Origin: an uncultured Erysipelotrichaceae bacterium
GTDB taxonomy: Bacteria; Bacillota_I; Bacilli_A; Erysipelotrichales; Erysipelotrichaceae
Assembly (NCBI GenBank): GCA_942493105.1
Contig: OW818668.1
Location: 1,170,001 to 1,202,000 of the forward strand
Reading direction: 5' to 3'
DNA: 32,000 bases
Position numbers and translations under genes: made by a program. Below are positions 1-32,000 of this stretch, piece after piece (positions within the stretch are counted from its first letter, which is position 1; each line of letters begins with the position of its first letter). The notes under the pieces are model-generated. The model searched no databases. It was not told where the DNA came from and was given only the letters and a program-made list of their open reading frames with translations.

Positions 1-43
1 ATCGTTTTAATAAGAAATAGGATCATTGTCCAATCTTATGGTC

Positions 44-68
44 ACAAAAAAACCTGATGAATCAGGTT
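44..68 (-). terminator. Rho-independent terminator downstream of the prepilin peptidase gene
   Basis: Minus-strand hairpin AACCTG/CAGGTT (51..68). It is followed by a T-run (plus-strand A-run 45..51) right after the stop at 71..73. Confidence 0.65.
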
Positions 69-70
69 GA

Positions 71-823
71 TCAAATAAAGAAACCAAGATACCAATCTAA
101 GATCGGCTGAGCTGCTAAGAATGCGATAAAGATGCCTAAGGCAAGATGAGGTCCAAAAGGCATCATTGTTTTTTTATCTTTGCCTTTTTTAAGTAAGAAG
201 ATTGCTTGAATGCCTCCCAAGATAACACCCAGAAAGAAAGCCACAATGACGTTTGGGAAACCCAGAAGCAAGCCAGCAGCCCCCATCAATTTAACATCTG
301 CCCCACCAAATCCACCTGTCAAAACAGCCAGAATATACATAGGGATACTGATGACAAACATACCCAACAAAGTAAACATAAGATTGGTGGGATGAATCAA
401 ATAGGCAAGGAGCGCTAATATCACGATAAAGATACTGAATCCATCATCAAATTCCATGGTATCCAAATCAATCATGGCTAATACGACTAGATCAGCAGCC
501 AAAGCCATCCCGATCAAACTCATCCAAGTATTTTCAAATCTAAGATAACTTAAGGCAAACAAGATGCCTGTCAACAATTCGATGAGAGGATAACGCCAGG
601 AAATCTTTTCACCACAATAACGACATTTTCCTTTAAGGAAAAGAAATGAAAAGACAGGAAACAGATCAAGTGCCGATAATCCATGATGACAATGCGGACA
701 AAAAGAACGTCCTTTAACGAAATCCAGTTTTAAAGGAATACGATAAATCAATACATTCAGAAATGAACCAATGATGGTTCCAAAGACAAAAATAAAAAGT
801 GCAATGAGGTTTGTTAAGTTCAT
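71..823 (-). CDS. pilD: Type IV prepilin leader peptidase (A24 family, PilD/ComC-like)
   Basis: 250 aa polytopic membrane protein. It has the N-terminal Cys pairs CPHCHH...CRYCGEKISWRYPLIEL and a GGADVKLM aspartyl-protease motif, both typical of PilD/ComC. Confidence 0.9.
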   Translation of the reverse strand: MNLTNLIALFIFVFGTIIGSFLNVLIYRIPLKLDFVKGRSFCPHCHHGLSALDLFPVFSFLFLKGKCRYCGEKISWRYPLIELLTGILFALSYLRFENTWMSLIGMALAADLVVLAMIDLDTMEFDDGFSIFIVILALLAYLIHPTNLMFTLLGMFVISIPMYILAVLTGGFGGADVKLMGAAGLLLGFPNVIVAFFLGVILGGIQAIFLLKKGKDKKTMMPFGPHLALGIFIAFLAAQPILDWYLGFFI

Positions 824-843
824 GCACTTATTATATCAAAGGC

Positions 844-2667
844 TTATTCTACTGTGACAGATTTGGCTAAATTTCTTGGTTTATCAACATCCAATCCTTT
901 TAAAACAGAAGCATAGTAGGCAAAGAGCTGAAGTGGAATAATAGAGACCAAGGGAATCAAGGCAGGCTGTACCTTTTGGATCACAAAGATATGATCAGCC
1001 ACATCGGTTTCAAACATCGGATCATCTAAGGCAAACAAGTAAACTTGAGCTCCACGAGCCTTAACTTCTTTAATATTGGAAATGATTTTTTCGAAGAGTT
1101 TTTCTTGAGTCGCAATGGCGACAACAGGAACGTTATCCGTAATCAAGGATATGGTGCCGTGTTTCAATTCACCGGCAGGATACGCTTCTGAATGAATGTA
1201 TGAGATTTCTTTCAGTTTCAGCGAAGCTTCTAAAGCTAAGGCATAATCTAAACTTCTTCCTATAAAAAACAAAGAAGGTTTGGATACGATCAAGGATGCT
1301 AGTTGTTTAATGTGTTCTTGTTCATTCAAAATCCCAGATACCAAATCAGGGATCTTATGCAGATCTGAGATGAATTGTGATAGTTCCTCAGTAGAACACA
1401 ATCCATGGATGACCTGAAGTTTTTTAGCCAACAAGGTCAATAATGCAGATTGAACAAAGTAAGCTTTTGTTGAAGCCACAGCGATTTCTAAACCGGCCCA
1501 AGTATACAAGACCACATCTGCTTCACGAGCAATACTTGATCCTACCACATTGACAATGGCGATGACTTTAAGTCCATTGGATTTGGCTAAACGTAAAGCA
1601 GCCAAGGTATCTGCTGTTTCTCCGGATTGTGAGATCACCATGACGACTTCCGTTGGCTTTAATATAGGAGATCCATATCTGAATTCGCTGGCAATATGTA
1701 CATCACACGGAATCCTAGCATTAAGTTCAATCAAGTGCTTGCCAATCATGACAGCATGCATGGCTGTTCCACAGGCAACCAAATGAAATTTTGTGATGGA
1801 TTTTAAGAAATCATCGTTTAAACCTTCTTCACTAAAATCAATCTGTTGGTTCTTTATTCTGGGATTGATGGCATTCATCAACACTTTAGGCTGATCATGA
1901 ATTTCTTTCAGCATGAAATGCGGATAACCTTCTTTTTCGGCCGACTGTCGATCCCATGAAGCCGTTTGTAGTTCTTTATGGACGACTTCAAGATCATTGT
2001 CTAAAATCGTGACCTGATCTTTTTCGATGATGGCGATTTCGCCTTCTTCTAAAAGATAATAGTCACGTGTATAATCTAAGATCGCTGTAATGTCTGAAGC
2101 GATGAAGTTTTGACCTTGTCCAATCCCAACGATCAAAGGAGAATCTTTTCTAATCGCATAGATTTGACCTGGATGACCATCAAAAATCATGCCTACCGCA
2201 TAGGATCCACGTATTTTTTCGAGCACTTTTTTGATCGCATCTAAAGGATTGCCTTTTTGAACATAGTAATAATCTAGTAATTTAGCCAAAGCTTCAGTAT
2301 CTGTTGCGGATTCAAAAGTATAGCCCTTACGAATCATTCTGGCTTTAATGAAAAGATAGTTTTCGATGATCCCATTATGGACCAAGGAAACACGATGATT
2401 GCCATGGGGATGAGAATTCACATCTGAGGGCTCTCCGTGAGTTGCCCAACGCGTATGACCAATGCCTACGCCTCCATATAAAGGAAACGTTTTTAACTTG
2501 AGTTCAAGATTAGCAATACGTCCTTGAGTTTTAACGGTTTTGATTTTTCCTTCTTCAAAGATCGATAAACCTACTGAATCATAGCCTCTATATTCTAATT
2601 GTTTTAATCCCGCGACTAAAACATCAGCAGCTTGTTGCTTAGAAACAACGCCTACTATTCCACACAT
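844..2667 (-). CDS. glmS: Glutamine--fructose-6-phosphate aminotransferase (isomerizing)
   Basis: 607 aa. It has the MCGIVG N-terminal nucleophile Cys, two SIS domains and the C-terminal ...KPRNLAKSVTVE. The cognate ribozyme lies upstream. Confidence 0.97.
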   Translation of the reverse strand: MCGIVGVVSKQQAADVLVAGLKQLEYRGYDSVGLSIFEEGKIKTVKTQGRIANLELKLKTFPLYGGVGIGHTRWATHGEPSDVNSHPHGNHRVSLVHNGIIENYLFIKARMIRKGYTFESATDTEALAKLLDYYYVQKGNPLDAIKKVLEKIRGSYAVGMIFDGHPGQIYAIRKDSPLIVGIGQGQNFIASDITAILDYTRDYYLLEEGEIAIIEKDQVTILDNDLEVVHKELQTASWDRQSAEKEGYPHFMLKEIHDQPKVLMNAINPRIKNQQIDFSEEGLNDDFLKSITKFHLVACGTAMHAVMIGKHLIELNARIPCDVHIASEFRYGSPILKPTEVVMVISQSGETADTLAALRLAKSNGLKVIAIVNVVGSSIAREADVVLYTWAGLEIAVASTKAYFVQSALLTLLAKKLQVIHGLCSTEELSQFISDLHKIPDLVSGILNEQEHIKQLASLIVSKPSLFFIGRSLDYALALEASLKLKEISYIHSEAYPAGELKHGTISLITDNVPVVAIATQEKLFEKIISNIKEVKARGAQVYLFALDDPMFETDVADHIFVIQKVQPALIPLVSIIPLQLFAYYASVLKGLDVDKPRNLAKSVTVE

Positions 2668-2682
2668 ATATTATAAATTCCT

Positions 2683-2810
2683 TTCATCAGTGAACAGGTG
2701 GCTCTGTTGATTTAACCTTACTGTTGTCGACACACTGTTTGCCGAAGAGGCATCCGCCGAATCTTTCGATACTCCTCTTTCCTCGTCACTCCCAATGGAG
2801 CCGGGCGCTA
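2683..2810 (-). ncRNA. glmS ribozyme: glmS ribozyme (GlcN6P-dependent self-cleaving leader)
   Basis: The minus strand reads AGCGCCCGGCUCCAUUGGGAGUGACGAGGAAAGAGGAGUAUCGAAAGAUUCGGCGGAUGCCUCUUCGGC...GUAAGG. It carries the conserved core blocks AGCGCC, GACGAGG, AUCGAA and UUCGGCGGAUGCC. It sits immediately 5' of glmS. Ends are approximate. Confidence 0.85.
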
Positions 2811-3040
2811 TAATTGATCTTTATGCAACGTTTTTAGTTGTCTTCCTCCTTTACTATGTTAGTTTAGCATATCCTACCAAGTCTAAACAACACTACATTG
2901 TGTGCATTTTAGTAAAAATAAATACATATTCATCCTATTTGTTTTTATATGTTCAGAAATCGTTTCTAAAAGGTAAACAAATCAAGCAAGACAAGACTCA
3001 TTTTTAGACAATTTTCTCAGGACTTGTTTCATCTTTCCTA

Positions 3041-3069
3041 CTGACAAAACAAAAAAGAATGTGTATAAT
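3041..3069 (+). promoter_or_regulatory. Sigma-70-type promoter for the tRNA cluster
   Basis: CTGACA (3041..3046), 17-nt spacer, TATAAT (3064..3069), 10 nt upstream of the first tRNA. Confidence 0.55.
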
Positions 3070-3079
3070 ATACAAGCAT

Positions 3080-3156
3080 CGGGACGTAGCACAGCTTGGT
3101 AGTGCACTACCTTGGGGTGGTAGGGGTCGCGCGTTCAAATCGCGTCGTTCCGACCA
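3080..3156 (+). tRNA. tRNA-Pro, anticodon read as GGG
   Basis: Manual cloverleaf: acceptor CGGGACG/CGTTCCG, anticodon stem CTACC/GGTAG, loop TTGGGGT (G37), T-loop TTCAAAT, encoded CCA. Confidence 0.85.
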
Positions 3157-3158
3157 AT

Positions 3159-3235
3159 GCGGCCGTAGCTCAGTTGGATAGAGCGAGCGCCTCCTAAGCG
3201 CTAGGTCACAGGTTCAATTCCCGTCGGTCGCGCCA
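3159..3235 (+). tRNA. tRNA-Arg (anticodon CCT)
   Basis: Manual cloverleaf: acceptor GCGGCCG/CGGTCGC, anticodon stem AGCGC/GCGCT, loop CTCCTAA, encoded CCA. Confidence 0.85.
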
Positions 3236-3264
3236 AAAACCCTTAATGGAAGATTTATAAATAA

Positions 3265-3348
3265 GCACCAGTGGCGGAACTGGCAGACGCGCACGTTTGA
3301 GGGGCGTGTGATTTAACCGTACGGGTTCAAGTCCCGTCTGGTGCACCA
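3265..3348 (+). tRNA. tRNA-Leu (anticodon GAG), class II with long variable arm
   Basis: GCACCAG...CTGGTGC acceptor, anticodon stem CACGT/GCGTG, loop TTGAGGG, long variable arm, T-loop TTCAAGT, encoded CCA. Confidence 0.8.
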
Positions 3349-3392
3349 AAAATTACCCAATTGTTGGATAATGATGGATGAAATTATTAGCC

Positions 3393-3433
3393 CCTAAAAA
3401 AACAGAAGGACTGACTAGAATCAATCCTTTTTT
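3393..3433. terminator. Bidirectional intrinsic terminator between the tRNA cluster and the convergent SIS gene
   Basis: Hairpin AAGGACTGA-CTAGAA-TCAATCCTT with one mismatch. It is flanked by an A-run (3394..3400) and a T-run (3427..3433). Confidence 0.55.
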
Positions 3434-3464
3434 TATAAAGTGTTTCCTGATCAATAAATCTCTA

Positions 3465-4202
3465 TTAAAAATTATGAATATATCGTTTCATAAGATCTTC
3501 GTTATGGGCATCAGCACCATCTAGATTTGAACTTATAAAGACAGGGACTTCTAATCCTAAAGCTTTGATTTTTGAGGCAACCAAGATACTGATGGATTCC
3601 GCCATAAAAGCCCCGATAATAGTAGAACTGGATCCCATCATTAATCCATCTCCTAAGTCAAAACCAGCATCACCAAAAGCTCCGCAATTATCAATGATGA
3701 TGTCTGCATAATGATCTAGATTCTTTCCTAATGGATGTCTGGAACTGATGGATTTGGTTTGTTTATCATTGACGAATGCGATCACATTCAGTCCTGCCTC
3801 TTGAGATATCTTTGCAAGTTCTATAGGCAAAGCATTACGTCCTGAGTTACTGCAAATCATGATCACATCTCCAACTTCACAATGATACAGATCGAAATAT
3901 ACTTTCGCCAAATCTTTGGTTCTTTCAAGTCTTGTAGATTTCAATGGATGATCGCTTAAGTTCAATTCATTGGGAATCATGGGAGTCACATTGGCTAAGC
4001 CTCCCGCCCGAGCATAGAATTCCTCAGCGATCATATGGGAATGACCACTTCCAAATATTAAGAAACGTTTGTGTGCTACATAAGCTTCAACGATTTTATC
4101 AGAAGCCTTTTCAATGGCTTCCCATTGGGTTTCTTGAAAGTGTTTCAGCAATGAATTGATTTGGGTAGCATATGCAGTGAATAAAGGGTTAGATGGTTTC
4201 AT
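3465..4202 (-). CDS. SIS (sugar isomerase) domain protein, UPF0309-like
   Basis: 245 aa with FGSGHSHMIAEE and ICSNSGRN motifs characteristic of single-SIS UPF0309 proteins. SD AAGAGGAG and a TGcTATAAT extended -10 lie upstream. Confidence 0.75.
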   Translation of the reverse strand: MKPSNPLFTAYATQINSLLKHFQETQWEAIEKASDKIVEAYVAHKRFLIFGSGHSHMIAEEFYARAGGLANVTPMIPNELNLSDHPLKSTRLERTKDLAKVYFDLYHCEVGDVIMICSNSGRNALPIELAKISQEAGLNVIAFVNDKQTKSISSRHPLGKNLDHYADIIIDNCGAFGDAGFDLGDGLMMGSSSTIIGAFMAESISILVASKIKALGLEVPVFISSNLDGADAHNEDLMKRYIHNF

Positions 4203-4330
4203 AAGTGACTCCTCTTAAGTTTTTAAGCTTAATCGTATTATAGCATGTCATCATTTATTGAACTTGTAGCCGAGAAATCAAGTCATACATAGAAGGTGAT
4301 AAAAATAAGATTGTTTTCACAATACAGTGG

Positions 4331-4336
4331 TATAAT
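4331..4336 (+). promoter_or_regulatory. Extended -10 promoter element for the PTS IIB gene
   Basis: TGGTATAAT, i.e. TGn plus TATAAT, 26 nt upstream of the ATG. SD AAGGAGA at 4349..4355. Confidence 0.45.
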
Positions 4337-4362
4337 GATTTAGTTCATAAGGAGATAGTACG

Positions 4363-4665
4363 ATGAAGAAGATCGGTTTATTCTGTGTAGGTGGATTAAC
4401 AACAACTTTGTTGGTCAATAAGATGAAAAAGATAGCGAATGAACAGAGTTATCCTTTGGATATTTCAGCATATCCTACGATTGAGATGGATGTTAAAGGT
4501 AAGAACTGTGATCTTATCATTTTAGGACCTCAAGCAGCCTCTTCATTAAAAGAAGTTCAATCAAAGTATCCCAATAAAAAAGTCATGGTATGTGATATGT
4601 TGGCTTTTAGCCAAATCGATGCGAAAAAGATCCTTGAGGCTGCCAAAGCTTTGTTGGAAAGTTAA
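4363..4665 (+). CDS. PTS lactose/cellobiose-family EIIB component
   Basis: 100 aa. The N-terminal MKKIGLFCVGGLTTTLLVNKMKK has a P-loop-like active-site Cys typical of ChbB/CelA-type IIB. Confidence 0.8.
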   Translation: MKKIGLFCVGGLTTTLLVNKMKKIANEQSYPLDISAYPTIEMDVKGKNCDLIILGPQAASSLKEVQSKYPNKKVMVCDMLAFSQIDAKKILEAAKALLES

Positions 4666-4694
4666 TACTCAACCACAGAAAATAAGTCATTTGG

Positions 4695-4731
4695 AAACAA
4701 ATCATTCGATAATAGAATGGTTTGTTTTTTA
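4695..4731 (+). terminator. Rho-independent terminator after PTS IIB
   Basis: 13-bp stem AAACAAATCATTC/GAATGGTTTGTTT with one G-U pair, loop GATAATA, then a T-run. Confidence 0.8.
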
Positions 4732-4808
4732 TATACACATTACTAAATCAATAGGTAAACCATCTGATAAAACAAGGCTCATGATACAATAAGTCTAGAG
4801 GTAAACCC

Positions 4809-5354
4809 ATGAAAAAGATCCTTGTCTTATTGGCCGAAGGTTTTGAAGAAGGTGAAATGACCATTCCAGTAGATGTTTTACGCAGAGCCCATTTTCAAGT
4901 TGATTTGATGTCGATTGGGTTTTTGGAAGTCATATCATCGCATGGAATCAAAGTGACTGCTGATCGACTGTGGGATGAAGATTCATCTTATGATGCGCTA
5001 CTTTTACCTGGAGGATCTCCTGGAACAGCTCATTTACTTCAAGATGAACGTGTTTTAGCTTTGGTTCGTCATTATGATCACGAAGATAAATATATTTTTG
5101 CGATCTGTGCTGCCCCAAGTGTTTTAGCGAAAGCTGGTATCTTAAAAGGAAGACGGGTCACTTCATATCCGTTAGAAAATTTGGAAACGATTTTCGCTAT
5201 GGCCCATTATTTACTGGATGATGTTGTTATTGATAAAAAGCTCATCACCTCAAGAGGGGTAGGGACTGCCTTCCAATTTGCTTATGCTTGCGCAAATGCT
5301 TTAGGAGCAGATGTTTCATCCCTAAAAAGAATCATGATGTACAACGGTAAATAA
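4809..5354 (+). CDS. DJ-1/PfpI (ThiJ) family protein
   Basis: 181 aa. LLPGG and nucleophile-elbow AICAAPSVL motifs with the conserved Cys. Confidence 0.85.
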   Translation: MKKILVLLAEGFEEGEMTIPVDVLRRAHFQVDLMSIGFLEVISSHGIKVTADRLWDEDSSYDALLLPGGSPGTAHLLQDERVLALVRHYDHEDKYIFAICAAPSVLAKAGILKGRRVTSYPLENLETIFAMAHYLLDDVVIDKKLITSRGVGTAFQFAYACANALGADVSSLKRIMMYNGK

Positions 5355-5513
5355 ACATCATGATAGGTTAATAGATATAAATTAGATTCTTACTCCTCAA
5401 TGACATAAATTGTATTTTTAGATCTATAAATAAAAGCCAAGTACTCATTGTCTTCTCTTAAGTTTCTATGGCAATTTTCATGAAGTTTGCTATAATTATG
5501 AAGCATCACAAAA

Positions 5514-5596
5514 GCACCAGTGGCGGAAATGGCATACGCGCACGTCTCAGAAGCGTGTGGGCAACCGTGCGGGTTCAAGTCCCGCCTGGTGCACCA
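5514..5596 (+). tRNA. tRNA-Leu (anticodon CAG), class II
   Basis: Acceptor and T-arm are nearly identical to the tRNA-Leu at 3265. Anticodon stem CACGT/GCGTG with loop CTCAGAA, encoded CCA. TATAAT at 5491..5496 lies upstream. Confidence 0.8.
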
Positions 5597-5685
5597 TCTT
5601 AGTGATTCACTTTTTGGTTTGAAAACCATTGAGTTAATAAACCATTGATTGATTCTAATAAGCACACCAACATCTAAAAAAGCAT

Positions 5686-5727
5686 AAAAAGCTGATCTCA
5701 ATGAAATTGATGATCAGCTTTTTTTAC
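5686..5727. terminator. Bidirectional intrinsic terminator (tRNA-Leu on plus strand, perR-like gene on minus strand)
   Basis: AAAAAGCTGATC...GATCAGCTTTTT inverted repeat with A-run and T-run flanks. It lies 4 nt beyond the stop of the minus-strand Fur-family gene. Confidence 0.8.
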
Positions 5728-5731
5728 ACAA

Positions 5732-6133
5732 TTACTTTTCTATCAGATTAGGTTTTTGTTGGCACTTCTTACAGATACCTTCGAAAACGATGTGATGCTT
5801 GTGGATGATATACGAAGTTTCTTTGGCTACCACTAAATCAAATTCATTTTGATAAGTCAAAGGCAAATCTATGATTGATTTACATTCTATACAGAGAAGA
5901 TGATAATGCGTATCTTGGCGTATTTCAAAATGATCCACTTGAGATATTTTGATTTGATGTACATCACCTTGCTTAACCATAACATTAAGATTCCGATAGA
6001 CTGTGCTTCGACTTATTTTACTGTCTATGGATTTGATATCCAAGTAAATTTGATCAGCACTAGGATGATCATTGCGTGCTTTGAGTGCACTTAAAACACG
6101 TTGCCTTTGTTTTGTGTTTCTGTTTTGATTCAT
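5732..6133 (-). CDS. perR: Fur-family metalloregulator, probably peroxide sensor PerR
   Basis: 133 aa with a winged-helix N-terminus and two CxxC pairs (CIEC, CKKC). His-rich DTHYHLLC. It lies directly downstream of the catalase gene. Confidence 0.7.
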   Translation of the reverse strand: MNQNRNTKQRQRVLSALKARNDHPSADQIYLDIKSIDSKISRSTVYRNLNVMVKQGDVHQIKISQVDHFEIRQDTHYHLLCIECKSIIDLPLTYQNEFDLVVAKETSYIIHKHHIVFEGICKKCQQKPNLIEK

Positions 6134-6161
6134 TCATGTAACCAGTATAAGCAAATCTTTC

Positions 6162-7676
6162 CTAGATGGGTTTTGGTAGTGTTGCTTCAATAAGCCCTTT
6201 GTGATTTAGTTTGGAAAGTTCTTTCACTTTTTTAAGATCTAGTCCAGCTGCTTTTGTAAAACGTTCGCCATATTCTTTATCAGCAAGATAACAATGAACA
6301 GCATGTCTGTATTTAATGTTTTCTGTAACTGAAGCAATATCATTGGCTGTATTCTCGATAAGGATCTGTTTCTTATCTTCAGTCAAGATCTTCCATAAAT
6401 TACCGCCAGCTCTGAAACAATCGTCTGTAGGATCATCTTTAGGATCATAGCGATACATGGCTCCATCTAAATCCAATGGGGGTTCCAAAGCTTCAGGTTG
6501 AGCTGCCCATATGCCATCACTGTTAGGTGAATAAGCAGGTGCACTTCCATAGTTACCATCTGTACGCATGGCACCATCACGATGATATTCATTGACTTCA
6601 CCTTTCGCTCGATTGACTGGGATATGATTGTGGTTGACTCCTAAACGATAGCGTTGGGCATCACCGTAAGAGAATAATCTGCCTTGTAGGAAACGATCTG
6701 GACTAAATCCGATTCCAGGAACCACATGGGCCGGAGTGAAAGCAGCTTGTTCAACTTCCGCAAAGAAATTTTCTGGATTTCGATTTAATTCAAGCACGCC
6801 TACAGGAATCAGTGGATATTCAGCATGCGGCCAAATCTTAGTGATGTCGAAAGGATTTTCATAATGATGCTTGGCTTGTTCTTCCGTCATGATTTGAACA
6901 AACATATTCCATTTTGGAAAATCACCGCGTTCAATCGCTTCATAGAGATCTTTACCATGATACTCACGATCCATCCCATTGATTTTAGCAGCTTCTTCAT
7001 TGGATAAATTTTTAATGCCTTGTTGTGTCTTGAAGTGGAACTTGCACCAAACACGTTCATTCTTTTCATTATAGAATGAGAAAGTATGTTCTCCAAAGAA
7101 GTGCATATTTCTAAATGAACTTGGTATCCCACGATCACTCATAACAATTGTGATCTGATGGAAACATTCAGGAAGCAAAGTCCAGAAATCCCAATTATTT
7201 TGAGCAGAACGACGACCCGTATGAGGATCTCGCTTAACTGCACGATTCAAATCAGAGAAATTATGGACATCCCGAATAAAGAAGGTTGGTGTATTATTGC
7301 CTACCAAATCCCAGTTGCCCTCTTCAGTGTAAAATTTAACAGCGACACCACGAATATCGCGTTCACAGTCAGCTGCGCCGCGTTCTCCTGCAACAGTCGA
7401 GAAACGAATAAATAAATCTGTGACTGTACCTGGCTGTAAAACTTTGGCCTTGGTGAACTTTGAAATATCGTTGGTCACAGTCAGTTTGCCATAAGCTCCC
7501 CATCCTTTCGCATGCATACGACGTTCTGGGATGACTTCTCGGTTGAAGTGGGCCATTTTCTCCATCAACCAGACATCCTGCATAACGACGGGACCTCTAG
7601 GACCAGCCGTTATAGAATTCTCATTATCAGGGACCGGTGCTCCTACTTCATTGGTAAGATTCTTGTAGTCTTTCAT
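6162..7676 (-). CDS. katA: Monofunctional heme catalase
   Basis: 504 aa. Classic catalase motifs are present: [53 protein letters not shown] upstream. Confidence 0.95.
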
Positions 7677-7722
7677 ACTTATTCTCCTTTCATTTATGTA
7701 AATATCACAGGGATATTTGCAA

Positions 7723-8373
7723 CTATAGTGACAAACACATCACAAGTAACCACAGATAAGTACAGGTTTTTGGAAGCATCAACATCCCAATCTTTGGATT
7801 ATTGTTTGCCCAAATCACCACTGGCAGATAAAACATAAAACTCAGCAGGATAGCCAACCACGCCCATTCTAAGCCAGGTTGACTGGATTTGTTTATGAAG
7901 AATAAACCAGCCACCATCAAACCCATCAAGAAAAAAGGAACATTGCGCCAAATTCCCCAATTTACTGGAGGATATCGTTGAGTCCATTTATTTTGAGGCA
8001 ATAAACACAAGATGATCCTTATTATCGCTAAGGCATACATCATCATTGTCCAAATATAAGTGTTTTCTGGACTATAAACAGAGATTCCTATTTGCCACAA
8101 TAACAGATAAAAGAAAGTCATGGTGATTGAAGTGATTTGCTTTCCACGTCCCAGTATTTTACGATACTTCTCTTCATTGTCGCTCAAGATAACGATGATC
8201 CTTGGGATCAAATGAAAAGCATCCCCACCCACCAGTACCAAAGCCATAATGCCCGCAAGGTATCGTGATGACTGATCCCCAGCGCTTTGAATCAGAACAA
8301 TTCCTATGAGTAAGGCACTTAAAAGATAAAACACATCAAACAATGCTTCTACTTTTCCAAACATTCTTTTCAT
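7723..8373 (-). CDS. Polytopic integral membrane protein of unknown family
   Basis: 216 aa with about 6-7 hydrophobic segments and a [11 protein letters not shown] motif. No family recognised. It ends 46 nt upstream of the catalase gene on the same strand. Confidence 0.6.
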
Positions 8374-8404
8374 GATCTAAAAACTCACTTTCTTTTAGCC
8401 AAAC

Positions 8405-8476
8405 TTAAAATATGAAAGGTAACCCAGTTCCAATCAAAAACAGTAATCCAATGCTTGAAAGCAGAAAGATTTTCAT
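8405..8476 (-). CDS. Possible 23-aa hydrophobic micropeptide (MKIFLLSSIGLLFLIGTGLPFIF)
   Basis: ATG-to-TAA ORF found by hand on the minus strand, 31 nt upstream of the membrane-protein gene. AAGGTAAGG lies about 12 nt upstream. It could be chance in AT-rich DNA. Confidence 0.2.
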   Translation of the reverse strand: MKIFLLSSIGLLFLIGTGLPFIF

Positions 8477-8683
8477 ATCAATGGGGTACCTTACCTTAAG
8501 GTGTATATAAATGAATCTTATTAGGACTAGATACGAATAGTATACTTCTAAAATTAAGCTTAATGTGTTTTATAAGCTATGAATGCGTGGTTTCACGAAT
8601 CTTTCATCCTTATCCTAAACATCTTATTTTAGCCAGTTGGGAGATTTGAAGAGCTTAAATTTATTGCGTTGGTTGTTTTGTGT

Positions 8684-8707
8684 ACAAAAAAAGTCCAATG
8701 GACTTTT
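8684..8707 (-). terminator. Rho-independent terminator after the epimerase gene
   Basis: The minus strand reads AAAGTCC-ATT-GGACTTT followed by TTTTTTGT. It overlaps the stop codon at 8706..8708. Confidence 0.7.
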
Positions 8708-9722
8708 ATAGACTATATTTAGATTGTTCTTTTTTAAATCGTTCGATTAAGGTATCACAATACGCATCAAAAGCAGGTTCTTCGACTTTTAATTCAGGAT
8801 GATCCTGCATATATTGAAGGAATCTGTGAAGTCCTTCTTCTAAGGATATTTGAGGATTAAAATCAGGGACAAGATGTTTTAGCTTAGAAATGTCATAGAT
8901 ACAAGAAAACATTTTATCACCTTGTATTGATGTTAAGAAATCAAACGATGTGCTTTGGGCTAAGATCGTTGAAGGAATATAAACTGGCTTAAAACTAACT
9001 TTCAAAGCTTTGGCTAAGATTCTATAAACATCATTAAAGGTATGGCTTGCTGGATTCATGATCTGTATGATTTCTCCGATCGTATCAGGGTGATTAATCA
9101 ATGGAATAAATCCCTTCGCGAAATCATCCGCATGGGTTGAAGCCCAAACCGATTCACCATCCCCATGGATGATGACTTCTTTACCTTGGATCATGCGTTG
9201 GATAACTGGCCAACAGCTATTGCCTTTGATACTTAACGGAATGCGATGTTCACTGTATGTTTGCGATGGTCTGACGATCGTAATTGGGAAACCGCTCTTT
9301 TTATATGTAATTAGGAATACTTCTTCAGCAGCGGCTTTATTTCTTCCGTATAGGCTAAAACGATTGCCTTTGGGAGATTGTTCATTGATGTTGAGGGACT
9401 GTTCATGATCGAGACAAGCAACAGTGCTGATGAAGATAAACTGCTTGGTGATCTTTTTGAATAAGTCGATTCTTTGGTAAGCTTGATCAGGGGTGAAAAT
9501 GATAAAGTCGATGATGCAATCAAATGTTCGATCGATCAGAAGCTCTTGGATAGAGTGGGTAGAACTCATATCACCAATCAAGACTTCAATTCTCGGATCT
9601 AGTTTTTCATTATGATGACCGCGATTGATCAGAGTCAACCTAACTTCAGGATCGTTGGCTAAAGTTTGCGTAATGGGTGTTGAAATCGTTCCTGTGCCAC
9701 CGATGATAAGGATCTTTCTCAT
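8706..9722 (-). CDS. NAD(P)-dependent epimerase/dehydratase (extended SDR) family protein
   Basis: 338 aa with the N-terminal Rossmann motif ILIIGGTGTIS. The start overlaps the punA stop by ATGA. Confidence 0.8.
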   Translation of the reverse strand: MRKILIIGGTGTISTPITQTLANDPEVRLTLINRGHHNEKLDPRIEVLIGDMSSTHSIQELLIDRTFDCIIDFIIFTPDQAYQRIDLFKKITKQFIFISTVACLDHEQSLNINEQSPKGNRFSLYGRNKAAAEEVFLITYKKSGFPITIVRPSQTYSEHRIPLSIKGNSCWPVIQRMIQGKEVIIHGDGESVWASTHADDFAKGFIPLINHPDTIGEIIQIMNPASHTFNDVYRILAKALKVSFKPVYIPSTILAQSTSFDFLTSIQGDKMFSCIYDISKLKHLVPDFNPQISLEEGLHRFLQYMQDHPELKVEEPAFDAYCDTLIERFKKEQSKYSL

Positions 9723-10531
9723 GTGAGGTTTTCCAGTAGTTGCAATAATAACTTTTCAAGTCGGATGGCTGCTTTATTGGCCATATCGACGACACGATGA
9801 TGATCATGTTTAACTTTTTGAATGCCGGTAGCCATATTGGTCACGACCGCAAAAGCCAACACCTTAATTCCAGCATGATTGGCTGCGATGGTTTCTGGAA
9901 CCGTGCTCATCCCAACCAAGTCAGCTCCCATGATTTTAGCCGCTTGAATTTCAGCTCGAGTTTCATAATAAGGACCACTGAAATGCGCATAAATACCTTC
10001 TTGGATCGAAGGATCCAGTGCCTTTACTTTATTGATCAAATCAAATGAATAAGGCTCACTCATATCTGGAAAGCGGGGTCCCAATGATTCATCATTGACT
10101 CCAATCAATGGATTGATCCAAACCATATTGATAAAATCTTGAATCAATACAATATCTCCTGGTTGATAATGTTCATTGATGCCACCACAGGCATTGGTCA
10201 AAATCAAGGTTTCAACCCCAAGTGCTTTAAGGACATAGATTGGAAAGACCACCTCTTTCATACTGTACCCTTCATAGAAATGAAAACGTCCTTGAAGCAT
10301 CACCACATCTTTGCCTTTAAGTTTTCCAAACACAAGTTGTCCTTTATGTCCAACGACTGTAGATTGTGGGAAATAAGGCAGATCTGCATAAGGGAAGATT
10401 TGTTGGTCAGTTGCTTCATCGACCAGATTTCCTAAACCAGTTCCTAAAACACAGGCAATCTTGGGACTTGTTTTGATCCGATCTTTTAAATAGGTTGCAC
10501 ATTCATTTATCTTTTCTTTATAGTTTTCCAT
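9719..10531 (-). CDS. punA: Purine nucleoside phosphorylase (PunA type)
   Basis: 270 aa. GHKGQLVFGKL...LQGRFHFYEGYSM and GMSTVPE motifs. TATAAT plus SD AGAGGAAA upstream. Confidence 0.9.
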   Translation of the reverse strand: MENYKEKINECATYLKDRIKTSPKIACVLGTGLGNLVDEATDQQIFPYADLPYFPQSTVVGHKGQLVFGKLKGKDVVMLQGRFHFYEGYSMKEVVFPIYVLKALGVETLILTNACGGINEHYQPGDIVLIQDFINMVWINPLIGVNDESLGPRFPDMSEPYSFDLINKVKALDPSIQEGIYAHFSGPYYETRAEIQAAKIMGADLVGMSTVPETIAANHAGIKVLAFAVVTNMATGIQKVKHDHHRVVDMANKAAIRLEKLLLQLLENLT

Positions 10532-10571
10532 GGTTTCCTCTTGCCTTCATTATACTAAATATTCATATTAC

Positions 10572-10599
10572 TTGACGATTTATCATCTTTGCTTATGAT
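10572..10599 (+). promoter_or_regulatory. Sigma-70-type promoter for the cytochrome-b5-like lipoprotein gene
   Basis: TTGACG (10572..10577), 16-nt spacer, TATGAT (10594..10599). SD AAGGAG follows. Confidence 0.55.
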
Positions 10600-10622
10600 G
10601 TTCACAAGGAGTTTGAACACAA

Positions 10623-10943
10623 ATGATCAAAAGATATATTTTTATAGGATTTATAGTTGTATTGACCTTGGGTTTAGTATCTTGTACAAAGGCCAATCCT
10701 AATCCCCCAGGAACACAAGTATTTACGGTTGTAGAATTAGCTCAGTATAATGGTTTAAACGGCTCCAAAGCCTATGTAGCGGTCAATGGGGTTGTTTATG
10801 ATGTTTCAAATGTTCCACAGTGGAATAGTGGAGCTCACAATGGTTTGCATGCAGGACAAGATCTTAGCTCGGCCATCAATTCAGCCCCACATGGAAGTAG
10901 TGTATTAAAGAATCTTAAGATTGTAGGGTCCTTAGTCAAATAA
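10623..10943 (+). CDS. Cytochrome b5-like heme/steroid-binding domain lipoprotein
   Basis: 106 aa with lipobox LVSC. FTVVELAQYNG..AYVAVNGVVYDVS...HAGQDLS...PHG matches the Cyt-b5/MAPR-like fold signature. Confidence 0.75.
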   Translation: MIKRYIFIGFIVVLTLGLVSCTKANPNPPGTQVFTVVELAQYNGLNGSKAYVAVNGVVYDVSNVPQWNSGAHNGLHAGQDLSSAINSAPHGSSVLKNLKIVGSLVK

Positions 10944-10961
10944 CTGCGCAAGCAGTTTTTT
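10942..10961 (+). terminator. Rho-independent terminator
   Basis: AACTGC-GCAA-GCAGTT hairpin followed by TTTTT. It overlaps the stop codon. Confidence 0.7.
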
Positions 10962-11033
10962 ATATGAGGGGTATAAACCATCTTAACTTTGGCTTAACAT
11001 AAAGCGTGATATGATGAAAACAGAGGAACCCCA

Positions 11034-12248
11034 ATGCTGAAAAAAATAGGAATGACCTTTCTAAGTTTGATCTTAGTGAGTGGATGTACGACCTCATCGA
11101 TCAAGAACTTATCCAAAACAACTGGCTCTTTAAAATTAGCTCAGTCTGCACAGTTAGATCCTGACCTTATCAAAGGGATCAATGATCTTGCGTTTAAGTT
11201 ACAAGATAAGAATCCTAGTGAAAATGAATTCATGTCAGCCTTAAGTATTTATTTGGCTTTGGCGATGACTTCTCATGGAACTGCCAATGCAAGCTATGAT
11301 CAATTCATGGATTTGCTTAATCCTAATGATCTTGATCAAACTGAATGGTTAAGTCAACTCAGAGATCTGCAAGGCAATCTCAATGCCTCTAGAGAAGTTA
11401 AGATCGCTTTATCCAATTCTTTATGGATCAGAGATGCTTTTGCGAAACAAGTCAAAGCAGACTTCTTAAAGCGCAATGAGACCTATTTTGGTGCCATGGT
11501 CGCTGCTTTAGATTTTGATTCGCCATCCGCTGTTGACGACATCAATACATGGGTCAAAAAGAATACCAATAAACTGATTGAAAAAACACTAGATCAGATC
11601 AATCCTTCTACGATCATGTTTTTAATCAATACAATCTATTTCAAGGGAGATTGGGTCAATCCCTTTGATAAAAACAAGACCACTGATCGAACCTTCTATG
11701 GGATCACTGAAGAGCATGTTAAATTTATGAATCAAATTGGTTCTTACTTGTATCACGAAGGGGAGGATCATCAATCTGTTTTATTGCCTTATGAAAGCAA
11801 TAAAGTAGGCATGTTGATCGTGATGGGCAACCAAGGACAGGTTGTGGTTGATTCATCAGAGACCTTTAAAGCTGAACTTGAAGCCTTGAAGAGTACCCGT
11901 ATTACACTGCGTTTACCAAAAGTTGACATTGCGACAAAGAGGATCCTCAATGAAGATCTGATCAAATTAGGATTAAGTGATCCATTTGATGCCTCAAAAG
12001 CAGATTTCTCAAATTTAGCTGACGCTGATTTATTCATCAGCCAAGTCTTACATAAAGCAAGACTCTTGATCGATGAAGAAGGCACTGAAGCTGCTGCTGT
12101 AACTTCAGTTTCCATAGATACAACATCCATTGAAATCACAGATTATGAAATGAGTATCGATCATCCGTTCCAAGTCTTCATCGTAGATTTAGAGCAGAAT
12201 TTGATCTTATTTAGTGGATATCTCAATGATGTCCAGGCTTCTGAATGA
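11034..12248 (+). CDS. Serpin-family serine protease inhibitor, predicted lipoprotein
   Basis: 404 aa with lipobox LVSGC. Serpin hinge/RCL EEGTEAAAVTSVS followed by the DHPFQVFI beta-strand signature. SD AGAGGAA. Confidence 0.85.
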   Translation: MLKKIGMTFLSLILVSGCTTSSIKNLSKTTGSLKLAQSAQLDPDLIKGINDLAFKLQDKNPSENEFMSALSIYLALAMTSHGTANASYDQFMDLLNPNDLDQTEWLSQLRDLQGNLNASREVKIALSNSLWIRDAFAKQVKADFLKRNETYFGAMVAALDFDSPSAVDDINTWVKKNTNKLIEKTLDQINPSTIMFLINTIYFKGDWVNPFDKNKTTDRTFYGITEEHVKFMNQIGSYLYHEGEDHQSVLLPYESNKVGMLIVMGNQGQVVVDSSETFKAELEALKSTRITLRLPKVDIATKRILNEDLIKLGLSDPFDASKADFSNLADADLFISQVLHKARLLIDEEGTEAAAVTSVSIDTTSIEITDYEMSIDHPFQVFIVDLEQNLILFSGYLNDVQASE

Positions 12249-12253
12249 ATGTT

Positions 12254-12285
12254 AAGTTTCGGTTAAAACCGAAACTTTTCTTTTC
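12254..12285 (+). terminator. Rho-independent terminator after the serpin gene
   Basis: 9-bp stem AAGTTTCGG/CCGAAACTT, loop TTAAAA, then a T-rich tail. Confidence 0.8.
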
Positions 12286-12317
12286 AGTTAACAAAGTTGG
12301 GCGTATAATTATAAAGT

Positions 12318-12881
12318 ATGAAAAAAAACATCACCCTTATTGACCTGTTTTGGTCCTTCTTTAAAATAAACTTAGTTACTTTTGGTGGCGGTTTTGTGAT
12401 CATGCCAATCATTAAGAAGACTTTTGTTGAACATAAAAAAGTTCTGGATGAACAAGACATGATTGATTTGATTGCCTTGGCTCAATCCATACCTGGGGCT
12501 ATGGCCATCAATACATCGATGTTGGTCGGTCATCGTTTAAGAGGACTTAAAGGGGCACTGATCAGTATGATTGGGGCAGCTCTTCCGCCTTTGATCGTTA
12601 TCTCTGTCATCTCTTTTTTCTATACGGCATTTCAAACCAATCCTTATGTATTGGCTGCACTAAGAGGCATGCGTGGTGCAGTAACGGCAGTTATGATCGT
12701 TGCGGCTTATTCAATGATGCAGACCGTCTTAAAAACAAACATCGTTTTCTCAGTCATCATGATGATTTCAGCATTTTTGATTGCCTACTTAACCAATATT
12801 TCTGTAGGTTACTTAATGTTGAGTGCCGGAATCATCGGTTATTTAACTTTTACATTTTTAATTAAGCAGGTGAACTCATGA
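12318..12881 (+). CDS. Chromate transporter family protein (short-chain CHR, first half-size subunit)
   Basis: 187 aa. FFKINLVTFGGGFVIMPII motif typical of ChrA. It is paired with a second half-size paralog. Confidence 0.85.
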   Translation: MKKNITLIDLFWSFFKINLVTFGGGFVIMPIIKKTFVEHKKVLDEQDMIDLIALAQSIPGAMAINTSMLVGHRLRGLKGALISMIGAALPPLIVISVISFFYTAFQTNPYVLAALRGMRGAVTAVMIVAAYSMMQTVLKTNIVFSVIMMISAFLIAYLTNISVGYLMLSAGIIGYLTFTFLIKQVNS

Positions 12882-13444
12882 GTGTGATCTTTGAACTGTT
12901 CATCGCTTTTGTATCGATTGGGGTCTCTGCCTTTGGGGGTGGATATGCGGTCATGCCACTGATCCAACACTATATTGTAGAACAACACGCATGGATCAGT
13001 ATGATCGAATTGGCGGATATTACATCGATTTCACAGATGACTCCTGGTCCCATCTTGGTCAATGCGGCTACTTTCGTAGGGATCAAAGTTGCGGGTATCT
13101 TTGGAGGTATCATCGCAACCTTCGGATCAGTTTTACCATCATTTATCTTCGTCATTATTTTGGGCATGATCTTTGAAAGACATGGCAAGCTTGATTTCAT
13201 TCAAAACATCATGAAAGGACTACGTCCTACCATCGTCGGATTGATCTTTTTAGCAGCCTTTACATTAATGTCTTCTTCATTGTTTAATGATGCATTGCCT
13301 TGGATTTCCAATCAGATCGATATCGTTGCCTCCATTTCATTTATTGTGGTTTTACTTTTAAGCATCAAAACTAAATTAGATACCGTGGCTTTGGTTGGCA
13401 TTGGGGCAGTTATAGGTTTAGTGATGATGTTTTTACCATTTTAA
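12878..13444 (+). CDS. Chromate transporter family protein (short-chain CHR, second half-size subunit)
   Basis: 188 aa. IGVSAFGGGYAVMPLI motif. ATGA overlap with the upstream subunit. Confidence 0.85.
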   Translation: MSVIFELFIAFVSIGVSAFGGGYAVMPLIQHYIVEQHAWISMIELADITSISQMTPGPILVNAATFVGIKVAGIFGGIIATFGSVLPSFIFVIILGMIFERHGKLDFIQNIMKGLRPTIVGLIFLAAFTLMSSSLFNDALPWISNQIDIVASISFIVVLLLSIKTKLDTVALVGIGAVIGLVMMFLPF

Positions 13445-13495
13445 TGGTATTTCAAATAAATAGAGTACAATAAATCCAAGACTTTGGAGAAACAC

Positions 13496-14506
13496 ATGAA
13501 TCAACTTTTTATACCTGAACACTATGATCATCCTTTGGATATCAGAGAAACTGAAATCGCTATTAAATTCATCAAGGATTTCTTTGAGCACGATCTTGCG
13601 AAACAATTGAACTTGACGCGGGTGTCTGCACCTTTATTCGTCAAAAAGAATACTGGGCTTAATGATGATCTTAATGGGATTGAAAGACCGGTTGCTTTTG
13701 AAGTCAAGTCCTTGGATAATGCGGTCGTAGAAGTGGTTCATTCCTTAGCAAAATGGAAAAGAATGGCTTTAAAACGCTATGGATTTAAGGTCGGTGAAGG
13801 TCTTTATACCGATATGAATGCGATCCGTCGTGATGAAGACATCGATAATTTACATTCGATCTATGTGGACCAATGGGATTGGGAAAAAAACATCACCAAG
13901 GATCAAAGAAACATGGATACCTTAAGAGAAACAGTACGACACATTTATAATGTGTTAAAAGATACAGAAGTAGCAGTTTATCGTCGGTATTTTCAACTGA
14001 AGCCAATATTACCTAACGATATCTTTTTTATTACAACTCAAGAACTTGAAGATCGTTATCCTGATTTAAGTCCAAAAGAACGTGAAGATGCGATCTGTCT
14101 TGAGAAAAAAGCGGTGTTCATCATGAAGATCGGAGACTTATTAAAGTCAGGCATCAAACATGATGGCAGAGCCCCAGACTATGATGATTGGACCCTAAAT
14201 GGCGACATCGTAGTTTATAATCCAGTATTAAGCCGTTCTTTTGAATTGTCTTCCATGGGCATTCGGGTCGATGAACAAGCACTTGATGAACAACTCAATA
14301 AAGCCAATGCCAATGATCGTAGAGTCCTTCCATTTCATAAAGAGCTTTTAGAAGGGCGTTTACCTTACTCTATGGGTGGCGGTATCGGACAATCTCGACT
14401 CTGTATGTTTTTCTTAAAGAAGGCTCATATTGGGGAAGTTCAAGCCTCGGTATGGTCGGATGAACTTGATGAAGCATGCATGAGTGCTAAGATCAAACTG
14501 CTTTAA
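13496..14506 (+). CDS. asnA: Aspartate--ammonia ligase (asparagine synthetase A)
   Basis: [36 protein letters not shown] and GGGIGQSRL motifs. The start is moved from the TTG at 13484 to the ATG at 13496, which has GGAGA 5 nt upstream. Confidence 0.93.
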
Positions 14507-14536
14507 TTATTAATCAAAGATAATTCTAAATAAGCG

Positions 14537-14562
14537 AGTAAGTCAAAAGACTTACTTTTTTG
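14537..14562 (+). terminator. Rho-independent terminator after asnA
   Basis: AGTAAGTC-AAAA-GACTTACT hairpin followed by TTTTTT. Confidence 0.8.
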
Positions 14563-14661
14563 TATAATATGCCTATATTTGGGGTCAAAACTTGAACCCC
14601 AATTCACCGTAGCACTTGGTATTATTGAAAAGAAGATGATAGTGCTTACACAGGAGGATTT

Positions 14662-15456
14662 ATGCGCATCAACCGACTAAGCCTGTTACATTCATTATTC
14701 TCAGTGTTAAATGATTATCCTCCAGAAGATTCAAATGCTGTATTGGCACTTTACTTTCTGGAACATTATCGGAAATTGTCAGAGCTCAATATCTTTGATG
14801 TGGCGGCAGACTGCTTTGTCTCCAGATCAAGTGTACGACGTTTCTGTCAATCCATCGGGTATGAAAATTTCATTGATTTGAAGACTGAATTCAGAGAGTA
14901 TGATGACCAGATGGCTCATTTTACCCAGCATGTCGAAAAGGATAATTATCGCGAATCTTTGACGAAAGAAATCAATGCGATGATTGCTGAACTTGATCAA
15001 CGGATGAACCATGCTGAAACGGATAAGATGGCAGATCGTATTAAGAATAGCCGTTTTGTGGTGTTTCTAACTTCAGAAACGTCAACGTCTATCATTAGAA
15101 CATTCCAACAATCCATGGTTCTACATGGTAAGATCATCTATTTGATTTCTGATTCCTATACAGAAAACAATTTGCTCAATAAGTTGGATCAACGAGATTA
15201 TCTCATCGTACTATCTGCAACTGGCGTTTTTGCCAAAGCCTGCGAAGATTACATCAAACCCATCAAAGCTTATAAAGCTTTGGTCACGGTCAATCGCGAT
15301 GAAGGTTTTAAATCGCAATATGATCGAGTCTATCATTTAAGTGCCCAAGACAGGAGCCAAGATGGAAGCCTGGTTTATGGCAAATATGGACTGACCTATA
15401 TGTTTGATGTGATTTATGCAACGTATGTCAATAAATATGGAAATAAAGCAGTATAA
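14662..15456 (+). CDS. RpiR/MurR-family transcriptional regulator (HTH_6 + SIS)
   Basis: 264 aa. N-terminal HTH (NIFDVAADCFVSRSSVRRFCQSIGY) and a C-terminal SIS-like domain. SD AGGAGG. Confidence 0.8.
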   Translation: MRINRLSLLHSLFSVLNDYPPEDSNAVLALYFLEHYRKLSELNIFDVAADCFVSRSSVRRFCQSIGYENFIDLKTEFREYDDQMAHFTQHVEKDNYRESLTKEINAMIAELDQRMNHAETDKMADRIKNSRFVVFLTSETSTSIIRTFQQSMVLHGKIIYLISDSYTENNLLNKLDQRDYLIVLSATGVFAKACEDYIKPIKAYKALVTVNRDEGFKSQYDRVYHLSAQDRSQDGSLVYGKYGLTYMFDVIYATYVNKYGNKAV

Positions 15457-15467
15457 GAAAGGTTAAT

Positions 15468-16913
15468 ATGTACTATAAACACGATCCGAAATTCCCCAAG
15501 GGGTTTATGTGGGGCGCTTCTAGCGCTGCCTGGCAAACTGAAGGGGCGGTAAGTGAAGATGGTCGGACACCGGCCATCATCGACCTCAACAGTCAAACTA
15601 AGTTTCCTTATGCAGACAACAGTGTTGCTGCAGATCATTATCATCATTATAAAGAGGATGTTGCCTTGATGGCAGAAGCAGGATTTAGTTCATACCGTTT
15701 CTCGATTTCTTGGTCAAGGATCATCCCAAAGTCTGATGGGGTTGTCAATCCTAAAGGCATAGCATTCTATAACAATTTGATCAATGAACTCATTGCTCAT
15801 AATATTGCCCCAATTGTGACTTTATATCACTATGATATGCCGGTTTGGGTCGATGAAGAGTTGGGTGGTTGGCATGATCGAAAAGTCATTGATGCATTTG
15901 ATCAATATGCAAGAGTTTGTTTCAATGCATTTGGTGATCGCGTTAAATATTGGTTAAGCATCAATGAACAAAACATGCAGATCGTTTATGGAGAATGGTT
16001 AGGCATCAATAAAGGCTGTAAAGATTGGTTTAGAGACAAGTGGGACATCAACCACATCATCAATCTATGCCATGCAAAATCTGTCATTGCCTGTCACGAA
16101 TTGGTTGAGGGTGGCAAAATCGGACCTGTTCCGGGTTATGTACCCATTTATCCGCAAAGTGCCAATCCTAAAGATCAAATCGCTGCGATGAATGCTGAAG
16201 AATTAACAGAAAAAATATGGAATGATCTTTACTTTTATGGTGAATACAACGGTTTCGTTAAAAAATACTGGGAAGAAAATTTGATCTCGGTAGATATTCG
16301 CGAAGGTGATATGGAACTCATCAAAGCAGCTAAGATCGACTTCTTTGCCTTGAATTGCTACAGAAGTAATGTTGCTAAAGATTGTCCACTCGATGAAACA
16401 TTCGTCGAACTTGAACTCAATAAGTCAGGCAAAAAAGGAAATTTCATATATCCGAAATATCCCGGACTTTATGCGTTAGATTCAAATCCTTTCGTTGAAA
16501 CAACAGACTGGGATTGGGAGATCGATCCGATTGCGATGCGCTATATGTTGCGTTATGTTCATGATCACTATCATTTACCAATGATGATCACAGAAAATGG
16601 ATTTGCAGCGCATGAAGATCTTGATCAAAACGGAGAGATCCATGACTTAAAACGCATCGAATTCTTAAGAAATCAAATCTATCAGATCGGATTGGCCATC
16701 GAAGATGGTTGTGATGTCATTGCTTATAATTTGTGGTCATTTACCGATATCCTATCTACTGGAAATGGTATGGCCAAAAGATATGGTTTAGTATTTGTTA
16801 ATACAACAGATGATGATGTTCGTGACTTGAGAAGAGTTAAAAAAGCATCATACAATTGGTATTCCGCATTAATCAAATCCAATGGAACACATTGGGGAAA
16901 AGGAAACTCATGA
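15468..16913 (+). CDS. bglA: GH1 6-phospho-beta-glucosidase
   Basis: 481 aa. GH1 motifs YRFSISWSRI, acid/base LSINEQN, nucleophile ITENG, and C-terminal KRYG typical of phospho-specific enzymes. Confidence 0.9.
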   Translation: MYYKHDPKFPKGFMWGASSAAWQTEGAVSEDGRTPAIIDLNSQTKFPYADNSVAADHYHHYKEDVALMAEAGFSSYRFSISWSRIIPKSDGVVNPKGIAFYNNLINELIAHNIAPIVTLYHYDMPVWVDEELGGWHDRKVIDAFDQYARVCFNAFGDRVKYWLSINEQNMQIVYGEWLGINKGCKDWFRDKWDINHIINLCHAKSVIACHELVEGGKIGPVPGYVPIYPQSANPKDQIAAMNAEELTEKIWNDLYFYGEYNGFVKKYWEENLISVDIREGDMELIKAAKIDFFALNCYRSNVAKDCPLDETFVELELNKSGKKGNFIYPKYPGLYALDSNPFVETTDWDWEIDPIAMRYMLRYVHDHYHLPMMITENGFAAHEDLDQNGEIHDLKRIEFLRNQIYQIGLAIEDGCDVIAYNLWSFTDILSTGNGMAKRYGLVFVNTTDDDVRDLRRVKKASYNWYSALIKSNGTHWGKGNS

Positions 16914-18265
16914 GTAAATATACAGAATTAGCAAAATCTGTTTTATCTGATGTTGGTGGAGTTGAGAATGTTGGTGGGGTCAATCATTGTGCCACACGTT
17001 TACGTTTAACGCTTAATAACGTAGAACAAGTGAATTTGGAAAGTCTAAAGAAGCTCAATGGGGTCATGGGGGTCGTTAGTCGTGGTCAAGAAATACAGCT
17101 GGTTATTGGAACAGATGTAGGAAATCTTTATCAAGAATTCATAAAGTTGGGAAATTTTAAAAAAGGCGGGACAGTCAAAGATGATGGCTCAAAGAATATT
17201 TGGGGCACAGTCATTGATTTCGTTTCTGGGACCTTTGTTCCAATTCTACCGATCTTGGTTGCAGCTGGCTTGGTCAATGCTGTTTTGACTGTCCTAACAA
17301 CTTTCTTTAAATTACCAACGACTTCAGGCACTTATGCTGTCATGAATGCCATCAACGCGGCTGGCTTTGCTTTCTTGCCCATCTTCGTTGGATTCTCAGC
17401 TGCTCGTAAAATCGGACTTAATCCGTTTATGGGCGCTTACTTAGCAGCTATTCTATTGTCTTCAGGCATCAATGGCGTTGCCGGTTTAGATTTCTTAGGC
17501 ATTAAATTTGCCGCTATGAACTATGGTTCATCAGTCTTACCAATCATCTTAGGAGTTGTCTTCATGTATTGGGTCGATAAAGGTGTTGATGCCATTACGC
17601 CCAAGGAAATCAAATTCTTTGCTCGTCCTTTGATTACCATTCTTGTGGTTACCCCGGTCACTTTGATCGCCTTAGGTCCAATCGGTATTTATTTGGGTAA
17701 TTACTTGGCTGCTTTCTTAGTCTTCGTTAATACAAATTTAGGTTGGTTGTCTGTTGGTTTAATGGGTGCTTTAACACCATTCTTGGTTATGACTGGAATG
17801 AATCAAGCTTTGTTCCCACCTGTTATTGCCGCATTTACCAATTTCGGTTATGATGCCTTTGTATTGCCTGGTATGTTGGCAGCCAACGTGGCTGTTGGGG
17901 CTGCAGCTTTAGCTGTCTTTGTTAAATCAAAAAATAAGGATCATAAAGCTTTGGCTTCTTCATCAGGGATTACTGGTATACTAGGCATTACAGAACCTGC
18001 CATCTTTGGTGTCTTGCTGCGCTTCAAAAGACCTTTCATTGGAGCGGTCATCGGTGGTGGTGTCGGAGGTTTATTTGCTGGAATCGTTGGGTTGAAACAA
18101 TATGGAATCGTAGCGCCCGGACTTGCTGCCTTGCCAACTTTCATTGCACCTGATGGTTCTATGAGTAACTTCTATTTAGCGATCGCAACCATTGTGGTAT
18201 CTGTAGTTGTTGCCTTTGCAGCGACTTGGATCTTAGGCTTTGACGATAGCGAAACGATTGAATAA
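16910..18265 (+). CDS. PTS beta-glucoside-family EIIBC component
   Basis: EIIB motif NHCATRLRL followed by a polytopic EIIC. The start is set at the ATG at 16910, which overlaps the bglA stop as ATGA. The 16856 start in the ORF track lies inside bglA. Confidence 0.9.
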   Translation: MSKYTELAKSVLSDVGGVENVGGVNHCATRLRLTLNNVEQVNLESLKKLNGVMGVVSRGQEIQLVIGTDVGNLYQEFIKLGNFKKGGTVKDDGSKNIWGTVIDFVSGTFVPILPILVAAGLVNAVLTVLTTFFKLPTTSGTYAVMNAINAAGFAFLPIFVGFSAARKIGLNPFMGAYLAAILLSSGINGVAGLDFLGIKFAAMNYGSSVLPIILGVVFMYWVDKGVDAITPKEIKFFARPLITILVVTPVTLIALGPIGIYLGNYLAAFLVFVNTNLGWLSVGLMGALTPFLVMTGMNQALFPPVIAAFTNFGYDAFVLPGMLAANVAVGAAALAVFVKSKNKDHKALASSSGITGILGITEPAIFGVLLRFKRPFIGAVIGGGVGGLFAGIVGLKQYGIVAPGLAALPTFIAPDGSMSNFYLAIATIVVSVVVAFAATWILGFDDSETIE

Positions 18266-18269
18266 ACAC

Positions 18270-18285
18270 GGGCGGTTTTCCGCCC
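18270..18285 (+). other. All-GC 6-bp stem / UUUU tetraloop hairpin between the EIIBC and EIIA genes
   Basis: GGGCGG-TTTT-CCGCCC, with no following T-run. It is embedded in otherwise AT-rich DNA. Confidence 0.6.
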
Positions 18286-18294
18286 TTAACCCCC

Positions 18295-18765
18295 ATGAAC
18301 TTTTTTAAACATAACGATCTCAACATTTATAGTCCACTTCAAGGACAAGTAATCTCATTGAATCAAGTTAAAGACGAGATGTTTTCTCAGGCCATGATGG
18401 GTCCTGGTATCGCGATTATGCCAGAAAACGGAAGAGTTTTTGCTCCCTTTGATGGACAAGTCAAGTTTGTGTTTCCTACGAAACATGCGATTGGTTTAGT
18501 CAGCTCTTCAGGTGTCGAACTTTTGATTCATATGGGTATCGATACCGTTCAACTTGAAGGTCAACACTTTACAGTATTGATCAAAGATAAACAGAAAATA
18601 AAAAAGGGTCAAGAGATTGCTCGCTTCGATTTGGAAGCTCTTGTATTAAAACAGATTGATCCAACGGTCATCTTGGTTTTGACAGATAGTGTGGGTTTAA
18701 CTTTAGAATATTGTGAGACCGTACATGTTGAAACAGGAGACCTATTAATTAAGGTTACTCGCTAA
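18295..18765 (+). CDS. PTS glucose-family EIIA component
   Basis: 156 aa. VKDEMFSQAMMGPGIAIMP and ELLIHMGIDTV (phosphorylatable His) motifs. No SD upstream. Confidence 0.88.
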   Translation: MNFFKHNDLNIYSPLQGQVISLNQVKDEMFSQAMMGPGIAIMPENGRVFAPFDGQVKFVFPTKHAIGLVSSSGVELLIHMGIDTVQLEGQHFTVLIKDKQKIKKGQEIARFDLEALVLKQIDPTVILVLTDSVGLTLEYCETVHVETGDLLIKVTR

Positions 18766-18790
18766 AGAAATTTATTATATATTTAATAAA

Positions 18791-18815
18791 AAATGAACCT
18801 TTCGGTTCATTTTTC
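18791..18815. terminator. Bidirectional intrinsic terminator shared by the convergent EIIA and pilT-like genes
   Basis: AAAAATGAACC-TTTC-GGTTCATTTTT. The 3' arm overlaps the stop of the minus-strand ATPase gene at 18807..18809. Confidence 0.8.
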
Positions 18816-19880
18816 ATGAGTTTCAGCAAGTCTCTTTTTAACCAATACTGGATCAAAGCTATGAATAATGGCTTCCTTAGCATCTATCTTTTTATCTTTG
18901 ACCATAGAGATCAACATCGTATCCATAGAAATCATGCCTTCATTGACCGATGAAGAAATCGCATTCATCAATTGATGGGTCTTGCCTTCACGAATCAAAT
19001 TCTTGATTGCAGGAGTAGAATTCATCACCTCAAAGACAGGAATCAGATTGCCTTCTTTATCTTGGACCAATTGTTGGGATATGACGGCTTGCAGGGTCAT
19101 CGACAATTGGACTCTGACTTGTTGTTGCTGAGCAGGCGGAAAGACATCGATGATGCGATCAACAGTATTGGCTGCACCTAAAGTATGCAAAGTTGAGAAA
19201 ACCAAGTGACCTGTTTCAGCAGCCGTAATGGCTAATGATATGGTATCTAGATCGCGCATTTCTCCTACAAACAAGACGTCTGGAGCTTGTCTAAGCGCTG
19301 CTTTTAAAGCTGAGGATGTTGATGTGCAATCGGTCCCAATCTCACGCTGTGAGACCACGGATAGGTTGTGGGTGTATAAGAATTCTATAGGGTCTTCAAT
19401 GGTAACGATGTGGGCTTCTCTGGTTTGATTGATCTTATCGATCAAGGTCGCAACAGTGGATGATTTACCGCTTCCAGCTGGACCACTGATGATGACCAAA
19501 CCTTTTCTCATGTCTGCGAATTTTGTGATTTCTTTAGGGATGTGCAGTTCTTCCGCATTGGGAATCTGAAATTTTACGATTCTTAAGACAGCGGCTAATG
19601 AACCTCTTTGACGATAAACATTGACTCTAAAACGAGCCACTTGTGGGATCGAAAACGAGAAATCATCATCGCCTTGAAGAGATAATGATTCTTTAGTATT
19701 ACGATGAGCTAAGACATAGATCTCATTGATGAGATTCTCACTTACGATAGGGACTGTTTTTTCTTGATTCAAAGGGGTCAAACGATTGTTGACTTTGATC
19801 TCAATGGGACAGCCCGCAACGATGAAGATGTCTGAGGCTTTGGCACTGATGGCGCTTTGGATGATTTCTTGGATGTTCAT
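18807..19880 (-). CDS. pilT: PilT-type (retraction-class) type IV filament ATPase
   Basis: 357 aa. Walker A GPAGSGKSST, Walker B VLFVGEMRD. PilT-signature blocks AAETGHLVFSTLHTLGAANTVDRIIDVFP and AIKNLIREGKTHQ. No GspE-N or zinc-finger domains. Confidence 0.8.
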   Translation of the reverse strand: MNIQEIIQSAISAKASDIFIVAGCPIEIKVNNRLTPLNQEKTVPIVSENLINEIYVLAHRNTKESLSLQGDDDFSFSIPQVARFRVNVYRQRGSLAAVLRIVKFQIPNAEELHIPKEITKFADMRKGLVIISGPAGSGKSSTVATLIDKINQTREAHIVTIEDPIEFLYTHNLSVVSQREIGTDCTSTSSALKAALRQAPDVLFVGEMRDLDTISLAITAAETGHLVFSTLHTLGAANTVDRIIDVFPPAQQQQVRVQLSMTLQAVISQQLVQDKEGNLIPVFEVMNSTPAIKNLIREGKTHQLMNAISSSVNEGMISMDTMLISMVKDKKIDAKEAIIHSFDPVLVKKRLAETHEK

Positions 19881-20356
19881 TGGGGGCCTTTCCAGATCGG
19901 ATCTCCATCAAGGGAGTAATCCTGATCGTTCTCTATGGTTAAGATTTGACCCAGAAGGGTAAAATCTGAAGAACTGTGAGTAGTTGAAATTCTGACTTTG
20001 ATCGTAACTGAATATGGACCTGATTTATTTGAGAAAGAGAAAGTATAAGGATCTTCACCGATCACTAATTCTGGATGATTTTGATAAAAGGCTTGGATCG
20101 AAGGATTCAAATCATTTCCAATCGGTAAGAAATCATTGATCTGATCAAACTCAGATTTAAGCTTCTGATACATCGTCAAACTTAAAGCTTGAGCTTCAGT
20201 GCTGCCTTCAAGTAAAGTTAAACTTCGTTTAAGTCCTTTATTGTCGGCATTGGCACTAACTAAGGATAGGCTTGCAAATCCTAAAACACTCAAGACAATC
20301 AAGACAGTCAAAATGGTAGGTAAACCAAAGACTGTATTTAATGATTCTTTTCTCAT
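19877..20356 (-). CDS. Small bitopic protein, possibly a ComGG/PilX_N-like minor pseudopilin
   Basis: 159 aa. N-terminus MRKESLNTVFG-LPTILTVLIVLSVLG (Gly followed by a hydrophobic helix, no Glu5). ATGA overlaps at both ends. Confidence 0.4.
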   Translation of the reverse strand: MRKESLNTVFGLPTILTVLIVLSVLGFASLSLVSANADNKGLKRSLTLLEGSTEAQALSLTMYQKLKSEFDQINDFLPIGNDLNPSIQAFYQNHPELVIGEDPYTFSFSNKSGPYSVTIKVRISTTHSSSDFTLLGQILTIENDQDYSLDGDPIWKGPQ

Positions 20357-20742
20357 TGAGGCAACTCTGAAAGTGCACTGACTTTCATGTGGAATACGAT
20401 TTGACCCGATTTATTTTTTAAACTCAGATCAGCTTTGTTTAAGCCCTCTGTTTGTGTTAAGGTAATGATCATCGTATAGTGTACATCACTTGTGTTGGCT
20501 TCACCATGAGCATCATATGTCGTTGTGAACGATGGCGACATGTTGGCCCAATCTTGATTGGGTTGACGTAAGGACTCTGCCTGTATGACCATGAGTTCTG
20601 AAAGCTTTCTTAAGGCCATGGTTTCTGTATGGATCGTAGCTGCCTTGGTAAACATTGAAAAGGCAACCACTAAGGCTACACTTAAGATAATAAGACTTAA
20701 GGTAAACTCAAGCAAGAAAAAGTGCAATTGTTTATTTTTCAT
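20353..20742 (-). CDS. Small bitopic protein with a degenerate prepilin-like N-terminus
   Basis: 129 aa. In MKNKQLH-FFLLEFTLSLIIL, Phe+1 and Glu+5 are possible but His replaces the canonical Gly at -1. Confidence 0.4.
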   Translation of the reverse strand: MKNKQLHFFLLEFTLSLIILSVALVVAFSMFTKAATIHTETMALRKLSELMVIQAESLRQPNQDWANMSPSFTTTYDAHGEANTSDVHYTMIITLTQTEGLNKADLSLKNKSGQIVFHMKVSALSELPQ

Positions 20743-21200
20743 GAGGAAGCACCTGAAGCCATCACAGTGTAGGTGAACTGAACGGTCTTGCCTTCTAGAT
20801 CGGTATATTGAATGATGATCTTATGGGTTTGAAGCGTAAAACTAAGATTTTTAAGCGGCAATATTTTCTGTGCTTCTAAAGGTTGGATCAGGGCTGTCTC
20901 TGAGCTTTGTTCAAGCAGGTATCCGTCCACTTCATATACTAAAGTATAATAATCATCTTGTTTAAAACATAAAGCTTGGATATGTCCAGAGCTAATGACT
21001 GTGATCTGATCTTGTCCATCATGCTGTTTGATGCGATTGTTGAAGTAAAGAAGGGCACTGTGACGATTTAAACTGAGTTCATTATCTTTGACCATGGTGG
21101 TGTAAAATTGAGCACCATAAAGCACCACAAAGCCTGAGCCACCTAAAAACAAGGTAATCAAAGATAAAATGATCAGGTTTTTAAAGGATGTTCGTTTCAT
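20739..21200 (-). CDS. Small bitopic protein (ComGF-like or PilN/O-like candidate)
   Basis: 153 aa. MKRTS-FKNLIILSLITLFLGG N-terminal helix followed by a beta-rich domain. No canonical G-FTLxE motif. Confidence 0.35.
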   Translation of the reverse strand: MKRTSFKNLIILSLITLFLGGSGFVVLYGAQFYTTMVKDNELSLNRHSALLYFNNRIKQHDGQDQITVISSGHIQALCFKQDDYYTLVYEVDGYLLEQSSETALIQPLEAQKILPLKNLSFTLQTHKIIIQYTDLEGKTVQFTYTVMASGASS

Positions 21201-21487
21201 TGCGGATCCCTCAGATAAACACTCACATCAGGTCGTATATTGGCTCCAATCGTTTTATAGTACACAAAGTATTGATCAGAACTGATCTGTATCCCATAGT
21301 GCTCAATCAAATAGTCCAGTTGCGCCGGATAAAAGCCTTCTTGGGCATAACATAGATTTAAAGCCCTTTGAATCGCATTTTCGACTTGTATGCGACGTTC
21401 TTCTTGAGTTGATCTTTGGATCATGGATGAAAAGAACCAAAGACTCAAGATGACCAAAGGAATCAATAACCAGCGTAGGATCTTCAT
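21197..21487 (-). CDS. 96-aa ComGC-sized pilin-like protein lacking a class III signal peptide
   Basis: An N-terminal TM (WLLIPLVILSLWFF) is followed by an amphipathic helix and then ..AQEGFYPAQLDYLIEHYGI... That segment resembles the G-x-Y/T-P-x-x-L-x-x-L segment of ComGC/GspG pilins. It occupies the comGC position after the platform gene. Confidence 0.4.
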   Translation of the reverse strand: MKILRWLLIPLVILSLWFFSSMIQRSTQEERRIQVENAIQRALNLCYAQEGFYPAQLDYLIEHYGIQISSDQYFVYYKTIGANIRPDVSVYLRDPQ

Positions 21488-21488
21488 A

Positions 21489-22514
21489 TTAACCCAAAGA
21501 ACTCATGATTCCAATGAGTGGAATGATCAAAGAGAAAAGGACTAAGGCAACAAACCCAGTCAATGTGAGAATCAAGATCGGTTCAACTTTATTCAATAAG
21601 GCTGTTAAACTGCTTTCAGAATCTTCCTGTGTTTTCTTTGAGACATGTTCCATGACTTCATCTGTTTTACCTGTTTTATACGCTATGGTCAATGTGTTTT
21701 GAAGCAAAGGAGGATAAATACTGGTGTTGACTAAAAGGTCGTATAAACCTTGAGAAGGGCTCAGATCTTTGATTTTAGCATCAAGCTTATCTTTGAGTTG
21801 CCCTGCAGGAACTTGTGCCATCGCAAGTGCCATGGCTTCTTGCTGTTGAATCCCGGCTCTTAAAACCAATTGACTGATGAAACTAAAACGAGCCAAGTCT
21901 GCTTTATATTTTCTGGATGGGAACAAACGTAATACTTTATCGCCTAAATCAACAGGGGTCTTATTGAGTCTACCTTTAATGAGTGTAAATACAATGATGA
22001 CAATGATACTGATCAAGGCACCTAAAGCGATGATCACAAAGCCTTTAGAGATCAATAGGAGCATTTGGATCCAAGCATCAAGGGAACCACCTAAGCTTTC
22101 ATATACATCTTGAAAGACAGGGATGACCACAAAGGTCAACACAGCCATCACCAAAATCAAAATGGTCATCAACATCAACGGCATGATCATGATGTCTTTT
22201 AAGAAAGATTTTGTTTCAGCTTGTCTTTGGTAATAATGAGCCAAATGGGTTGATACAGAAGCTTCTTGACCAATGGTTTCAGCTGCTCTCATGGCTAAAA
22301 CTGCTTCTTTTGGAAAGCGAGGATCTTGTGCCATCGCTAAGGAAAGTTTACCTGTTTCTCTTAAGTTTTCTTTTAGCTGTTTAAGATCGATTTGATCCGC
22401 TGTATCTAGAAACCCCAGGCCTTCTCTTAAATCCATCCCAGACTCATAAATCAGTGCCACTTGGGTACTAAAGAGACTTAAGGATTCCTCATCATAACTT
22501 GTGTTTTTTTTCAT
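21489..22514 (-). CDS. Type II secretion / type IV pilus platform protein (GspF/PilC/ComGB family)
   Basis: Two T2SSF-like repeats (..LIYESGMDLREGL...RFPKEAVLAMRAAETIG.. and ..LVLRAGIQQQEAM...IYPPLLQNTLTIAYKTG..) with 3 TM segments. The start is set at the ATG at 22514 (SD AAAGGAG 5 nt upstream), not the TTG at 22529. Confidence 0.8.
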   Translation of the reverse strand: MKKNTSYDEESLSLFSTQVALIYESGMDLREGLGFLDTADQIDLKQLKENLRETGKLSLAMAQDPRFPKEAVLAMRAAETIGQEASVSTHLAHYYQRQAETKSFLKDIMIMPLMLMTILILVMAVLTFVVIPVFQDVYESLGGSLDAWIQMLLLISKGFVIIALGALISIIVIIVFTLIKGRLNKTPVDLGDKVLRLFPSRKYKADLARFSFISQLVLRAGIQQQEAMALAMAQVPAGQLKDKLDAKIKDLSPSQGLYDLLVNTSIYPPLLQNTLTIAYKTGKTDEVMEHVSKKTQEDSESSLTALLNKVEPILILTLTGFVALVLFSLIIPLIGIMSSLG

Positions 22515-22525
22515 ACGATCTCCTT

Positions 22526-23440
22526 TCAATAGAAGAGCTTTTCTTGATATTTTCCAAAATAAGGACCTTGAGCATCAAAGGTAGGGTCAATTCTTTTCCA
22601 GGTTTCTTTTTCAAAATAAATCGAAGGATTGATCCATCCGATCCCATCGATATATGTTTCTACCCAAGCATGATAACCAGGATCTGTATATCCTGTAACC
22701 ACTTTGGTTGGGATATGCTGTACCCGAAGCATCGCTGTCATCAGGGCTGCATAATCGAAACAAATCCCTTTTTGTTTGGTATAGGCATCATCAAGATCGG
22801 GTATCATAAATGTTGTTAAGGCTTCTTTGACTTTATCATAATCATAATCGATGTTGGTGACGATGTATTTATATACAGCATAAACTCTTTCAAGCTGACT
22901 CTTAGAGTCTTTGGTCAATTCAAAGGATTTTCGAACGGCCAAGGTCTCTTTATCATAATCGACGATTTGATTGGGATACAGATAGATGCTGAGTTCATCA
23001 GTCAAATTTGCGGTGATTTCTATTGATGCGGTCACACTGTAGGCATTATCAACTTTTTGTTTCAAAGTTCGAATTGTATACGTTCCTGAACCTTTCATAA
23101 GGGGTAAGATGGTGAATTTGTTTTCAAATACACTATAGGTATAAATCAAATCGCCCTGTATGACCTGAACCTTCTTGGTGTTTTCGTCATTTGGACCTTT
23201 AACGCAGACATAACCTTGTGCTTTATTTGAATAGTCGATCAGGTATCCGTTTTTTTCAAAAACTGTTTTTTGTGGACAAGAAGGCAACAAAATTTCATCG
23301 ATTGTATATTGTTTACTGATGGGGCCTTCAGTGGGATATTTTCTGAATGGATTATAGAATTGAAGAACGATAAAAGAGCCAAGCCCTAAAACTAGGGCTA
23401 CGATAAGAATGACAATGATGATGCGACCACGTTTAGTCAT
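22526..23440 (-). CDS. Membrane-anchored transglutaminase-like (papain-fold Cys-His-Asp) protein
   Basis: Single N-terminal TM (RIIIVILIVALVLGLGSFIVL). C-terminal core KGICFDYAALMTAML...GYHAWVETY...RIDPT. The start is set at the ATG at 23440 with GGAG 8 nt upstream. The upstream extension in the ORF track contains the promoter -10. Confidence 0.75.
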   Translation of the reverse strand: MTKRGRIIIVILIVALVLGLGSFIVLQFYNPFRKYPTEGPISKQYTIDEILLPSCPQKTVFEKNGYLIDYSNKAQGYVCVKGPNDENTKKVQVIQGDLIYTYSVFENKFTILPLMKGSGTYTIRTLKQKVDNAYSVTASIEITANLTDELSIYLYPNQIVDYDKETLAVRKSFELTKDSKSQLERVYAVYKYIVTNIDYDYDKVKEALTTFMIPDLDDAYTKQKGICFDYAALMTAMLRVQHIPTKVVTGYTDPGYHAWVETYIDGIGWINPSIYFEKETWKRIDPTFDAQGPYFGKYQEKLFY

Positions 23441-23468
23441 TAAACCGGCTCCTATTTTTCTGTTTTCA

Positions 23469-23477
23469 TTATAACAC
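23469..23477 (-). promoter_or_regulatory. Extended -10 promoter (TGTTATAAT) of the filament-like operon
   Basis: The minus strand reads TGTTATAAT, 28 nt upstream of the ATG at 23440. No good -35 hexamer is present. Confidence 0.45.
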
Positions 23478-23575
23478 AATGAAATAAACTCAAGCTTGTT
23501 GTACCTTTAGTAAACAATCAATATATTTCTTTATTTATAAGGACTTAAGCGAGGTCATTTGATATAATATTGGCT

Positions 23576-24835
23576 ATGAAATCATCTGTACTAAAAGCAC
23601 TTAAAGCCATTTCGACTCATCATTATGTCCATGCATTACAAAAGTCTTTGATGTCGGTTGTCGGAGTCAGTTTTATCGCAGGATTACTGTTGATCATTCA
23701 AAACCCACCTGTTTCAAGCATCAGCAATGGTGAATTCATTCGTGTTGATTGGGTCAACTTTGCTGCAGATAATGCTGGTCTTTTAAGTCTTGGTGTCCAA
23801 ATGACTTTAGGCATGATCGGATTGTACACATTGATTGCCTTCATCATACATCTGGCTCATCATTATAAAATGAATCCTTTTCATCCGGTTTTATCAGGTG
23901 TCAGTGCTTATTTGATTTTATCTGTGGGTTTTGTGGTCCAAGGATCAGGCCTTGATCTTGATCTGAAATATTTGGGATATTCTGGGATTTTTGGAGCTTT
24001 TATATTAGGGATCTTGGTGGTTGAGGTATCACGCTTATCAATCTATGTGAGATCGAAAATAAACATAAAGTCTGAAGTTTCAAGTCACTTGATTCAACCC
24101 TTGGAATCTTCATTAAGTACTTTGCTGATAATATTGTTTGCACTTGCCTTAAGATTTTGGTTTCAGCAACAAAATATTCTTTTGCCAGATTTGATTTTAA
24201 AAGCAATTTTACCACTACTTAAGGAATCTAATACGCTATGGTTTGTAATGGGAGTCATATTGTTCAGTAAATTATTATGGTTTGTCGGACTAAATGGAAA
24301 CAGCTTGATTTTGGTCAGTTTGATTCCTTTGATGTTGATCAATAATGCTCAAAACCTTGTTGCTTATCAAAATGATATGGCGATTCCGTATATTATATCA
24401 ACGGGTTTTCTTTTCTTTGAATTGGGTGTCTTACCTTTAGCGACAGCGATTTTGCTTTTCTCAAAAAATAAGCAACAAAAAGGAAGTGCCAGGTTAGGGA
24501 TACTGCCCGCTTTATTCAATTTCCAAGAAACGATATTAACCGGTTTACCTTTAACTTTTAATGTTAATTATTTGATTCCCTACCTATTGACCAGTGTGTT
24601 ATCTCTTTCGGTATCTTATCTTGCAATGGCAAACTTTCTTATCAGTAAACCGTTATTTGCGATGTCCTTTGCTTTACCAGGTTTTCTTGGGGCTTTCTTG
24701 AGCACGATGGATTGGAAAGCCATCGTTTTATGGATGCTTCTGTATGGGCTATGTACCTTGATTTATTGGCCATTTATTCGCGAAATTGAAAGAATAGAAC
24801 CAGCGGTTCAAGATGAGCATTTGAATAATACTTAG
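23576..24835 (+). CDS. PTS lactose/cellobiose-family EIIC permease
   Basis: About 419 aa polytopic protein. The N-terminus ..HYVHALQKSLMSVVGVSFIAGLLLIIQNPP resembles the conserved ChbC/CelB-type EIIC start. The ATG at 23576 is preferred over the TTG at 23570. Confidence 0.75.
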   Translation: MKSSVLKALKAISTHHYVHALQKSLMSVVGVSFIAGLLLIIQNPPVSSISNGEFIRVDWVNFAADNAGLLSLGVQMTLGMIGLYTLIAFIIHLAHHYKMNPFHPVLSGVSAYLILSVGFVVQGSGLDLDLKYLGYSGIFGAFILGILVVEVSRLSIYVRSKINIKSEVSSHLIQPLESSLSTLLIILFALALRFWFQQQNILLPDLILKAILPLLKESNTLWFVMGVILFSKLLWFVGLNGNSLILVSLIPLMLINNAQNLVAYQNDMAIPYIISTGFLFFELGVLPLATAILLFSKNKQQKGSARLGILPALFNFQETILTGLPLTFNVNYLIPYLLTSVLSLSVSYLAMANFLISKPLFAMSFALPGFLGAFLSTMDWKAIVLWMLLYGLCTLIYWPFIREIERIEPAVQDEHLNNT

Positions 24836-24871
24836 AATATCTTGTGATACACTATAGATAGAGGTAAAATT

Positions 24872-25300
24872 ATGGAACATTGGTTTTGGATCATCATTGC
24901 CTTGGCGACACTAGGGCTTGAGATTGCGACCGTTGGGACTTTGGTTTCAATATGGTTTTCACTTGGTGCTTTTGCAGCATATATCGCATATTTGATTAAT
25001 TTGGATTTCTTTGCCCAATCGATGATTTTCTTGGTGGTCAGCCTTGTTGCTTTCTTGACCATTAGACCATTGGTAAGGCGCTATTTTACAGTTAAACAAC
25101 AACCCACCAATGCGGATCGATATATTGGACAAAAAGTTACTGTTACTGAAGCAGTTTCCACTGAACATTGGGGTGCAGTCGTTATTCAAGGCGTTCGTTG
25201 GAGCATTCGTGAAGTTAAGAATCAATCGGTCAATGTTGGAGAGACCGTTGAAATCGTAGCCCTTGAAGGGGCAAAGTTATTGGTCAAAAAGGTCCAATAG
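24872..25300 (+). CDS. NfeD-family membrane protein
   Basis: 142 aa. Hydrophobic N-terminal half plus a C-terminal OB-like domain (..GQKVTVTEA....GAVVIQGVRWSIR...G..VEIVALEGAKLLVKK). It lies upstream of an SPFH gene. Confidence 0.8.
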   Translation: MEHWFWIIIALATLGLEIATVGTLVSIWFSLGAFAAYIAYLINLDFFAQSMIFLVVSLVAFLTIRPLVRRYFTVKQQPTNADRYIGQKVTVTEAVSTEHWGAVVIQGVRWSIREVKNQSVNVGETVEIVALEGAKLLVKKVQ

Positions 25301-25312
25301 GAAAAGGAACAT

Positions 25313-26245
25313 ATGGAACAAATCATTGGTTTAATTTTAACGATTTTCTTTGTCCTCATATTTATCGCACTGTTGAGTATGACCATCAAGATCATACCTC
25401 AATCCCATGCTTATGTCGTTGAAAGATTGGGTGCTTATTCGCATACCTTGCCTAAAGGCTTGCATATGTTGTTTCCGATCGTTGATCGGATTGCACTGGA
25501 TGTACCCTTAAAAGAGCAAGTCTATGACTTCCCACCACAACCGGTCATCACGAAAGATAACGTTACGATGATGATCGATACGATCGTCTTCTTTCAGATC
25601 TTAGATCCAAAGCTGTTTGCGTATGGTGTTCAAAACCCCATCAAGGCCATTGAAGCTTTAACCGCAACGACGTTAAGAAATATCATTGGGGATCTTGAAT
25701 TGGATGATACTTTGACTTCAAGAGAAGTGATTAATACCAGAATGCGTATTATCTTGGATGAAGCCACTGATCCTTGGGGCATCAAAGTTAATCGTGTAGA
25801 AGTTAAAAATATCTTGCCTCCAAAAGACATTCAAGAAGCCATGGAAAAACAAATGCGTGCAGAACGTGAAAGACGTTCTTCAATTCTGTTGGCTGAAGGT
25901 GAAAAACGTTCAGCGATCTTAATGGCTGAAGGTGAAAAGGAATCTGTCGTATTAAGATCTGAAGCTAAGAAACAAGCTTTGATCGCAGAAGCTGAAGGGC
26001 AAGCACAAGCCATGGAGCGTGTATATGAAGCTCAGGCACGTGGGATTGAATTGATCAAGAAAGCCAATCCTGGTCAAGCGTATCTAACTCTAAAAGGTTT
26101 TGAAGCTTTAGAGAAGGTCGCTAATGGTCAAGCTACAAAGATCATCATTCCTTCAGAATTACAGAATTTAGCGTCTGTCATCGGGGCTGCACAAGCCATA
26201 TTGGATGATAAGAAACCTGCAGTCAAAGAAAAAGAAGTCAAATAA
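25313..26245 (+). CDS. SPFH/band-7 (stomatin/prohibitin-like) protein
   Basis: 310 aa. N-terminal TM, SPFH core (IIPQSHAYVVERLGAY...), and a C-terminal coiled-coil with repeated AEGEK motifs. Confidence 0.9.
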   Translation: MEQIIGLILTIFFVLIFIALLSMTIKIIPQSHAYVVERLGAYSHTLPKGLHMLFPIVDRIALDVPLKEQVYDFPPQPVITKDNVTMMIDTIVFFQILDPKLFAYGVQNPIKAIEALTATTLRNIIGDLELDDTLTSREVINTRMRIILDEATDPWGIKVNRVEVKNILPPKDIQEAMEKQMRAERERRSSILLAEGEKRSAILMAEGEKESVVLRSEAKKQALIAEAEGQAQAMERVYEAQARGIELIKKANPGQAYLTLKGFEALEKVANGQATKIIIPSELQNLASVIGAAQAILDDKKPAVKEKEVK

Positions 26246-26257
26246 GATCTCACTTAT

Positions 26258-26296
26258 GAACTAACATTGATTTCTATCAAAGTTAGTTCTTTTTTT
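26258..26296 (+). terminator. Rho-independent terminator after the SPFH gene
   Basis: GAACTAAC...GTTAGTTC 8-bp stem followed by TTTTTTT. Confidence 0.7.
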
Positions 26297-26401
26297 ATGC
26301 TCAAAAGATTTAAACATCGCAATCTATCATTTTTTTATCGGATAAAATTGGATTCATCATCATTTTGTCTTATACTAAATTGTGGAATAAAAGGAGTTAA
26401 C

Positions 26402-27316
26402 ATGATCCTAGAAATAAAGCATATCAATAAAAGCTTCTCTGGTAAGCAGGTTTTGCATGACATTTCATTTACAGTCACTTCTGGGAAAGCCATGGGCTTT
26501 TTAGGTCGCAATGGGGCCGGAAAGACCACGACCATCCGAGCTTTGATGGATGTCTTTGAACCTGATAGCGGAGAATTCCTGTTGGATGGAGTTCCATTTG
26601 ATCCAAGTACCAGCAGGGTAGGTTACTTGCCTGAAGAACGAGGACTTTATGGAAAAGAAAAGATTTTATCCCAATTGATCTATTTTGCGACCTTAAGAGG
26701 TGCAACTCAGACTCAAGCCAAGGCCAGTGCAGAAAGCTTACTTGAACGTTTTGGGCTTAGCAGCGTCAAGAATCAGAAACTTGAAACCTTATCTAAAGGC
26801 AATCAACAGAAAGTGCAAATCGCACAGGCACTCTTGAATGATCCCGACATCATCATACTTGATGAACCCTTTAGCGGTTTGGATCCAGTGAATTCGATCG
26901 TGTTGGAGGAAGTCATCAAGGAATCCATCGAGAAAGGCAAATTGGTCATCTTCTCCAGTCATCAAATGGGTTACGTTGAGGCATTCTGCGATGAGATCAC
27001 TTTGATCGATCAAGGACGGTTTATTATGAGTGGCAGTTTAAAGGAAATCAAAAGTAAGTTGGGAAACTCAAGACTTAAAGTAAGCTCACTCAACGAAGAT
27101 CCATCACTTCTCTATAAAGAACTTAAGGATAAGATTAACGACATCTTAATTGAGCCACAAGAACATGTGTTGATTATAGAATTACTGAATCATAAAACAA
27201 AGCATGATTTTGTTTTGGAATGTTTACAGAAAGGGATAGAACTGGATAGTTATGGACCATATGAACCAAGCCTTCAGGAGATCTTCATTAAGATGGTAGG
27301 ACAAGACAATGCATAA
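26402..27316 (+). CDS. ABC transporter ATP-binding protein (NatA-like, with C-terminal extension)
   Basis: Walker A GRNGAGKTT, signature LSKGNQQK, Walker B IIILDEP. The start is at M46 of the ORF track (ATG 26402) with AAGGAG 5 nt upstream. A promoter (TTGGAT, 17-nt spacer, TATACT) lies in the discarded extension. Confidence 0.9.
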   Translation: MILEIKHINKSFSGKQVLHDISFTVTSGKAMGFLGRNGAGKTTTIRALMDVFEPDSGEFLLDGVPFDPSTSRVGYLPEERGLYGKEKILSQLIYFATLRGATQTQAKASAESLLERFGLSSVKNQKLETLSKGNQQKVQIAQALLNDPDIIILDEPFSGLDPVNSIVLEEVIKESIEKGKLVIFSSHQMGYVEAFCDEITLIDQGRFIMSGSLKEIKSKLGNSRLKVSSLNEDPSLLYKELKDKINDILIEPQEHVLIIELLNHKTKHDFVLECLQKGIELDSYGPYEPSLQEIFIKMVGQDNA

Positions 27317-28553
27317 CACTTTTAAGGTATTCATGTTTGAGCTTAAAAGCATCTTTAATCGGAAGTCTGTCAAAGTTGTCATGTTTGTTATGGCCTTTTT
27401 GTTTTTTGCGGCAACCTTTATTCCAACAGTGATGACCTTGTTTGAAGACAAGACTCCTGATCCTTCCGAAACACCGATCGTCAATTTGGAAAAATCCGCT
27501 TTCTATCTTCAAACAACAGAGCTCACTGAAATTGAGTTGGTGTATTTTGTTGGCGATAAAGTCTCCTTTTATAACAATGAATCTGATTTAAAACAAGCAG
27601 TACAAGAGGGAAAGATCGATAGTGGTTTTGTGATCACATCACCGACCAGTTTCAAAGCCATCATCAAGAACAAGGAACTTTATAGCGCTTCCTCAAGTAT
27701 GGTGAGTTATATCTTAGAGACCATCACCATTGATCGCAATCTGGCATTGGCAGGTATCGATCCCATCAAAGTCAAAGAAGCCTCTAATTTTAAAATCAAG
27801 GTTGTCGATGAGGTTTTAGGAAAAGATGCATCACAGAGTTTTTTAATCAGTTATATTTTGTTGTTTGCGGTCTATATGTTGGTCATCATGTATGGACAAA
27901 TGGTTTCTACTTCTGTAGCTCGAGAAAAAGACAATCGTACAATGGAGATCCTGATTACTTCCACCAAACCCGATGCTTTGATCGTTGGTAAAGTATTGGC
28001 CAATGGGGTTGCTGGATTACTGCAATTCTTCTTCATCTTGGGCATCGCTTTGTTAGGTTATTTCATCAATAAACCAAATTACCCGGATATTGTCAATGAG
28101 ATGCTGTTTGGATCTTTATCTTGGGATGCCGTTGTGGTCTTTCTGGTGTTTACAGCTTTAGGGTATCTGATGTATTTGTTTGTGTATGCTTCTTTGGGTT
28201 CACTGGTTTCAAAACTGGAAGATGTCGGAAGTTCGGTATCAATCGTTACGATCCTGTTCATGGTTGCTTACCTTATGGGTTCACTGGGTTTAAACATGCC
28301 CAATAGTTTCATACTTAAAGTTGCTTCTTATTTCCCGTTTACTGCCATTCTCAGTATGCCCATTCGATACTTTTTAACAGAAGTTGCGTTGATTGAGTTA
28401 AGCATCTCATTGATTCTGATGGCTGTGACCACTTGGTTTTTAGCACTCTTCTCGATTCGTATCTATCGTCTTGGATCATTGTCTTATGGTAATAAAATGG
28501 GCTTACTCAAAGCCATAAAAGCCATCGTTCAGAATTCGCAAAATAGAAATTAG
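27309..28553 (+). CDS. ABC-2 type permease (NatB-like) with a large extracytoplasmic loop
   Basis: 414 aa. An N-terminal TM, a soluble loop of about 150 aa, then five or so TM segments. It overlaps the ATPase gene by 8 nt. Confidence 0.8.
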   Translation: MHNTFKVFMFELKSIFNRKSVKVVMFVMAFLFFAATFIPTVMTLFEDKTPDPSETPIVNLEKSAFYLQTTELTEIELVYFVGDKVSFYNNESDLKQAVQEGKIDSGFVITSPTSFKAIIKNKELYSASSSMVSYILETITIDRNLALAGIDPIKVKEASNFKIKVVDEVLGKDASQSFLISYILLFAVYMLVIMYGQMVSTSVAREKDNRTMEILITSTKPDALIVGKVLANGVAGLLQFFFILGIALLGYFINKPNYPDIVNEMLFGSLSWDAVVVFLVFTALGYLMYLFVYASLGSLVSKLEDVGSSVSIVTILFMVAYLMGSLGLNMPNSFILKVASYFPFTAILSMPIRYFLTEVALIELSISLILMAVTTWFLALFSIRIYRLGSLSYGNKMGLLKAIKAIVQNSQNRN

Positions 28554-28616
28554 TGACATGAGAAGTATACTTTTTAATTGAAATTTCAGCCGATCAATTC
28601 ATTTTAATAAACAACG

Positions 28617-29165
28617 ATGTATAATGAATTGGTGAAAAATACGATCGTAAAACCTCATTTACACATACGCAAAGCAAAATTTTCAGACGCTCAAACCATT
28701 CTGGATTATCTTTTGGTTATCGGATCAGAAAGCGATAATTTGACTTTTGGATCAGAAGGTTTAGGCATTACACTTGAAGATGAAACCAAGATGATCGAAA
28801 CCATTTCCATGAGCGATAACTCAGTGATGCTTTTAGGATTGATCGATGATCAACTTGTTTCCGTTGCGAATTTAAGCGGAAGAAGCCGAGAACGCTTGAA
28901 ACATTATGCTACTTTGGGAATATCTGTTCGTCAAGCTTATTGGCATCAAGGCATAGGCAAAGCCATGATGAAGAAACTGATAGATTTTGCCCAGAAGAAT
29001 GATTTTCTAGAACTGATCGAACTGGAAGTTAGAAGTGATAATCATCACGCGATCCATCTTTATGAATCCTTTGGATTCAAGCAAGTTGGAATTATGCCAA
29101 AATTGATGAAAATCAACGGATCGTACTATGACACATTGGTCATGGTCAAGGAGTGTAAAAAATGA
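28617..29165 (+). CDS. GNAT-family N-acetyltransferase
   Basis: 182 aa. Acetyl-CoA-binding motif VRQAYWHQGIGKAMMKKLIDFA. The stop overlaps the next ATG as ATGA. Confidence 0.8.
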   Translation: MYNELVKNTIVKPHLHIRKAKFSDAQTILDYLLVIGSESDNLTFGSEGLGITLEDETKMIETISMSDNSVMLLGLIDDQLVSVANLSGRSRERLKHYATLGISVRQAYWHQGIGKAMMKKLIDFAQKNDFLELIELEVRSDNHHAIHLYESFGFKQVGIMPKLMKINGSYYDTLVMVKECKK

Positions 29166-30178
29166 TAGAAGCAAAACACATCAGTAAATCGTTTGTTAAA
29201 TATGAAAAAGAAAAAGGACTTTGGGGCATGATCAAAGGTTTTGTGAATGCAAAAAAAGTCATAAAGATGGCTGTTGATGATGTTTCATTTAAGATTGAAG
29301 AAGGAGAAGTCATTGGTTATATTGGAGCTAACGGAGCTGGTAAAAGCACCACGATCAAAATGTTGACCGGAATTTTAACTCCAACTTCTGGTGAAATCTT
29401 GGTGGATGGGATTGTTCCGTATGTTGATCGTGTCCGCAATGCACGAAACATTGGCGTCGTTTTTGGACAGCGTACACAGTTGTGGTGGGATTTACCTTTG
29501 GTTGAATCCTTTTCGATCCTAAAGGAAATCTATCAGGTCTCAGATGAGGATTATAAAGCTCGTATGGAAATGTTTGAAGATGTTTTACAGTTAAGTGAAT
29601 TCATCAAGTCACCTGTTAGAACCTTATCTTTAGGTCAACGTATGCGGGCTGATATTGCGGCCAGTTTGTTGCACAATCCAAAAGTATTGTATCTGGATGA
29701 ACCTACCATTGGATTGGATGTCAATGCGAAGAAAAAAATGCGTGAAGCCATCAAAACCATGAATAAGACTTTTAAAACGACTGTTATTTTGACGACTCAT
29801 GATTTGGATGACATCGAAGAATTGTGTCAACGGATCTTGATCATTGATAATGGAAAGATCATCTATGATGGGGCATTAAGTGACATTAAAGCACGTTATG
29901 GTTCAGATACCAAAGTTTCTTTTATCTTAAAAGAAGCATGGACAGATTTTGTCGACTTGGCGAAACTATTGGAAGTAGATCCAAAAGAAATCACAGTCAA
30001 TGTGGCTGAAGATAAACTAGAAATCGGTTTTGATAAGCGCGTTTTAAGTGTTGCGCATGTAACGCAAGCCATCTTGAAAAAATATGAAGTTTCAGATCTG
30101 AAAATCATAGAGACGGATATTGAAAGCATTGTATCTCGAATTTATTTGGAAGGTAAGGTCAATGTTTCAAACGATTAG
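29162..30178 (+). CDS. ABC transporter ATP-binding protein (uncharacterised ABC-2 exporter type)
   Basis: 338 aa. Walker A GANGAGKST, signature LSLGQRMR, Walker B VLYLDEPT, and a C-terminal extra domain. Confidence 0.9.
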   Translation: MIEAKHISKSFVKYEKEKGLWGMIKGFVNAKKVIKMAVDDVSFKIEEGEVIGYIGANGAGKSTTIKMLTGILTPTSGEILVDGIVPYVDRVRNARNIGVVFGQRTQLWWDLPLVESFSILKEIYQVSDEDYKARMEMFEDVLQLSEFIKSPVRTLSLGQRMRADIAASLLHNPKVLYLDEPTIGLDVNAKKKMREAIKTMNKTFKTTVILTTHDLDDIEELCQRILIIDNGKIIYDGALSDIKARYGSDTKVSFILKEAWTDFVDLAKLLEVDPKEITVNVAEDKLEIGFDKRVLSVAHVTQAILKKYEVSDLKIIETDIESIVSRIYLEGKVNVSND

Positions 30179-30980
30179 ACCTTATTGGGCTTATGCGAAA
30201 GCATCCTTTACAGTAGGCTTTGCATATCGTCTGCACATTTTGTTTTGGGTTTTGAGCGACTTGGTTCAAGTTGGGGTTTTATTGTTGATATGGATCGCAA
30301 TCTATGGCAACAGTGATAGTGCATCGATGCAAGGATATACCTTATCGCAAATGATGATGTACAACTTGGTTATTTATATGACGGCTTCTTTTACCTACAT
30401 GAAACCTTTGTTTGATTTGGCAGATGATCATTATGATGGAAAAGTTGCGATGAGTCTGATCAAACCAACCAAATATATCTATGAAGTTTTCTTTCGTAAC
30501 TTAGGTAGTAACTTTGTAGGAAACATCATTATATCTTTACCCTTGATCATCATTTTGACTTTATTGAGTGTGAGTACGCAACATGGGGTCAGCTTTACCT
30601 TAGGATCAAGCATACTCTATGTCATCAGTATCTTAATGGCCTTATTGATCAGTTTCTTTTCGAACTTTATCTTTGCGACCATGGTGTTTGTGACCGATGC
30701 GACGTTTGGGATGATGCAACTCAATGAAGCCATCGTTCGTATCTTTTCTGGATCATTGATTCCATTAAGTTTCTTTCCGGGTTGGCTTAAGACCATTGCT
30801 TATATTTTGCCTTATGCAAGTGTATATACAGTACCGACTTTGATCTTGATGAATCGCTACACTCCAAGTGAACTATGGATCAGTTTATTGACTCAATTGG
30901 CTTGGGCAGTTGGATTGATCATCTCTTGTAATATACTTTGGGCTTTCATCATCAAAAAAATGAAAGTTCATGGGGGATGA
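30162..30980 (+). CDS. ABC-2 family permease (DUF990/ABC2_membrane_6-like)
   Basis: About 272 aa, 6 TM. The start is set at the ATG at 30162 (MFQTIRPYW...), overlapping the end of the ATPase gene. Confidence 0.75.
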   Translation: MFQTIRPYWAYAKASFTVGFAYRLHILFWVLSDLVQVGVLLLIWIAIYGNSDSASMQGYTLSQMMMYNLVIYMTASFTYMKPLFDLADDHYDGKVAMSLIKPTKYIYEVFFRNLGSNFVGNIIISLPLIIILTLLSVSTQHGVSFTLGSSILYVISILMALLISFFSNFIFATMVFVTDATFGMMQLNEAIVRIFSGSLIPLSFFPGWLKTIAYILPYASVYTVPTLILMNRYTPSELWISLLTQLAWAVGLIISCNILWAFIIKKMKVHGG

Positions 30981-30981
30981 T

Positions 30982-31770
30982 ATGAAACGTTATTTTGATA
31001 TTTATCTTAAGTTTACAGCCCAGCATTTAAAACGGATGCTTCAATATCGATCAGATTTTTTGATTGGAGCAGGTTCATTTTTGTTTATGCAAGGATCAGG
31101 TCTCTTGTTTATGGTCCTTGTCTTTCAACAAATTCCTGATCTTAATGGTTGGACCTTAACTGAAATGATGTTTTTATATGGTTATTTTCAATTGCCAAGA
31201 GGACTTGATCATTTACTGACGGACAATATCTGGCTCATTCCACAAAAAGTTAGACGAGGAGAAATCGATCGTTATTTGCTTAGACCAATCAATCCTTTGT
31301 TTCAGCTGATCATCGAACGCTTTCAAATTGAGGCATTTGGAGAATTGATCGTAGGGATCGCATTGATGGTGATCACGATTCCTAAACTTGCGATTGAAGT
31401 TAATCTGATGAGTATCTCACTGGGTGTTTTATTTATTATCCTTGGTGCTTTGATTTATACTTCGATCAAACTGATTACAGCTTCAATTGGTTTTTGGGTC
31501 ATCAACTCTATGCCGATCATGACGACCATTTATAACATCGCAGATTTCTCAAAATATCCCACCACGATTTTCCCTAAAGTCATTCAATGGACGGTGACCT
31601 ATTTGATTCCGTTTGCGTTTGTATCTTTCTTACCCGCAACTGTTCTTCTTAATCGAACTGATAGTCCAAACATTCTGTTAGGATCCATCTTGGCAGTAAG
31701 CATCTTAACATTTAGTGCTTATCAACTTTGGGTCTTAGGTTTGAAGAGTTATCAAAGCGTAGGCAGTTGA
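30982..31770 (+). CDS. ABC-2 family permease (second, paralogous subunit)
   Basis: About 262 aa, 6 TM. The ATG at 30982 is preceded by GGGGGA; the alternative start is 30970. Confidence 0.75.
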   Translation: MKRYFDIYLKFTAQHLKRMLQYRSDFLIGAGSFLFMQGSGLLFMVLVFQQIPDLNGWTLTEMMFLYGYFQLPRGLDHLLTDNIWLIPQKVRRGEIDRYLLRPINPLFQLIIERFQIEAFGELIVGIALMVITIPKLAIEVNLMSISLGVLFIILGALIYTSIKLITASIGFWVINSMPIMTTIYNIADFSKYPTTIFPKVIQWTVTYLIPFAFVSFLPATVLLNRTDSPNILLGSILAVSILTFSAYQLWVLGLKSYQSVGS

Positions 31771-31790
31771 TACTTAATGATTTAACTAGA

Positions 31791-31813
31791 AACCCAGATA
31801 AATCTGGGTTTTA
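31791..31813 (+). terminator. Rho-independent terminator after the ABC operon
   Basis: AACCCAG-ATAAAT-CTGGGTT followed by TTTAT. Confidence 0.6.
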
Positions 31814-31927
31814 TGCTTTTATTAAATAATGAGTTGGTGCTATACTACTTGTATAGATGTGCAGTTGATAGTTTATATTCGTGATGTGATGTGATGGTGT
31901 TTGACAAGAAACCAAGGAGGAAGAGAA

Positions 31928-32000
31928 ATGTCAAAGCTAAGCATGATTGAAGGAATTGGACCGTCTTACGAAGTAAAATTAAAAGCGGCCGGAATCGGAT
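31928..32000 (+). CDS. 5' end of a helix-hairpin-helix (DUF4332-like) protein, truncated by the window edge
   Basis: SD AAGGAGG 7 nt upstream of the ATG. MSKLSMIEGIGPSYEVKLKAAGIG matches the IEGIGP..a.kL..aGI HhH pattern. Confidence 0.55.
   Translation, partial: MSKLSMIEGIGPSYEVKLKAAGIG

Follow-up and report, generated by a model that had tools for sequence, protein, structure and literature searches.

The ComG pseudopilus of single-membrane bacteria is encoded by a single operon with one ATPase (ComGA), one platform protein (ComGB) and a run of five small pilin-type genes. It has neither PilM/N/O nor a secretin, and its prepilin peptidase is encoded elsewhere. Type II secretion (GspE/F/G-K) also has a platform and a few pseudopilins, which form a short fibre and not a long pilus, along with a secretin and GspC/L/M. 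PilT is classically the retraction motor of a pilus. The type IVa pili of Firmicutes such as Clostridium and Streptococcus sanguinis are marked by PilM/N/O and by pilins with a canonical N-terminus, along with PilT, and in monoderms their genes form conserved sets that include PilM/N/O (PMC6916266).

We analyzed a window of 32,000 nucleotides from an uncultured Erysipelotrichaceae bacterium (contig OW818668.1). It contains a seven-gene operon (Table 1). We argue, at a probability of about 0.6, that this operon encodes a small pilus-like machine with a retraction-type motor as its sole ATPase, four degenerate pilin-like proteins (S1-S4) and a surface transglutaminase-fold enzyme. The initial annotation did not recognize the architecture as any described T4aP, T4bP, Tad, Com or T2SS layout, and we found no description of this seven-gene layout in the literature searched either.

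Table 1. Positions in the window of the operon's genes, its signals and the prepilin peptidase gene
Feature	Position	Strand	Basis
Transglutaminase-fold enzyme, 304 aa, N-terminal signal anchor	22526..23440	-	Pfam
GspF/PilC-type membrane platform protein, 341 aa	21489..22514	-	Pfam T2SSF
S1, 96 aa, single-pass membrane protein	21197..21487	-	no Pfam/NCBIfam family
S2, 153 aa, DUF4860, pilin-shaped single-pass membrane protein	20739..21200	-	Pfam, AlphaFold2
S3, 129 aa, pilin-like	20353..20742	-	invariant Glu at Glu5-equivalent position
S4, 159 aa, Gly before hydrophobic helix, no Glu5	19877..20356	-	homologue alignment
PilT-family hexameric ATPase, 357 aa, sole ATPase of the module	18807..19880	-	NCBIfam TIGR01420
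Candidate extended -10 promoter element TGTTATAAT	23468..23476	-	read in sequence
Intrinsic terminator hairpin, overlaps stop codon of last gene	18786..18817	-	RNA fold
Prepilin peptidase (A24 family), unlinked	71..823	-	Pfam A24_N_bact 5e-35, Peptidase_A24 2e-12

Layout and conservation of the operon

Read directly, the sequence has seven closely packed minus-strand ORFs between 18807 and 23440. There are four ATGA start/stop overlaps (19877-80, 20353-56, 20739-42 and 21197-200) and a 1-nt gap at 21488 between the platform and S1. Just before the ATG at 22514, an 11-nt gap (22515-22525) consists of the Shine-Dalgarno sequence AAGGAGATCGT. The initial annotation had the seven genes and all of these junctions exactly right. 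It also ran the operon from 18807 to 23479; the operon is real, but the likeliest start of its first gene is ATG 23440, which has AGGAG at 23449-23453. Starting at the TTG farther upstream (23479), which was rated less likely, would make the protein 317 aa long. The promoter element placed at 23469-23477 does exist, but one base away from there, and a consensus scan neither found a -35 partner for TGTTATAAT nor reported the element itself. Since it has no -35 partner, it is at most plausibly an extended -10 promoter. The operon leader has no Rfam element that we could find. The terminator proposed at 18791-18815 holds up as a slightly longer hairpin of -15.8 kcal/mol (z = -6.45; an equally good fold in 0 of 200 shuffles). 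It has T-runs on both strands and is probably bidirectional. A PTS EIIA gene convergent with the operon ends at 18765.

The operon is real, and hundreds of Gram-positive species, from the gut and from the environment, have kept it. Of 84 distinct related loci from other species, 75 have these seven genes in this order, so the arrangement is far beyond chance. These loci span the Erysipelotrichia and many Clostridia (Erysipelotrichaceae, Coprobacillaceae, Lachnospiraceae, Oscillospiraceae, Christensenellaceae, Eubacteriaceae, Anaerovoracaceae and Peptococcaceae), and their flanks vary. An exception must be noted at one locus (L047), where no PilT adjoins the operon. A relative of the transglutaminase-fold enzyme is encoded by at least 543 species-level genomes. 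The genes are closely spaced across the loci too, with a median gap of -4 nt at both S2-S3 and S3-S4. Tight spacing had been taken to imply that all seven products, enzyme included, co-assemble stoichiometrically. The spacing is there, but to deduce co-assembly from it is an overreach.

We surveyed about 8 kb around each of 87 related loci. None of these neighbourhoods has pilB, PilM/N/O, an A24 prepilin peptidase, a canonical prepilin, a second T2SSE ATPase or a second platform. An extension ATPase and a major pilin may still be encoded farther away in the carrier genomes. PilM/N/O and an obvious major pilin had been called absent from the window's operon, and the survey extends this to its relatives. 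The distant prepilin peptidase had also been seen correctly. It is possible that it processes S4, and S3 in other lineages, but its link to the operon is only conjecture because no A24 gene lies within about 8 kb in the 87 loci.

Motor, platform and enzyme

On its sequence the ATPase is a member of the PilT/PilU family, as the initial annotation had read from its signatures. It scores above the threshold of that family (TIGR01420 pilT_fam, 407 vs 319 bits) and falls below those of ComGA (143 vs 300 bits), PilB (120 vs 676) and the GspE type (115-119 vs 617-630). The scores rule out ComGA and PilB. In the PDB, PilT aligns with it along its whole length (296 bits), ahead of PilU (228 bits) and PilB (about 90 bits). 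The translation shows Walker A, the Asp box, Walker B, the His box and an AIKNLIRE motif. In the literature searched we found no case of a PilT-only filament system. An unusual use of the motor does have precedent, since PilT is reported to promote both extension and retraction of the Vibrio cholerae MSHA pilus (PMC9815625), and Denise et al. discuss retraction of the Tad pilus without any PilT (PMC6668835).

The platform has two T2SSF stretches (3e-22, Pfam). Its best NCBIfam scores are GspF 115, PilC 90 and ComGB 78 bits (ComGB cut-off 240), which is far below all three equivalog cut-offs. The enzyme matches Transglut_core at 4e-22 and DUF553 at 2e-9 in Pfam, and its family profile finds 3isr, a putative cysteine protease, in the PDB (2.5e-9). 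All 84 homologues keep the catalytic triad of Cys (GICFDYA), His (YHAW) and Asp (DPT) unchanged. The N-terminus has a lipobox in 33 of the 84 and is hydrophobic in 31; the others have no assignment, maybe from start-codon trimming. We predict from this that the enzyme is exported and surface-exposed.

The small proteins S1 to S4

These four proteins look pilin-like but degenerate. None reaches any threshold of the Pfam and NCBIfam pilin families, and hhalign comparisons with single E. coli GspG, GspI, GspJ and GspK sequences were not significant. S3 begins MKNKQLH/FFLLE, and all 80 homologues share its Glu12 (consensus x-F-L-M-E). Searched against the PDB, its family profile finds type IV pilins first (PilE1 at 0.014, PilA5 and PilA4), with Glu12 aligned on pilin Glu5. 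Residue -1 is Gly in only 17 of the 80 and is His in the window. There are sub-threshold matches to ComGE (8 members), ComGF (7 members) and PilV. S4 (...VFG/LPTIL) has Gly11 in common with all 78 of its homologues. Its leader is mostly 8-15 residues with frequent Lys/Arg, and position +5 is Leu or Ile. Its sole recurrent match is NCBIfam ComGG (16 of 78 members, best 4e-5), and its sequence weakly resembles the ComGG/GspK-type tip pilins. It had been claimed that no small protein has a canonical prepilin motif. This stands as far as the thresholds go, but two remnants of the pilin signature survive, the Glu of S3 and the Gly of S4. Because these remnants are kept, the label "type IV-filament-like" is better founded than when it was proposed.

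S1 and S2 both lack Gly-1 and a conserved Glu5. S1 is the best conserved of the four, with a motif C-Y-A-x-E-G-x-Y-P whose C, G, Y and P are invariant in 79 homologues. It has no similarity to ComGC. In its AlphaFold2 model (pLDDT 81), residues 2-50 form a helix of 49 residues, followed by a second at 57-64 and a beta-hairpin, which makes a small head; Foldseek gave no significant match, with pilins only at E of about 6-9. S1 is a candidate for the repeating subunit. S2 matches DUF4860 (PF16152) at 8e-12, as do 80 of 81 syntenic homologues, and a few members have faint ComGF and ComGG matches. Its model (pLDDT 95.3) has an N-terminal helix at 3-59 (57 residues) and then eight beta-strands that form a beta-sheet head; in Foldseek the pilins come at E 0.2, again not significant. 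Profile-profile comparison suggests weak links among the S1-S4 families: of the four pairs compared, three reach a probability of 81-92% and S3-S2 reaches 42%, each over a short stretch.

A proposed pilus-like machine and its alternatives

We infer the following scheme. The PilT-family hexamer would dock on the PilC-like platform and use ATP to shift S1-S4 between the membrane and a short pseudopilus, a fibre that enters the cell wall or passes right through it. S4, with its invariant Gly, its ComGG-like character and no Glu5, would cap the fibre, S3 with its Glu5-like residue would complete the initiating complex together with S2, and the fibre would be built of repeated copies of S1, the smallest of the four and the best conserved. 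As the sole motor PilT would drive extension, or movement in both directions. The enzyme would work on the outer side of the membrane. Its likeliest role is that of a peptidase which either clears the fibre's way through the peptidoglycan or processes a subunit or cargo. Adhesion, secretion or DNA uptake may be the output.

The main rival is a canonical type IVa pilus that has been split, with PilC, PilT and four divergent minor pilins in the operon and PilB, PilM/N/O, the major pilin and the peptidase elsewhere in the genome. The motor is a bona fide PilT-family ATPase, the platform is PilC-type, and four is the usual count of core minor pilins. An S4 without Glu5 beside an S3 with it fits the tip-complex pattern known from GspK, PilX and ComGG. 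The window does hold a peptidase gene, and S1, being so tightly coupled to the platform in translation, makes a poor candidate for an abundant major subunit. However, none of the missing pilus genes turns up within about 8 kb at any of the 87 loci, and published monoderm sets include PilM/N/O. Processed minor pilins retain Gly-1, which S1 and S2 lack and S3 seldom has. The invariant first gene is an enzyme of which we found no mention in the pilus literature searched. We consider a split pilus unlikely.

One can also imagine a divergent Com pseudopilus for DNA uptake, where the place of ComGA has been taken by a PilT-family ATPase, now encoded at the 3' end. The locus is ComG-like in being a single operon of a single-membrane bacterium with one ATPase, no PilM/N/O, no secretin and a peptidase elsewhere. 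The platform is ComGB-sized, and the order platform, ~96, ~150, ~125, ~150 aa parallels comGB-GC-GD/GE/GF-GG. The only recurrent weak matches of the small proteins are ComGE, ComGF and ComGG. Against this, the ATPase and platform are far under the ComGA and ComGB cut-offs, and S1 shows no profile similarity to ComGC and has a beta-hairpin head in its model. There are four pilin-like genes and not five, only one with Gly-1 and only one with Glu5, and an invariant enzyme gene comes first. Ordinary comGA-GG operons are reported in the Erysipelotrichales (PMC12786226), therefore the module would be extra to Com. Such a pseudopilus seems very improbable to us. The initial annotation had named pilin families and ComGA in an ordinary comG layout, or an unconserved gene order, as outcomes that would speak against it; we found neither. 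Type II secretion is matched by the top platform score, GspF, and by a few pseudopilin-like proteins that could make a short fibre, but the operon has no GspE-type ATPase, secretin or GspC/L/M, its hosts are monoderm and the hhalign comparisons do not support it.

It is similarly hard to credit that there is no filament at all. S1-S4 would then be anchored in the membrane as accessory proteins or stators, in the functional role of PilN/PilO or GspL/GspM, and a PilT-PilC motor would be coupled to the surface enzyme in some cell-envelope process. S1 and S2 have no canonical class III signal and no significant profile or structural match to pilins, and a fixed complex would go well with the tight 1:1-style coupling of the genes. 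But the S3 Glu and S4 Gly are invariant at precisely the positions that pilins require, the S3 profile finds pilins first, and S4 finds ComGG repeatedly. N-terminal helices of 49-57 residues with a beta-sheet head are the pilin shape, while PilN/PilO and GspM have a ferredoxin-like fold. We argue that the pilus-like machine is the better reading. The analysis gives DUF4860, which has no assigned function and no mention that we found in the literature searched, a conserved operon context and a predicted pilin-shaped model.

Motor, platform and conservation of the module

With an ATPase, a platform protein and pilin-shaped subunits, the module possesses the core components of a type IV filament machine. 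It does not pass the tests that define type IVa pili, Com, type II secretion and Tad. The initial annotation had proposed a compact type-IV-filament-like operon of non-canonical content. That finding is real and its interpretation holds.

The ATPase has a clear Pfam T2SSE domain (2e-45). It scores 407 bits against the curated PilT/PilU model TIGR01420, which has a cut-off of 319. It fails the models for ComGA (143 bits, cut-off 300), PilB (120 bits, cut-off 676), GspE (115-119 bits, cut-offs 617-630) and the TadA family (40 bits, cut-off 373). Against solved structures it reaches 296 bits with PilT over the full length, 228 bits with PilU and about 90 bits with PilB. Since it passes TIGR01420, fails the ComGA and PilB models and is closest to PilT in the PDB, the earlier call of PilT rather than ComGA or PilB is correct by both NCBIfam bit scores and PDB matches. 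PilT is the textbook retraction motor. The platform protein matches Pfam T2SSF in two stretches (3e-22). Its top NCBIfam score is for GspF at 115 bits, far under all equivalog cut-offs, and it fails the ComGB model (78 bits, cut-off 240). The T2SSE-family ATPase and the polytopic platform of the GspF/PilC/TadB type are the two features of the TFF superfamily that the operon clearly has.

An enzyme-alignment scan that covered one genome per species found a relative of the transglutaminase-fold enzyme in at least 543 species-level genomes. When the best 80 of these at least 543 loci were searched with profiles of all seven proteins, seven-gene synteny proved to be conserved across genomes, with 75 of 84 distinct loci carrying the full set in unchanged order; most of the others are truncated contigs. 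ATPase homologues with 54-73% identity sit on contigs with differing flanks, all within the same seven-gene arrangement. The hosts on the Erysipelotrichia side include Erysipelotrichaceae, Holdemania, Coprobacillaceae and Thomasclavelia. Those in the Lachnospiraceae include Dorea, Enterocloster bolteae, Hungatella, Lacrimispora, Butyrivibrio, Agathobacter and Eisenbergiella, and further hosts belong to Oscillospiraceae, Christensenella, Eubacteriaceae, Anaerovoracaceae and Peptococcaceae. Within about 8 kb on each side of the operon, all 87 loci are free of further T2SSE ATPases and platform proteins, of A24 peptidases and of canonical prepilins (the last sought by regular expression). Clustering of the neighbours at 80 loci gave no recurrent pilus gene beside the operon. 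Since no other pilus genes lie inside this distance at the 87 loci, the seven-gene module is a conserved, self-contained unit.

Individual loci can be arranged differently. Butyrivibrio sp. X503 (L047, 11300-12300) has no adjacent PilT and carries a CheY-like gene in its place. A Bacillota genome (L083, 500-5500) has the enzyme gene after PilT, and a Clostridia genome (L073, 8001-8729) has a lone enzyme paralogue with the other six genes absent.

The small proteins and the transglutaminase-fold enzyme

For each of the four small membrane proteins, S1 to S4 in gene order, about 80 syntenic homologues were aligned. Pfam places only S2 in a family, DUF4860 (8e-12), to which 80 of 81 S2 members belong. 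S1, S3 and S4 match no Pfam or NCBIfam family, and none of the four reaches threshold with a Pfam or NCBIfam pilin model. Of the TFF class III signal (short basic leader, Gly-1, hydrophobic helix, Glu5), S3 has the Glu and S4 the Gly as invariant residues.

The Glu of S3 is invariant (80/80) at the start of a hydrophobic helix with the consensus x-F-L-M-E. Searched against the PDB, the S3 profile best matches type IV pilins (S. sanguinis PilE1, E = 0.014; Thermus PilA5/PilA4; geopilin; MshA), and in these matches the invariant Glu aligns on pilin Glu5. The residue at the Gly-1 position is Gly in 17 of 80 members and His in the window. There are scattered sub-threshold matches of S3 members to ComGE (8/80), ComGF (7/80), PilV and ComGG. 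S4 has an invariant Gly (78/78) that closes a leader of mostly 8-15 residues in which Lys and Arg are frequent. Some 20 hydrophobic residues come next, and as position +5 is Leu or Ile there is no Glu5. Tip pilins (GspK, PilX and ComGG, for example) show this combination of Gly-1 with no Glu5. ComGG is the one family that S4 proteins match recurrently, 16 of 78 doing so below threshold, with a best value of 4e-5.

S1 and S2 have neither Gly-1 nor a conserved Glu5. Type IV pilins start with a very long helix, the first third of which is hydrophobic, and end in a beta head. The AlphaFold2 model of S2, built from 104 diverse homologues (pLDDT 95.3), predicts a 57-residue helix (3-59) and then eight beta-strands. 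The S1 model (pLDDT 81) predicts a 49-residue helix (2-50), a short helix and a beta-hairpin. Foldseek found no significant PDB match for either model, which is uninformative rather than negative because most solved pilins lack the N-terminal helix. S1 is the most conserved of the four. In its motif C-Y-A-x-E-G-x-Y-P, the C, G, Y and P do not vary across 79 homologues. S1 has no ComG minor or major pilin match even below threshold, and its profile reaches pilins in the PDB only at E ~1. A resemblance of A-x-x-A-L-x-x-C-Y-x-x-E-G-x-Y-P in S1 to Y-x-x-D-x-G-x-Y-P in GspG was dropped, as hhalign aligned only the YP.

Comparison by hhalign of S1-S4 with single E. coli pseudopilins (GspG, GspJ, GspI, GspK) gave nothing significant; the N-terminal 19 residues of S3 alone align with GspI at 6% probability. 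Profile-profile comparison among the four families gives weak mutual links over short stretches, at 81-92% probability in three of the four pairs compared and at 42% for S3 versus S2. We conclude with moderate confidence that S1-S4 are highly diverged pilin-type proteins, with a plausible peptidase site only in S4 and in the S3 of some lineages.

Cysteines show a pattern of their own. Many Clostridia S2, S3 and S4 proteins (alignments A5, A4 and A6) have a Cys halfway along the membrane helix, as in VLCL, where the window proteins (19877-21200) have Ser, Val or Gly. The single Cys46 of S1 is invariant and stands immediately before E-G-x-Y-P.

The first gene encodes an enzyme with Pfam matches to Transglut_core (4e-22) and DUF553. 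A Cys-His-Asp triad of the transglutaminase/papain type is invariant in all 84 homologues. Domain and triad together make it a member of the transglutaminase-like (papain-fold) superfamily. Of the 84 homologues, 33 have a lipobox and 31 begin with a hydrophobic stretch (signal peptide or anchor); the remaining 20 were given no class, their signal possibly lost to start-codon trimming. These N-termini suggest that the enzyme probably works outside the membrane. The closest solved relative of its profile is 3isr, an uncharacterised "putative cysteine protease" (2.5e-9). The alignments of S1-S4, about 80 homologues each, contain no invariant Gln or Lys, which counts against cross-linking of the subunits by this enzyme but is not decisive. 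We therefore favour a hydrolytic role, and infer that it would act on the cell wall or on a substrate.

Competing explanations

The likeliest explanation, to which we give a probability of about 0.6, is a distinct compact pseudopilus machine that would be powered by PilT and carry an obligatory surface enzyme. The known systems each differ from the operon. Relative to the Com pseudopilus, the ATPase and platform fall under the ComGA and ComGB cut-offs, and of the ComGC major pilin and ComGD-GG minor pilins only ComGE, ComGF and ComGG are matched by S2-S4, all below threshold, and none by S1. The type II secretion system differs in that the operon has no GspE-type ATPase, secretin GspD or GspC/L/M ORFs. 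The Tad/type IVc pilus has a TadB/TadC pair, whereas the operon has one platform gene and no Flp-like ORF. The main rival is a split type IVa pilus, with PilB, PilM/N/O and the major pilin encoded elsewhere in the genome. Membership of the ATPase in the PilT family is a real likeness to such pili. However, a PilB-type second ATPase is absent within about 8 kb at 87 loci, and the window operon has no PilM/PilN/PilO or major pilin with a canonical signal. We consider the split pilus unlikely.

One can go further and propose that the pseudopilus machine represents an unrecognised class of monoderm type IV filament. Its sole motor, of the PilT family, would drive assembly or both assembly and disassembly. 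Its pilins would be mostly leaderless or degenerate and independent of prepilin peptidase, and a transglutaminase-fold surface enzyme, wall-cutting or fibre-modifying, would be its obligatory seventh component. This is a tentative proposal that we put at somewhat less than even odds. If true, the class would be common among human-gut Clostridia and Erysipelotrichia.

The operon layout has no description in the literature searched, though one could exist beyond it. Passages retrieved from Denise et al., who surveyed the superfamily (PMC6668835), from a monoderm pilus review (PMC6916266) and from Imam et al., who surveyed Gram-positive bacteria (PMC3244431), do not describe it. The same literature search found no mention of DUF4860, and no PilT and transglutaminase together in a pilus or clostridial context. 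A widespread machine with PilT as its sole ATPase would bear directly on how type IV filament motors set direction, and on whether an ATPase clade is inherently committed to extension or retraction. Several hundred species at least carry the operon, among them the prominent gut taxa Dorea, Enterocloster bolteae, Hungatella, Agathobacter, Butyricicoccus, Christensenella and Holdemania, so adhesion, secretion, DNA uptake or some other unstudied surface function could depend on it. DUF4860 gains a genomic context and a predicted fold. Three further protein families are defined, none of them in Pfam or NCBIfam, and a transglutaminase-fold enzyme is tied to a filament machine, a pairing not found in the literature searched.

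Operon signals and neighbouring genes

The tight junctions of the initial annotation agree with the sequence on re-reading. There are four ATGA overlaps (19877-80, 20353-56, 20739-42 and 21197-200), a 1-nt gap at 21488 and an 11-nt gap at 22515-22525 that reads AAGGAGATCGT and is followed by ATG at 22514. The enzyme gene most likely starts at ATG 23440, with AGGAG upstream at 23449-23453 and a product of 304 aa; a TTG start further upstream is less likely. The promoter motif TGTTATAAT exists but lies at 23468-23476, one base away from where it had been placed. It is a plausible but unproven candidate for an extended -10 promoter, because a consensus scan accepts no -35 partner. The terminator is real as a structure (RNA fold -15.8 kcal/mol, z = -6.45). 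A convergent PTS EIIA gene lies opposite, so the terminator is probably bidirectional. No Rfam element, such as a c-di-GMP riboswitch, was found within the operon, its leader or upstream.

Features of the window and of related loci in other genomes (L numbers)
Feature	Location	Strand	Basis and remarks
Prepilin peptidase, A24_N_bact + Peptidase_A24	window 71-823	-	Pfam; at window edge, beside glmS
glmS, SIS + GATase domains	window 844-2667	-	domain matches
glmS ribozyme	window 2678-2820	-	Rfam RF00234, 57 bits; immediately upstream of glmS
tRNA-Pro(GGG), tRNA-Arg(CCU), tRNA-Leu(GAG) cluster	window 3080-3348	+	
tRNA-Leu(CAG), separate	window 5514-5596	+	
Seven head-to-tail ORFs	window 18807-23479	-	ORF calling
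Regulator-like gene, ~400 aa	L007 10056-11315; L006 10276-11457; L014 6083-7279; L022 12646-13812; others		

The prepilin peptidase is 18 kb from the operon, as had been noted, and such an A24 gene is unlinked to the operon at 87 related loci. It might process S4 or S3. It may also be part of a comG locus, or of another pilus locus, that lies just beyond the window. Ordinary comG operons are reported in Erysipelotrichales (PMC12786226), and these would need such a peptidase too.

At 16 of 80 loci, though not in the window, the gene directly after PilT on the same strand encodes a possible regulator of the operon. This protein is about 400 aa long, with a winged-helix/BTAD region at its N-terminus and a degenerate GGDEF-like domain at its C-terminus. 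Very large surface-adhesin genes with cadherin-like repeats, SpaA-like and thioester domains adjoin the operon at three loci (L005 1448-5443, L006 11466-19056, L007 1-53). We dropped adhesin linkage as a general trait, since no single type recurs across the 80 loci. An ORF of at least 800 aa is nearby in 27 of 80 loci, and several of these ORFs are one recurring family of about 850-890 aa.

The glmS gene with its ribozyme is an ordinary Firmicutes arrangement. A 103-aa "ORF" at 5390-5701 (-) overlaps tRNA-Leu(CAG) and is probably spurious. The PTS EIIC, NfeD and Band 7 (SPFH) genes at 23570-26245 (+) have the same arrangement beside the operon at L003 (2666-5329), a locus whose ATPase is 73% identical to that of the window, so synteny extends beyond the seven genes in this lineage only.

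Follow-up and report, generated by a model that had tools for sequence, protein, structure and literature searches.

The window, which is the whole 32,000-nucleotide stretch of DNA that was analysed, contains on its − strand a cassette of seven translationally coupled genes, with ATGA overlaps between the successive small genes. The first encodes a transglutaminase-like Cys-His-Asp enzyme (22526..23440, − strand) and is followed by the gene for a PilC/GspF-like inner-membrane platform of 341 aa (21489..22514, − strand). Next come four small genes, here called p96 (21197..21487, − strand), p153 (20739..21200, − strand), p129 (20353..20742, − strand) and p159 (19877..20356, − strand). The last gene encodes a PilT-family hexameric ATPase (18807..19880, − strand), the sole ATPase of the cassette. 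The open reading frame of the transglutaminase-like protein runs to a TTG at 23479, while orthologs favour the Met at 23440 (304 aa); that of the platform reaches a TTG at 22529. The core of a type IV filament machine is present (T2SSE 2.4e-45 and T2SSF 3e-22), and it adjoins the four pilin-like genes.

The seven-gene order is identical in 13 of 13 genome loci and is kept in nearly all long metagenome loci, even in a cassette with a platform of only 24% identity. The four small proteins are conserved across about 95 related loci, and genes called independently on orthologous contigs have products of 96, 153, 127 and 158 aa. This seven-gene machine is widespread in Bacillota of the gut and of fresh water, and we found no description of it in the searchable literature. 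One human-gut lineage carries it without an adjacent ATPase. The degenerate hallmarks of the small proteins, together with split genes at one locus (L065), could also be taken to mean that the cassette is what remains of a type IV pilus or Com operon in decay, the odd N-termini being due simply to mutation. This is extremely improbable given that the frames are intact and in constant order over hundreds of contigs down to that 24% platform identity, that p96 forms 915 representative clusters (about 900 at 50% identity) with a strongly conserved core, that the catalytic triad of the enzyme is conserved and that exactly Gly(−1) and Glu5 are selectively invariant.

Type IV pilins are defined, and in practice found, by a class III signal peptide. 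This leader is short and basic and ends in Gly (rarely Ala) at position −1. An A24 prepilin peptidase matures the proteins by cleavage, at the cytoplasmic face, and N-methylation. A Glu at +5 is standard in prepilins, the only exceptions being cap-type minor pilins (GspK and ComGG, for example). The pilin shape is that of a lollipop, with an α1 helix of about 50 residues, the first half of which is hydrophobic, packed on a β-sheet.

The N-termini of the four proteins are MKILRWLLIPLVILSLWFF for p96, MKRTSFKNLIILSL for p153, MKNKQLHFFLLEFTL for p129 and MRKESLNTVFGLPTILTVL for p159. The earlier note had described these as proteins in pilin position whose class III signals are degenerate or missing. 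The four frames with their odd N-termini are exactly as it claimed, on the − strand, and are kept in the approximately 95 related loci; ortholog alignments extend the description to the whole families. The non-canonical N-termini are conserved family-wide. Each frame opens at the first start codon past an upstream in-frame stop. As the starts are fixed by these stops, by the ATGA overlaps and by the ortholog sizes, re-annotation cannot restore the motif. No part of the window contains a canonical prepilin frame, and neither do the related loci within about 8 kb of the cassette. The class III signal has decayed unevenly among the four families, and its hallmarks have become divided, with Gly(−1) invariant in the p159 family and Glu(+5) invariant in the p129 family. 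In p153 and p96 of this genome neither hallmark is present. None of the four proteins reaches a pilin cut-off in Pfam or NCBIfam, and PDB sequences give no match for the family profiles of p96, p129 and p159 or for the single p153 sequence.

In p129, Glu(+5) is found in 63 of 63 relatives and is the sole invariant non-Met residue of the family. The residue at −1 is His in this genome and varies widely in the family (Pro 17, Gly 14, Tyr 10, His 6, Arg 6, Ser 4, Gln 3, Asp 2, Asn 1), so that Gly occurs in just 14 of 64 members. Pilin ancestry is supported by alignment of the family with Escherichia coli GspJ by hhalign, which gives a probability of 91% (E = 1.1e-6) and is in register, residues 1–56 lying on 1–56 with His7 opposite Gly7 and Glu12 opposite Glu12. 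The controls GspM, GspL, GspC and the transglutaminase-like protein all remain below 1%. Relatives of p129 recurrently give sub-threshold NCBIfam matches to ComGG, XpsI, ComGE, PilV and GspH, and one has a weak match to ArlF. Judged from these profile alignments, p129 is a pseudopilin homologue.

p153 belongs to DUF4860 (PF16152; Pfam E-value 7.9e-12, 45.4 bits against a gathering cut-off of 25), and its orthologs also carry a precomputed DUF4860 match. It has Ser at −1 and lacks Glu5, with a hydrophobic residue at +5 as in p96 and p159; among its relatives the junction Gly is present in 29 of 70 and the pattern G....E in 0 of 70. The AlphaFold2 model (pLDDT 80) consists of a 57-residue helix (residues 3–59) and eight strands. 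The best Foldseek TM-scores are those to XcpW/GspJ (5bw0, 0.52–0.53 with a probability of 0.99; 3nje, 0.49; 3ci0_J, 0.40), with E-values that are not significant (all at least 0.02, and above 0.1 for the XcpW match with a TM-score of about 0.5). Any protein that combines a transmembrane helix with a β-sheet will look somewhat pilin-like. The model of p153 is a predicted pilin-like lollipop with GspJ/XcpW as its best fold matches.

In the p159 family Gly(−1) is present in 56 of 56 relatives and is the sole invariant non-Met residue, while +5 is occupied by Leu, Val, Met, Phe or Ile and never by Glu. Among 23 p159 sequences with a mean identity of 33%, Gly11 is the only invariant column. Because it is kept throughout, this Gly is likelier to mark a genuine GspK/ComGG-type site without Glu5 than a degenerate one. 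The C-terminus is also conserved (..QDYSxDGDP[IV]W.G), and a long helix follows the transmembrane segment. Sub-threshold NCBIfam matches are to ComGG, the most frequent one (5 of 23 members), GspI (4.9e-4) and ComGD (0.019). We regard p159 as a candidate GspK/ComGG-type cap subunit and, alone among the four, as a plausible substrate of a distant PilD.

An A24 prepilin peptidase of the PilD/ComC type (Pfam A24_N 5e-35, Peptidase_A24 1.6e-12; GGADVK motif in the translation) is encoded downstream of glmS at 71..823 on the − strand, separated from the cassette by 19 kb. None of 95 loci has an A24 homologue closer than about 8 kb to the cassette. It is common for prepilin peptidases to be encoded away from the machine that they serve and to be shared between systems (PMC6668835). 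For p159, the enzyme at 71..823 is the sole candidate for processing.

Of the four proteins, p96 shows the strongest conservation. It is a small bitopic protein in which a basic tail and a transmembrane helix precede a highly conserved head (consensus ...CYAxEGxYPxxLxYLxxHYG...N[IL]xPD[IV]). The AlphaFold2 model (pLDDT 96.5) shows a 49-residue helix (residues 2–50), a short helix (57–64) and two strands. A class III signal (GFTLxE) occurs in 0 of 138 representatives of the family, and the basic N-tail varies from 0 to 37 residues (median 13), which is difficult to square with packing in the core of a filament. There is no match in Pfam, NCBIfam or PDB sequences, and Foldseek returns nothing significant (E at least 0.8), pilins making up five of the 29 weak matches. 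The resemblance to a ComGC/GspG head that had been noticed earlier finds no statistical support, since a Pfam T2SSG match is lacking, hhalign against GspG gives 0.2% and the Foldseek match to PulG is local and non-significant.

These properties of p96 bear on whether the cassette builds a true filament, in which all four proteins would be matured non-canonically, by a relaxed A24 enzyme or another membrane protease, with p96 as the major subunit of an extracellular pilus primed by the other three. The gene order and sizes do parallel comGB-GC-GD-GE-GF-GG and gspF-G-H-I-J-K, and p96 is the smallest, the first after the platform and the most conserved, as is usual for major pseudopilins, with a model helix of pilin length. 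Yet a Gly/Phe junction and Glu5 are missing in 138 of 138 p96 representatives, the length of the basic tail is not constant, p96 matches pilins significantly in neither sequence nor fold and no other cleavage motif stands out as conserved. In the p129 family, position −1 is also occupied by Pro, Tyr, His and Arg, which according to the mutagenesis of Strom and Lory are reportedly not accepted by A24 peptidases. We consider such a filament unlikely.

Alternatively, p96 and possibly p159 may have an accessory, alignment or stator role and serve as a scaffold for the platform rather than join a pseudopilus. PilN, PilO and GspM are bitopic proteins with a coiled coil and a ferredoxin-like (αββ)×2 domain, and ArlF/ArlG (FlaF/FlaG) are pilin-like but unprocessed, keep their N-terminal transmembrane helix uncleaved and are membrane-anchored parts rather than filament subunits. 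The lack of any class III feature or detectable pilin homology in p96, the long helix after the transmembrane segment of p159, the ArlF/ArlG precedent and the weak ArlF match of one p129 relative are all compatible with this role. The models of p96 and p153 argue against it, each being a single long helix with a small sheet or head and without the ferredoxin-like αββ repeat of PilO/GspM; the earlier suggestion that two of the proteins are PilN/PilO/GspM-like finds no support in these two models either. hhalign comparison of the four families with E. coli GspM, GspL and GspC stays below 5% (at most 4.2%). In addition, the sole invariant residue of p159 is precisely the class III junction Gly and its commonest weak match is ComGG. 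On balance this accessory role of p96 and possibly p159 is unlikely, while p96 taken by itself could be a non-pilin accessory protein, or even a substrate of signal peptidase I.

The transglutaminase-like protein is recognized by Pfam Transglut_core (4e-22), and in the PDB it matches its closest solved relative, the putative cysteine protease 3isr (4.6e-7), and TgpA (6g49; 0.005). Cys240, His270 and Asp298 are at least 95% conserved over 46 orthologs. The protein is anchored by a transmembrane segment here and by a lipobox in other lineages; since a signal-anchor or lipobox is present at the N-terminus in every lineage, the Cys-His-Asp domain lies outside the membrane. At the other end, a C-terminal peptide Y-Q-x-K-x-x-Y-COOH is kept in 32 of 32 non-redundant orthologs. 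The earlier note had named this enzyme as a candidate for maturing the four proteins in place of an A24 peptidase. Its strict co-encoding as gene 1 of the cassette, the conserved triad and the annotation of its closest solved relative would suit that role. The catalytic domain is however extracytoplasmic and thus unlikely to be a prepilin peptidase, as the class III junction is at the cytoplasmic end of the transmembrane helix and is cut there. The four families moreover show no conserved extracellular cleavage motif and the genome has an A24 peptidase, which together make maturation by the transglutaminase-like enzyme very improbable.

The platform matches Pfam T2SSF (3e-22) over two stretches. 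Its NCBIfam scores (GspF 115, PilC 90 and ComGB 78 bits) are all under the equivalog cut-offs, and its relatives group in a narrow clade, beyond which there is a gap until 24% identity. The ATPase scores 407 bits against TIGR01420 (pilT_fam; cut-off 319), aligns over its full length (residues 2–348) with Aquifex PilT (2gsz/2ewv; 4e-87, compared with 1e-24 for PilB) and carries the PilT-type motif AIKNLIRE in its translation. The motor of the cassette is by these sequence criteria a bona fide PilT. For assembly, it is unusual to have only a PilT-type ATPase as motor.

In our best reading, the four proteins are pilin derivatives, for the most part unprocessed and retained in the membrane, and make up a short tethered pseudopilus. 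Retention without processing had been raised earlier as one possibility for all four proteins; it is the best fit for p96, p153 and p129 in this genome, and p159 differs, with its Gly(−1) in 56 of 56 relatives. p159 alone would be cleaved, by the distant housekeeping A24 peptidase, and its new N-terminus could be neutralized by Glu5 of p129. Uncleaved p153, with its GspJ-like fold, and p96 would anchor the assembly in the membrane. The product would be a short pseudopilus resembling a tip complex, acting as a piston rather than as a long fibre, with the platform and the PilT-type motor driving it. The extracellular Cys-His-Asp enzyme would be its working partner or cargo, perhaps held via the conserved C-terminal strand. 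We infer the pairing of Glu5 with the N-terminus, the short piston and the role of the C-terminus of the enzyme from conservation patterns alone. That the four frames encode conserved bitopic proteins (N-in, C-out) of type IV pilin or pseudopilin descent within a seven-gene type IV filament-type machine, this mechanism included, has in our judgement about an even chance of being correct. More tentatively, and with somewhat less than even confidence, the cassette may represent, in monoderm Bacillota and among them human-gut Clostridia, an unrecognized class of type IV filament machine in which most subunits are never processed, Gly(−1) and Glu5 reside on two subunits, PilT is the sole motor and a short tethered piston carries or actuates a surface transglutaminase-like enzyme docked by its C-terminal strand.

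PilFind or TIGR02532-type tools would miss all four proteins, and a conserved machine whose subunits largely dispense with the class III signal challenges the definition of the pilin itself. As a natural experiment, the retention of Gly(−1) in one protein and of Glu5 in another may inform on the role of each, in cleavage and in charge pairing within the helix bundle, respectively. DUF4860 would gain a function, and the three families without a Pfam or NCBIfam match would gain an annotation. The cassette would also offer a PilT-type motor operating without a PilB partner and an extracellular transglutaminase-like enzyme tied to a pilus-type machine in Bacillota that abound in the gut and in fresh water.

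Parts of this arrangement are found in known systems. The loci of MSH pili also lack a prepilin peptidase (PMC6668835), and the cassette, with none of its own, presumably likewise borrows one encoded elsewhere; MSH pilins, however, have canonical class III signals and their loci encode a PilB-type assembly ATPase. ArlF/ArlG provide a precedent for uncleaved relatives of type IV filament subunits, but they are archaeal with a different fold, a β-sandwich, and the sequence relation amounts to the one weak ArlF match of a p129 relative. In type IVa pili, the tip adhesins PilC/PilY1 (also MshQ and CpaL) add a C-terminal β-strand to a PilK-type minor pilin (PMC13533445). The cassette similarly encodes a large non-pilin protein beside minor-pilin-like genes, the C-terminus of which is conserved to the last residue, and has in p159 a Glu5-less PilK/GspK-like protein as putative interaction partner. 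Its large protein is nevertheless a membrane- or lipid-tethered Cys-His-Asp enzyme and not a β-propeller adhesin.

The Com pilus (ComGA–GG and ComC) is likewise a Bacillota system with a platform followed by subunits of about 100 to 150 aa, a last subunit without Glu5 (ComGG) and a peptidase encoded elsewhere, and ComGG is the weak match that relatives of p159 and p129 give most often. It differs in that the ATPase of the cassette is of PilT type and stands at the end of the operon (143 bits for ComGA, against 300), in that the platform reaches 78 of 240 bits for ComGB, in that there are four subunits instead of five, in that p96, in the position of ComGC, lacks any class III signal and in that the transglutaminase-like gene has no Com counterpart. 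Compared with the type II secretion system, the cassette has a PilT-type ATPase instead of a GspE-type one, lacks GspC, GspL, GspM, a secretin and a canonical major pseudopilin, resides in a monoderm host, carries Glu5 in one subunit only and Gly(−1) in one only, has a platform scoring 115 bits against the GspF equivalog cut-off of 424 and contains a transglutaminase-like lipoprotein as an obligatory extra gene. It nevertheless shares with the GspH–I–J–K tip and GspF a platform gene with a series of small bitopic pilin-like proteins after it, one subunit without Glu5 (GspK there, p159 here), the alignment of p129 in register with GspJ, the proximity of the p153 model to XcpW/GspJ and, as proposed for the cassette, a short assembly rather than a long fibre.

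The four small pilin-position proteins, named p96, p153, p129 and p159 after their lengths in amino acids, are encoded in the middle of a translationally coupled cassette of seven minus-strand genes, a conserved type IV filament-type operon. It starts with a transglutaminase-like gene (22526–23440; Transglut_core, 4e-22) and a gene for a PilC/GspF-like platform protein (21489–22514; T2SSF, 3e-22), followed by p96 (21197–21487), p153 (20739–21200; a DUF4860 protein), p129 (20353–20742), p159 (19877–20356) and a PilT-family ATPase (18807–19880). The motor is of the PilT type: the ATPase passes the curated PilT/PilU cut-off (407 bits versus 319) and its full-length match to Aquifex PilT has an E-value of 4e-87, compared with 1e-24 for PilB. 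PTS genes border the cassette, a divergent one for EIIC and a convergent one for EIIA, and the remainder of the window is housekeeping. The PTS EIIC, NfeD and Band_7 flanks (23570–26245) are syntenic with those of a relative within the Erysipelotrichaceae with 56% identity in the platform (L097/L098, 6291–8954), so the cassette looks like a stable chromosomal resident rather than a mobile island. Elsewhere in the window, a catalase gene adjoins a gene for a Fur-family (PerR-like) regulator (5732–7676), an oxidative-stress pair, though the host family is mostly anaerobic.

The coordinates of the four reading frames and the unusual N-termini described in the earlier note were reproduced exactly. 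Each start is the first start codon past an in-frame stop, successive genes overlap in ATGA, and the genes called independently on orthologous contigs have products of 96, 153, 127 and 158 amino acids. Shifted starts that would yield a canonical G|FTLxE motif are ruled out by these upstream stops, overlaps and ortholog sizes; re-annotation cannot restore the motif and the degenerate N-termini stand. No canonical prepilin reading frame is present across the whole window.

The degeneracy of the class III signals, Gly at −1 of the junction and Glu at +5 (Glu5), holds family-wide when residues are scored from ortholog alignment columns together with a regular-expression count. In the p159 family the junction glycine is present in 56/56 members, while position +5 is hydrophobic in every one; in an alignment of 23 sequences with a mean identity of 33% this glycine is the sole invariant column. 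The p129 family is the counterpart: Glu is found at +5 in 63/63 members, as the sole invariant column other than Met, and position −1 is variable (Pro 17, Gly 14, Tyr 10, His 6, Arg 6, Ser 4, Gln 3, Asp 2 and Asn 1), with a junction SKSG|IFLMEL in some gut lineages versus KQLH|FFLLEF in the window. In the p153 family the junction glycine is seen in 29/70 members and the G....E combination in 0/70. None of 138 full-length p96 representatives carries a class III motif; their N-terminus is a basic tail of 0–37 residues (median 13, net charge +3) that leads into a transmembrane helix. Gly(−1) of p159 and Glu5 of p129 are thus selectively invariant, and these counts show that two of the proteins divide the hallmarks between them and that the other two have lost them.

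Some further residues recur in these families. At Clostridia-type loci (L036, L043, L071, L076, L084 and others) a conserved cysteine lies within the transmembrane helix of the p153, p129 and p159 homologues (contexts FAVCVL, AAALCL and AVLCLT), and p129 and p159 of this type share a W-Q motif in their C-terminal strands (VAWQE, LRWQ). The p96 family has a single cysteine, C46 (around 21350 in the window), which is at least 90% conserved.

Relatedness to pilins differs from protein to protein. Sequence and profile searches of all four families against the PDB gave no significant match, nor did searches of p96 and p129 against Pfam or hhalign comparisons of p96, p153 and p159 with E. coli GspG–K. 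For the p129 family profile, hhalign gives a 91% probability against E. coli GspJ (E = 1.1e-6), and the alignment is in register, with residues 1–56 on 1–56, His7 on Gly7 and Glu12 on Glu12. GspG and GspH score 41% and 31%, and the controls GspM, GspL, GspC and the transglutaminase-like protein all remain below 1%. By this profile evidence p129 is a pilin relative, and its family members give weak matches to minor pilins in the same pattern as p159. The AlphaFold model of p153 (pLDDT 80) has a helix (3–59) followed by eight strands. By TM-score and probability, its best Foldseek matches are to the minor pseudopilin XcpW/GspJ (5bw0, 0.52–0.53 with probability 0.99; 3nje, 0.49; 3ci0_J, 0.40), with E-values that are not significant, and the first match by E-value, likewise not significant, is an archaeal type IV pilus. 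The model suggests that p153 is probably a pilin relative. For p159, the invariant junction glycine, a hydrophobic helix and recurrent sub-threshold matches to ComGG (5/23 members), GspI (4.9e-4) and ComGD make a pilin origin likely, on the weakest direct evidence of the four.

p96 is modelled with high confidence (pLDDT 96.5) as a helix (2–50), a second, short helix and a head of two strands. Foldseek returned nothing significant (5/29 weak matches are pilins or PulG), and neither PDB, Pfam nor hhalign links it to pilins by sequence. Its predicted likeness to pilins is one of architecture only, and the GspG/ComGC-like head proposed earlier stays a mere lead. It is unlikely, but worth keeping in mind, that p96 and possibly p159 are non-pilin accessory or stator proteins. 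Somewhat less likely still is a genuine filament whose major pilin is p96, matured in a non-canonical way. We consider it probable that all four proteins are pilin-derived and mostly not processed.

The nearest relatives of the platform are found in metagenome-assembled genomes of Erysipelotrichaceae. Scanning genomes with this protein picked up 13 Erysipelotrichaceae loci (48–77% identity), and in 13/13 the seven genes are in the same order. A more distant cassette, with a platform only 24% identical, consists of a transglutaminase-like gene, T2SSF, a gene for 97 residues, a DUF4860 gene and two further small genes, the order being the same as far as the short contigs extend. An exhaustive phmmer search with p96 gave 915 representative clusters at E ≤ 1e-3, and a metagenome scan with the p96 alignment gave 553 coding stretches from freshwater, human-gut, sludge and other samples; nearly all long loci carry, in this order, the transglutaminase-like gene, platform, p96, p153, p129, p159 and PilT. 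That the cassette is a decaying remnant is hardly credible given the gene order kept across Erysipelotrichaceae and metagenome loci and the many p96 clusters. It is a selected and widespread system and not a local oddity.

One human-gut group (L037–L063; for example L048, 5738–9701) has the cassette without an adjacent ATPase. In this lineage the flanks encode a secreted CAP-domain protein and a convergent sortase, and the p129 homologue keeps the canonical-looking junction SKSG|IFLMEL. At another locus (L065, 1833–6666) three genes, those for the transglutaminase-like protein, the platform and PilT, are broken up into two or three reading frames each, representing pseudogenes or assembly errors.

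A peptidase encoded within the cassette was looked for and is not present, and no A24 peptidase or canonical prepilin gene, including a linked major pilin, lies within ∼8 kb of the cassette at any locus. The window does encode an A24 prepilin peptidase (PilD, 71–823), 19 kb from the cassette and directly downstream of glmS at the window edge (71–2667), with no further pilus gene seen nearby. Prepilin peptidases are commonly encoded separately and shared (PMC6668835).

The earlier note had also offered the transglutaminase-like enzyme as the maturase of the four proteins. Judged from its sequence, this partner is extracellular and catalytically intact: conservation of Cys240, His270 and Asp298 across 46 orthologs is 95% or higher, and its closest solved relatives are 3isr, a putative cysteine protease, and TgpA. 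The N-terminus is a signal-anchor in Erysipelotrichaceae (23350–23440) and a lipobox L-x-[AG]-C in other lineages (L028–L093 orthologs), which predicts a catalytic domain outside the membrane in all lineages. Class III junctions are located where the transmembrane helix meets the cytoplasm. With this topology the enzyme is unlikely to be the missing prepilin peptidase, and we regard a maturase role as very improbable.

At the C-terminus of the enzyme, an aromatic peptide (22526–22560) is conserved in 32/32 non-redundant orthologs as ..G-x-Y-Q-x-K-x-x-Y-COOH or ..N-Y-[TS]-x-K-Y-x-Y-COOH, always ending in Tyr. It resembles the last ∼10 residues of PilC/PilY1, MshQ and CpaL, which supply a minor pilin of the PilK type with an added β-strand and thereby license assembly of the tip complex (PMC13533445). 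By analogy, this strand donation suggests how the transglutaminase-like enzyme may dock.

In type IV filaments, the N-terminus is neutralised by Glu5. In the model that we favour, all four small proteins would be inserted N-in, C-out and only p159 would be cut, by the shared A24 peptidase, its new N-terminus being neutralised by Glu5 of p129. Uncleaved p153 and p96 would tether the assembly in the membrane. The platform and the PilT-type ATPase would drive the product, a short stub or piston resembling GspHIJK, which would work with the surface transglutaminase-like enzyme or act on it. We give this picture as a whole about an even chance.

The cassette proteins are named "hypothetical" in the source annotations and do not reach the GspF, ComGA and ComGB equivalog cut-offs. 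Searches of open-access papers turned up no description of the cassette, DUF4860 or the p96 family; the system is apparently undescribed, and an earlier account may exist outside these papers. Among known systems, the T2SS tip complex and the Com pilus are arranged most similarly. Compared with both, and with every recognised type IV filament class, the cassette differs in that its sole motor is a PilT-type ATPase, it lacks a canonical major pilin, Glu5 is confined to one subunit and Gly(−1) to one, its first subunit is devoid of any class III signal, and a transglutaminase-like membrane protein or lipoprotein is an obligatory component.
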